Below are positions 1-64,000 of a stretch of DNA of 64,000 nucleotides, in pieces; the first letter of the stretch is position 1, and each line of letters opens with the position of its first letter. The DNA is taken from assembly GCA_951406725.2 (NCBI GenBank), contig OX597814.1, positions 53,134,001 to 53,198,000 of the forward strand, read 5' to 3'. The translations under genes were made by a program, and so were the position numbers. Under the pieces are notes generated by a model. It worked only from the letters and a program-made list of their open reading frames with translations, had not been told where the DNA came from and did no database searches. This DNA comes from Octopus vulgaris (lineage: Eukaryota).

Positions 1-559
1 TGTTTCCATATTACTCTTACAAAACAACTCATATCCACTAAAGCCTTTTACAGTACAATAATAATATTCTGTCAAAAATAGAGACAGGAAACAGTAGGCT
101 TTATATTGTTATTACTTGATTAATTGCATACATCAATTCAGAATTATTTTCTTTCCTTACAATGCCGTGTTACTTAGACCGTGCGCTCCTCTCAATTCAT
201 GCTCGAGGCAACAGGTAGGTTTCTGATGGAAAGCTTGATACTCGCATTTGTGTGCACGCTTACTTTTAGTCTGAATGGTAGAAAATATATCACGATATGA
301 TCTTGTTTCTGAACTGACTTTTTCTTTGTTGTCTTTGGAAAGACAACAGTAACAGCAATGGAAATGCTAGCTAACATCTTCAGTTACACACACATACACA
401 CAGATGTATGTATGTATATGTGCGTGTGTGCGTACGTGTGTATGTGCATGTGTGTGTTTTGTGTGTGTGTATAGATAACAAACATACCTTTATAAAATGT
501 ATGAATGTATACACACACATACACATATATATATATGTATGTATAAATATATATGTATG

Positions 560-598
<39 letters not shown>

Positions 599-927
599 GG
601 CAACATGATATCAAGAAGTGATGCACTACGACATCTTGATATCCTGTTGCTTTTTTTGATTTTATTCACCTTAGTTCGAACTGTGCTGATAATACTTGAC
701 TGACTTGGTGCTTCAACACTTAAGTACCTAATTCAGCTGAATCTCAATTATATATATATATATATATAGCCACACACACACACACACACACACATGAATA
801 TTTAAGCGTAGGTGTGGCTGTTTGGTAAGAAGTTTACTTCTCAATCACATGGTCCCAGGTTCAATCTCTGCCCGACCAAATCCTCGTTACAGGTAGACGG
901 AATCTGAAAGAAGCCAAGAAGCTTGTC

Positions 928-1042
<115 letters not shown>

Positions 1043-1649
1043 ATATACATTAATATGTATGCGTATGTGTACATGCATACAAATATATTCGTTTATATTC
1101 AATATAAGCAAATACATATGTACACATGTATGTGTGTATACTTATGTATATATAACGACACACGCACGCACATACATATACATATGTGTATGTGTGTGCG
1201 TGTGCGTGCGCGTATATGTGAGGGCGGCGAGCTGGCAGAATCATGTACACAGTGCATTTCATTCGTCTTCATATTTTGGATTCAAATTCCGCCGACTTCG
1301 CCATTCATTCCTTCGGGGTCGATGAAATGAGTATCAGCGAGGCATGAACATCCCTCCCCTTGAATTTCAGGCCTTGTACATAAATAAATACATACACATG
1401 TATGTATTTATTGGGTTGGAAAGGAAATCTTGTCTCACTTGTGACATGATCACTTCGAGGGCACTTTCTCAATTCTGACAGTAAAATAAGCATTAATTTT
1501 TTTACATTCTAATGCCGTTTCCTTCTTTGCAAATTATTTTAAACCATAGTAGTTAATTTTGTATCATTTTTACTCTTTTAAAATGAGTTTAGATCAGACC
1601 GATTCCACACCCTGCATGCTGTATGAATTCAAAAGGAAGTTTTCAGCAA

Positions 1650-2090
1650 TTTAAACAAGAAGATAAATTCATTTTCTTTATAAAATGAAGATTTAAGTGT
1701 TCGGGAAATTTTTCTGTCGCAGGTTCTCGTTCTGGACGACCACGTTCTGGTAATATTGTTCTGAAAACTGTTGGTGATAAAAATGTAAAGACTGCACGAG
1801 TATTTGCCAAACAGTTTAACGCAAGTCACGCTTCAATCATAAAACACCTTCACGGACTAGGAAGTGTCAAAACTTGGTCAGAGGGTCATTCATCATTTGA
1901 TTACTTCTCAACTTAATCAAAGCTCGTCACTGAAAAGCAGACTTGCTATCGAACCTTTTAGGGTAGAATCATCCCAAGTGTTAAAAAGTGTCTTTTCTAT
2001 AATCATGTCCAACGAAAACGAAAATGGTTAGCATCCAGTAGAAATGGACAGTCCATCCCTAAACCAATACTACACACTCTGCAAGATAAT
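1650..2090 (+). pseudogene. Degraded mariner-type transposase fragment
   Basis: Interrupted translation gives RIIPS..K.LFYNHVQRKRKWLASSRNGQSIPKPILH, matching the mariner 'I.T.DEKW..Y.N..RK..W......PK..LH' segment. It has frameshifts, and I found no TIRs. Confidence 0.55.
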
Positions 2091-3625
2091 ATTTATCCGC
2101 ATTTAAATGTAAATCTCCTGTTAGAAAAAAATAGTGTTGCAGTAGATACCTTGAAAAAACTCATATTGGCTTTCGGTGCAAAATGCGGTCTTGTTTTTAT
2201 TGCTAGCAGGGAGATAAATCGCCGCCATCTCCAGTGCCGAGGTCACCAGATCATGTGATTTCGACCTTCCTTGGTCTTGTCAACGATAGACACTTGACTG
2301 CTAGAGATAGCAGCGTCTCGTCTCCCCACCAGTGATATATAGAAAATCAGTGCCAGAACAGGGGCTGGTGTCGCAGGTCATCCATCCATCCATCCATCCA
2401 TCCATCCATCCATCCATCTACCCATCCCTAATTTAGCGAAGTAAAATGGAGTGAGCGAGTTCCTTTATTTCATTGATTTACAGTTGTTTCATCAAATACT
2501 GATCTCATGAGCATATTCAATAATATATGCAATCATTAATTCATGAGATGTCCTCGACACAAATTCAAAGATAGATTCTTCAAATCATGCATAAATGTTA
2601 TTTGCCATTGAATACAAGAGTCAACTATAATTCATGCCCATATCTAGTTGAGCACATTTAAATGGTTAAATGGTTACCTTAACATATCACGAGCCAAAAA
2701 AGAAAAAAATCAAATCGTCGTTTGAGTTGACCGTTTAAGAAGAATTGGTGAATCATAAAAAGAAAGAAAGAATAAAAGCATAAAAGAAAAGTTTTGGCTT
2801 TTAGAGAGTATAAAAAATTATAGTCATTTGTTAGTTTCTATCTTAAAAGTACTAGCAACGAAATTCTTCAAATTTTCTTTAGTGCTCTTGGTAAAACTTC
2901 ATCCTACCTGCCATTCAGACAACGGAATGGTAACACAAAATTGTATTTTTAGCAAGCTGAAATATATTGACTGCCACTATATAGCAGCCAGCCATAAAAT
3001 GACACTACAGTAGTCGACAGATATTTACCACAGAGTCTCTGTAGTAAATATCTGCCTGTGTGTATATATATTTATATCTCTATATATATGACTTACACGC
3101 TGCGGAGACTGAGAATATTCTCTTTCATGTTTAGGTAATGTAATTGTAAAGTAATCTAAAAATTGTCTTTTGAATCCTTATGTATACTTATTCTTATTTT
3201 CGTGCGCACCTGAGTTTTGGCCTTGTTTGAAATGATGTTCAATCGCAAAATATGTCCTTAGGCTTTTGGCACTGAAACTAGTGACTTTTGATAAATTTGT
3301 CTTGGATATTGTTTTATTCTTTTATTCATTTATTCTTTTACTGTTTTCAGATTTTGGACGCGGACATGATTAAAGACCGTCTTTTAAATTTCGAAGTTAT
3401 CAATTGGACACCGGTATTTTGACTGAGATTTATCTCATCGACCTTGGAAGGCAAAATGTCTAAATTGTCGTAGGCGAGATTTGGATGAGGAGCATAAAGG
3501 AGCGTAGTATATCGCAAGGTATTTTGTTCGACTTCAACTAAATATTGCCAATCGACAGTAAACGTATTTCCATTTATTAGATAGTGTTGATTCCCTTACA
3601 AAATACGCTTCCATGTTTACTGCTT

Positions 3626-4030
3626 TATCTTTTAGTTGTTTCATTCATTGGACTGTAGCCATATTGGAGCACCTCTTCGAAGGATCTTGGTCGAAACAAA
3701 TCGACCTCATTACTTATTTTAAGTGTGTACTTATTATATCAGTTTTTTTGTCGATTCGCTAAGTTACGAGGGCGTACGTAAGCCAATACTGGTTGTCAAG
3801 TCGTGGAGTAGGGACAAGCACTTACACAAAAATACTCATGCTCACGCACACACGCACGCACACGGCAAGCTTCCACACAGTTTCTTCCTACCAAATTCGC
3901 TCTCAACGCATTTGTTGGTCCAGGGCTATAGTAGAAGATACTTACCCAAAGTACCGCATAGTGAATCTGAACCGAAAATCACATGGTTGCAAAGCGAGTT
4001 TCTTTACCTCACAGCCATGTTTGCGCCTTG
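3626..4030 (-). mobile_element. SINE family B (tRNA-like head, CORE-like box), diverged copy
   Basis: Reverse-complement similarity to the copies at 22136-22526 and 30447-30868. Confidence 0.7.
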
Positions 4031-4989
4031 TATAGTTAATCTAAAAACAGTTGCCTTCAAATCCTCACGCCATCAAATTTCCATATGCTCTTTGGTTTTG
4101 ATTTCATCTGCTCAATGTTAAACATACACACATACACGCTCCCCCATCCCACCACACAAAATAAACTTTTCCATTAATATCGAGGCATGACTATCTAGTT
4201 ATCCGATCAACTCAACCTATTTATTTAGCGTGCAAAGCGGTCGACGCGTTTACTCTTGACGCAATTCTCAGTCAGAATTAGAGCGATACAGTGTGACACG
4301 GTCGAACTCTAAGTACATCCCATCCAATGGGCTTCTAAACACAAACCATTTCCCCATTTCCACTCACAAGGTATATGATAAAGATGTATGGCATTTGTGC
4401 AAATATTTTTTGCGAAACTTGAGTATCGTACCCCGAGGATCAAACTCTGAGCCTAAAGGCTGTAAAGTGAACTTTTTATCCAACCATTCATACCTTTATA
4501 TGTGTACATATGCGTGTTTGTGCGTGTGTGTTTGTGCTTATTGAGTGATAAGTAAGACCTAAAACACTGATTATACATAATCATATAGCATGGTCTTGCA
4601 GGACTGAACACTTACAATCTGTCAGCATATATAACATCAAATCAATTATAAACCTTTTATCTGTAACAGTTTAATGGCACAGAAAATAAGTGCTGATGGA
4701 AATACGCACGGTAACACAAATTCTTAAAAAAAAAAAAAAATTATATGTGTAAATTACTCGAGACATAGGATGCAATATAGTTAAGTAAATTTTAATTTTG
4801 CTTCTCACCACGAATTGGAAAAATTCACCATTTAACTTAACATCTATGAACTTTATTTAAAGATAATGGTTACAAATTTTGGCACAAAGCCAGTCACGCT
4901 TTATTTTGTATATGATAGAATTTCCATATCCCGTCGAAGACAACGTATGAGTGTTCGGTTTTTACTGAACGACTTGCAAAAATTAATTT

Positions 4990-5490
4990 CTTTATTGCTC
5001 ACAAGCATAGAGAGGACAAACAAGGACAGACAAACGGATTAAATCGATTACATCAACCCCAGTGCGTAACTAGTACTTATTTAATCGACCCCGAAAGGAT
5101 GATAATAATAATCATTTCAAATTGGGGAAGGTGGAGATGAGTCGATTACGTCGATCCCAGTATTCAACTGGTACTTATTTTATCGACCGCGAAAGGATGA
5201 AACGCAAAGTCGACCTCGGCGGAATTTGAACTCAGAATGTAACGGCAGACGAAATACCTATTTCTTTACTGCCCACAAGGGGCTAAACACAGAGATGACA
5301 AACAAGGACAGACAAACGGATTAAGTCGATTACATCGACCCCAGTGCGTAACTGGTACTTAATTTATCGACCCCGAAAGGATGAAAGGCAAAGTCGTCCT
5401 CGGCGGAATTTGAACTCAGAACGTAACGGTAGACGAAATACCGCTAAGCATTTCGCCCGGGGTGCTAACGATTCTGCCAGCTCGCCGCCC
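4990..5490 (-). mobile_element. Compound SINE family A cluster (tRNA head GGCGGCGAGCTGGCAGAATCG; Meta-like domain GTCGACTTTGCCTTTCATCCTTTCGGGGTCGAT)
   Basis: Several overlapping copies. The B-box-like GAGTTCAAATTCC is present, and the same sequence recurs many times in the window. Confidence 0.85.
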
Positions 5491-5559
5491 TATGACCTGT
5501 ACAAATTATCTGTTTATAGTGATCAAATGTATTTGCTGTACAATAAAGCAGGAGAAGAT

Positions 5560-5890
5560 GGATGAAGAGCGGGGCGATGGGTCACGTACTCAAGGACAAA
5601 TGGTGAACTCGGCCGCGTCCCACGGTAATGGCCGTGATGGCACTGGTGCGGACAATGGCCAGTGACACTCGCTGCAGCAGTCATACAACCTCGCGGGGTT
5701 CATTCCTCCGACGAGTTACCGTTATCCCTATTTTGTGGAGGACATCGTCTGTACGGGGCCCTAGAACACCTGATGTCTCGACAGCGACCGGTACAAACCG
5801 ATAGCGGCCGGTCAGGCCTCTTTATCTATTGATTTTTCTCTATTCTGCGTTACGGGCGGCGACAACTAGGTTTGCAGCCGATGCAGCAAG
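5560..5890 (-). pseudogene. 3' fragment of a CRE-like non-LTR retrotransposon (restriction-like endonuclease domain)
   Basis: Minus-strand translation AARNAE*RKINR*RGLTGRYRFVPVAVETSGVLGP...IG...R...LLQRVSLAIVR matches the 'AE..K..KY..L...F.P.AVET.G..G ... QR.S.A' RLE signature. It has in-frame stops. Confidence 0.75.
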
Positions 5891-6644
5891 GTAAGTGATA
5901 GCATGTAAGTGCGTATGTGTGTGTGTGTGTGTTTTTGAAAATGAATCAGATATAATAATAAGTTTCCCTAAACGGCATCAGTTTATTAATCTTTATCATT
6001 TCTGTAGCTGGAGTTATTTTTGAAATAGTCTTGGAAAAGAAAATTACATCTCCCGGAAAGAAGAAAAAGTTATCAAGCTTTGAAAGATATAATTATCTTT
6101 ATTTACATCTATCCAGACTGATAGAAAGTATATAAAACTTAACAGCTTGAGTTTAAATACACCAGCGAAAACTGAAAATAGCGATAGGAAATTAAAGAAT
6201 GACGCTAAATTTAAATATGGTTAATGAACAGATTCTTCAGAAAAGAAAACAGAATTTTAATAGGACTGACATGAAATAGCATAAAAATATTCTTTGCTAA
6301 GTGAGAAAAGGAAATGACAAATTTTACATAGTGATATTCTTGATGCATTACAGCAACGCAAGTTTGTAAACTATTTAAACAGAAAACAAAAGTCACCATG
6401 CCAACCGTCAACACGACGTGAACATTAAAATGCCATAAATGCTATCTATTTAGCAGCATTAATTTGAACGAATACACGCAATATTTCTTAGAAAGAAGTT
6501 GTTGTTAGTGTTGGATCGAGTTTGCCTTTCATTCTCTATCACATTTAGTCGAGTTATTACGCCGAAGATGATTGACAGTGACGTTCTTGTTAACCTTATT
6601 ACTCAGAGTTGTGACCATTCCTCTGGAAATAATTCGTTCTACTA

Positions 6645-6848
6645 CAGGCAAAAAGCCTGAAACTTTTGTGGAAAGGGTTAGTCGATTACATTGACCCCAG
6701 TGTTCAATTGGTACTTATTTCATCGAACCCCGAAAGGATGAAAGGCAAATCCGACCTCGGCAGAATTTGAACTCGGAACGTAAAGATGAACGAAATGCCG
6801 CCAAGCATTTTTTCCGGCGTGCTCACGATTCTGCCAGCTTGTCGCCTT
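6645..6848 (-). mobile_element. SINE family A copy
   Basis: Reverse complement of the family A sequence seen at 25829-26059. Confidence 0.85.
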
Positions 6849-7357
6849 CTTCTGGAAATAATACCAGTTGCAGTAAATGACCATCAGTTCAGGAAAAGAA
6901 AGAAATCTTGCACATTCGAATAAAGCATGAGTGCAAACCATCCTGTTCCGCAAATTTACCATTTGCGCAGCTGTCATATAAGTAACATATTAGGGTTTCA
7001 CATCACTTTATCCCTTCTACTGACAGTTGTTCCAACGTCTTCATCTATCAAAGAAAAATATCGCGCGCTAAATATACTCCAAGCAGGTTTTATACGCTAG
7101 AACGAAGATTGGACTTCGCAGTCCTCCTCCTCCTCCCCTCCCCTCCCCCCTCCCCCTCCTCCTCCTCTATTCCCATAAATGAAAATATACTGAGAACCAG
7201 AATCGCAATGCTGATGACGTCATACCTGCTGTTGATGACTTTTTTGACCAACAGGATGAAAGCTTCGATAGGAAGGGAACTATGATGAAAAAAAAAACAA
7301 CCTCATTTGGTCATATTCTTTAAGAATATCTTGGAAATTTTTCAACCGACCCTTGTA

Positions 7358-7416
<59 letters not shown>

Positions 7417-7427
7417 TTATCTATCCA

Positions 7428-7505
<78 letters not shown>

Positions 7506-7735
7506 CGGATGGCTTTCTATCATTTTCCATCTATTAAATCCACTCACAAGGCATTGGTCGGCCCGAAGCTATGGTAGAAGACACATAAAGTACCACGAAG
7601 TAGGAGAGAATAACCTAGAACCATGTGGTTGGGAAACAAATTTCTTACCACACAGCCATGATTGCGCAACAAACGCTTAAAAATGCAAACATATCTATGT
7701 ATAAATATATACATATATGTCTGTACGTGTGTGTG

Positions 7736-7772
<37 letters not shown>

Positions 7773-7872
7773 TACACACACACACATACACACATATATG
7801 TACATACATACATATACACATATGCACATACATACATACATACATACATACATACATACATACATACATACA

Positions 7873-7906
<34 letters not shown>

Positions 7907-7908
7907 CA

Positions 7909-8432
7909 TATCGAAAATCTCCGAGTATAATCCGCATTTTTTCCCAAAATTTAAAGGTCAAAATCCCTAGTGCGTACTATATACGAGGTTAAAAATGAAA
8001 AATATTTTCTAAGAAATGTCCTAGTCTCTATTTGCTCTCCGGCAATGTTTATTCAGACGCATTTTGTGATGTCGGGCGCGAAAATACCTTAAGCTAAGTC
8101 TGAAAGCAATGAAGACATAAAAGAATCATCCATAACTTGCAGTAAGCAACATTTATTAAACGTTATTACTGTTATTACTGTTATTTCTTTATTTTCTGCA
8201 AACAAAATGCACAAAAAAGCCGCACGTTTGCATTGTTATATATATACTATAACAATAAAGGACGTTACCGTATACATTTTTACAAACCAAGGACGTTATA
8301 TAGACCTCCTTGACTCAAGTTGGAGAAGGAGTGCGTATTATACACAAGGTTTAGGTTTTTCAGAGGTACAGCCCCCTAAAAATCCCCTGCGTATTATACT
8401 CAAGAGCGGACTATACTCGAGGATTTACGGTA
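7909..8432. mobile_element. Non-autonomous Tc1/mariner/pogo-type MITE
   Basis: Imperfect TIRs TATCGAAAATCTCCGAGTATAATCCGC and GCGGACTATACTCGAGGATTTACGGTA, TA flanks, and internal GTGCGTAYTATA subterminal repeats. Confidence 0.7.
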
Positions 8433-8854
8433 CATACATATACACATATATATTATATACATATAAACATGCACGCAAACACAAGTTTCCGCCTACCAAA
8501 TCCATTCACAAGGCTTTGGTCGTCGGCCTCAAGCTTTAGTAGAAGACACTCGCCTGAACCCCAAACCATCTAGTTGGAAAGCAACCTTCTTATCATACTG
8601 CTACGCCTGCGCCTACGTATTTACTTTCGCAAGGAACCTGCATGATGACGGCTAGTGAGCACAACTTTCGACATCACTGTCTAAATATTCCGTGTATATA
8701 CATTTATACACGCACAGACACATATACACAAAGACATACACGCATGTGTACATATGCATTTCTACATATACATATATGTATAAGTATTCAAATAAACGTG
8801 TACATATATATGTATTTGTGTGTGTCTGTATATACTTGTATACTTGCATAACTG

Positions 8855-8893
<39 letters not shown>

Positions 8894-8969
8894 ATATATA
8901 TATATGTATACATATATATATATATGTATACATATATATATATGTATACATATATATATATATGTATAC

Positions 8970-9037
<68 letters not shown>

Positions 9038-9188
9038 TAAAGACAAAGAGAAGTATACAATATATCATACAAGTTTAATTATTCTTGATGTCTTGAAAAT
9101 TATCTTTGTTCCTAGAGAAAATAAAAAGCTAGTACCTGGCGGCTATTGCTGCCGATTCTAGATTAGAATCCACATGAATATGCGACAC

Positions 9189-9247
<59 letters not shown>

Positions 9248-9558
9248 CGCACGCGCACGCACACACACACACACACTCGCACGCACACACACACGCACAC
9301 ACAGAGATATATATTCATGTGTGCGAGAGTGCGCGCGCGTTTGCGTACACTATCTCTTTCCATGTGGCCCTTCTCTATCTTTGTTTTTGATATATTGTAA
9401 ATTTTATTCTATCCCTCCATGTTAATAGCATAATATTTCCAGGAATATAAGAGCAAATTGATCTGGTCGAATTGATGCTATAGTTCAAATAACAAATTGT
9501 TTGTCTAATTTTCAGTGATTTTGGCGAAAATTGTCAACTCCCTCTCTATCTCTCTCTC

Positions 9559-9606
<48 letters not shown>

Positions 9607-10122
9607 CAAATACAGACTAAATAAATCAAAAATATAAACGAATGAGAAACAAGAAACTCATTGAAACACATTTGTATAAAGGAATGTGGAATTGTAGAAG
9701 AGTATTACGTGTCAAAATATAATGACAAAGATAATTAAAAAGGTATTTTCAAAAAATAGCTGCGTGATAAGAAGCTTGTTTGCAGTCACATGGCTCCATG
9801 TTCAGTCCCACTACGTGGTTCTTTGTGCAAGTGTTTTCTACGAAAGCCTCGGGTCGACCAAAGATTTGTGAGTGTATTTGGTAGACGAAAATTGAAAGAA
9901 GTCCGGATATACACGCACGCACGCACGCACACATTCACACACACACATACACACGCACACACACACACACACATACACACACACATGCTTTCATATATTT
10001 TTATATATATAAAATACAAAAATGGGACAAGAACGCAAAACATCCTGACAGTTAGCTGATACAAAAAAGGGACAACAAAACATACTGACAGACGATACAA
10101 AGAAAACAAGGACGGTTTTCAT

Positions 10123-10195
10123 TCCTCAGTCGAGTTCCAGATTATCTTTGTAATTTCGGCTGGTTATACTCGAGATTGCTCCAATCTGGCCAGCC
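10123..10195 (-). ncRNA. Candidate non-circularly permuted, pseudoknotted hammerhead ribozyme (copy 1), inside a TA-flanked dispersed repeat at ~10010-10270
   Basis: Minus strand: GGCTGG-CCAGATT-gga-GCAA-UC-TCGAGT-ataa-CCAGCC-GAAA-TTAC-aaagat-AATCTGG-a-ACTCGA-CUGAGGA. All HHR core motifs are present with four helices, and the architecture is the same as at 32697-32773. Confidence 0.6.
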
Positions 10196-10985
10196 CCAAG
10201 GAAAAACTAAGCTAAGAGCACTAGATTCCTTGCAAGAAAGTAGCGAAGGTATACGAAAACAAGGAGAACTTCAATTGGAGCTTAGTAAAATCTATAAAAA
10301 GAACAATTTCTTTTTAATCAGTTCAAGAGAATAGAATAATTTGCAAGCTGACTCCGCCGCTCGAATTTTCGAAATCTCAAGGTAACATAACTGCTCTTTT
10401 TTTCCCTCTCTATCTTGTTATCTCTCTCCCTCTCTCTATTTCTATTTCTATCTCTCTCAAGCACAGATGCGCGCCCGCACACATACACACGTACACACAA
10501 AACACACACATGCACACATTATGACTGACATGCGCATCGTTCTAGACTTGCATTAACTGTTATTTGAGACATTTTAATTTTCTCATGAACATTTTCCATA
10601 AATTTGAAGTTTGTCCATTCGTGTGAATATGAACGATATTCGAAGCAAAATATTATGTAGTGGAACTTTTTTGCGATAACAACGGCAATTTTTATTATAT
10701 TGCATTTTTAATCTCTTGTTCTGTTTTGATACATTGTGATCAACTTAATCTTCTTAACGGAATGAAAAGACTTGATATATTTCATCATAATCTTCGTCCT
10801 TTGTGTCGGCAAATATCTACAAAAGGAGCCATTAATATTATTATTTCAACATGGCTGTGTGGTAAGAAGTTTGTTTACCAGCCACGTGGTTCCGCGTACC
10901 ACTATGGGCAAGTATCTTCTACTATAGCTTCGTGCCGACCAAAGCCTTGCGATTGGATTTGGTAGACAGAACTGAAAGAAGCCCG

Positions 10986-11017
<32 letters not shown>

Positions 11018-11019
<2 letters not shown>

Positions 11020-13044
11020 GATTAGTAATATTTTTGGTAGAAATGACTAATTGTCCCTCTTAGCGTTTGGCATGTATGTATAGTGCCTCTGGCATGTATG
11101 TATAATGCCCTCTATATATAAATTAATATGTTCAATAAGAAATAATTATTTTCGAAATTTTTTCTGTTATGAGGTTTTTACGCTATCTACCTGACAATTT
11201 CTTGGTAAGTTTTCCTTATTAAGTAGTTGTCCTTAATTGCTAAATTTTTATTCCGAAAAAACTTTTCCTCTCCCGAAATGCAATTCGTAAAAGTTTGCCA
11301 TTTAACAGGATGTAATATATGTAAACTCACCCATGTGCTTCGTTGATGTTGAACAGTTAGCTGATCGACTTAAGCGGGGCAGGGTCGTTGTTTATTTATG
11401 ATGCATTCTGGCCTGCTGATGAGTACGTAAGTATGAAATCACTGTGATACAGGTCTATATTTTTTAAATGTCTTACTTTGAAAAATTGCATTCGGTGGGA
11501 TTAGTAATATTTTTGGTAGAAATGACTAATTGTCCCTCTTAGCGTTTGGCATGTATGTATAGTGCCTCTGGCATGTATGTATAATGCCCTCTATATATAA
11601 ATTAATATGTTCAATAAGAAATAATTATTTTCGAAATTTTTTTCTCTTATGAGGTTTTTACGCTATCTACCTGACAATTTCTTGGTAAGTTTTCCTTATT
11701 AAGTAGTTGTCCTTAATTGCTAAATTTTTATTCCGAAAAAACTTTTCCTCTCCCGAAATGCAATTCGTAAAAGTTTGCCATTTAACAGGATGTAATATAT
11801 GTAAACTCACCCATGTGCTTCGTTGATGTTGAACAGTTAGCTGATCGACTTAAGCGGGGCAGGGTCGTTGTTTATTTATGATGCATTCTGGCCTGCTGAT
11901 GAGTACGTAAGTATGAAATCACTGTGATACAGGTCTATATTTTTTAAATGTCTTACTTTGAAAAATTGCATTCGGTGGGATTAGTAATATTTTTGGTAGA
12001 AATGACTAATTGTCCCTCTTAGCGTTTGGCATGTATGTATAGTGCCTCTGGCATGTATGTATAATGCCCTCTATATATAAATTAATATGTTCAATAAGAA
12101 ATAATTATTTTCGAAATTTTTTTCTCTTATGAGGTTTTTACGCTATCTACCTGACAATTTCTTGGTAAGTTTTCCTTATTAAGTAGTTGTCCTTAATTGC
12201 TAAATTTTTATTCCGAAAAAACTTTTCCTCTCCCGAAATGCAATTCGTAAAAGTTTGCCATTTAACAGGATGTAATATATGTAAACTCACCCATGTGCTT
12301 CGTTGATGTTGAACAGTTAGCTGATCGACTTAAGCGGGGCAGGGTCGTTGTTTATTTATGATGCATTCTGGCCTGCTGATGAGTACGTAAGTATGAAATC
12401 ACTGTGATACAGGTCTATATTTTTTAAATGTCTTACTTTGAAAAATTGCATTCGGTGGGATTAGTAATATTTTTGGTAGAAATGACTAATTGTCCCTCTT
12501 AGCGTTTGGCATGTATGTATAGTGCCTCTGGCATGTATGTATAATGCCCTCTATATATAAATTAATATGTTCAATAAGAAATAATTATTTTCGAAATTTT
12601 TTTCTCTTATGAGGTTTTTACGCTATCTACCTGACAATTTCTTGGTAAGTTTTCCTTATTAAGTAGTTGTCCTTAATTGCTAAATTTTTATTCCGAAAAA
12701 ACTTTTCCTCTCCCGAAATGCAATTCGTAAAAGTTTGCCATTTAACAGGATGTAATATATGTAAACTCACCCATGTGCTTCGTTGATGTTGAACAGTTAG
12801 CTGATCGACTTAAGCGGGGCAGGGTCGTTGTTTATTTATGATGCATTCTGGCCTGCTGATGAGTACGTAAGTATGAAATCACTGTGATACAGGTCTATAT
12901 TTTTTAAATGTCTTACTTTGAAAAATTGCATTCGGTGGGATTAGTAATATTTTTGGTAGAAATGACTAATTGTCCCTCTTAGCGTTTGGCATGTATGTAT
13001 AGTGCCTCTGGCATGTATGTATAATGCCCTCTATATATAAATTA
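11018..13044 (+). repeat. Tandem array of ~4.2 near-identical 479/480-bp units, each with a hammerhead ribozyme (retrozyme-like)
   Basis: The unit start GGGATTAGTAATATTTTTGG occurs at 11018, 11497, 11977, 12457 and 12937. Both ends abut (TA)n. Confidence 0.95.
11410..11455 (+). ncRNA. Type I hammerhead ribozyme (identical copies at 11890-11935, 12370-12415, 12850-12895)
   Basis: GGCCTG-CUGAUGA-GTAC(gtaa)GTAT-GAAA-TCAC(t)GTGA-UA-CAGGTC: complete core, stems I to III, AUA cleavage triplet. Confidence 0.85.
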
Positions 13045-13061
13045 TATATATATATATATAT

Positions 13062-13752
13062 ATTAATAAATCTAAGGGTAGCAAAAAATTCTCCGCTACC
13101 AGCGGTCTAGTGAGAAAGGAAAGATAGTCAAAGACTATATAATATACATTCAACAATATAAGGAATGGCCATAATAGGACATTCGACTCACTAGAAAGAG
13201 CAGCCAAACTCAAACCGCTAATTAGTTGTAATTCTGAAATAGAAAGAGAAATAAAAACGTTTACTCCTTTCATCTCTGGACTATGCATAGTTTCTGCAAA
13301 CTTTGTAAACAAATTAATTAAATTAAATATATTTACATCTGGCGTGCCTCGTCAGCAGAGAAGCCTATGATGAGTATATGTCCACGAGGCGATGGTAAAG
13401 AAGCCTCCAGTCCATATGCTCTAAATTTTGGCCATTCCTTATATTGTTGAATGTATATTATATAGTCTTTGACTATCTTTTGTCTCTCATTAGACCGCTG
13501 GTAGCGGAGAATTTTTTCTAGAATTTTCTGCTACCCTTATATTTATTAATTAATGATTTTTGGGATAATTTTGAAATTAAATCAGCAGTTTATATTTGCT
13601 GCTGAGAAGACCACGCGATTGCGGTAGAATTTTGAAAAGGGGTAAACGTTTTTATTTCTCTTTCTATTTCAGAATTACAACTATTTAGCGGTTTGAGTTT
13701 GGCTGCTCTTTCTAGTGAGTCGAATGTCCTATTATGGCCATTCCTTATATTG

Positions 13753-13757
<5 letters not shown>
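13062..13757. mobile_element. Penelope-like pseudo-LTR element with an inverted copy, between (TA)n tracts
   Basis: 13062-13170 is inverted at ~13429-13548, and 13148-13264 is inverted at ~13642-13757. It contains HHR folds. Confidence 0.7.
13274..13360 (-). ncRNA. Type I hammerhead ribozyme with a long loop II
   Basis: Minus strand: CTCTG-CUGACGA-gGCA...TGCa-GAAA-CTATGCATAG-UC-CAGAG. Stem I is perfect, stem III is palindromic, and the triplet is GUC. Confidence 0.8.
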
Positions 13758-13831
<74 letters not shown>

Positions 13832-13918
13832 TGTATGTATGTATGTATGTATGTATGTATGTATGTATGTATGTATGTATGTGTGTGTGTGTGTGTGTGT
13901 GTGCGTGTGTGTGCGTGC

Positions 13919-13953
<35 letters not shown>

Positions 13954-14277
13954 CGTCTGTGTTTGTCCTTCCCACCACCGCTGGTGTGGTGTGTTCACAT
14001 CCCCGTAACTTAGCGGTTCAGCAAAATAAGTACCAGGCTTATAAAAAGAAATAAGAACTGGGGTCGATACATTCGACTAAAAAATTCTTCAAGGCGGTAA
14101 CCTTGACTGAAACAAGTAAAAGATAAAAGAAATCTTTATTGTTGCATGCTTTAACAAACGAGCACAATCAGTATGTCTTGGGTGTGTGCATCGGTTTTGA
14201 ATTTTCTCTTGTACTGAAAATGGTTATTCATTTGTTTGTATTTTTTAAGATCATTCCCAAAGTACCAATTAGAGTAG

Positions 14278-14740
14278 GTCGTTACATTCTGAGTTCAAAT
14301 TCCGCCGAGGTCGACTTTACCTTTCATCCTTTCGGGGTCGATAGATTAAGTACCAGTTACGCACTGGGGTCGATGTAATCGACTTAATACCTATGTCTGT
14401 CCTTGTTTGTCCCCTCTACGTTTAGCCCCTTGTGGGTAATAAAGAAATAGGTATTGCTTCTGCTTACAATTTTCATATTTTGGTGATCTCGATTTCTAAA
14501 TCTTCATGTTTGGATAATTTTACATTTTTTGTTTTCGTGAGAGTTATTATAACATGCCGGGCAAAGTGTTAGAGGCATTTCGTCCACCTTTACGTTCTGA
14601 GTTCAAATTCCGCCGAGGTCGACTTTGCTTTTCATCATTTCTGGGTCGATAAAATAAGTACCAGTTGAACACTAGGGGTTGATGTTATCGACTTACCCTC
14701 TTCGTTGAAATGGCTATCCTTGTGCCAAAATTTGAAATCA
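14278..14740 (+). mobile_element. Two SINE family A copies
   Basis: GAGTTCAAATTCCGCCGAGGTCGACTTT at ~14290 and ~14598. Confidence 0.85.
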
Positions 14741-14799
14741 ATTTTACATTCATCTCTCTGTCTGTATAAATTAATATATCCTAGACCACAGTCAGTTTG

Positions 14800-15300
14800 T
14801 CATTCACTATGACTTTTCCTGGTATATGTTTATGCTACCGCTTTCCTGTTAAAATTTCATAATGCTGATATAATTCCAGGGTATTAAATCTTTAATTCCG
14901 TTATAAGTATACATGAAATCTGTATAAGTATTTCCTACAGTTGTAGTAGTTTCTGGTGAGAAGGTTTTGATGATATGCTGTAGTGCCAAAACCTTCAGAG
15001 TTGAGTCCTGAGCTTCTCAGTCTGTGGTGAGAGTTTTTATTATTCAGTCTCCTTTTCAGTTTTCTCAAGTATTATAGACTTTTTCACTATTTGAGTAATT
15101 TTTCACATTAGATCCCTTCTTTTCTATTTCGTAAACTAAGATGAGGTTTTAGCTTTCCAGCAATTTTATGCATCAATTTTACATATCATATTTTCTTTTC
15201 ATTTTTCGAAGTTCAGTTTGGTTGAGGATGACCCTTTTAGGGTTGAGTCTGATTTCCCTCGTTACTATCGTTGTTAGGTTATAAATAACATTACTTAGTC
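14800..15300 (-). pseudogene. Highly degraded R4/Dong-like LINE ORF fragment
   Basis: The minus strand reads ...SEGFGTTAYHQNLLTRNY... and, further on, ...YQHYEI....*HKHIPGKV, resembling 'ETEGF..A.QDQ.L.TRNY' and 'W..H.PEKV'. It has many disruptions. Confidence 0.45.
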
Positions 15301-15799
15301 TGTCTATATAAGTTCAATTTGCTGCCGTGCACAGAGTTTCTTGTAGGTCCAGGTTACATTTATTCATTTCATAGAGCTTCTTATTCGTCTGTAGCTTTAG
15401 CAAGTGTCTTTGCTATGTTGAGCGACTATGTTCCAATCGCAAAAACATACGCACGTATACATGCATACTTACGTACTCGATATATAATTACACACACACC
15501 ATGACTTGGGACAGAGTAAATAAATTATACACAATAGTTGAGCAGATATCAACACAACACTAAAGATTAGCGCAACAGAAAACATCTGCGTTGAACTGAT
15601 GAGAAATCTGCTCCATCTGGACTTATCGCTTTAGACTCTACCTATAATTATTTGAGCACTATTTCTGTACTACGGCATAAATACATACACAGTGAGACTT
15701 ACACTTGGCTTGTATATCATTACCAAAAGGCCTCCATAAATGCACGTCACAGCGCACACACATAGTCCAAAGCCAATCACCTGCATTGGATTCACAATA

Positions 15800-15875
<76 letters not shown>

Positions 15876-15907
15876 TTGAGTTGTGGGGTATCGCACGAGT
15901 GGAATTA

Positions 15908-16969
15908 TATATGAAAGAAGGTTTGAAAATGCAATTTAAAAGATGTTTATTTACTTAACCGGTTTCACTCTTTGGTAAAAGATTGTCAAAAGTAACATTG
16001 AATATTATGGGTTCAAAAAAAGTTTTTTACATAATTGTCACATTGAATATTATGAATTCAAAAATGTTTTTTTATACATAATTGTCACATTTCATGTATA
16101 AATATAGTGTTTGGTAACAGAGATATGTTAAGGGCATAAAAAAGTTCAATAGTGTGATGAGAATATTTGGAAAAATTGGCAGAAAAGAATAAAACAAATA
16201 TATTATTGGAAATTTGGTTGCGTTAATTATTGGTTGTCGCAAATTGTCACATTACATGTATATATATACAGTCTTTGGTAGAAAGGACATGTTAAAGACA
16301 TAAGGAAGTGTAATAGTTTGGTGATAAAGCTTGTAATATTGACAGAGAAAATTAAAATGGATATTTTAGACATCTCAGAATATTTTGAAATGAAGGCGAG
16401 AATTTGTTTTTACTGACCTGTTTGTTTTAGCAGAAAAGTTGAATTGAGAGAAAAAAAGATGTGTACCCAGTTTGGTTTATGGTTCCCCTTCAAGCATATT
16501 CTGAGATGTCTAAAATATTTTAATAACCATTTTAATTTTCTCTGTCAATATTACAAGCTTTATCACCAAACTATTACACTTCCTTATGTCTTTAACATGT
16601 CCTTTCTACCAAAGACTGTATATATATACATGTAATGTGACAATTTGCGACAACCAATAATTAACGCAACCAAATTTCCAATAATATATTTGTTTTATTC
16701 TTTTCTGCCAATTTTTCCAAATATTCTCATCACACTATTGAACTTTTTTATGCCCTTAACATATCTCTGTTACCAAACACTATATTTATACATGTAATGT
16801 GACAATTATGTATAAAAAAACATTTTTGAATTCCTAATATTCAATGTGACAATTATGTAAAAAACTTTTTTGAACCCATAATATTCAATGTTACTTTTGA
16901 CAATCTTTTACTAAAGAGTGAAACCGGTTAAGTAAATAAACATCTTTTAAATTGCATTTTCAAACCTTC

Positions 16970-16978
<9 letters not shown>
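15908..16978. mobile_element. ~1.07-kb foldback element: ~475-bp near-identical inverted arms (15908-16382, ~16497-16978) with a short spacer, near or abutting (TA)n tracts
   Basis: ATGAAAGAAGGTTTGAAAATGC at the left end is the reverse complement of GCATTTTCAAACCTTCTTTCAT at the right end. Each arm carries an HHR-like fold. Confidence 0.9.
16891..16935 (+). ncRNA. Hammerhead ribozyme variant with U3:A8 core (mirror copy at ~15950-15995 on the minus strand)
   Basis: TTACTT-UUGACAA-tCTTTT(acta)AAGAGt-GAAA-CCGG-UU-AAGTAA. Stem I is a perfect 6 bp and stem III is the palindrome ACCGGT. Confidence 0.65.
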
Positions 16979-17016
<38 letters not shown>

Positions 17017-17019
<3 letters not shown>

Positions 17020-17343
17020 TTACTTGTTTCAGTCATTTGACTACGGCCATGCTGGAGCACCGCCTTTAATCGAGCAACTCGACCCCGACATAAACACACC
17101 AGCATCGGTTGTCAAGCAATGCTAGGAGGACAAACACAGACACACAAACACACACACGCATATATATATATATATATATACACGACGGGCTTCTTTCAGT
17201 TTCCGTCTACAAAATCCACTCACAAGGATTTGGTCGGCCCGAGGCTATAGTAGAAGACACTTGCCCAAGGTGCCACGCAGTGGGACTGAACCCGGAACCA
17301 TGTGGTTGGTAAACAAGCTACTTACCACACAGCCACTCCTGCG

Positions 17344-17346
<3 letters not shown>
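17017..17346 (-). mobile_element. SINE family B copy (internally deleted)
   Basis: Reverse complement of 22136-22526. Confidence 0.9.
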
Positions 17347-17432
<86 letters not shown>

Positions 17433-17436
<4 letters not shown>

Positions 17437-17910
17437 GAGGACTTTTTCAAATCTATACTTACAAGTGTTTGTGTATAGACGTGCAAACTCGCTTTGTTAT
17501 CGGTATGTATTAACGCTTGTTCGTATATTATTATTGCGCTAAAGATAGAAGAAAATCTATTTCAGATTTTAATCTTGAAATTTGCTAATTCGCAATTAAT
17601 GTGGAGTCTTTATAAGTATATTCTCACTAGCCCGCTTTCAATCGCATGTATTTATGGAGTTTTTTCGGTAGATTCGTAATGTTTGGACATTCAGTATAGA
17701 GGAGATAAGTCTCGTTTTGACTTTTTCCCTTAAAGTAATTATATATATAGTTATCAAGGCAATCAAAAAATGGTATCAAAATGACTGTTAAACAAAACAA
17801 AATTACTAAGTAATTGACCGTTATTAAGACAAAAGAGCTATGAGAATGACAGTTAAATAAGGAGAAAAAACCGAATGGGAGAAGTAAAAAAGTAAAAATG
17901 CTCATAGAAA
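17433..17910. repeat. ~480-bp TA-adjacent repeat, duplicated in inverted orientation at 21624-22101
   Basis: The two copies are near-identical reverse complements, and the ORF track shows twin peptides at both sites. Confidence 0.9.
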
Positions 17911-18180
17911 GTAACGGGGACATAAACACACCAGCATCGGTTGTCAAGCAATGCTAGGGGGACAAACACAGACACACAAACATGCACACACACACATATA
18001 TATATATACATATATACGACGGGCTTCTTTCAGTTTCCGTCTACCAAATCCACTCACAAGGCTTTGGTCGGCCCGAGGCTATAGTAGAAGACACTTGCCC
18101 AAGGTGCCACGCAGTGGGACTGAACCCGGAACCATGTGGTTGGTAAACAAGCTACTTACCACACAGCCACTCCTGCGCCT
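17911..18180 (-). mobile_element. SINE family B copy
   Basis: Near-identical to 17090-17346. Confidence 0.9.
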
Positions 18181-18659
18181 ATACATGTTAATAATAACTA
18201 TAATTTAAAACATCTCGTTAATATCTTTAAAAACATGCACAAACGCATTTACTCGTAGAGACATACTCACATACATCCACTTCATTAATAGGTACCAGTC
18301 CATATATAAGATTCACAATACTGGAACTAAACCACACCTTTTTACACATGCTCACATACATAATTTTCAGTTATCTCCCTGTTGAGCTTGTGTGAATGAA
18401 GCTTCTTTCTTTCAGTTACACTTCTGGTCATTTAACTTCCCATTTTAAACATGACTTGATGCAAAATGATATTTTCCCGTTACTCCTGCTTTCATTTCTT
18501 CTTGCACTGTTTTTTTTTACTACTAACTTTTTGACGAGGAACTTCAACCCGAAGCGTCAAAACACTTTGTTTTTAATCCCGCATTAATCGTCACACTAAT
18601 AATTACACTTTGTGTTTATGTTCCTCTCAGTTATTCTCGCCATTAATTATTTTGAACGC

Positions 18660-18715
<56 letters not shown>

Positions 18716-18721
18716 TATATA

Positions 18722-19534
18722 TAAAGTTAAATTTTCTTATAAAGTATGTTTTTAAGTATACTTCACGATATATATAAACTGTATTAAGAAGTTCTCATTA
18801 CAAACTAAATCGAAAGATAAAGGAAATTATAGGAGGAACACATCCAGGCAATCAATACAAATTCCAAAGCATAATTCAAAACACACAACGAAATAAATAT
18901 ACATGTAAATTTATAAATCAGTGAACAAAATTACGTGTAAAAGTCATATGTTAAAACTATGGATCATGTATGTTGGGTTCAGGTACCGAATGGAGCAGTG
19001 ACAAATAGAGATAAAAATTCGAGGTGAAGGCTTCCAAAAGGAACTGTTTGAATCGATTAAGAATTTGATGTTTATACGAAATGACAGGTGAAAGTTCAAA
19101 ATTTTAAAATTCAGGGGTAAATAGGTAAATAAAATAAATATATACAGATTCCGGTGAATTTGGGTAAAGGATATCATCGACGGCAGTTTCAGGGATACAA
19201 TAAATGTATAAATGGTGTTTTAAGTATTCCAAATACATAAACATAATGCTCCCCTCATCAGGATGGTTTCCTTCGTGATGAAATCCTACATGGTAATAAT
19301 TCAATAGATTGTATTTCTAATACTTAAAACACCATTTATACATTTATTGTATCCCTGAAACGGCCGTAGATGATATCCTTTACTCGAATTCACCGGAATC
19401 TGTATATATTTATTTTATCTACCTATTTATCCCTGAATTTTTTAAATTTTGAACTCTCATATGTCATTTCGTATAAACATCAAATTCTTTTTCGATTCGA
19501 ACAGTTCCTTTTGGGAGCCTTCACCTCGAATTTT
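18722..19534. mobile_element. Penelope-like HHR element with inverted arms (19014-19228 / 19319-19534), flanked by microsatellites
   Basis: The arms are reverse complements, and a full HHR lies on the minus strand. Confidence 0.8.
19175..19265 (-). ncRNA. Type I hammerhead ribozyme with a long loop II
   Basis: Minus strand: CATC-CUGAUGA-GGGGA...TCCCT-GAAA-CTGCCG-UC-GATG. The plus arm has GAAA-CGGCCG-UA-GATG, with a palindromic stem III. Confidence 0.75.
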
Positions 19535-19550
19535 ACATATATATATATAT

Positions 19551-19647
<97 letters not shown>

Positions 19648-20621
19648 CTATATATACGTCAATATATTATGCATGTGTGTGTCTAATAGTGCGTTTGTTG
19701 CTGCCTGAGAGTGAGAACGCTGTTTATATCCATTTGCGTGTCTATCAGAGATGAGATGCATCTAAATTGACGATAATTCTCAAAGTAATTCCCTCGCGTG
19801 TTCTGGTAATTCCAACGTTTTCAGGTAACGTTTATACTTATATTAAATAAAGAAATGCTATGTACGTCTGCTTTTTCAAATTTAGAAAGATTATTGACTC
19901 GTAATATACAAAAAGTGAAAGCAAACTGCGTAGTAGTTGTAACATTGAACACACACGCGCGCGCACACCCACACACACCCACGTACACAGATCATTGGTT
20001 CCATGGAGACGTAGCTTATTTAAGTTCATTATTCTATATTCACGGTTCAAGTATTCAAATATATAACTAAGACACGAACGAACATGCGATCGACTTGCTT
20101 GAAATATCAAACCATCTCTCTCTCAAATTATCCTCCACCTTATCTTAAAAATAAAAAAATGTGGTGGGTGTCACATTGAATGATGTAGTCTTAGAAAAAC
20201 TACGCCTGAAAAATGATAGGGTCGTCACGTTCGGAATAACACTTTGACTAAAGGCTTGTTGTGAGTTGATTTGAAGCTAACCACCACCACCACCACCATA
20301 ATCATTATCATCATCATCTTCATCAATAATAACAACATATAAGAAGGTTAGGATAAAATAAAAACATTTTAAAAGAGCTGAATAAAAATGTGACACTCAT
20401 TGAGCACTGGTTAGATTCGGCAGAGCGACTGGGAAAAGAAAATGCTTTGCGATATTTAGATGCATCGCTTTACGTTCTGAGATCAAATTCTGCCAGTGTC
20501 ATCTTACCTTTTGTCTCTCTGCGGTAAATGAAACAATAACCTGAAAATATAGTAAGTCGATATAATCGACTATATATTCTGTTCAATATTTATGACCTTT
20601 AGGGTGAGAACCTGGCAGACT

Positions 20622-21003
20622 TGTTAGCACGCCAGGCAAAATGCTTAGCGGTATTTCGTCGGCCGCTACTTTCTGAGTTCAAATTCCGCCGAGGTCGACT
20701 TTGCTTTTCATCCTTTCGGGGTCCATTAAATAAGTACCAGTTACGCACTGGGGTCGATATAATCGACTTAATCCGTTTGTCTGTCCTTGTTTGTCCCTTC
20801 TATGTTTAGCTCCTTGTGGGTAGTAAAAAAATAGGTATTTCGTCTATCGGCTACGTTCTGAGTTCAAATTCCACCGAGGTCGATTTTGCTTTTCATTCTT
20901 TCGGGATTGATATGATAAGTAACAGTTGAGCACCAGAGTGGATTTAATCGACTTACACCCTTCCCCGAAACTGCTGGCCTTGTGCCAAAATTTGAAACCA
21001 ATA
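20622..21003 (+). mobile_element. Compound SINE family A copy
   Basis: Matches 25829-26059, followed by a second body. Confidence 0.85.
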
Positions 21004-21480
21004 TATGTGATCTTGTATCTATGTCAGAAATTAATACCAACAAAACCTGTTCGAGGGCTACCTTTACTACATGTCCATCATTTCCATCCTCCGGCTGTAC
21101 TAAAGACACTAGTATTTCTCTGTGTGTGTGTGTGTGTATATATTTCAAATGCAAACAAAACAGGCCTGATATAATTGTTTCGGGTGGTAAAGAAAAATTA
21201 TGAACGTCCCAGTTCCGACCATAAGTTTATAAGTGACCTGTCCACTGAATTACCAGATTCATTGAATTAGTGTCTAAGTGTAACAATTTTCAAGTACAAT
21301 CCATCAGACGGTCTTCCATACAGTTTCCATCTGGCCAAGTTCAATCAACAAGGTATGGGTCATATGGAGGTAATAACGCAGTTTCTAACAAATAAAAACA
21401 GCCCCAATAATTATTTTTAACTATCACGACGTATTTACATTAAGTATGATACATAAATGGATATTTTAATACATACATTT

Positions 21481-21586
<106 letters not shown>

Positions 21587-22098
21587 TATATTCATAAAAT
21601 AAGGATAAAAATCATATTAATGATTTCTATGAACATTTTTACTTTTTTAGTTCTCCCATTCGGTTTTTTCTCCTTATTTAACTGTCATTCTCATAGCTCT
21701 TTTGTCTTAATAACGGTCAATTACTTAGTAATTTCGATTTGTTTAACAGTCATTTTCATACCATTTTTTGATTGCCTTGATAACTATATATATAATTACT
21801 TTAAGGGAAAAAGTCAAAACAAGACTTATCTCCTCTATACTGAATGTCCAAACATTACGAATCTACCGAAAAAACTCCATAAATACATGCGATTGAAAGC
21901 GGGCTAGTGAGAAGATACTTATAAAGACTCCACATTAATTGCGAATTAGCTAATTTCAAGATTAAAATCTGAAATAGATTTTCTTCTATCTTTAGCGCAA
22001 TAATAATATACGAACAAGCGTTAATACATACCGATAACAAAGCGAGTTTGCACGTCTATACACAAACACTTGTAAGTATAGATTTGAAAAAGTCCTCC

Positions 22099-22135
<37 letters not shown>

Positions 22136-22137
<2 letters not shown>

Positions 22138-22246
22138 CGCAGGAGTGGCTGTGTGGTAAGTTCCGGGTTCAGTCCCACTGCGTGGCACCTTGGGCAAGTG
22201 TCTTCTTGTGAGTGGATTTTTAGACGGAAACTGAAAGAAGCCCGTC

Positions 22247-22300
<54 letters not shown>

Positions 22301-22526
22301 GCGTGTGTGTGTTTGTGTGTGTGTGTGTTTGTCCCTCTAGCATTGCTTGACAACCGATGCTGGTGTGTTTATGTCCCCGTTACTTAGCGGTTCGGCAAAA
22401 AGAGACCGATAGAATAAGTACTGGGCTTACAAAAGAATAAGTCCCGGGGTCGAGTTGCTCGATTAAAGGCGGTGCTCCAGCATGGCCGCAGTCAAATGAC
22501 TGAAACAAGTAAAAGAGTAAAAGAGT
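22136..22526 (+). mobile_element. SINE family B (tRNA-like head, CORE-like GCACCTTGGGCAAGTGTC, internal TA/TG microsatellite, AAAAGAGT tail)
   Basis: A/B-box-like GTGGCTGTGTGGTAAG...GGGTTCAGTCCC. More than ten copies occur in the window. Confidence 0.9.
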
Positions 22527-22533
22527 ATATATA

Positions 22534-22911
22534 TCTCTTATTATAAAAGGCAGATTTTATCTGCCTCCCTTTGGGAGTTATACAAATCTACAATATAGGA
22601 TTTCTTCAATTACAATTTACCTAGCAATTTTAAGAGTACAATGCATCGCGTCATGCCAGGTCCAGTTTTTAAAATTTAAACTCCAATTAAGCAAAATTTA
22701 CAGAAAACTCACATTCTGGTGTGTGTGTCAAATGCTTTTCTTAGTCTGGTTTACACCACACGCAAACGCACACACACAGTGGGCAGCGAATAAAATGAAA
22801 GTAATTTACTTACTGTAGTGAGTGATTCTTTCACTCTGCCTCCCACTTCCTCTTTCAACACAGACACGCAAATATATAAATAAAATTGTAAGCTAACGTG
22901 CGTGTGTGTGA

Positions 22912-22948
<37 letters not shown>

Positions 22949-23735
22949 TGAGGGTGCGCGCGTGTGTGTGTGTGTGTGTGTGTGCGTGGGCGTGAGTGTG
23001 TGACAGGAAAGTTTTTTACGACGAATATAAGTAGCAGAAAGATAAGACAGTAAGGTGTGATTTGAGGGAGATTTGGCTGCTATTTCTACCATGTCTAGCT
23101 GCCATGTAGGGGTCTCCCTCATAGGCTCATACATACATATATACATAGATAAGACAGTAAGGTGTGATTTGGGGGAAATTTGGCTGCTATTTCTACCAGG
23201 TCTAGCTGCCATGTAGGGGTCTCCTCATAGGCTCATACATACATATATACATAGATAAGACAGTAAGGTGTGATTTGGGGGAAATTTGGCTGCTATTTCT
23301 ACCAGGTCTAGCTGCCATGTAGGGGTCTCCCTCATAGGCTCATACATACATATATACATAGATAAGACAGTAAGGTGTGATTTGGGGGAAATTTGGCTGC
23401 TATTTCTACCAGGTCTAGCTGCCATGTAGGGGTCTCCCTCATAGGCTCATACATACATATATACATAGATAAGACAGTAAGGTGTGATTTGGGGGAAATT
23501 TGGCTGCTATTTCTACCAGGTCTAGCTGCCATGTAGGGGTCTCCCTCATAGGCTCATACATACATATATACATAGATAAGACAGTAAGGTGTGATTTGGG
23601 GGAAATTTGGCTGCTATTTCTACCAGGTCTAGCTACCATGTAGAGGTGCCCCTCATTGGCTCATATATATATACATACATAAAACAGTAAGGTGTGATTT
23701 GAGGGAGATTTGGCTGCTGTTTCTACCAGGTCTGT
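22534..23735 (+). mobile_element. Probable Helitron-like element carrying a minisatellite
   Basis: It starts A|TCTCTTATTATAAAAG, like the Helitron 5' end at 24505. I did not identify a 3' CTAG end. Confidence 0.4.
23040..23733. repeat. 107-bp minisatellite, ~6.5 copies
   Basis: The unit GATAAGACAGTAAGGTGTGATTTGGGGGAAATTTGGCTGC... repeats, and the ORF track shows peptides repeating every 107 bp. Confidence 0.95.
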
Positions 23736-24063
23736 TAGGCCTTCTCATGTAAACTCAAGCTTTCTTATGCCTTGAACATAAGACCAAAGCAGAGAATGTA
23801 TTCTTTTATTCTTCTGCTTTTTCCAGCCATTGGTCTGTGGCCATGCTGGGGCAATGCCTTGAAGAATTGTAGTTTAATGAATCAACTCCAGTTTTATTTT
23901 TGTAAGCATTGTACTTATTCTATCTGTTTCCACTAGGTGACAGGGATGTAAACAAACCAACATTCGTTGTCAAGCAGTGGTGGAGGACAATCACAAGCAC
24001 AGACACGCACACACACACACATACATGCATACATACATATATATATATGTGTGTATATATATA

Positions 24064-24395
24064 TTGCAGCGTGGAAGGTGTTTGTAAGCCATTTAAGAAA
24101 CACACAAAAACCGTTACATTCACTTCAACATTTAAATTTCATTTGCCAAAATATTTTCGTCGCTTTGAGACCGCGACCTGTTCACTGACAAAAATATCGT
24201 GCTAACAGGTCGCGGTCTCAAAGCGACGAAAATATTTTGACAAATTAAATTTAAATGTTGAAGTGAATCTAACGGTTTTTGTGTGTTTCTTAAATGGCTT
24301 ATAAACACCTTCAACGCTGCAACTGTTTTCGTTCCAGCACACGATCTCAGATCAAGTCACTTGCTATGCAAGTACATCTCTGTAACTATTTATAC
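24064..24395. mobile_element. Small foldback HHR element (arms 24064-24182 / 24204-24322) in (TA)n
   Basis: Near-perfect inverted arms with a ~21-bp spacer. Confidence 0.85.
24142..24192 (-). ncRNA. Hammerhead ribozyme variant with G3:C8 core
   Basis: Minus strand: TTTGTCA-GUGAACA-gGTCGC(ggtctcaaa)GCGAC-GAAA-ATAT-UU-TGGCAAA. Stem I is 7 bp, stem II is 5 bp, and stem III is palindromic. Confidence 0.75.
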
Positions 24396-24441
<46 letters not shown>

Positions 24442-24504
24442 TGTTAAAAACAGTAAGATAACAAAAGAAAGAAAGAGACCTCAATATTATGTAAATAGAG
24501 GAAA

Positions 24505-24899
24505 TCTTTATATATAAAAGTGAGGTTGTGTGTCTGTCTCCTACGATTTAGATTCCTAACTACTCCCACATTTTGCGGTGCAGTTTAACCAAAAGCGGGT
24601 ATCTTATAGTCGTGATTCATATCGAGACCGTCTGGGTATTAGCGCGCGTCTACGATGAGTCTACGATTTAAAAAAAAAATTACCATCAATTTTTCCCATT
24701 TTTAATCCATTTTTGACATATATAAGGGAAGTAACTCTCTAAAATTTATTATTAAATCTCAGAACGTAAAAAGCTACAGTAACACCCCTCCCCCTTTGTG
24801 GTTAGCCATATTGAGATGGCTATTATACTTTACATCTCTAAAAATGCTTATATAATTATTTCCCTTACAAACCCGAGCAACGCCGGGCGATACTGCTAG
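24505..24899 (+). mobile_element. Non-autonomous Helitron
   Basis: 5' end A|TCTTTATATATAAAAG, subterminal hairpin CCCGAGCAACGCCGGG, 3' end CTAG|T, and no TSD. Confidence 0.85.
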
Positions 24900-25828
24900 T
24901 ATATATATATAAATGTATGTATGTATGCATGTATATATGCATGTATGTATGTATGTATGTATGTATGTATGTATGTATGTATGTATGTATGTATGTATGT
25001 ATTTATGTATGTATGTATGTATGTATGTATGTATGTATGCTAAATTTAGATAACAGCAATGGCGTGGAGTTACACGGTAAACTCTTGAATAGTTTTCTAC
25101 ATTTTAAAAACTTTTCCGCTTACAGATTGTATCTGCTAAATACTTGTTGGCTGGTTATGTTGTTTGCTTGTAAACCCCAGCTTTCTGAGACTGTTCCGCA
25201 CACAATTACTAACCTAACCAATTGTACTGATAATTATAGGCATAAATTTGCGTATATAATCGGGTAGACAACCTGAAGATCACATGTATAATTGGGTATA
25301 AATTTTCTTTACCACCCGAAACAATTAATTATATTGGGCGTGTTTTGTCCGCATTTGTCGGATGTTGTGGTGACAGTGTTCTACAAATATTTCTTATATT
25401 GAAACGCATGAATGTACTCGAGAACAAAAGTAGTTTTGTATATACCCAAAGGCAGTTTGCAAACGAATAGCATTGTATATTGTCTGATCAAGACATGTTG
25501 CTGTTCTAGAAAGTAGTACCGTAAGGATTTATTATAAATGATAATAGATTGTTACGCATGTTCTCTTCTGGTTTTAATTATTCGAAGGAACTGGTTTCTA
25601 AAACAGATACAAAGCTCTATCGATGCAATGTAGATAACAAAAGAAAATTTACATTTTGAACTTGGGGCTTGCATATTTTTACTGTATCACTTACAAATTG
25701 TATTTGTAATGTGCGTGTTTGGTGGTTGCTTTCTTTTTTCTGAAAACCTCAGCTTCTCTAGATTGTCACTAAGGCATTTACTCACAAAACTAAATGCACA
25801 AATTGTTAATGGTATACATGCAAATGAT

Positions 25829-26059
25829 CGGCGAGCTGGCAGAATCGTTAGCACGCCGGGCGAAATGCTTAGCAGTATTTCGTCTGCCGTTACGTTCTGA
25901 GTTCAAATTCCGCCGAGGTCGACTTTGCCTTTCATCCTTTCGGGGTCGATTAAATAAGTACCAGTTACGCACTTGGGTCGATATAATCGATTTAATCCGT
26001 TTGTCTGTCCTTGTTTATCCTCTCTGTGTTTAGCCCCTTGTGGGTAGTAAAGAAATAGG
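25829..26059 (+). mobile_element. SINE family A, near-complete copy
   Basis: tRNA-like head GGCGAGCTGGCAGAATCGTTAGCACGCCGGG...GAGTTCAAATTCC plus the conserved body. Confidence 0.9.
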
Positions 26060-26270
26060 CATACATGCGAACTTATAATCTGGCCATAGCAGCTGAAGGT
26101 TTCGAAGCAGTTGGCCGTAGTTATCCATTGACATCAGCAGGGCAGCTGATCTCTCTGATGGTACATGCTTTTTCTTGTCTGCCCCAAACAACGATATCCG
26201 ATCCGCTATGTTTGCACATGGTAGATTTGATAGGAATGTTTCACCAATATTCTTGTTTATATTGATGCTT
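26060..26270 (-). pseudogene. RLE-domain fragment of an R4/NeSL-like LINE
   Basis: The minus frames give SDIVVWGRQEKACTI.EISCPADVN and DNYGQLLRNLQLLWPDYKF, a PD-(D/E)xK restriction-like endonuclease pattern. Confidence 0.65.
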
Positions 26271-26325
26271 ATATAGTGCATGCATTGATTAACAGGGATG
26301 TTCTGGGTATGTATTTGCTTGTGTG

Positions 26326-26362
<37 letters not shown>

Positions 26363-26363
26363 C

Positions 26364-26413
<50 letters not shown>

Positions 26414-27255
26414 CGCGTACTAAAAAATTTGAAAAGATTTTCCAGCGAATTTTTCGCATCCACAATTCTTAGATTGATTTCGTAGACAGAGACATAAACA
26501 GCTCTCATATGAAAGACAAGCAGATAGCTTTCTATATGTTAGCAACACTGGACAATACAAACAGTGAAATATTAAAAAGCAAAACCTCGTATTTCTATGG
26601 AAGAACGGTCAGCGACGTTTAAGAGCCACCTGTGAATGACAAATTGAACCGTGAGCAATTTATTAATGACAGTTGACAATAGAGAATTCTTCGAGGATTG
26701 CTATGCCAAAGTATAGAACAACATTTTCGAAATTACGTTTTCGAATTTTCAAATAAACTCCTATTTAATAATAACATTGAAGGAGTTGTTCGTTAAGACT
26801 GTAAATTAAACAGTAGAACAATTTAAATTGATTTATAATTCTCTCCTTATTGGATAACATTGTTCATAGCATTCTTATTTGAATCGAAAGTAATAAAAAT
26901 GATAAATCATTTATATTTTTTACTACTATAATGACTATAAAACAGAAGTGTAAAGTGGAAAATAAATAGCAGAGTTAAAATTGAGATGATAAATGAGAAA
27001 TATGTTGTTTATACTTTGGCTAGCTCTGAACAAGGTGATCTGAACTTAGTGTATCTCAGAATGCATTTTATAATGTCATTTCTTTTCTTCAAGACGGCAG
27101 GATTTAATTTGACGGCTGGATGTAACTTGTAGGTTCAGTGACTCCGTAGAGAGATATTCTCATTTGCTCGCAACGAAGAATATAGCAGAGATGTGTGCGT
27201 CTACCAAATCTAGTTAATTGATTTGCAAAGGTTTCATATAAGTTTTTAGTGGAAG

Positions 27256-27478
27256 TACGAGGGGATGCTGAAACATTCCAGGCTTTGAATAAACGAAAAT
27301 ACAGGAGGATCATTTAATTACGATTTTATTCAACATATATTCTCCTCTCAGATTCACTCACTTATTGCAGCGGTCCTTCAGTTTTTCTAAGCCCTGTAAA
27401 AGAACTTGGAAGGTTGGGCCTCCACCCAGGCCTTTCACGATACCTTTAAAGCCAGCTACTTTTCAACATCCCCTCATA
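27256..27478. mobile_element. Mariner-type MITE
   Basis: TIRs TACGAGGGGATGCTGAAA and TTTCAACATCCCCTCATA, with TA ends. Confidence 0.75.
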
Positions 27479-27748
27479 TGTAGCAGAGGTGGTACTAGTC
27501 AGTGATTGCTTTAGTGATATTGTTAATAAGGTTGACAGAGTACAGTAAATATATTGGTAGATGTGATGTGGTGTTGGGTTTGTGATAGGTACATACACAC
27601 ATAAATATATGTGTGCATGTGTGTGTTGTGTGCGCGTGTGTGTGATGTGTATATACACACACACTCACACACGCATATGTGTATGTGTGTGTATGTATGC
27701 ATGTATGCATGTATGTTGGGGGAAATTTATATGGTGTAGGGTGTATGA

Positions 27749-27788
<40 letters not shown>

Positions 27789-30446
27789 CGGTTTAACAAA
27801 GTAACCAATGGTTTCATATGCAGTATTAGAGGAAAATAGTCATTCATGTATCATACTCAATATAAATATGTCGTGTTTGGCCAAAATTTACAGCAGCATT
27901 CGTCCAGGATAATATCGCCTATGCTCGTACTGTGTTTAAAACCACAATATGTATATATGGGAGCGAGATGGAACTTGCTCTAGCTGCCATGAGGGAGGTT
28001 TGTACTGAAAGTAATGCAAAACTGGGCATAACTTTTTTATTAACTGACATCGTTCGAAAGAAGATCAAATTGAAATACGCGCTCGTACACATACACAGAA
28101 AATTGTTATAGTACGGACAAATCATGTAGCCAAACATTTTTTGGCCTATTATTTTCTTGCACATTATATAAGCTTTAGGCTTTAAAGGATCTCAATTAAT
28201 TCTTCCAAGAAACCTTGCGAAATTACTAAGACAGGCGAAATAAGTGTGCATGAAGTTGTGCCGAATTTATAATTAAGAAAGATGTGCTCTTTGAAGTAAA
28301 TAATAAGTACAAAAAAACAAACAAAACAAACGAAATGTGTGTGTGTGTGTGTGTGTGTTTCCCTGTGTGCACGTATATGTGTGCATGCGTGTGCGTGTGT
28401 GTTTCCCTGTGTGAATGTGTATGTGTGTATATGTGTGAGCGTATTTGTGTGCTATGGAGAACTGGAGAAAAAAGTGAGAAGCCTTGTTCAGGTGAATGTG
28501 AGACATTGTGTCTTGTTCAGAGAATAATCAATATCATATCTGGGTAGAGTAAGGCGGAGTATGGGTTGTAGTTATCATGAATCGAGTCTTCAAGCTAATC
28601 TCAATTTTCCGTTGAAGTAAATTTTCACTGCGAAAGTTTTTCAGTGAACGTATCAATTCCACATTATTTCTCTTTGTCTTCCTTTCTTTTTTTAAATATA
28701 GAATCTATTACAAGTTACACGAAACGATATTATGCAGCTGCACAAAACAGCTCTCATAAAATAGGTGAATATGGCCGTTTATGTAACTTAGTCTCGCTTC
28801 TTATAATCCTTAAATTTTGATTCTTGTTAGTGTGTGGTGTATTTTTGCACAAGCTCGCTTCATATTAAGCATTCGGTTGTCATTTATCATCATCTATGAA
28901 TAACAAAAAGACTGTTCTTTAAGAGTTTGTGCTTTAATATTCATTATTTAAAACTGGCGACACATGCACGCTTAACAGTAGTTTTTGTCTAAGATTAAAT
29001 ATTAAGTACAGTATCGAATATCTTCTTCAACATGACTACTGAATGAAAATAAAAACAATGTTTCTTTTCATTCAAGTTTTGTAGCGGTTTAGTAAGATTA
29101 CAATCAAGCTGTATTAATAAATTTTAATATTTCTGGCGTTCATAATATTCACAGGCGTCATGAGAATTTATAAATTTTCGAGAGAACGTGAAGTAGTTTA
29201 TTTTTCAAAGCATGTAAGGCTATAAATAATAGAATGTAAATATTAGGTTGAAAACCTCTTTTGGACAGAAAAAACGTCGGAGGCTGCGATGGGGAGATAA
29301 ACTCACATCTCCTCGGGTGGATATGACAGATGTTCTACTATTGGACCAAAGTAAACCTTCGAATTTCCCTATCAATTTTAGAAACTTTATTTTTAACTTT
29401 TTCTTAAGATTATCTGTACAAATTTTCCATAGACATAGCTAGCAATGATTTGTTACGTCGTTTCGTATCCGAATACGTCTAATGTAAACAAAGCAATTGC
29501 AGATGGAAAAATAAGTAATGTGTGTATATACATATTTCAGGAGTTCTTGCTCCTTCTTCAGCATTACATCCAATCTATTAACCACCTACGAACTCATTGC
29601 TTAAATAGCTATTAAGTATAGCGACGTAACATTATTGGATATCCCAATTTTACATATTAAACAAATTCCTAGCAGTTGGTACGTAAATATTAATTACTTG
29701 TAGAGATACTGTATTTCTCTATGCAATCATAATATACTTCTAAGTATATTAAACGCTTTAAAAACCTGTAGAGATAGCTTTTAAAAAAGGTGATTTAACA
29801 ACACTGCTAACACGGTAGGACACAGTATTAACTTATAGAGCGTTAAATATACTAATACTAAGCGTTTAATATACTAATAACCGTAATATACTAGTATATT
29901 ATGATTTCATAACTAAAACCAGTATCCTTACCAACTTAAATGTTGTTGACGTCATAAGAATTCATAAGAATAATTTCACGTTCGATATTTACATAATACA
30001 TTGAATGTATTGGGTTGACAAATCCAGAGTTCTGGTTCGGGTCCCACGAGTAACCTTCGAGTTTTTTTTTATCCAAAAAAGTTTTACAACTTAATTTTTA
30101 CATGCTATTATCTATATTCGAAACCCACCGTTCCTTTATATACATTTTCATCCGCTGTGATTTATCTTGCTTTTCTAGTTTGCTGGTTGCCTTTCTCATT
30201 AGTATTTGTTAAAAGTGAGTGTTGCTAATACAGACAATTTGCAAGAAATCGAATTCAAAACCGTGTGACATTTAATAAAAAAAATTATATATACTAGTTT
30301 GTGTAATATACATATTAACTTATTTCGTTTCTTTAAATATTGAATGACACTTCGAATGACATTTTTTGTAACGTAAGATGTGTGGATAAAAATACGTGTA
30401 TGTGTATGTGTATGCGCGCGCGTATATGCGTGTGTGCACATATATA

Positions 30447-30868
30447 TTCTTTTATTTTCTTACTTGTTTCCGTCATTTTGACAGCAGCCATGCTGGAAGA
30501 ACCGTCTTTAATCGAACAAATCGACTCCTCGACTTATTCTTTGTAAGCCTAGTACTTATTCTATCGTTCTCTTATGCTGAACCGCTAAGTTACGGGGACG
30601 TAAAAACAACAACACTGGTTGTCAAGAGATGGCGGCAGGGACAAGCACAGACACACAAATACATATATACATAAATACATGCATACATGTATATATATTT
30701 ATTTACGTCGGGCTTCTTTCAGTTTCCATCTACCAACATCACTCACAAGGCTTTGGCCGACTCGAGTTCATTGTAAAAGACACTTGCCCAAGGTGTCACG
30801 CAGTGGGATTAAACCCGGAACCATGTGGTTGGGAAACAAGCTTCTTACCACACACTATGCCTGCGCCT
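30447..30868 (-). mobile_element. SINE family B, full-length diverged copy
   Basis: Reverse complement of 22136-22526. Confidence 0.85.
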
Positions 30869-30873
30869 ATATA

Positions 30874-31540
30874 TACAGTGATACCTCGCAGTACGAGTTT
30901 ACTTCGTTCCATGACCGAGCTCGTTTTTACGATTTAATCGTTTTACAAATTTTTCCCATTGAAATTAATTAAAACATAATTAACCCATTCCAGCTCCACA
31001 AGGCGACCCAAAAATAATTTTTTATGAGTCTTAAAACAGAAAAGGTGCTGATACAAGGAAAATGACAATTATAAAAACATAATAAAAGAGAATGCAAAAC
31101 AATATGTAGACTGGTTTTATTTATTTTTATTACCTTAAATATGGAACGAATTGTGCGCGATGAAGATGATGGAGCGGGGAGGAGGATTATTGTTTGGAAG
31201 GAGAATCTCCTTCTATTGAAACTTCAGGAAGAACAATTTGTGGCATTTTTTCTCTCACTTCGCTTAGTTTCTTCACTTTTTACACTTGCAGGTCGTTTCA
31301 TTAGTCTGCTTTTTCCTGCCTTTCAAAATGTTACGAAAATGTGCCAGAGCAGTGTCATTAAATAAAGACTCGACTACACGTGTCGCAGACACAAACTCCT
31401 TGAAGTCTCTTTCGGATACGCAGTCAGGACACAGTTTCCAACATGCAGAATTCAGCGTTCTCCTCCTTACACTCTGCCTGCTCATATTGATGATTTTCAG
31501 GCAGTTAACAATGTTGTAGTACTCCTTTCAAAACTCACGA
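30874..31540. mobile_element. Tigger/pogo-like non-autonomous DNA transposon remnant
   Basis: The left end TA|CAGTGATACCTCGCAGTACGAG is Tigger-like. The right TIR is not clear. Confidence 0.45.
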
Positions 31541-31609
31541 AGGGTTATTATTTACATTATTTACATTATTTACATTAGACGGATATTTGTCCTCATCTTG
31601 TTTGTTGTT

Positions 31610-31655
31610 AACAAAACGTTTCGGCTGATATACCCTCCAACCTTCTTCAAGTGCC
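31610..31655 (-). ncRNA. Degenerate minimal hammerhead
   Basis: Minus strand: GGCAC-UUGAAGA-aGGTTG(gagggtatat)CAGCC-GAAA-CG-UU-TTGTT. It has C3>U without compensation and a stem I mismatch. Confidence 0.5.
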
Positions 31656-32053
31656 TTAGGGAAATTTCAAACCTGGGTTCTCATTCCTAAGGTATTTTTC
31701 GATGTTGTTATTATTATTGTTGTTGTTGTTGTTTCTGTTTTTGTTGTTGTACAGAAATCCACAGAGTTTCAATTTTTACCATACTTGCCACACGGGTTTT
31801 TACATGTTTCAGATATTAGATTGTAGCCATGCAGTATAAATATATATCACGCACTCTTATGCGCACGCACACACATGCACACGCACACACATTCCTACTG
31901 CATCGTACGCACACATGCAAACACATATATACACGCACCCACTTAAACATTTTTCATTGACTCCCACCCTCATACGTACATACATACATCACTCACATAA
32001 ACACACACACGCACACAAATACTACCAAACACTCTCTCTCACACACACACACA

Positions 32054-32108
<55 letters not shown>

Positions 32109-32212
32109 ACATACTGGCCATTTACTCACTCTTCTATCCCCCAAACACTTTCTCTGTCTTTCCAGTTCCGGTCACTTCAGCAATACAACTTCTTTGGGCT
32201 TTTCCCCTTTTG

Positions 32213-32247
32213 CTTTCTGACGAAGAGCTATGCACGAAATGTCAAAA
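32213..32247 (+). ncRNA. Minimal hammerhead ribozyme
   Basis: TTT-CUGACGA-aGAGC(tat)GCAC-GAAA-TG-UC-AAA. The stems are short and imperfect. Confidence 0.55.
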
Positions 32248-32351
32248 ACTGTCTCCTTTTACTGAGCGTCGAACTAATACATTCCTTGTGCATATCCTTT
32301 CATCCTCTTGTTGATTGTTATTGTTAATTCTATTGTTCGTTTATTCAATTT

Positions 32352-32408
<57 letters not shown>

Positions 32409-32412
<4 letters not shown>

Positions 32413-33295
32413 AACTTACTTGGAGGAAACAAAACGACGCGAGGGCGCTCAGTCATACAATAGTGTAATAAATAAAATATATGCATACATGCATACATAC
32501 ATACATATATGTACGTACCTACATCTACATGTATATATACATGCATATATAAATATATATACGTGAGTACAGGACACCACAAATAGACGTAGAACTCAAC
32601 GAGAAAAGAAAACGTAAAAACAAACATGGAAACGGACATTTTTTTTAACAACGAAAAAACAGAGTACAAGACAAACAACACAAGGAAAATTCCCCTTCAT
32701 CAGCTGTCCCTAGTACGACTCCATGCGTGTTTCGAAGGTGAGGACAGAACACGACTCATCGAACTAGCCCTTCCTGAGAAAGAATTAAATAAAATTCCTT
32801 CGCAGAGGGGTAAAAACAAGGAAAAAAATTGTGACAAAAACAGGACGTAAAAACGATACAAATAAAATTACAAAATAAAGTACAAAATAAAATACAAAAT
32901 AAAAATACAATTACAAAAAAATACAGTACAAGAAATAAAAACAAACAAGAAGACAAACAGGCCTAGACGAGGAAAGATTCTTAAGAGAGCAGGAAGAAAG
33001 CGTGTTCACTGTTAGGAGGCCGCAAGCGAAAGGAAGTGGTCGCCCGGCTGTGAGAGAGATGAGGAGGAGTGAGAGAGAGATAGAGATAGAGGAAGACAAG
33101 CGGCTGTGAGAGAGATGAGGAGGAGTGAGAGAGAGATAGATAGAGGAAGACAAGGAAGGAAGGGAAGGTCAAGCAAAGGGTTATAGAGTTTCGCGTCATA
33201 ATTATATATAAAAACTTACTTGGAGGAAACGAAACGACACGAGGGCGCTCAGTCATACAATAGCGTAATAAATAAAATATATGCATACATACATA
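32409..33295 (-). mobile_element. Dispersed repeat bounded by ~85-bp direct repeats (32409-32490, 33205-33295), TA-flanked, carrying the permuted HHR
   Basis: AAACTTACTTGGAGGAAAC...GGGCGCTCAGTCATACAATAG occurs at both ends, and there is an internal ~54-bp tandem duplication at ~33045-33152. Confidence 0.7.
32697..32773 (-). ncRNA. Candidate non-circularly permuted, pseudoknotted hammerhead ribozyme (copy 2)
   Basis: Minus strand: GAAGG-g-CTAGTTCGAT-gagt-CGTG-UU-CTGTCC-tca-CCTTC-GAAA-CACG-catgga-GTCGTACTAG-GGACAG-CUGAUGA. Confidence 0.65.
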
Positions 33296-33436
33296 CATAT
33301 ATATATATATATACATAATGGAGAAATTATACAAAATGTATAAATATATTATCAGTAAAGCACCAGCAGAGTTTCGATTACTTGTTGTTATCCGTAGATT
33401 TATTGCAGGAACTTCGTAGTGAGGGTTTGGATAACA

Positions 33437-33784
33437 GTATTAATAAAATACATGGAAGAGTAATAGATTTTATTGGGTACGACACATGTTTCGACCCGTT
33501 CTGTTCTTTCTCTTTACAGTTGCAACAGCGAAGACTCATTACGTAATTTTCTCTAAACTATACTGTATAATTTTCACGTTCATATTTGAAGTTTTTGCGT
33601 TTCAATAATTTTTCTCTGTTTTTACTCATTCTTGAATTTGATGGACATATAGCGGTACGTAAGCCGACTCAGGAAATCTCTAGTGATACTTTTTATTGAT
33701 GTACCCAAAGAGATCGAGAATGGGTAGAAACATGTGTCTTACCCAATAAAATCTATTACTCTTTCCATCTATTTTATTAATACT
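33437..33784. repeat. Inverted-arm element (33437-~33498 / ~33720-33784) with HHR 3' halves
   Basis: The arms are reverse complements and both contain GAAA-CATGTG-UC. The CUGANGA box is degenerate. Confidence 0.6.
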
Positions 33785-33908
33785 ATATATATAAAATTTA
33801 AATAATCAGAAAATGGAAAAAACTTTTGATCAACAAACAAATTGGACCACATCGGTAGATTATTTTTTAATACAAAACTTGATATAACATTTCTATGACA
33901 TAACATTT

Positions 33909-34016
33909 CTTACGGCCGTTTCTGCTTCCAATATTTGTCGGTGCTTATGAAAGAATTTCGAAAATAATATTCATCTTCATAGCATATTCGATCTAGTACA
34001 TGGAGCTTCATCAGAG
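33909..34016 (-). ncRNA. Hammerhead with an extended stem II and a weak stem I
   Basis: Minus strand: CT-CUGAUGA-aGCTCCA...TGGAAGCa-GAAA-CGGCCG-UA-AG, with a palindromic stem III. Confidence 0.55.
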
Positions 34017-34507
34017 TGAATACAAATGCGTAAAATAAAATAAACGAAGGGAAGAGGCAATAGGAAAGAAGAGTTTCTGTCTACCAAATCCATTAAAAGG
34101 CATTGGTCACGTCTGGGTTATTGTGCAACACACTTGTCCAAGGTGCCAAACTGCGGGATGGGACTGAATGGGAACCACATGGTTGAAAAGAGAACTTACT
34201 ATTCACTCATTGCTGCAAATTATGTTTTCTATTCCATTACTTATGTTTGGCATTCAAACCTGTTTCATCAACGATTCAGCATTGTGTTTTGTCATTCGAA
34301 CCACTGACCGAAACGTTAACGTATCTTCTTTACTTTCCTCCACCGTGTTAATTGACTTTCTAATTGTTTTGTCTTGTTTTTCTAAGTGTCCTACCTGTAT
34401 ATCATTTTGTACAAATAAGCGAGACTTATGAAGAGTTTCCGTTTAATAATATGGGATTAGATATCCTATTGTGATAGTATATGCGATCATTATTATAACT
34501 AACAGAA

Positions 34508-34722
34508 AGGCGGTGAGCTGGCGGAACCATTAGCACACCGGGCAAAATGCTTAGCGGCATTTCGCCCATCTTTACGTTTTGAGTTCAAATTCTGCCGAGG
34601 TCGACTTTACTTTTCATCCTTTCTGGGTCGATAAAATAAGCACTAGTTAAAGACTGGGGCCGATGTAATCGACTGTTCCCCTCCCCACAAAATTTCAGGT
34701 CTTGTGCCTATTGTAGAAAGGA
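34508..34722 (+). mobile_element. SINE family A copy
   Basis: GGCGGTGAGCTGGCGGAACC head plus the conserved body. Confidence 0.85.
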
Positions 34723-36112
34723 TTATTATAATTAGCAGAATGTTGTTTACAGAATTGGCAGAATAGCGAATAAAATGCATTATAGTATTTAGTTACATCA
34801 TATTTTATTCGAAGTTCAAATGCTATCTAGTTAAAATTTTGCCTTACTTCTATCAGAGCTCGATAAAATAAGTACCATTTAAGCCAGGTCGATTAAATTA
34901 ACTGTCAATTATCCAAACACTTATGATCGTGTGCCTATGTTAGAGCTTAATACTTACATTTAGAAATTTTCATAACATTGGTAATCAACTTTCAAGTGAG
35001 CTATTAACATTCGGCTAATACTCTTGGTGATTTTCATAATTCTTGCATTGTTAATTTTCTAAATGTTTTTGCGATGACGTTTTCGCACTCACTATAAACA
35101 ATGAATTTAATATAGTAAAAATATATTCATCTGTATCAAGTTTGAACAATTTCAGTCGAATTTATGAACCAATATGAATTATACAATTACCCACAGTATA
35201 TTGTATTTTAAAACTGCTACGAGTTATAAATTATGCTCAATTAATTATCCTTTAAAATTCACTGTAAGAACCATTTAACCGTCGCAAAAAATACATTTTA
35301 ATGTTCCTTGTGTACATTGAAAATCTTTCAATAGTAAACATTTCGTCGCATTACACATAGTAGACAACACCATAAAATTCTCATTTAATTTTTGATTTTC
35401 TTTCCATCTCTGTATGAAAGTATTACTAGTATGAAAGCAATATAACAATTCTTTCAGTGTTGAGATTGCTCAAATGTAGCTTGCAGTATTTTCAGACATA
35501 AAAATTGAAGCTTTCAGACCAAAGTTCACAGACAAAAATGGTAGGTCGACTCATACAGTAAGACAACTTTGGAGGGCCAAAAATTCCAGTGAAAAGCAGC
35601 ACGATTTGTAAAGATGGTGATAGTCACCATCTATTAATGTTTACTCTATATGTTTACACTATCTACAATGTCTACTTGTACGCTGGAAGATACGGTACGT
35701 CTAAAACTTTTAAATGAGGTTTTAGTAGGCCTGACTAAGTCTGAATACACCAACAACAATAATAACTGGCTAATGCCATATAATAGCCAACCAGCATCTG
35801 TATTGACTGGAGAGTATGAATGCTGATAATTTGCTTCATTAAAGCTTCTGTTTGAATCTAGAAATACATTTCGTTCAGTTTCATAAGTGCACTATGTAAT
35901 ATTCGAAATGTTGACGAAGTTTCAATTTTATTCTGTTTACTATTAAGCTCGCACACTCTCCATACATACACCGCTATGTCATCTTGTATGATTTAGACAA
36001 GGTCGACATTATTAATATTATCATCCATGACACATTTAAAATATGGAACTTACATTTATCAACCACTTTTGGGAGCTTGATAACCACACACACACACACA
36101 CACACAAACAAA

Positions 36113-36151
<39 letters not shown>

Positions 36152-37192
36152 TAATGCACATTAACGCATATTTATTTGTTCTCTTTTCTGAGCTCAATTT
36201 TCCAATTACTATGACGATCATCTAGCTTTGATAAATATGAGAGGTTATTTAATAAAGCAAACATTGTATCAATATTTGGATGACAGGAAGTATAAATACA
36301 ATTATTAATGTAAACTTTAATGTCAGCGCACATTATTAATATTCATTCTGATTTACGAATCCGTACATCTGCCGATATATTTGCTTTGTGCTCTTATAAT
36401 CTCACTTGGTTTCTCTACTATGTGATACGGTCGTACATAGTTTATCCTTTATTTCTTGCTGCAGTTGGACAGGAAGAGATTGAGCTATTTAACATATATG
36501 TATTTCAGTCCTTGTATTACAGTCAATGACTCTATACATGAAACTATGTTAATCAGTGGAATTGAAGAGCAGTTTCCATGTTAGCGTTTGTAATAAATCT
36601 TCCTTGGATATTACTTTATTTAATGTCAGTTCCAAAGAAATTATACAAGACAACTCATTCATAGTCATACTGGGAATAAATATTTGAAACAAGGCTTGAT
36701 ACCGAAGCTACAGAAATATTCTTATTAATTAGTATATAATCAGTAAGTGCTTCATTCCTGAAGAGTTAATACCAATCACAAAGAAAAGAAAAAGAAAAAA
36801 AAAATGAAATATTTGTTCTGGATCATTCGTTAACTTAATTCTTAATTTAGCATATGGAACTGCGAAAGAAAATTATCCAGTGATTTAAAAGATTATTTTT
36901 TCCCTTTTAAGTAAGTTGAAACAAAGTTTTTCTTTGAAGTTGATTTAATTCTGAACTCTTGTAATCTATTCAATCATAAACTCTCAGCAGATCTCAAATT
37001 CTCTTAAAATCTTCAAAATGTGGTGGCTACATTGAACACTTGTAAGTTAGGAAATAAAAGTTGATTGTGAATAAATACTTGTAACTCAGCTAGAGGTTTC
37101 TATTGCTTTTCCTTATTAAAATATTGCGTAATGAAATCGGTTCATTCTTTTTGAATAACCCTGTATATATGAATACATACATACATCCATAT

Positions 37193-37460
37193 AGGTGTGG
37201 CTATGTGGTAAGACGTTTACTTCCCAATCACATGGTTCTGAGATCAGTCTCTCCGTGTGGCACCTTGGGAAAGTGTCTTCTACTATAGCTTCCAGCCGAC
37301 CAAAGCCTTGTGAGTGGATTTGCTAGACGAAACGTAGACGAAACCTAGCGGTTTGGCAAAAGAGACCAATAAAATAAGTACTGGAGTCAATTCGTTCAAC
37401 TAAAATTCTTCAGAGCGGTGCCCCAGCTCCTTCATCTAATGACGCAAAAGTAAAAGAGAG
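37193..37460 (+). mobile_element. SINE family B copy
   Basis: GTGGCTATGTGGTAAG...GGCACCTTGGGAAAGTGTCTTC. Confidence 0.8.
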
Positions 37461-38149
37461 CAACATATTTTTTAATAATACTGATTTCCTTTTGACTAGG
37501 CAGAAATTATTAACATATAAAAGAAATGAAGCAAAGGATATGGTAGCGTTGTAACTGTGATCTTTTTTGAAGGGTATTTGTGGTCTATTGGAAATGAAGT
37601 GGCTTCGACCAGAAATTACAGCTGTGCATCTCTTTCGACTGGCAGGGGGTTTATTTCTTGTTTCACTGTGCTTGCCACTTATTGTTAGTATTCCACTTAT
37701 TTTTAGTATTATTAAATACTGATTATGAATTAACTACCATATTTTGAATGCAAATTATATAAACCATTATTACAACAATTTGAGAGAGAAAAATGCAGTA
37801 GTCTTGTAGAGCGTTAGTTCACCTCTCCCTCCACAAAATAATAATAAATAAATAAAAGGGAGAGCGGAAAGAAAGTATGTTTATTTCGCTTTTCTGTCAC
37901 AAACTGATGATTGCAATGTCTAATACCGTCAATTTCTAACTTAGATCACAGAGCTTAGCGGAGGAGACTGTCAATTATATCAACGCCAATACATGACTGG
38001 TATTTGTTTTAGCGACCACAGAAGGTGATAGGCATAGTCAACCTCTGTAGAATTTGAACTCAGAATCTTCAGGGATGTAAGTAAGTACTGTAAGACATTT
38101 CGTTCGGTGCTCTACCGACTTGAAAACAAACAGCCTCTATCTTTATTAT

Positions 38150-41012
38150 TGTTGTGAAAATGGCACTCCCATTCCCACGTGACAAAGTGGTATGAAACAG
38201 CCACTATAAATTCAGACAGTCAGTCGTTGGAGAAGGTCAGTAGTAGTAGAGGCGTTGTACGAGTTTTCAGTTAGTGTCAGTGTCAGTTACGTGTTATATA
38301 CGAGTTCGAGTTACCGTGAAGGTAGACATTACAAAGTCATTGTCTTGCGGAACTATCAGCGATAGCGCGATAGATGAGCCAAAGATAATATGACGCAGAA
38401 TACCACCACAACATAATAGTGGCTACAAGAATATTACAGCGCTGACAATAACATACAAGTGGACGAGGATCCATATTATAACAGTGGTGACGATGATATG
38501 AACAATTCACACGGACAACGTTTAAAAATATTTTTTTTTGCACGAGAAAATAATTCATGGGGGACGATGTTGACAAATTTTTCACGTGGAGAAATTGAAA
38601 ACTTGATAGAAGAGTAACAAACATTTTTTTTTTGTAAATATTCTACGAAAAATCCGTAAAATTATGGTAAACTCGTTAACGGATTTATTTGAGTTGCAAA
38701 AACAGCAACAACAATAACTCAAAGAACAAGAACAACAACAAATGTTACAGCAACAAATGTTACAGCAACAAATGCTACAACTAATGAAATTGTAACAAAA
38801 CCGGAAAATACGTTTTCGTCAGACTATGTAGCAAATTCAATAAATGGATTTAAATATGACCCGGAAGAAGGAGTCGCCTTCGAAGCATATTATTGAAGAT
38901 TTGAAGAAAATTTCGAAAAAGAATGCCAAAATTAGACGGACGAAATGAAAACGCATCTAATTCTGAGGAAACTGGCAACGATAGAATATGAGAAATACTG
39001 TAACTGCTTGAAAAAGTTTCTGACATAAATTTCACAGACACACTTGACATTTTATGTAGGATATTTAGTGAAAACACATCGTTATTCAACACTCGTTGGA
39101 AGTGTTTGAACACGGAGAAAAGCGATGACAATGACTTTACCACATATGCAGGTAGAGTGAGCAGAAAGTGCGAAAGATTTAAACTGGATGATCTAACTCC
39201 AGACTCGTTCAAGTGTCTGATTTTTGCATAGAAACTTACTGCTAAAAAGGACTCAGAAATCAGAACGAAAATTCTTGCAAAGCTGGAAATGAACCAATAT
39301 ATAACTCCCCAGAAACTGTCAGATGAGTGCGATGTGATATTAAAAGTAAGGCACAACACAGAAGAAATCCAACGAAGAGGTATTTTTTACAGATAAAACC
39401 AATGTGGAAGAGTCGGAAGATGGATAAAGTGCTTCACAAAAAGCACGATATACAACAGGAGATAAACCCATGCATGGTATGCAGTGGTAGACACCTGAGA
39501 AAAAAGTGTCCGTTCTAAAAAGCTAAGTGTTTTCGTTGCGGGAGCACAATATACATTAGATCTCACTGCAGAACTAAGATGTTGAAAAATTGGACCAAAC
39601 GAGAAAAAATAGTCTGTCATTAGAGAAAAAAAAATGTTTGTACAACGAAGAGAAAATTCATAAAGGTGAGAATCGAAACCACTAGTGCCAAAATGCAATT
39701 AGACACGGGTTGTGACATCACTACCATAAATGAAGAAAGATGGCGACAAATCGGTAAGCTGAAATTACTCAAATCACCAAATAAAGTAGCATATGGTGTT
39801 ACAGGAAATAAATTATATTTCATCTGCGAATGTATTTACAATATAAATTTTCGAGGTGAAACGAAAAGGACAGTTATTTATGTGTTGAAAAAATCACAAA
39901 ACCTGTTTGCCACAGAATGCATGGAGCTATTCAAAATGTGGTACACCCCCATTAGTGTTCTCCGTGAAAATGTAGTCGGCACGGTTAAAAATTTCCAAAT
40001 TTTTTTTTAGAAGGATTAGACTGTTGCATTAAAACAAAAGTGTGGATCGCGGTAAAAGAAGAGGCAACATCTGTTTTTAGGCCCAAACAGAACGTGCCGT
40101 TTGCGGCATTGTACCAGGTCAATAAATAGCTTGAAAGTCAAGCTATAATTGGAAAAGTCGACCACTCAGACTGGGCAGCTCCGACGGTTTATGTAAAAAA
40201 CAAAAATGATAATAAACAGTGTGTGCGGACTTTTCAACTGGATTAAGTGACTGTTTAGTCGAATACAATTATCCATTACAAAACCCAGAAGTGTTCTCAA
40301 AAATAAATGGAGGAAAGAAAAAGTACCAGGAAAGACAATCCAAAATTTTTCAAAATTGGTGATAAGGTATACACGAGGTAGTATAAAAACAGTACAATGT
40401 GCATAGGAAAGAGGATGTACGGAATTAAAAGTAGAAAAAGTATTGAAAAAAGACACAGAAACCAATTGAAGGTCATAGAAAACGAACAAGACAGATTGGT
40501 AGAACCTATGGAATGGCTGTATGACACATTCCAGGTACCAACACCATTACAGGTGGTCGAACCCACGCGTACAAGTGGAAGAAAAAGAAAGAACACAGAA
40601 TTCCTACAAATAGACGCCAAAAAAAAAGAAGAAAATATTAAGTTGGAAAAAGCGCTAGAAAAGGAGGAGGGGTGAATAAAGTTAAATGAAATTACTTGCT
40701 TCCCAAAGAAAGAAAAACTAAAAGGGGAGATGTTGACAAAGTGGTATGAAACAGCTACTATAAAGTCAGTAGTAGTAGCGTCATTGTACGAGTTCTCAGC
40801 TGGAGTCAGTGTCAGATACGTGTTATTTACGAGTTCGAGTTACCGCGGAGGCAGATGTTTCAAAGTCATTATCTTGCGGAGCTATCAGCGATAGCGCGAT
40901 AGATGAGTTCAAGATAATAAGACGCGTAATACCGCCACAATATAATAGTGGTGACAAGAATATTACAGTGCCAACAATAACATACAAGTGGACGAGGATC
41001 CACATTATAACA
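38150..41012 (+). mobile_element. Decayed, internally deleted Ty3/gypsy LTR retrotransposon
   Basis: LTRs TG...CA at 38150-38483 and 40731-41012, ATTAT TSD on both sides, PBS-like TGGTGACGA at 38485, PPT AAAAGGGGAGA before the 3' LTR, and gag/protease/RT remnants. Confidence 0.92.
38650..40290 (+). pseudogene. gag-protease-RT(N-terminal) remnant of the gypsy element
   Basis: LFNTRWKCLN...ERFKL..LTPDSFKCLIF (gag), CMVCSGRHLRKKC and CFRCG (knuckles), MQLDTGCDITTI (aspartic protease), SDWAAPTVYVK...CADFSTGL (RT start). It has stops and frameshifts. Confidence 0.85.
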
Positions 41013-41778
41013 ATTATTAATAATTGTGATTTCTAAATATCTTACAATATTTGGTTTCGTTTTACGTTCTGAGTTCAAATTCCACCGAGGTCGTCATTAC
41101 CTTTCATTCTTTTAGGGTCGATAAAATAAGTACCAATTGAGTGCTGGGGTCGATATATTCGACTTATCCTCTCCCCCCGAAAATGCTGGCCTTGTGCCAA
41201 AATTTGAAAGTAATATTTGTTTCATTCATCTACATTCCGTGTGTGCGAATCCGGTGAAGGTTTGACGTTTTATTCCGCCGGAGCCGATGAAAAGTGCCAT
41301 TAACTCAAGGAATCTTTACAATTAGCTATAAACTTACTCCAACACAAAATTTCCCCATTTTTTGAGCTTAATTAAGAAATTCTCAGAAAAATAGCTGAGG
41401 GGTCCAATGACCAACATCTATTCAGTCATAAGACTAATGTCTTTATGACTTCCAAATATATCACAGTATTCAAATAGATCGCAGTATCATGTAACTTCAA
41501 TCAGCAATCCATTCAGTTTTATAGGTAGACAGAGTAGACCGCGGTTATGAGATTTCAGTGGATTTACCTGGGGAACTCAGAGCGTGTGTTGAAAAATAAT
41601 ATGCAAAATAAATATTGAATAATAAATCGTCATATGCACGGTGATTCAAAAATATGACTTACATATTTATTCTTAATACATTCCGGCAGATTCGAAGGCA
41701 AATATACTAATCGCTGCTGTGTTCGTCACAGGAGAACAGTTTCTCCTTTACGACTAAGCGTTCATTAGCAGAAGGGAT

Positions 41779-41822
41779 TCTGGAACGCCAGTGTTTCGAC
41801 ATGTTGTGCCTCGTCAGTCAGA
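41779..41822 (-). ncRNA. Type I hammerhead ribozyme within a diverged ~280-bp tandem duplication (~41632-42030)
   Basis: Minus strand: TCTGA-CUGACGA-GGCA(caaca)TGTC-GAAA-CACTGGCG-UU-CCAGA, with one mismatch each in stems I and III. Confidence 0.65.
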
Positions 41823-42889
41823 TATATCCGATGGACTTGTTTATAATTTCAGCGTACAAATTATTCACTGATCCAAACAGATATCTGCCAACCGATGATA
41901 AACTGTCATATGAACGGTGAACAACGAGATTCGAAACGGGGATTTGCATATTTAGTCTGAATACGTTCCGGGAGATTAGAACACATATAAACTATTCGCT
42001 GTTGTGTGTGTCACAGGAAAACAGATTTTCAATGTTGACAATGTTACAGATGAGACTTAGGCATTCTTTAACTTTCGATTCAAACACTTTTAATAACCGA
42101 CTGAAATTCATTTTACCTGGCAGGGTAACTATGATTCATTTCTTCAAAGGACGCAAATTTATAACAAGGCTTGAAACATGAGGCATTCTTTTTGTTCAGT
42201 TTGATTCATGTTTCTACTGAAAATATAAACTGAATGTTCTTATTCTTTCTTTGCTAGTTAAGTAAATGTTTATGCTTAGTTTATAAGGTATCTTTTTTCT
42301 TCCTTCCTTCCTTCCTTCCTTCTCTCTTTCTTTCTCTCTTTCTTTCTCTCTCTCTTTGTTTGTTTGTTTGTTTCTTTCTTCCTTCCTTTCTTTCTTTCTA
42401 TTAGTATTATTTGACAACAATTAAGAAGCGCAAAATGCTAAATAACCTTTTAAAGACCAGTACGATAATCAGAGTCACAGGGGTGCTAGGAAATGGGCTG
42501 CATGCTACATACATACATACATACATACATACATACATACATACATACATACGTACGTACGTACATACATACATACATACATACATACATACACACACAT
42601 ATATATATTTTACACACACATATATATATATACATGTATGTATATATAATATAATGTAAATACGTTTATATATGTGTGTGTATATATATATATGAGAGAG
42701 AGAGAAAGAGAGAGAGAGAGAGTGTGTGTGGTTGTATAGTGTCAACATAACGTGACAGTCCCGTATGGGAATTACACCACCGCTGTTTAGCCCTAGGAAG
42801 CATCGACGCTTTCTTTCGTCTTTGACACATTTCCTGTGTCCTTATATTTGTGAAGGGGAGGCAAGCACCCCCACCAGCCAAGATTCACA

Positions 42890-42936
42890 CCTGAGGACAT
42901 GTATGTTTCTGGGTCTTAACTCGTCATCAGCCCAAG
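42890..42936 (-). ncRNA. Type I hammerhead ribozyme (GUC) in the inverted pseudo-LTR
   Basis: Minus strand: CTTGGG-CUGAUGA-cGAGT(taag)ACCCa-GAAA-CATACATG-UC-CTCAGG. Confidence 0.75.
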
Positions 42937-43220
42937 ATAAGACCCAGAAACATGCATGTGCTCAGGTGTGAATCTTGGCTGGTGGGGGTGCTTGCCTCCC
43001 CTTCATAAATATAAGGATACAGGAAATGTGTCAAAGCCGACAGGAAACGTCGATGCTTCCTAGGGCTAAACAGCAGTGAGGTAATTCCCATACGGGACTG
43101 TCACGTTATGTTGACAGTATACAACCACTCTATCGCTCCACCACCGCTCATGTCTCTTTGAAACATTTAGAAATTTTATATTTATAATTACGGTGACCAG
43201 TGAATAGATTTCACTGTAAA

Positions 43221-43262
43221 TATATATGTTTGTGAAGGCTAGACAGGCACGTCAGTCAGTAG
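43221..43262 (+). promoter_or_regulatory. Putative TATA + initiator core promoter for the element ORF
   Basis: TATATAT at 43221 and TCAGT at 43252 are ~31 bp apart, about 130 bp upstream of the ATG at 43382. Confidence 0.4.
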
Positions 43263-43381
43263 ATCTTGCTACATGGAAGTGTTCGTGTCGGTTATTTTGT
43301 ATTGCGTTTGTGCGTTGGATTTGTTGATTATTGTTGTTGAGAACTGTTGCGTCGTGTTGAATTGTTGGAATTTTGTTGGGT

Positions 43382-44763
43382 ATGCAAGCCCAAACTTATG
43401 CGGGAGCAGCAGGCAAAAGCCTGGCTGCAAAAGAACTACAGTTGGAAGAAATAATTATCGAGAAGGAAAATTTGAGGAAATACTACGACAGCTTCAAGAA
43501 GGAAGGTGACTGTCTGAGGGTTACACCACCTGAAGACGAAGTGAAAGAAGCGGAGAAAAAAATCATAACATACAGAACGTGGAATGTGGTCTCACAGAGA
43601 ATAGAAGTAGCAGAGGTGGAAGAGATTGAGAAATGTCTACAGGAAATTAAAGGAAGAACTACCTTCTAGAATAGAGGTAGAAAATACGCTACGGTAGACG
43701 TTCGTTTTGAAAATGAAGACGAAGCTAAGAGAAACGCCACGACAGTATTGAAATCGGAAAAATGGGTTTTACTTTCTAGTTATTGTGGAAAAAGAGCAGT
43801 GAGAATACGGATAAGCAAAATCCCACCGGAACTTGATACCGAAAGAATAGTAGCTGCAATAATCTACAACTGTAAAGAGAGCGTGGACATTCTTAAGGTG
43901 GAAAAGTCGAAAGAAATAAACTGGTGGGGTTATGCGGTGCAGGCTTCGGTCCACATAACCATGCCAGATTTGTATAACATCCCGGAGGAGTTGGTGTTCC
44001 CCGACGAGACACGACTGAAAGTCGTGGTGGAGGGGAGACCTCCAGTATATTATAAATGTAGGAGCAGAGGGCACATGAAGGATGTGTGTCCTCAAAGAGA
44101 AATACAAGAGAAGACGATAACACTGGAGGAAGGAATGGAGACTTTGACAGAAGAGTTAGAAAAGGAGAATGTGGAATTGCAAGCGGAAGAGGAAATCGTG
44201 ATAACAGATAATGTGGAAAGTGGCGACGAGTTGGTGAAGGAGAAAGAAAAGGAAAGAACAGAAGAAAAAGAGGATAGAAAGCAAACATGGGTGGAATCAC
44301 CACCCAAAGACCAAAAAAAGAAAAAAGCTAAAAAGAAGTCTGCCGACGAGATAGAGGATCGAACGCACGAAGGGAGAGATACAGCAACGAAATTGAGTGA
44401 AGTTTCAACGTGGGAGGAAACGAATAAATGGTCAACTAAAGTGGAAGAATGTCTGAAAACATGCAAGGAAGGAGGAAGACCAAAAGGAAAAAATGTCAAA
44501 GCCGTAATGTTGTACAAAAAGGATAAAGAAATCGAGAAAAATTAGCGATAATGAAAAATCTAACGAGAGTGAAATTGAATCCGAAGATATACGATAACCA
44601 AATAAAGGCTGCAATTGTGGATAAAGAGACGGTAAATAAATTAATAAATTTGTTTTCAAATATAGCTGTGGGCATAGCGCACTACGTTCGATATGACAGT
44701 TTGCCCGGCGTTATAGAACAGGATGAATTACTCGCTTGCATTGCTGACGAACGCCACAGATAG
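43382..44763 (+). pseudogene. ~460-codon ORF1/gag-like nucleic-acid-binding protein (RRM-like segments, zinc knuckle, acidic/lysine-rich region), slightly disrupted
   Basis: ORFs 43373-43669 and 43748-44545 share a frame (one TAG between them), and 44551-44763 joins through a 1-nt frameshift in an A run. VVEGRPPVYYKCRSRGHMKDVCP is a CX2CX4HX4C knuckle with the first C replaced by Y, as in L1/Tx1-type ORF1. Confidence 0.75.
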
Positions 44764-44973
44764 TACAATTGTAATTGTAAATGAAACTGCGAGCTTGGGG
44801 GGGGGGGGGGCTCGTAAGCCATTTAATTTAATTCATTGTTAATATTTCATTTCATATCATCCTTTCTGTATTTTTGTTATATGTACCCCATGTCCTGTAT
44901 TGTATTGTTATGTCCCCTCTTCATTCGGGCCATTGTGTCTTTGATAAAAGTTTCAGTCAGCAGATCTCACTAT

Positions 44974-45020
44974 CCTGGGCTGATGACGGGTTAAGACCCA
45001 GAAACATGCATGTGCTCAGG
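44974..45020 (+). ncRNA. Hammerhead fold in the 3' pseudo-LTR (GUG triplet, probably non-cleaving)
   Basis: CCTGGG-CUGAUGA-cGGGT(taag)ACCCa-GAAA-CATGCATG-UG-CTCAGG. Confidence 0.7.
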
Positions 45021-45232
45021 TGTGAATTTTGGCTGGTGGGGGTGCTTGCCTCCCCTTCACAAATATAAGGACACAGGAAACGTGTCAAAGCCGACAGGAA
45101 GCGTCGATGCTTCCTAGGGCTAAACAGCGGTGGTGTAATTCCCATACGGGACTGTCACGTTATGTTGACAGTATACAACCACTCTATCGCTGCACCACCG
45201 CTCATGTCTCTTTGAGACATTTAGAAATTTAA

Positions 45233-45290
<58 letters not shown>

Positions 45291-45304
45291 GAATATATAT
45301 ACCG

Positions 45305-45540
45305 TTGCTATTATGTTAAACTGTCGTATGTTCAAATTTGGCCAAATGCATTTTTTCAATATTATTTTTGCTTGCAATAGCCGGTTCTTTTGGTCAAACT
45401 ATCGAATCTTCAGCTACTCTATATGTCAAGATATCAAAAATTGTCAAAGCGTTGTACAACGGTTCTGCTATGGAATGATGAAACAATCTATATTTTCATT
45501 TTCTGAAAAAGCAACGTTTTGAACTTTTGCATAATAGCAA
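45305..45540. mobile_element. Possible small MITE
   Basis: Short TIRs TTGCTATTATG and CATAATAGCAA between TA tracts. Confidence 0.4.
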
Positions 45541-45559
45541 ATATATATATATATATATC

Positions 45560-45631
<72 letters not shown>

Positions 45632-46404
45632 ATGTGAATACACACACACATACAATATATATATATATTGTAAAGAGAAGAGAAATAAAATAAGAAGTCC
45701 GATGAAAAATCTGATACTACATGTAAATCAATATGAACAATTATAAAAGGAACGGGTAGCAACAGAGTTTAAACGCGTACGTAAGAATCCTAACAATATA
45801 CTGCAAATATGGAAGAAAAAACAAATGATTAAATAAAAGTGAAAAACAGAAAAAAAAAAAAAAAATTCAAAACTAAAAAGTGAAAAGCAAAAAAGAAAAT
45901 CGATGTAACAAGAACAACCGACGTCCAACATGTTTACTTCTATGAAGTGCCAGTTGGAAGGACTAAACTTCACAAACAGAAGAAAAGCAATCAAATATTT
46001 GAAATAGAAGTGGGAGAATATTGGAATAAAATGCAGTCTTGAAGCATAAAATAAACTCAAATTGAAGCTTATTTGAACTACTCCAAGCACTATATGGCCA
46101 TAAGCATACGATGCGTCACTACATTGTTATGAAACTACAGGTAGATTAGAATAAAGTTTATCTCGGCTTAAGCAGCTGAGTCGCTATCAAGGTACACATT
46201 TCCAGTCTTGTGGACTCAAAACAACGCGAAATGCAGCACCTTTCTCTAGGGGAAACACACCACCAGATCTGGGGATTGAATCCACGAAGTAATGATCGCG
46301 AGTCAAACATCCCAGCCGCGCATCCTCACATTACATTACGCTACTCTCTACTAAACTCCATTACGTTACACTCTACTGCACTACTCAACGTTTCACTATT
46401 TTAG

Positions 46405-46823
46405 CTTCAAAATTTGGCACAAGGCCAGCACGTTAGGAAGAAGAGTTAAGTCGATTAGATTAACCTCCAGTGCTCTATTAGTATTTATTTTATGGAACCC
46501 GAAAAGACGAAAGGCAAAGACGACCTCAGGGAATTCGAAGTGAGATCGTGAAGACGGACGAAATGCCGCTCGGCAATTTGCCTGGCGTGCTAACAATTAT
46601 TTCACTATGCTAGTTTCAAATTGTGGCACAAGGCCAGTAATTTCAAGTGAGGGACTAAATCAATTACATCGACCTCAGTGCTCAATTGGTACTCATTTTA
46701 TCGAACTTGAAAGGATGAAAGGCAAAGTCGATCTCGGCGAATTTGAACTCAGATCATAAAGCCGGACGAAATGCCGCTAAGCAATTTGTCTGGCGTGTTA
46801 ACAATTATGTCAAATCGTTGCCT
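46405..46823 (-). mobile_element. Two tandem SINE family A copies
   Basis: TTCAAAATTTGGCACAAGGCCAG tails at ~46406 and ~46615. Confidence 0.8.
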
Positions 46824-47499
46824 TACTATGTATCACTACATTGCCTTCTACTTTACACATACACGCAGGCACACATTCACCCCCCCACACACACACACTC
46901 ACGCACGCACGCACGCACAGAGTCTATAAAATCCAAAATTTAAAATTTACTTCAGATATGTAAAAGACAGAAGCAAACTATAAAACTCACAGTTCAAATC
47001 TTATGAATGACTTTGTATTTCTTTGTATTTCTTCAGGGTCGGCCAAAATAGGTATCGTGTACTTGGGTACACTTAATCGACTATACCTTTTCCTACTGTA
47101 GGAAATAGCTTGTATATGTGTGTGTGTTTGAGAGGAGGAGAGAAGGAGAGATTTGGTTGTTAATTCTAGAAGATCAAGTAAGTTTAAGAGCAACGTCAGA
47201 TGGACAATTACACACTAAATTTCACACGCTGTCAAAATCAGAACAAGAGTTGAGTTGGTGACAGTCTCAGCAGGGTCACAGTGATACAAGATGCGAAATG
47301 ACAACCGCTGGGCGAGAAAACTGACGCACAGTCAACTCGGTCATCTGCAGCTCGCTATTACAGCCATAACAGTTACTATAAATTATTACAGCCATAACAG
47401 TTACTATAAATTATGGGCCAATTATCATCATGCATCATTAACCTCTTCCTTTTTGTTCAAATCGTGATCGCCTCCTCACGATCGCTGTGGTAGTCGTCA

Positions 47500-47693
47500 T
47501 TATCACCCTAGTCGTCGTCGCCGTTGTCGTTGTCGTTGTCATTGTCCATCGCGCCGCCGCCGCCGCCACCACCACCATCACCACCACCACCACCACCACC
47601 ACCACCACCATTTAAGGTAGTTTCTTGCTGCTTGTTTTGCCAATTATTTAGTTTAATACCATAGTGCCAACCGTACACACACGCGCGCGCACG

Positions 47694-47777
<84 letters not shown>

Positions 47778-48500
47778 CTCTCTCTCTCTCGCAAAAACAC
47801 GCTCACGCGCACCCGTTCCCGCTTATCTATCTATCTATCTATCTATCTCTACCTACCTACCTATCTATCTCTACCTACCTACCTATCTACCTACCTACCT
47901 ACTCACCTATCATTCTCTTTCTCTCGCCATCTATCTACCTATCTTCCTACCTACTTATCTACCTGCCTACATACCTACCAACCTACCTGCATATCTCTCT
48001 CTCTCTCTCTCTCTATCTCTATCTATCTATCTATTTGTCTGTCTGTCTGTCTATTTATTTACCTACCTATCTACCTACTTACGAACCTATCTACCTACCT
48101 CCCCCTCCCTCTCTACTACCTCTCTCTCTCTACATCCCTACCTACCTACCTACCTACCTTCCTACCTACCTACCACCACCACCACCACCACCACCACTAC
48201 CACCATGTCACCACCTCCACCACTACAGCCACCGACACACTACAACCACCGCCAACACCCCACCACCACCGCCATCGCTGCCACCACAACAGGTTTATCG
48301 GCAATACTATCATTATTACTGACCGACTACTACCTCTACTACCACTGCTGCTGCAACTCCTCTGCCCCGACTACTTTCCATTTTTTTCCCACCCGCCCTA
48401 TCGCAATGACTATCAGTACTCATATTTGTCAACATCATAATGAGCACTAATATCTTCATCACTTACATCATCATCAGCATCACCACTACCGTCTTCTTCA
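47500..48500. repeat. Compound simple-repeat tract (GTC/CAC trinucleotides, CA, TC, TATC/TACC)
   Basis: Directly visible. Confidence 0.9.
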
Positions 48501-49053
48501 TCACCGATGACGCAATCATCAAGTACCAGCCGTGATAACCCCGACTACATTACAGTTGTCACTACCGACTCCAACACCACCGAAAATTCGATATCAAACG
48601 AATATTCAAACACCATCTGTGAAAATAAAGAAAGCAGTATTGACAGATACCTAACGCTTAGGTTAACTTGGGTAGCAAATGAAAAATGGTTCTGTAGAAT
48701 ATATGTTGCTTCGAGTGTCAAAACTGCACCCGGCGCACTCTGTTAATTACTGCTGAGAGATTTATGGGGTTTTTTCAACACGTTGTTACTTCATCCTTTG
48801 GCTCGCACGAAGCTCTGACAGATTATCCGTTAAAAGTAAGATTGATTTCCTTCCTTCCCACACGTGTGCGTATTGTGAGTGTGTGTGTGTGTGTGTATGT
48901 GTGGGTGTTAGCATGTGCGCGCGCTGTGAGGAAACCTGTCGTGTGTGTGCGTGTGCGTGTATATATATATATGTATGTAAGTGTATGTATATATTTTTTT
49001 ATTCTTTTACTTGCTTCAGATATTTGACTGCGGCCATGCTGGAGCACTGCCTT

Positions 49054-49088
<35 letters not shown>

Positions 49089-49091
<3 letters not shown>

Positions 49092-50150
49092 GTTGTTTCA
49101 CATGAAATGTCGCTTTTTTAATTACTTGTTATTTCAATCATTTAAAAACTTAATTATGGTAATGGTTTTATTGACATCAGAACTGTTCAAAGATGGTTCC
49201 AAAACTCTCGTTCAGGTGATGATAGCCTTGAAAATAAACTAGCGCGTAGGCCAACATCATTTATTCGGCATGATGGATTAAATGCTTTGGTTGAACAAAA
49301 TCCAAGAACAAAGGTTCGAAAACTTTCATCAGAACTCCAAACATCTCGCACAACTGCTTTTGGACACCTGTAAAAATTTGGAAAAGTCAAGAAAACAGAT
49401 AGGTTTGTTCTACATCAATTGAACGAGATTTAAAAAAGCAGACGCCTCGAAATGTGCTCCTTGTTGCTTTCTTGACTGGAAAAAGACCATTTTTGCATCA
49501 AATTATTACTTGTGATGAGAAATGGATACTCTTTGACAACAGCAGGAGAACAGCACAGTGATTAGATGCAGGAGTGTCACCTCAGCACAACCCAAACCCA
49601 CCATTGCACCCTAAAATGTTAGTGGTCACTGTATGGTGGTCTGCGAAGGGAGTTATTCATTATTCATTTTTGCAACAAGGAAAAACGGTAACAGCAACAT
49701 CATATTGCCAGGAAATTGATTGTATGCATGAGAATTTGAAAAAGAAGCAACCCAGACTAGTGAATAGAGATGGTCCAATTTTGCTTCACGACAATGCACG
49801 TCCTCACACTCCTCAAGCTACGGTACAGAAGTTGCAAAGCCTGAATTATGAGATTTTGCAACATCCTTCCTATTCCCCTGATATCTCTCCTACTGATCAT
49901 TTATTTAAGCATTTTGAGCTTTTCATAAGCAATAAAACATTCTTAAATAGAGAAGAGGTAATTGAAGCACTCGGACGGTTTACCACAGCGGAAGATGAAT
50001 TACTTTTAAAAATGGAATATATGACACAGAGAAACGTTGGGTAAACGTCATAAATGAACATGGATCATACTTTGATTAAATAAATCAGTTCTGTAACATT
50101 TCTGAAACATTTTTACTTTTCAAATACGACATTTCATGTGAAACAACCCA
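49089..50150 (+). mobile_element. Mariner (DD34D-type) transposon, internally deleted, with a pseudogenised transposase
   Basis: TIRs GGTTGTTTCACATGAAATGTCG and CGACATTTCATGTGAAACAACC. Motifs ITCDEKW, LLHDNARPH and HPSYSPDISPTD are present, with stops. Confidence 0.92.
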
Positions 50151-50205
50151 CTCTTTCTTTCATATCTTATCTAGAATAACTATTGCTTAACCATTTTCTC
50201 ACACC

Positions 50206-50253
50206 GTTTCCGATGAAGGGATGTATAAAATATCCCGGAAACAGCTGTAAGAC
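50206..50253 (+). ncRNA. Hammerhead ribozyme (U4>C variant) in a short TA-ended repeat at ~50151-50312
   Basis: GTTT-CCGAUGA-aGGGAT(gtataaaat)ATCCCg-GAAA-CAGCTG-UA-AGAC, with a palindromic stem III. Confidence 0.65.
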
Positions 50254-50310
50254 CTATTTATAAATGTTCTGAAATCTTTACAGCCTTGGATCTTTATCTC
50301 ATTCTATTAA

Positions 50311-50380
<70 letters not shown>

Positions 50381-52212
50381 CGTGCGTGTGCTTGTGTTGG
50401 TTCCCTATCACCTCTTAACAACTGTTTATGTCCCTGTAACCTAGCCGTTCGGCAAAAAACATAAGTACTGGAGTCAATTTGTTTGATTTAAACCTTTTAA
50501 CGTGGTGTCTCACTATGGCCACAATCTATAATATATATATATAAATTGTGGTTTCGATTCCTGGACCAGGTGATGCGTTGTTTTCTTGAACGCTTCATTT
50601 CACGTTGCTCCAGCCCACTCAGCTGTAGAAACGAGTACCACTAGTGGAGGCGCATCGCTTAGGGGTTAGGTATTGAATTCATGACCGTATTATTGTAGTT
50701 TCCATCCGTGGACCGGGCGATCCCTTGTATTCTTGAGCAAACACACTTCATTTCACGTTGCCCCAGTTCACTCAGCCGTAGAAATGAGTTTAACCTGGCG
50801 AGGGATGGACTCCGCCAGACTTTCTTACCCAAGATACGCTGCATGGCTGCAGTGTCTCAACGTCCTCCAAAGGGTTAAGGGTCTTGTCAATACAACGGGC
50901 ATTTTTCAGTTTCTGTCTACCAAATTCACCAACAAGGCACTGATTAAGGTCCAAAACCGGCAATTTTTGTAGAAGGGAGTTAATCATTTCTATCGCCCCA
51001 CCAATCCTTAGTTGAAATTAAGTACTTATTCTAGTACTAGAATCCATTGTATCAACTCCTCTTCCTCCTCCTCCTACTCCAAAATTGCTGGCCTTGTGCC
51101 TAAATCAGAAACCATTGAAGGCGTTGAGTTGGCATAAACGTTCGAGTGTCGGAAGCAGTGTCTTGCGGTATTTGTTTCAGTTCTTTACGTTCAGAATTTA
51201 AATCAACTTTCACTGTCATCCTTTCGAGGTCGAAAGAACCAATCAAATTCTGGGCCGATGGTATCGACTAATCGCCTTTCCTCAATATTGCTAGCCTTGA
51301 ACCTAAATGAGGAAGAATTATTACTGTTTTTGGTTTCTGATTTGGGCACAAGGACAGCATATTTTTAGGGAAGGAATTTAATTGATTCCATCGTCCTCAG
51401 TGTTTTATAATATAAAATTTACCAGTTCTGTACCAGGGGTGATATATCGATTAACCCCTTTCCTTAAAACTATTGGCCTTTTACCTAAACCAGAAACTTA
51501 TACCGAAGGGAGAGAACTAGCGGAGTCATCAGAACTTTAGAAAAATATTTTGCTGCTTTTCTTCTGGCTCTCTACGTTTAAGTCCCACCGCAGTCACCTT
51601 TATCCTTTCATCCCAGTCGACACACATCTCGCCACCACACTTTCTGGGTTTCTTCCTAAACCAGGAACTATTATTATTCTACCAATTTTAAACCTAGTTC
51701 TTGTGAAACGAAGCAATCGTTTGGGGTTAAAATAACGACATAACAGCAGAAATATTTCATATATATATATATATATTTTTTATTAGCATCACAATTTTCT
51801 TTTCAATTTTTAAATAATATTTAACTTATAAACACAAAATGACATTTGTACAGAATATTCTTGAATAGAAAATATACAACATCAAATTATATAGATAAAG
51901 AAAAAAATGAACAAAATACATCAATTTATATAGAGTGGGTAAAACAGTCGAAGTTTATACTTCCAATCAATGTTAACAAACCAAACTTTTGTGAGGTTTA
52001 CCAAATTAATGTTTGAATATTATATGGCTTTCTCAAAACGTTACATGTTATTTCTATCTCTCTCGCTCTCATCACACGAAAAATATTTCTCCAGGCACTA
52101 AGAGAGGGCTGGTAAAGATTCTTTTCCTTTTTTTTATATTTGTTTATTTGTACATAAATTTCAGCTGTCCTTTTCTTTATGTTAGTTAACAATGGAAAAC
52201 AATGAATTCAAT

Positions 52213-53055
<843 letters not shown>

Positions 53056-53056
<1 letters not shown>

Positions 53057-53477
53057 CAATTTGTTCTAGATTAGCAAAGAACTCCGTGTATGCTGACGGC
53101 AGGGTCGGGGCTATTGTAACCCATGGTTGTGTTCCCATTTAGACTGTTTATTTTACTACACGGAGTGATATACAAGTCAAGGTATAAATTGTTACATATT
53201 CCTTTATTGAAGTAAATTCGACTTATAGTGTTTATTGATCATTTTTCTCAACCTGCTCATTGATCGTTTAAGAAAAACTGAACGACGTTAACGAACTGGT
53301 GTATCCTCATCAGAGAATAGTATCCAAAATACAATAACTGATGAGGATATAACATTATTCTTTAAAAACCAGGTGTAAGTCGAATTTATGCATATATATA
53401 GGAATTTGTAATGACTATATATTTATACCTTGTCTTATATATATAATATTCTATGTATATTCCATTTCCCGTCTTTC

Positions 53478-53539
<62 letters not shown>

Positions 53540-54802
53540 ATATATGGATATGTATATATTTACGTATGTATATCTATGTATATAGTGTGTGAATATGCGT
53601 GTATATAAATCTATGACACTCAATGACAAGCGGAAATATGTATAAATGAATTACAAAAGCGAAGTTAGCTATGTGTTCTATGCATACTTGTCGCAGTCGT
53701 AGTATATTCGGAATGTTACAAGTATATTATAATACCACTATTTATAATCTTTTGTATATAGAGCCACAATGTCAGCAATTTTGAGAGCAGAAATTGTATG
53801 GGATATATCGACCCTATGTACTTGACCTGTATGCATACGGTTGGTTCTTTATTTATCGACGCTGAGGGGCTGAAACGCAAAGCTGACTTTAGCGGCATTT
53901 GAAGTAAGAACGTAAGCTGTAACTAGATATTGGCTTCAAATTTTGGCACAAGGCCAGCAAGTTCAGGTAAGCGGGTAAGTCGATTATATCGCCCTCAGTG
54001 CTCAGCTGTTTATTATTTTATCGACTTCAAAAGCGATGAAAGGTGAAGTCGACTTCAACGGAATTTGAAATCAGAACGTAAAGACAGACGAAATGACACT
54101 AATCAATTTACCCAGCGTGCTAAAGTTTCTCATTTATAGTCATTACAAAAAAGAATGATACCGAAGGAATTCTGTAAAGACACCGATAGGTGACATATAA
54201 GTATAGATGTAGACACGTTCCCAAAAAGCAACGCAAACAGCAGGTCTATAATTTTTAGAACATTCTCTCTGTAAACATGTGTTAACACAATAAATTTGTG
54301 TGCGCATCTTCCAACTTGTATATTGCCAATAGTATTCTTTATGATAAGGATAATATCTAATATTGTTGTTATAATTTACAAGCATATGTAATGATAATAA
54401 TGGGTGGATGTAAACACATGAATAAAATTAGAACAAAAGCAACAACAACAAAAACAAAATACAAATTACAAGAATGTATATAACCAGAAGATACAAATAT
54501 TACAGGCATCCCCCCCACACACACACTAAATAAACATAGACGCACATAGAGATATAAGCATGCGCAAATGAAGACATACAATAGAAATACAAAATGGCTG
54601 ACGGTTAGTAAGGAGAGACACAAGTAAGTGATAAGAAAACAAAGGACCACTGATGCGGTCACAGGAGTGTGACGAAAGAACTTTGGCCGAAATAAGATTA
54701 AGATTAATGTAAAAAATAAATATCACTGAAGCAAAATAACACCAAATATATAGTGCGTGTGTTTTTATTGGCTAAACTGGCAATATGACCATTCCGAAAT
54801 AT

Positions 54803-54867
<65 letters not shown>

Positions 54868-55290
54868 CAATTTGTTCTAGATTAGCAAAGAACTCCGTGT
54901 ATGCTGACGGCAGGGTCCGGGGCTATTGTAACCCATGGTTGTGTTCCCATTTAGACTGTTTATTTTTCTACACGGAGTGATATACAAGTCAAGGTATAAA
55001 TTGTTACATATTCCTTTATTGAAGTAAATTCGACTTATAGCTGTTTATTGATCATTTTTCTCAACCTGCTCATTGATCGTTTAAGAAAAACTGAACGACG
55101 TTAACGAACTGGTGGTATCCTCATCAGAGAATAGTATCCAAAATACAATAACTGATGAGGATATAACATTAGTTCTTTAAAAACCAGGTGTAAGTCGAAT
55201 TTACTACAATAAAGGAATTTGTAATGACTATTATTTATACCTTGTCTTATATATATAAATTCTTGTATATTCCATTTCCCGTCTTTCATT

Positions 55291-55335
<45 letters not shown>

Positions 55336-56135
55336 ATATATGGATATGTATATATTTACGTATGTATATCTATGTATATAGTGTGTGAATATGCGTGTAT
55401 ATAAAACTCTATGACACTCAATGACAAGCGAAAATATGCTGATAAATGAATTACAAAAGCGAAGTAAGCTATGTGTTCTATGCATACTTGTCGCAGTCGT
55501 AGTAATTCGGAATGTTACAAGTATATTAGGAATACCACTATTTATAATCTTTTGTAATAGAGCCACAATGTCAGCAATTTTGAGAGCAGAAATTGGTGGG
55601 ATACCATCGACCCTAGTACTTGACCTAGTACATACGGTTGGTTCTTTATTTATCGACGCTGAGGGGCTGAAACGCAAAGCTGACTTTAGCGGCATTTGAA
55701 GTAAGAACGTAAGCTGTAACTAGATATTGGCTTCAAATTTTGGCACAAGGCCAGCAAGTTCGGGTAAGCGGGAAAGTCGATTATATCGCCCTCAGTGCTC
55801 AGCTGTTTATTATTTTATCGACTTCAAAAGCGATGAAAGGTGAAGTCGACTTCAATGGAATTTGAAATCAGAACGTAAAGACAGACGAAATTACACTAAT
55901 CAATTTACCCAGCGTGCTAACGTTTCTCATTTATAGTCATTACAAAAAAGAATGATACCGAAGGAATTCTGTAAAGACACCGATAGGTGACATATAAGTA
56001 TAGATGTAGACACGTTCCCAAAAAGCAACGCAAACAGCAGGTCTATAATTTTTAGAACATTCTCTCTGTAAACATGTGTTAACACAATAAATTTGTGTGC
56101 GCATCTTCCAACTTGTAAGTATTCTTTATGATAAG
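53056..56135. repeat. ~1.3-kb direct duplication (53056-~54345 and 54867-~56135) including SINE A copies
   Basis: Both copies start TCAATTTGTTCTAGATTAGCAAAG after (TA)n and differ mainly by small indels. Confidence 0.9.
54645..54688 (+). ncRNA. Hammerhead-like fold (A9>C)
   Basis: GACCA-CUGAUGC-gGTCACA(ggag)TGTGAC-GAAA-GAAC-UU-TGGCC, with a perfect 6-bp stem II. Confidence 0.55.
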
Positions 56136-56493
56136 GAAACTCTAAATGTAAATTTCGAATTATAGGTATATAGTTCATAACTGATATAAAATGGAATCTT
56201 TCTTACTTTCTTGTAATTTAGTCCAGCGTTTAAGGATTTTAATTCCACATTTTATATGATTGTCTATTTTAGATATTATTTGTTTCATTGTTTTTATTCA
56301 TTTGATATCATAATGGATTGGGAATAGGGATTCACCGAGTCAAACAGAACTCAGCTGTTAACTAATGGAGTAAACATACGTTCTCTCACTTCACGTCTCT
56401 TATCTGGTCATCCATCCATCCGTCCGTCCATCCGTCCATCCGTCCATCCGTCCATCCATCCGTCCGTCCGTCCATCCATATATACGTACGTAC

Positions 56494-56524
<31 letters not shown>

Positions 56525-56552
56525 TGGATGGATGGATGTATGTATGTATGTA

Positions 56553-56607
<55 letters not shown>

Positions 56608-56631
56608 TTCTGTGTGGGTGAGTGGATTTGT

Positions 56632-56800
56632 GGAGGCACGTAGCTTGGTGGTTTGGATGTTGAACTTATGATCGTAAGTTTTGATTCCTGAACCGGACAA
56701 CACGCTGTGTTCTTGAGCAAAACACTTTCATGTTGCTCCTGACTCTCTGAGCTGGTAAAAATGAGTAGTTCTGCGACAGATCGGCATCCTGTCCAAGGGG
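56632..56800 (+). mobile_element. SINE family C (tRNA head, GTGTTCTTGAGCAAAACACTT box); other copies at ~59340-59581 (-) and ~50545-50800
   Basis: The shared sequence recurs at these loci. Confidence 0.7.
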
Positions 56801-56848
56801 GAATATATACGTCTATATGACTCGCGAAGGATCCTTATCCTTTGTTCT

Positions 56849-56910
<62 letters not shown>

Positions 56911-57794
56911 CTCTCTCCCTCGCTATATATATATATATATCCTTCTCTCTCTCTTTCTCTCTCTCCCCCTCTCGTATATACACATTGCGCATGTGTGTAT
57001 ATGTTGCGCGCGCGTGTTTACATAAATATGTATTTATGTACATATATGTTTATATGTGTATACATGTATATGAATATTTATGTATGCATGTATAGATGCA
57101 TACACACAAACATGTATGTATGTTATATATATATGCATGTATGTATTGTGTGTTCTTGATTGAATAGGAGGTTTGTTATAAAAAGTAGATCGGAGTAGAA
57201 ATGTGGTAAGCTATAATAGAGAATGGTGAAGTGAAGCTGATGCAGAAAAAAGGAATGTTTATAGAGAAGGAATTAAATAGGAAATAGAAAAGGTTGGAAG
57301 TTCCTCCGAGGAAAGAAGAATTGGCATTTATTCTACTTCTTTGTTTTCAGACCCAATTATATTAGCCACTATTCTTTGGTATATATGGAAACTTAATATA
57401 ATGTTTATCACCTACTTTTCTGACGTTAAACAGTTATTAGAAATGTCTATATGTATGCATACTCTCTTTTCCTAAATTAGCCTTATTTCTGCAACCACAA
57501 CATTGTGGACAGTTCCATATTCTTTATGGTAGAAAGCAAGCCGTTGACGACTCCATTGTCATGTTGCAAATATAGTTATCCCATTCCAAATTACTTTGAA
57601 GAAAAAAAAAAAACTTAAATTTTTCAGGTTCTGCCGATTCTTATTGTCGCACGTTGTTTCTGGAGGTAATTTTTGGAAGATAGGTGTAGAAAATCATGTG
57701 AAAAATGATTTAGTCACAAGCATGATATGAAACGATCCTTTGACTGACAATTCAGTATCTCTAGCAACTCTACCAAACCATGTCTATACTGTTG

Positions 57795-58006
57795 ATTTCA
57801 AATTTTGGCACATGGCCACCAAGTTCTGGGGAGGGAGACAGTCGATTACTCCGACCCCAGTACTTAACAGGTATTTATTTTATCGAACGCGAAAGGATGT
57901 AAGATAAAGTCGACCTTGGCGTATTTTGAACTCAGAACGTAAAGATAGACGAAATGCTGCTAAGCATTTTGCCTGGCGCACTAACAATTCTGCCAACTCG
58001 CCGCCT
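57795..58006 (-). mobile_element. SINE family A copy
   Basis: Reverse complement of the family A sequence. Confidence 0.85.
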
Positions 58007-58815
58007 TAAGCATGTCTATAATGTTAAGCTATGACATTAAGTATAAATATAAACATTCATTACTGTCACTTCTTCATAGCTCTGTACACGTATTGATATC
58101 TTCATTTTGGAAAGCAGAGAAGCACCAGCAATCCGATCTCAGCATATTAATATTTTTATTTTTTTGATATTTTAAAAACATTTGAATTTCTTTCTCTTAG
58201 AAAATAGTGAGAAGAGAAATAGGGAAACAAAAACAATGACAACGAATAGCACAAAACTCTACTAAAATTGTTCAGAGTTTACATCTGATAGGCAGCAATT
58301 AACTGCCGGACGAGAAAAAGCATTCCATTATATCATAAAATTAAACAGGAAATCAAGTTTCATTACAAAACCCAATATATATATATAAAGAAGAAAACTG
58401 GAAATTGAAATTTTTGGCAGCGATTGCTGATGGAGAGAGCCCTTGATTTTAATTAATTATTAAAATAAGAACGAGCAAATTTTCTATACAATGATATTGC
58501 ATTATTACAAGATTCCCAGCTCCTGGTGCGAGGATTTGGTTTCTAAAATATATTTAAGTATACGACTCCGCAAGCATGAATTCCATTATTTCCATAAAGA
58601 CCGAGTTTCATGGATCGAAGGTACAATATGAAAGTATTCTTTCTAAAACTTTTCGACCGTCTTAAAAGATTTAGTTTCGTGAATATCCATCCGTCTCGAG
58701 GATAATAATGTCGAGAATGAACAAAAAATCGATTTTTTAAAATGCTGATGTGAGTGATATAAAATGTATGTTTAATGAAGTTATTTGCAATTCTATGCAA
58801 TTCGATATGTTAATA

Positions 58816-59203
58816 TTGGTTTCAAATTTGGCACAAGGTCAGCAGAATCGGGAGAGGAGTGGGTCGATAACATCGACCCCCACCCCAGTGATTAACTGGT
58901 GCCTATTTTATCGACACTGAAAGGATGGAAGGCAAAGTCGGTCTCGGCGGAATTTGAACTCAGAAAGTAAAGACGGACGAAATTCTGCTAAACATTTACC
59001 GGTGTACTAACGAGCCTGCCAGCTCGCCGCCTTTATCTCTATGTTAATATAGTACCTACTTTTTCAAATTTCACCGAAGTCAACTTTGCCTTTCATCCTT
59101 TCGGGGTCGATAAAATAAGTACCAGTTGAGCACTGGGGTTCGATGTAATCGACTTAGCCCCTCCCCCAAAATTGCTGGCCTTGTGCCAAAATTTGAAACC
59201 AAT
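58816..59203. mobile_element. Head-to-head SINE family A pair (58816-59032 minus, 59065-59203 plus)
   Basis: The two tails face outward as an inverted repeat. Confidence 0.85.
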
Positions 59204-61603
59204 ATAAAACCTGCTCTGTGTTATTTATTGATTTCACCTCATAGCAGAGTAGTTTAAAGTAGATAGAAAGCCAAGAGAAGTGGATCCAAGTATTTAGTCC
59301 TAATGATCTAGTGGTGTTTTGAACAAAAAAAAAAGTTACCTTCTCGTGTCATGCCGACTCTTAAGGGCCGGTTTCCCGGTTTCCATGGCGTATAAATTTT
59401 CCACCTAGAAAGGGACGCCGGTCCGTCGCCGGATTACTCATTTTTGCTAGCTGGGTTGTACTGGAGAAACGTGAAATGAAGTATTTTGCTCAAGAACACA
59501 ACGTGTCGCCTGGTCCGGCAATCAAAACCACAATCTTACAATCAGAAGTCCAACTCCCTAACCACTAGGCCATGTGCCTCCACTTTCGAACCAAAGTTCG
59601 GCTCAGAACAGGCTTTTTGTCTCCGGTGATGTGATCACAAATGATACTTTAGAAGTGTCGGAAACGATTGGGTATCGGAGTAAACATCCTTCAGTATTTA
59701 ATTCTCATCCTCTACTTTCTCCGTTGAAATCTTGTTGAAATTTCAGAAACAAATGCTGTAAATGATTTAAACTACTTGGTTTGAAGCAATTGGTTAATAG
59801 ACTCAGTTTACAACCATGTAGTTTCGTTTTCAGTATCTCTGCGCGGCACCTTGAGCAATCGTTTTCTACTATAGCCCCGGGCAGACCAACGCCTTGTCAG
59901 TTGAAATTCGTAGAAGGAACTCTGTGTGTGTGTGTGTGTGTGCATCTGTGTTTGTACCCCTCCCACCCATTACATCATCGAAATATCAAAGCTATGAGAT
60001 AATGCCCGATTATTTCAAAACAATGTGAATAAATAAGCTGGGTAATCTGAATACTAAAGGTTAAGAAATCAGCGATCTTATTTTGCTCACCAGATAAATG
60101 TTAACATCTAAAAAATCACTGCAGCTTTTCAAAATTCGGAAGGATGATATTCTCTAACTAGTTGGTTGAGACAGGTGACAAGATCTTCATAATCTATGAT
60201 TAATAATATCTTTATTATTACTCCACAGCTCTCCCAAACAATATTTAAAGATAGCATAAAGAGAAACTAACATGATATTGCTTGGAAGAAATCTCGATCA
60301 TCTTCGATGACACGACACTGTTTTAACTATAATTGTAACGATTTATCAAAGCGTAAAATTAGATGTTTTTAGCTTAGACAATTTTATCAACTCTTATAGT
60401 TGTTAATTTTCTCGAACTGTGAAAGATGAAAGGCAAGGTCAGTTCTGGAATGATTTAAACACCGACTGTAAACAATCGCCATTTCATTAAGTTAACCGTA
60501 ATAATTATATCGTTTTCGAGTTTCGGCGGCGAGCTGGCAGAATCGTTTCAGAACAGGAAAAATGCCTTAAAGCATTTCTTCCGAATATACGTTCCGAGTT
60601 CGAATACTCAAAGGTCGACTTTGCCTTTTATCTTCTGGAATCGACAAATGAAGTACCTGTTGAACACTGGGGTCAATGTAATCGACTTAACCCCTCCCTC
60701 GAAGTTGCTGGCCAAGTATCAAAAATTAAAACCAATATTTTTCAGTGAGTTACATATTGAGGACGGGATTAGTTAATCATAATATTTAAATAGTACATGG
60801 TTCATCGATCTTGGATGGACGAAATATCAGGACGACCAAGGTGAGTAGTGAAGTCAGGATATAAAGGGACGAAATTAAATACTGTAGTGTATTAGTCTCT
60901 ATACTGATTATGATGTCAAGCACCGTCTTCTAAGATTATGAATTTAATCAAGAGGCGCATGGTTATACATTTTGGACGAGGAGGATTATCGGTTATCTCG
61001 ACTTCAGTTCTTGTTTTGGTATTTTATTTTATCAAGCCTCAGAAGAATTAAAAGTAAAACTGACTCGGGCGGAATTTGAACTCAACATAAAAGGACATAA
61101 CAAAACTACTGAAAAGCATTTTTACAGTAGCTCCGTAATTTTTTGCTACTCCATCTCTCTGAAAATAATTTCTAACTCAAGCACAAGGTCAGACATGTAG
61201 TTAGGGAAAATTATGCTGTTGCAGTGCTTGATTGGACTTAATTTTCTTGAACATGGAAGGATGCAAGACAAAATTCACTTCGGCTGGATTTAAATTTAAA
61301 GCGAAAAGACTTAGAATGAACGAAGCAGAGGAGTTTAACCGATACCCTAATGATTATGTTTATCCACTGTTTCCACCGACCTCATCGCCTTTAAAATAAT
61401 AATAATAATTCGAATACCAGTATTGCTTTTATAAATGATATTATTCCAAAGTTAATTAGAGATAGAAAGCCTTATTTCCTAAGAATTTCTTTAAAAGCAA
61501 TTATACAAAAATTACGTTATCCGTCTCCTTCTCATGCCATCCCACGTAATTCCTATTCTTAGCTAATTCATATCGGCGTGGATAATCTTGCCAATTCTAA
61601 TAC

Positions 61604-61797
61604 TGGCTTCAAATTTTGGCGCAAGGCCTGAAATTTTAGGGTGGGGGTAGTTTATTGCTGAATTGATACTTATTTTATCAACCCAGAAAGGATGAAAAAT
61701 AAAGTCGATCTCGGTGGAGTTTGAACTCAGAGTTTGAACGTAACGACGGAGGAAATGCTGCTAAGCATTTTGCCTGGCGTGTTAAAACTTCGCCGCT
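61604..61797 (-). mobile_element. SINE family A copy
   Basis: Reverse complement of the family A sequence. Confidence 0.8.
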
Positions 61798-62508
61798 TTA
61801 ACTTTCCAATACTAATACTGAACCAACGGTTGAGTCTCTATATGCTCGCTTAATCTGCTAATGACTGTAGACGAACGCCTGTAAAGACACACGGGTTAAT
61901 TTACTTCTTGATTTTGTTTTACTCTATCTGAAAGTGCAAGTCAAAGTAATCACGGTTGGAATATATTTTATATCAGGTCTTCAGTATTTTAGAATTTATA
62001 AGTAACACATAATCTAAATGTTATAACATTTAAATTGACAGCTATTGCTTTGCACAACGCTCCTATATATCATAACCCACGCATTGGATATCTGAAGATA
62101 TATGCAAACTTAGCTTTTGAAATGCAATGTTTACAGTCTGGAATATCATTAAAAGGCAGACTTATTTATTTTCCCATTAGAAAAGCTATTTATATTTCAG
62201 AGATTACTACTGAGGCATTAAGAAGCGGGTAATAAGTAGGGTGAAGTGTCCCTGCCATGTAATAAGTGGGAGCCAATAATTCCAGGGTGGCTGCGTTTAG
62301 ATAAAATTTTCCAAACTTTAGCTGACGTGGTACGTACTCTAAGAGATGGACAACTTCCGTAATATCAGTTCTGAAGTAGAATATTGGGCCACGGGACGGT
62401 AGGATCCTATTCGCAGGTGAGAGTGTCAGCCCAGAGAGAGTGTGCGAAATATTAATATAAATACACACACACATGCATAAATACATGTATATATATATAT
62501 GTGTGTAC

Positions 62509-62629
<121 letters not shown>

Positions 62630-63406
62630 GCTAGCTAGCTAGCTAGCTAGCTAGCTATCTGCTTGTCTGTCAGTCTGTCTGGCGAGCTGGGTGGATGGCT
62701 AAATCTATCTGTTAAGTTTCAACAAGCCCTTAACCTCAGTACTTTCAGTCATACATACATACATACATACATACATACATACATACAAACATAAGCATAC
62801 ACACACATACACACACATATACACAAAACTGCGACTAACATTGTGAGCGACTATCAATGATAGATCAAGACAACTCAGAAAAACCATAAAATCACGTCGA
62901 CAGGTAATTCGTGGACAAATATTTAGTCTATCGCAAAAAGCCGAAGACTTCTCCATCCCTGAGTATGAACCTGTTACTTAGACTATGGTACCTGCCTTAC
63001 AGAGTAGACATCAGTCATTGTAATACGGCGATGATTCCCTAAGTCCACTTCCATCTATGTGCTCTTTTAAACCCATGTGAGTAGCAGCGCCTTTATATAA
63101 CGCTTTACGTAAACCCATGAAAATTACGGTAACCCCAGTAAAATACTTTTGCCCTTCTCAACAGTGCTGTTTGCTGTATACCCCGGCTAACCATTAAATA
63201 GTTTTGTATAGTCCCCACATCACTTTATGGGTTTTTAAATTTTGCTCTATTTCATATTAATTGATTTTTGTTTTGTTTTGTTGTACTCCATTTTTACCCA
63301 GTTAAACCTCGTATCAGAGACCCTTTCCTATCGTACGGGTGCAGCAGCAAGGGTACAAATGAGGTTACTAATCAAATGCATATGTAAATGCTCGACCGAC
63401 AGACAA

Positions 63407-63841
63407 ACTAAGTGAGATAACGCAGGAAAAAAAATATATATATTTATAAGTATACGAGCAAAACGCCCCCCGTCCAATGGACGGTGCTGAGTTGTCAAAT
63501 ATTTAAACCGAATTTTCTCAAAACAACTTGTCCGACCGTCCCATTTTGTGACATTATTTCAAGCCAGCCGGCTTTTTATGCCCAAACTGCACGTGCAGTA
63601 TTCTCGCGTACGCGTAGTATCGATCGCAACAGCTGATGTACTTGCGCGTACAAATGCACGTTCCCACGGCTTTATTGGTCGCATTCTCACCTGGAATCAA
63701 TTTTTGTAATTTTTTCAAGACTTATACGTGCCCTGATACCGTCGGTATCTACATATCAAATTTGAGCGCAATCGGATGGAGGATGCCCGAGATCCTAGAA
63801 GACACACACACACAGAGACAGAACGGATTTTATATAATAGA
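63407..63841 (-). mobile_element. Probable non-autonomous Helitron
   Basis: The minus strand begins A|TCTATTATATAAAATCCG, and the hairpin CCGTCCAATGGACGG lies toward the other end. The 3' terminus is imperfect. Confidence 0.6.
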
Positions 63842-64000
63842 TGTGCATGCATATATACGTTTATAGATACATTGTAGAAATGTATCTGCTGACTGGGAAC
63901 TGCTCACAATTGTAAGTATATGTGATTGTGTGTCGAAGTCGAGTATACATGAGTGAGATAAGCAAAAGTATGTAGAAATATGTGTTAAGTCAGTGGTTCA

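Follow-up and report, generated by a model that had tools for sequence, protein, structure and literature searches.

Eckert et al. (2023; PMC10085705) treated the hammerhead ribozyme as three blocks taken to be unbreakable, which yields six orders, and the available portion of that report assumes a break between A9 and stem II to be impossible. Types SGC and CSG were validated there and neither was found in the genomes of known organisms: SGC (HRIMA-1 and variants) came from metatranscriptomes only and CSG from two metagenome sequences. Non-circular hammerheads had been on record only from environmental sequences of unassigned origin, apart from a single weak candidate in bacteria. The Naiad clade of Penelope-like elements (PLEs) was reported as being without canonical hammerheads, with core or half-core words flagged (Craig et al. 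2021, PMC8557442). Naiad_Ovul was flagged ‘HHR_half_core’ by those authors, and the part of their paper available to us describes no permuted fold for Naiads.

We analyzed a 64,000-nt stretch of the Octopus vulgaris genome (contig OX597814.1, positions 53,134,001 to 53,198,000; hereafter the window). An earlier note on this DNA had proposed a permuted, pseudoknotted hammerhead on the minus strand at 32697..32786; every segment was found at its place within 32697-32773, and the predicted cut after GUU, between 32748 and 32747, agreed with the segment coordinates. The motif extends over 32692-32810 (-), ~120 nt including helices P0 and P0b, and folds into six helices, not five, in the strand order P0-P0b-D-X-III'-UH-I-D'-GAAA-III-X'-I'-CUGANGA-P0' (Table 1). 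Its sequence and predicted fold make it likely that this is a self-cleaving hammerhead, non-circularly permuted and acting as a monomer, near the 3' end of Penelope-like retroelements; that the fold would cleave in some form is very likely. The motif is genuine, widespread and probably active, an apparently new way of wiring an established ribozyme class that goes with Penelope-like elements.

Table 1 Coordinates of the motif segments, the host repeat and the related copy in the window.
Feature	Position	Strand	Remarks
P0, 5' strand, partner of the five bases after A9	32806..32810	-	Pair probability 0.67-0.92
P0b hairpin, 13 bp, abuts P0 and D with zero unpaired bases	32774..32805	-	Two-sided change at 3 pairs
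D, stem II 5' strand, first base G10.1	32769..32773	-	
X, 5' strand of the helix between the distal ends of stems I and II	32758..32767	-	
Stem III, 16.x strand (III')	32750..32753	-	
U16.1-U17 (UU), predicted scissile bond between 32748 and 32747	32747..32749	-	By analogy with the hammerhead core
Stem I, 1.x strand	32742..32747	-	
D', stem II 3' strand, 3-nt link from stem I	32734..32738	-	
GAAA (G12-A15.1) 32733-32730, then stem III 15.x strand 32729-32726	32726..32733	-	
X', interaction-helix 3' strand	32710..32719	-	
Stem I 2.x strand (I') 32709-32704, then core C3-A9 CUGAUGA 32703-32697	32697..32709	-	
P0', 3' strand, first base directly after A9	32692..32696	-	
Family-A non-coding PLE-type repeat, one 800-bp unit plus short terminal duplication	~32403..33349	-	Flanks (TA)n-rich
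Optional ~49-nt 3' tail	32412..32460, repeated ~33212-33260	-	
Damaged family-B copy, same architecture, unrelated sequence	10123..10195	-	

The hammerhead core bases (C3-A9, G12-A15.1 and U16.1-H17) were all intact in the window copy, and GAAA and the core were intact in 24 of the 29 distinct matches of its repeat family (family A). Stems I, II and III around the core have 6, 5 and 4 bp, with A15.1-U16.1 in addition to the last. We take hammerhead numbering to require G10.1-C11.1 as the first D/D' pair. This pair was retained in family A, in the families B and C described below and in their relatives, and we therefore assign D/D' to stem II, since its first pair is G-C in every family as predicted; D/D' comprised 5-6 Watson-Crick pairs in all of them. 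Stem II does not begin within 1-2 bases of the end of CUGANGA; P0 comes directly after A9 instead. The outer helix that had been suggested to close the gap between A9 and stem II turned out to be drawn in the wrong register: its 5' strand is the 3' arm of P0b, and the bases after A9 actually pair with 32810-32806 (P0). Within X, the window copy has one U.U mismatch and one G-U pair. It also carries a substitution at 32777, absent from other aligned copies, that opens one P0b pair and makes it possible for UCAG to pair with the core CUGA, as in one minimum-energy fold of this copy. With P0b weakened and an alternative core pairing permitted, the window copy may be a poorer ribozyme than its family. 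No Rfam hammerhead family matched at E ≤ 10 within 32600-32900, as expected for a permuted form, which standard descriptors and Rfam miss; among the best 150 of 265 rows of the whole-window Rfam scan, most were microsatellite-driven miRNA matches.

The motif is like type SGC in its order of site, GAAA and CUGANGA, in the ~3-nt link between stems I and II, and in a helix that binds the other ends of those stems, leaving three mutually crossing helices. It differs in that SGC places stem II and X after CUGANGA, whereas the octopus motif has both 5' of the core, links X to III' and bridges A9 to 10.1 by P0/P0b. Type CSG has the same circular strand order and a short X-to-III' link, but its chain is open between III and X' and continuous from A9 to stem II; the octopus motif is reversed on both points (SGC and CSG as given in the available text of PMC10085705). 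SGC, CSG and the octopus form correspond to one circle of strands opened at three different points. The III-to-X' link is that of SGC and the X-to-III' link that of CSG, and the octopus form has both and opens at A9/10.1. Each of these unusual links thus occurs separately in ribozymes that cleave, the X-to-III' link measuring 0-1 nt in CSG-1/2, for which cleavage was shown (PMC10085705, same portion), and this supports a cleaving fold. The UUAAU link between stems I and II of the published CSG was also seen in Acropora Naiads, in the consensus sequences available, and in a family-B subfamily.

Canonical minimal type I hammerheads of PLE pseudo-LTRs and of non-LTR retrozymes are alike in residing in terminal repeats, either of PLEs or of short, non-autonomous tandem elements that PLEs gave rise to (available portions of PMC4209133 and bioRxiv 10.64898/2026.07.22.740005). 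Those hammerheads are circular permutations with a minimal stem III, whereas the octopus motif is larger and non-circular with an interrupted core block, and its family-A unit (about 800 bp) is longer than the non-LTR retrozyme units described in the same portions. The earlier note had called the motif a candidate new topological class pending a literature check. Its novelty does not extend to the block order, the I-II link or the interaction helix, all already present in SGC (PMC10085705, as available); the opening at A9/10.1 with its two-helix, four-way P0/P0b bridge appears to be the new part. Across literature drawn mainly from outside subscription journals, we found no A9/10.1 opening with tested cleavage, and the available text of papers including PMC3088659, PMC10162972 and PMC13725137 contained no helix insertion at A9/10.1. 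The exact wiring and non-circular hammerheads in animal elements were likewise undescribed in this mainly non-subscription literature, including the available text of the 2026 retrozyme preprint (10.64898/2026.07.22.740005).

In the monomer model that we favor, X and III would form one arm whose apical loop carries the cut site, I, D' and GAAA, and two helices of half a turn each (I and II) would dock this loop on single-stranded parts of the multiloop that P0 closes. P0 would stack on P0b and A9 would be held beside G10.1 as the exchanging strands of a perfect four-way junction, so that a helical crossover would replace the missing A9-10.1 bond. Alternatively, the helices and cut could be the same with stems I and II formed between two copies, either two molecules or partial-tandem repeats, the apical loop of one X/III arm docking on the base of another and cleavage occurring only in tandem or concentrated RNA. 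A monomer must bend its X/III arm back on its own base, the elements do occur as partial tandems ~770-800 bp apart, and minimal PLE hammerheads have been proposed to act as dimers (PMC4209133, in the portion available). Nested folding gave P0, P0b, X and III as a stable multiloop from which D and I were absent, as two copies would predict, but the program disallows pseudoknots and cannot display D and I alongside X and III. SGC and CSG ribozymes with equally short links were cleaved during transcription of single-copy constructs, with no dimer tests reported in the available text (PMC10085705), and we regard the two-copy arrangement as unlikely.

The same strand order recurred with other helices. 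The motif at 10123-10195, which the earlier note had matched to this one, does have the same order and different helices, in a damaged copy, for which comparison with 37 other matches shows a C.A mismatch within stem III and the loss of 11 nt immediately behind the core. It belongs to family B (1,908 candidates). A third unrelated family, family C (1,960 candidates), was first met in the flank of a locus; it follows the end of a Naiad-type ORF in one locus (L115) and its sequence agrees with the 3' ends of both Naiad_Obim and Naiad_Ovul (supplement of PMC8557442), which identifies family C as the Octopus Naiad 3' UTR. The fold is therefore found with different helix sequences in at least three unrelated families of the O. 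vulgaris genome, one of them the Naiad 3' UTR, and the covariation across unrelated repeats that had been claimed holds for families A, B and C. Four further loci (L211, L212, L218 and L219) represent a more distant, apparently abundant family whose six helices are arranged in the same fold and have sequences of their own.

That chance was an unlikely explanation, as also claimed earlier, was borne out by shuffled controls. The real DNA searched came to 664 kb, made up of the window and 60 stretches of 10 kb at even spacing. In it a strict descriptor for the new strand order had 3 matches, against 0 in every one of 20 dinucleotide shuffles, and a loose descriptor had 5 matches versus 0-1 in shuffles, one of the 5 (L123) looking like chance. 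A short loose pattern gave only a modest excess (2950 matches versus 1878 in the control), and 2 of 20 examples passed the descriptor. All three gaps of the four-way junction were zero in 41 of the 59 distinct descriptor matches. Because a minimal zero-gap junction (P0 ≥ 3, P0b ≥ 5) arises in 13-47% of shuffles, only the observed helix lengths are informative; shuffled flanks reached the observed P0+P0b lengths in 0-8 of 2000 trials for five families, and a diverged sixth case (L208) failed to pass. Across 20 family-A copies, 90% of cells were paired (91% in P0), and two-sided change was seen at 9 of 45 pairs, mostly in P0b and X (4 of the 10 pairs of X), a count matched by 0 of 500 shuffles, with slid partners giving 1-4. 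Stems I, II and III hardly varied within family A, partly because most rows had been selected on D', III and the core, and covariation of these stems consequently rests on comparison between families; they do covary between families and between family-B subfamilies.

Among the published Naiad consensi, 11 of 54 contained the four-way form, in five phyla, as counted by eye in the available File S5 of PMC8557442 from matches to all four CUGANGA words, a count that may miss words split across lines. These were the Naiads of Beroe, one Clytia element, three Acropora elements, Naiad-2_Movir, Naiad_Plae, Naiad_EuTe (its identity assigned from the order in File S5), two Octopus elements and Euprymna. 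Stem I has only 2 bp in Beroe and D has one mismatch in Euprymna. By the same inspection, G10.1-C11.1 was present in 10 of the 11 and junction gaps were 0-1 nt in 9 of the 11, and six nematode Naiad consensi were clean type CSG. Spider, horseshoe crab, ostracod and king crab Naiads had CUGANGA in their 3' regions in other arrangements, some apparently site-GAAA-core with inserted hairpins, and no CUGANGA core was seen by eye in the bivalve and hemichordate consensi of that file. The permuted form is probably the answer to why Naiad elements seemed to be without hammerheads.

Family A yielded 2,615 first-look candidates, of which 40 were scored at 95-98% identity, and an exact pattern across D', GAAA, III and the core had 1,625 matches versus 0 for the reversed control. 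The unit is ~785-800 bp and without an ORF. Copies form partial head-to-tail tandems with variable 5' truncation, are inserted in (TA)n and end 3' at either of two fixed points ~49 nt apart: among 30 loci, 15 ended with the tail, 11 without it, 2 continued in tandem and 2 were other. Partial tandems, 5' truncation, an optional tail and (TA)n targets are marks of Penelope-like elements (Craig et al. 2021, available portion of PMC8557442), and family A is like the Naiad clade in all four and different in having no ORF; the Naiad ORF, upstream of the 3' region, has GIY-YIG at its N terminus and RT (reverse transcriptase) at its C terminus. In a Poseidon element, the optional tail has been linked to two reverse-transcription start sites. 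To judge by its tandems, truncation, 3' ends and (TA)n targets, family A is probably a non-autonomous Penelope-like element, and the earlier proposal that the carriers were animal retroelement-like repeats can be made specific: they are Penelope-like elements and non-autonomous derivatives, with one Naiad family.

No autonomous element with reverse transcriptase (RT) and GIY-YIG that shares the end sequence of family A was found among the loci searched, and none of 30 GIY-YIG loci had a descriptor match. One of them (L067) encodes RT followed by a C-terminal GIY-YIG; together with L072 and others it represents a young family of PLEs in which numerous 781-aa RT + GIY-YIG frames are intact and the ~1-kb 3' region, without CUGANGA, contains repeated TGATGACGTC words. 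A family-A relative was fused to an inverted, truncated PLE fragment with a C-terminal GIY-YIG at L077 (about 121-1130, minus strand), and perhaps also at L064. The one clear case, L077, is a possible hint that a PLE type with C-terminal GIY-YIG, not Naiad, mobilizes family A. Two copies 5.6 kb apart at another locus (L181) proved to be independent insertions.

Start positions of insertions relative to the predicted cut were compared using the matches listed first whose (TA)n-element junction lies no more than 30 nt upstream of D', with offsets classified by hand. Among the matches listed, 25 of 28 family-B loci start at 0..+11 from the predicted cut, six of them exactly at 0 and none at -9..-1, and 24 of 30 family-A loci start at 0..+9; the pile-up has p about 1e-7 against a uniform model. 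TA microhomology favors some junction positions. A comparison of 0..+4 with -5..-1, which sidesteps the A/T-rich linker and controls microhomology only in part, gave 12 versus 0 loci for family B and 17 versus 1 pooled, again among the matches listed, whereas family A alone was not significant (5 versus 1, p = 0.11). Upstream, family B had ~4 minus-strand rows per nt and downstream ~12, compared with ~69 at 0..+11, a value extrapolated from the rows listed; the control anchors span different subfamilies. For family A the downstream control does not allow a comparison, as a related family made up most of it.

A cut RNA copied to its 5' end should give insertions that begin at or just after the cut, and the pile-up just 3' of the predicted bond is indirect evidence, from genomic junctions, of cleavage in vivo. 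Four contig sets presumed to derive from RNA overlap part of the stretch; they are uninformative on ends, strand and level and were left out of the evidence. Under the monomer model, the core would cut after GUU in a tandem or read-through transcript, and a PLE reverse transcriptase provided in trans would take the 3' product as its template, so that many insertions would begin at the cut or a few bases after it. The pile-up bears on whether PLE ribozymes shape the template in vivo. For a Poseidon PLE, mutating the hammerhead left insertion in vitro normal, the cut was not the end point of any read and the ribozyme needed protein, a result that counts against a general role of PLE hammerhead cleavage in insertion.

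The junctions also bear on a second reading, in which the fold is hammerhead-derived and does not cut, acting as a protein-binding or RT-stalling signal with the pile-up due to stalling or microhomology. The A9-10.1 break could inactivate the core, and structured RNA can stall reverse transcriptase. A stall would be expected at the 3' edge, but the pile-up begins at the predicted bond, inside the structure, and is as one-sided as the pooled counts above indicate; AT microhomology just upstream of the family-B cut was unused in 28 loci among the matches listed. Conservation of the core across unrelated families and five phyla also argues for a cutting fold, and we judge a non-cutting role very unlikely. 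Most improbable is an ordinary type SGC hammerhead with stem II formed from bases after CUGANGA and D/D' incidental. Allowing one inserted base, a G-rich run in family A, and in that family only, could form 4 bp with D', two of them G-U. In families B and C, by contrast, the sequence behind the core is not complementary to D', and D/D' is Watson-Crick paired everywhere. The strict SGC descriptor, which calls for an uninterrupted block C (I'-CUGANGA-II), had 0 matches in the window or 600 kb and 3 in a set of 90 loci (two were family-A copies whose D' is mutated), and strict SGC was rejected.

Returning to the self-cleaving monomer, we lean towards a broader reading in which Naiad-type elements across animals carry a family of non-circular hammerheads. 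The commonest form here would be a seventh wiring, with a core-block bond replaced by a perfect four-way junction, and its cleavage in vivo would determine where the transposition template begins on the 5' side; the rare CSG and SGC forms would open that same circle elsewhere and may in part have come from elements of this kind. If true, hammerhead wirings extend beyond the six that Eckert et al. (2023) considered possible, and non-circular permutations are placed in thousands of copies in animal genomes.

Other features were seen in the window. A tandem array with a 480-bp unit (11017-13049; 4.2 copies, 99% alike) resembles a non-LTR retrozyme, every unit having a canonical type I hammerhead-like motif, at 11416-11438 (+) and again at 11896, 12376 and 12856. 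Further canonical-order hammerhead-like words, some with degenerate cores, lie at 31619-31650 (-), 44980-45004 (+), 41794-41817 (-) and 29535-29561 (-), and probably derive from other PLE terminal repeats. The frame at 43361-44545 (+) resembles what we take to be a LINE ORF1-type protein, and that at 49562-50044 (+) is presumably a mariner-type transposase fragment. A 107-bp tandem array of 6.5 copies occupies 23040-23733.

Follow-up and report, generated by a model that had tools for sequence, protein, structure and literature searches.

An ORF1-only LINE derivative, probably inserted into a favoured slot of hammerhead retrozymes in Octopus vulgaris

Layout of the locus and its decayed reading frame

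The window, i.e. the whole stretch of 64,000 nt of Octopus vulgaris DNA analyzed here (contig OX597814.1), contains a reading frame lying between repeats with hammerhead motifs. The features are listed below, with positions numbered from the first letter of the window.

42728..42939, minus strand: part of a type A host hammerhead retrozyme in inverted orientation; its core is complete (42930, minus strand), with a GTC triplet
42938..43266, plus strand: direct, 5'-truncated retrozyme unit without a CTGATGA core; GTG at 42958-42960
43187-43266, plus strand: 80-nt tail of the 5' direct retrozyme unit
43196..43202, plus strand: PSE-like word ACCAGTG, 58 nt before the presumed start; putative promoter role
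43252..43266, plus strand: 15-bp target-site duplication, 5' copy
43267..44952, plus strand: probable ORF1-only half-LINE (non-autonomous L1/Tx1-type retroposon), 1,686 nt
43382..44763, plus strand: decayed ORF1 of about 460 codons, predicted RRM-RRM-CCHC, then a charged linker and a C-terminal domain
44764..44952, plus strand: 3' UTR of the half-LINE, terminating in a decayed AATAAAGA signal and a short T tail
44953..44967, plus strand: 15-bp target-site duplication, 3' copy, 27 to 13 nt 5' of the hammerhead core
44953..45236, plus strand: 3' retrozyme unit up to its usual 3' end, with a type I hammerhead motif (core at 44980)
within 44953..45236, plus strand: palindromic helix III and GTG triplet (45012-45014)
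45237..45301, no strand: (TA)n tract used as target, adjoining the 3' end of the retrozyme

The locus is flanked by (GA/GT)n on one side and by (TA)n on the other, in a genome of 2.8 Gb that is rich in microsatellites. The three-repeat layout between microsatellites described in the first-pass annotation was recovered: the inverted arm, the direct copy (42938-43186) and the 3' copy are all present and 91-95% alike (95%, 95% and 91-93%). The retrozyme unit also takes in the 80 nt that follow the 5' repeat of the window, and this repeat extends as far as 43266. The last 15 bp before this point and the 15 bp at 44953-44967 are alike at 14 of 15 positions and bracket the ORF body. The first-pass annotation does not mention this duplication. 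Minus some 1,700 nt, the window locus reads as an ordinary retrozyme locus.

Rfam reports no hammerhead in the element, and the hammerheads were read from core words and stems. Folding of the monomers is weak (z -1.8 and -2.7), and a C-A mismatch closes helix II in 43 of 51 retrozyme copies. The cleavage triplet is GTC in 30 of the 36 family copies compared, GTG being found only in the two direct copies of the window. A full pseudo-LTR with a hammerhead ribozyme had been assigned to the 3' side; the repeat and the core motif at 44980 are indeed there, but the cleavage triplet is GTG, not GTC. According to the NUH rule, a hammerhead triplet ending in G does not cleave. Since the 5' direct copy lacks the core and the 3' copy has GTG, the RNA of about 2.05 kb, running from ribozyme to ribozyme, that had been proposed as a product of the locus is not expected from it. 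Judged from its sequence and by the usual rules, the window copy is unable to release such an RNA.

The reading frame runs from the ATG at 43382 to 44763. As had been noticed for this frame of about 460 codons, it is interrupted by one stop (in-frame TAG, 43667-43669) and one frameshift, here placed at a 1-nt gap at 44537 by comparison with a natural intact copy. Intact relatives, whose existence had been suspected, were found (e.g. L016 and L018). The claim of a zinc knuckle holds for these relatives and not for the window copy, where a Tyr (44048-44050) replaces the first Cys of the knuckle: Pfam zf-CCHC is found in intact relatives only, with a match in 16 of the 19 relatives aligned, L016 and L018 matching slightly below the cut-off. 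A protein database search with ORF1 gave no match at E 0.001, and the knuckle was the sole region matched in a sequence search of the PDB. An Atlas search returned CCHC and ZCCHC3-type clusters at 0.90-0.92. The predicted model of ORF1 (mean pLDDT 81) resembles tandem-RRM proteins (best Z 8.9, rmsd 2.5, 78 residues), and the protein is predicted to combine a tandem RRM fold with a CCHC knuckle.

ORF1 is under purifying selection, in agreement with the dN/dS below 1 that had been proposed as a check: codon changes common to at least 3 copies have an omega of 0.16, versus 1.15 for singletons (RRM-CCHC part, p 7e-21), and there are 0 stops among shared changes versus 18 among singletons (32 rows). 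Such selection is explained by LINE-type transposition. The RT and endonuclease stated to be missing from the locus are indeed not found, none of the PLE RT-EN, RTE or Tx1-type ORF2 queries having a match in the window. An ORF2 follows ORF1 in none of the 44 rows at ≥60% identity with 2.5 kb downstream, and in 2 of 74 rows at 36-59% identity, overlapping loci being included in both counts.

The host repeat and the cassette across the genome

The repeat alone was searched in the genome (2,081 candidates, 40 scored). It is a non-coding unit with a period of about 354 nt, found in tandem or inverted arrays that end on (TA)n. Among the best 30 repeat loci, as far as listed, nearly all are without ORF and many are tandem or inverted arrays. 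Retrozymes are recognized by a non-coding tandem unit of 150-400 nt with a type I hammerhead motif, both of which are found here (the motif as read by eye), and on these sequence features the host repeat is a non-LTR retrozyme, an element in its own right. In the parts of the two reports available, a type I hammerhead motif with palindromic helix III is described for PLE repeats (PMC4209133), and non-LTR retrozymes are argued to descend from Penelope pseudo-LTRs (bioRxiv 10.64898/2026.07.22.740005).

A search with the ORF body (2,672 candidates, 40 scored) placed the cassette in several subtypes of repeat A and in the distantly related repeat B. At both junctions, a stretch of 13-17 bp matching the local host subtype is duplicated. 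Of the 24 rows with a downstream core, 20 have a duplication that follows their own host subtype on either side, with a score above the best of 20 shuffles; three loci are counted twice, and the window itself is marginal (12 versus 11). Searches with junction-specific patterns gave just 6 and 8 matches. Cassettes also occur away from any repeat, with their own duplication of 11-21 bp (L073, L074, L076, L318, L329, L336 and L349, three of which are 5'-truncated). Among orphan ends with the 5' side covered, a duplication is present in 6/10 and absent in 4/10. The cassette thus displays the marks of target-primed reverse transcription, i.e. a fixed 3' end, 5' truncation and duplications.

A genome-wide exact search with the last 21 nt of the cassette gave 81 ends, 29 of them read at the 3' junction only (one with 2.1 kb), and the 80 distinct ends were classified. 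Of these, 55 lead straight into a hammerhead repeat and 15 into unrelated DNA; the other 10 lead into the target arm, which gives way to another element or breaks off (7 sorted by eye). In all, 65 of the 80 cassette 3' ends are at one slot of hammerhead retrozymes. Some of the 81 ends belong to sister families having the same 21-mer.

Cassette similarity and host similarity are uncorrelated (18 loci, rho 0.115, p 0.23). On the cassette tree, host labels set by eye need 14 changes, compared to a minimum of 7 and a shuffled mean of 20. These labels are nonetheless clustered, as 0 of 200 shuffles were as low as 14, and this counts against the explanation favoured below, as does the pair L012/L015, which has both junctions in common, as composite copying predicts. 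Host labels therefore show many switches along the tree, and some clustering. At L066, L071, L259, L361 and L372, several elements, cassettes and LINEs, are stacked at a single site with the target arm between members.

From these junctions, we read the layout as two elements, a cassette nested in a retrozyme, and not as one. The repeat is likely the landing site of the cassette rather than its own end. The first-pass annotation had taken the pseudo-LTRs for the ends of a coding element; this we abandon, as the cassette has ends and duplications of its own and occurs without the hammerhead repeat, copies in which the two are joined as a composite being a minority.

The partner LINE and the landing slot

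In a search with a diverged paralogue (8,144 candidates, 150 scored, 60 examined), locus L259 has the cassette and then a two-ORF LINE within one B repeat. ORF1 of this LINE is 29% identical to the window protein (E 4e-40), which bears out the earlier description of the latter as L1/Tx1-ORF1-like. Its ORF2 has APE, RT and zf-RVT domains, with human L1 ORF2 as best PDB match, and the L259-type family includes young tandem arrays. Among the 120 RT homologues listed, the closest named relative is from Argonauta hians (63%), and none is a named Tx1 reference. Two traits of Tx1-type elements are present, an L1-type ORF2 with APE, RT and a C-terminal zinc finger, and a preference for inserting into particular multicopy sequences: in 10 of 20 regions, a sample biased towards one query, the LINE 3' end is followed by a repeat of type A or B. 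From its domain set, its CCHC ORF1 and its targeting, the partner LINE is probably of Tx1 type.

The slot is used by such LINEs as well. Copies with 17-bp duplications are found there at L307, L309, L310 and L312, and at L361 and L372 a cassette end is followed by the target arm and then by the start of such a LINE. Furthermore, the last 50 nt or so of the cassette resemble the 3' ends of full LINEs, in short motifs and in AATAAAGA-plus-tail, when compared by eye. The RT donor of the cassette is likely such a LINE and not a Penelope element. The earlier proposal that RT is borrowed in trans would in this sense be right, with the two-ORF LINE of the same slot as the candidate donor. ORF1-only rows nevertheless form a clade separate from ORF2-bearing rows, with one possible exception, L248. 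This separate clade and an ORF1 identity to the LINEs of only about 30% both count against the favoured explanation, and leave the LINEs of the slot as candidates for the donor family. The first-pass annotation had named two findings that together would speak against its reading. One of them, homologues of the ORF upstream of an ORF2 RT, is made at about 30% identity; the other, a repeat association confined to this locus, is far from being the case.

The word A[TC]CAGTG lies 57-59 nt upstream of 4 U1 and 2 U2 starts (snRNA genes checked against Rfam hits), and, in 9 repeat copies belonging to 7 subtypes, 55-60 nt from where the duplication begins, the +1 position in the repeats being set by eye. 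Target sequences differ widely among subtypes, but the distance from this promoter-like word is fixed. The U1 5' end heads a cassette (L019) and a LINE (L308), a U2 5' end is found at the junction of the L306 array, and orphan L074 is headed by the repeat-A target sequence. Given the fixed-distance word and the U1 and U2 5' ends found on relatives, targeting likely follows transcription starts. We infer that the retrozyme tail contains an snRNA-type promoter, and that the slot is a transcription start, the cassette being inserted 10-20 nt past it. Against this, none of 7 orphan sites is preceded by the promoter word, nor is the U1 piece of L308, and just 12 of 73 wider-family rows have it, versus a 7% background. 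Most wider-family landing sites bear no relation to one another (31 of 42 are single); in the same 42 rows, i.e. those with a located 3' end, a duplication is found in 18 and insertion in A/B repeats in about 4. Several wider-family sites begin with TCAGT-like words, which may resemble a Pol II initiator.

Taken together, the ORF-containing insert is very probably a HAL1-like, Tx1-type half-LINE nested at the preferred site of a hammerhead retrozyme. An ORF1-only retroposon would have entered the retrozyme by target-primed reverse transcription, with endonuclease and RT supplied by a related two-ORF L1/Tx1-type LINE, which would aim at the transcription start of the predicted snRNA-type promoter in the retrozyme tail. 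The host promoter would then transcribe the cassette (elsewhere, copies are headed by host or U1 5' sequence), and ORF1 would coat its own RNA and recruit the LINE ORF2. Once inside, the cassette may be carried along with the repeat by Penelope-type copying. For the window copy, the chances of direct arrival and of arrival as a passenger are about even: the duplication is kept, the inverted arm has no cassette sequence, and the cassette is 96% identical to that of L014 versus 95% between repeats, i.e. a similar divergence.

A more general picture may tentatively be drawn, which we regard as possible rather than probable. Retrozymes would be transcribed from a stolen snRNA-gene promoter, the Tx1-type LINE and its ORF1-only satellites would find the start by position, and Penelope machinery would then spread the passengers, together forming a three-tier parasite system. 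In this picture, the cut-site sequence would not be what is recognized; the elements would be tethered to the promoter complex, possibly by ORF1.

Composite copies, rival readings and known systems

Some copies combine cassette and repeat in ways that bear on the choice between explanations. In L125, the inverted arm measures 676 nt and matches the direct 3' end at 98%; it includes the end of the ORF, the UTR and the repeat, and stops on (TA)n where the repeat usually does. A 248-nt inverted arm made of cassette and repeat (96%) is found in L326, which is a sister of the window copy and has the same junction. L127, L324, L325 and L344 are cut inside the cassette, and their upstream sequence has neither host tail nor duplication. 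Since a read-through RNA copied in the Penelope manner would account for the two arms and the four cut loci, it is likely that composites move, with the cassette as passenger; some of them could be explained by later deletion or by LINE 3' transduction. The same copies, and less cleanly the inverted arm of L022, would be expected if repeat and ORF formed one non-autonomous Penelope-type transposition unit borrowing a Penelope RT, the 'coding retrozyme' of the first-pass annotation. This agrees with the Penelope-like layout and (TA)n target, with truncated cassette-plus-repeat copies lacking a duplication, of which L344 ends at the usual repeat end on (TA)n, with the private GTG that the two direct repeats of the window have in common, and with the grouping of the window, L005 and L014 in one host subtype (support 91/89). 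As a general rule, however, it is refuted by cassettes with their own duplications and no repeat, by host switching and by full LINEs in the same slot. Moreover, an A/B repeat comes after about 4 of the 42 wider-family rows with a located 3' end, selection on ORF1 is accounted for by LINE-type transposition, and among the GIY-YIG loci compared neither repeat A nor repeat B is linked to a Penelope ORF. We therefore consider a single coding unit unlikely: some composite copies do look like hitch-hikers, but the ORF is very probably a LINE-derived insert and not part of the normal unit.

An autonomous Penelope partner of repeats A and B was found at 0 of 30 GIY-YIG loci (1.5-kb flanks; best 150 of 6,136 candidates), and queries for a coding Penelope, i.e. 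a telomerase-like RT with or without GIY-YIG, matched neither the window nor sequence linked to the repeats. L136, 1 of 17 wider loci, has a B repeat 1.3 kb downstream; it was rejected as a partner and considered a chance neighbour, because about 40 near-identical copies of its family end 570 nt before the B repeat. It is also highly improbable that the ORF belongs as an accessory to a longer chain, autonomous and of Penelope or Terminon kind, with ORF1 and RT cassettes between hammerhead repeats. Such a chain is suggested by three diverged ORF1 paralogues inside one repeat at L066 and by L210, where ORF1 is followed by a PLE RT, and a zf-CCHC ORF upstream of a PLE RT is described for Chlamys-2_cBra (PMC8557442). 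What lies between the members of a chain is nevertheless just the target arm and no hammerhead, and such RT as occurs there is of LINE type (L259). As for L210, 1 of 60 loci, its PLE ORF begins at residue ~149 within an interrupted ORF1, which is what one expects of a 5'-truncated element inserted later. The cassette might finally be an internally deleted, dead LINE without independent life, its slot being recognized by DNA sequence alone, to which we give hardly any credence. Targets do have a loose motif in common, (A/G)CTAGC(A/T)GG or TACCTGG, and Tx1 endonucleases are sequence-specific according to the relevant passages of PMC4640811; sequence recognition may contribute to slot choice. Yet the family replicates independently, as is shown by its dozens of copies scattered over the genome with identical ends on either side, by several old families of paralogues and by purifying selection, and the targets differ among subtypes at a fixed distance from the promoter-like word.

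With the half-LINE nested in a retrozyme as preferred explanation, an apparent new class, the protein-coding retrozyme, is removed, and a testable nested system takes its place. If the promoter reading is true, it names a promoter of animal retrozymes, which is absent from the published passages at hand, and supplies a natural example of an APE-type LINE whose targeting is coupled to transcription starts, the many target variants being built-in controls for start-site targeting. Composite copies offer a route by which a LINE ORF1 becomes attached to Penelope ends, and could explain PLEs with an upstream zf-CCHC ORF. For repeat annotation, the warning is that an ORF between pseudo-LTRs need not be theirs.

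The literature examined yielded no description of a half-LINE combined with a retrozyme, and each component can be compared with known systems through the portions of the reports available. The octopus repeat resembles animal non-LTR retrozymes (PMC7229834; bioRxiv 10.64898/2026.07.22.740005) and the hammerheads of PLE pseudo-LTRs (PMC4209133) in being a non-coding type I unit with palindromic helix III, found in tandem and inverted copies on a (TA)n target. In those portions, the known animal retrozymes are described as non-coding, without a named promoter or resident LINE, whereas the octopus repeat hosts a probable LINE derivative; its hammerhead is a putative ribozyme.

The cassette itself is closest in organization to HAL1, HeT-A and Ag-Sponge, which the excerpts of PMC5786205 present as non-autonomous LINEs with ORF1 alone, from the L1, Jockey and CR1 clades. 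They have in common one ORF1-like protein kept by selection and no ORF2, and the 3' end may, judging by eye for the octopus cassette, likewise resemble that of the partner LINE. Unlike them, as far as these excerpts go, the cassette would derive from a Tx1-type, target-preferring LINE, with 65/80 ends at the retrozyme slot, and has a short tail after AATAAAGA and no poly(A).

As for targeting, crocodilian Tx1 families target other transposons, stack around the duplication and carry U1/U2 heads, in the sections of PMC4494074 concerned. Tx1-Mar, Tx1-8_Crp, Tx1-4_AMi, Tx1-9_AMi and SINEU (PMC4494074), together with Keno (PMC4640811), are like the octopus elements in inserting in transposons or U2 genes, and in their tandem stacks and U1/U2-derived heads. 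Compared with what these texts describe, the octopus elements enter a Penelope-derived retrozyme and U1/U2-like units at their 5' end, their dependant codes for ORF1, and a promoter-like word at fixed distance links the targets. Finally, Chlamys-2_cBra, MRC1 (PMC8557442) and Terminons (PMC6431247), as presented in the parts available, are similar in having Penelope-type ends with zf-CCHC or accessory ORFs, or in being non-autonomous pLTR elements. Chlamys-2_cBra retains its RT (PMC8557442), whereas the octopus CCHC ORF appears as a LINE-derived insert with its own duplication.

Other repeats and reading frames in the window

Several further features were found in the window, at the following positions:

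11017-13049: tandem repeat with a 480-nt unit, 4.2 copies, 99% alike, flanked by (TA)n tracts
23040-23733: tandem repeat with a 107-nt unit, 6.5 copies, 96% alike
24771-24835: short stretch, 82% like repeat B, one of the two host hammerhead retrozymes
41643-42030: pair of 103-nt repeats with a spacing of 285 nt
41817, minus strand: hammerhead-like core, in the interval of the preceding entry
49562-50044: reading frame of 160 aa

The 480-nt array is young. At the 103-nt repeat pair, a weak match to Hammerhead_3 was obtained with Rfam (E 0.14); the pair is probably another retrozyme dimer, unrelated to the element at 42728-45236. The 160-aa frame resembles a fragment of a mariner transposase.

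Full LINEs, snRNA genes and landing sites

Elsewhere in the genome, full LINEs, the two-ORF relatives of the ORF1-only cassette, were found in head-to-tail arrays at two loci, L295 (G000:C11:29.50 Mb) and L306 (C3:20.82 Mb), with respective periods of 5,276 and about 5,522 nt and copies 98-100% alike. A U2 5' end sits at the array junction of L306. At another locus (L308, 1401-8178), a full LINE headed by U1 5' sequence is placed between two inverted U2 genes. The U1 gene cluster contains, outside any U1 gene, an element that shares the cassette's 3' end and is flanked by a duplication of its own (L349, G000:C18:49160150-49162250). As for the wider family of diverged ORF1 relatives, its landing sites (L209-L263) often resemble the starts of other repeats and have TCAGT- or AGTTGAG-like words at their start.

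Hammerhead hosts and Penelope-type families

Three ORF1-only paralogues (41%, 77% and 49% relative to P0003) are stacked head-to-tail inside a single B repeat at L066 (G000:C12:46641500-46651499). In one host subtype (L016, L017, L020, L030 and others), the 3' hammerhead core is CCGATGA in many copies, whereas the 5' core of L016 is CTGATGA. Two young Penelope-type RT-GIY-YIG families, each with many near-identical copies, were also found (L128, 744-4883; L145-L174). One of them has a 781-codon ORF, the start of which is overlapped by a 333-codon frame, and carries the hammerhead variant TTGATAA.
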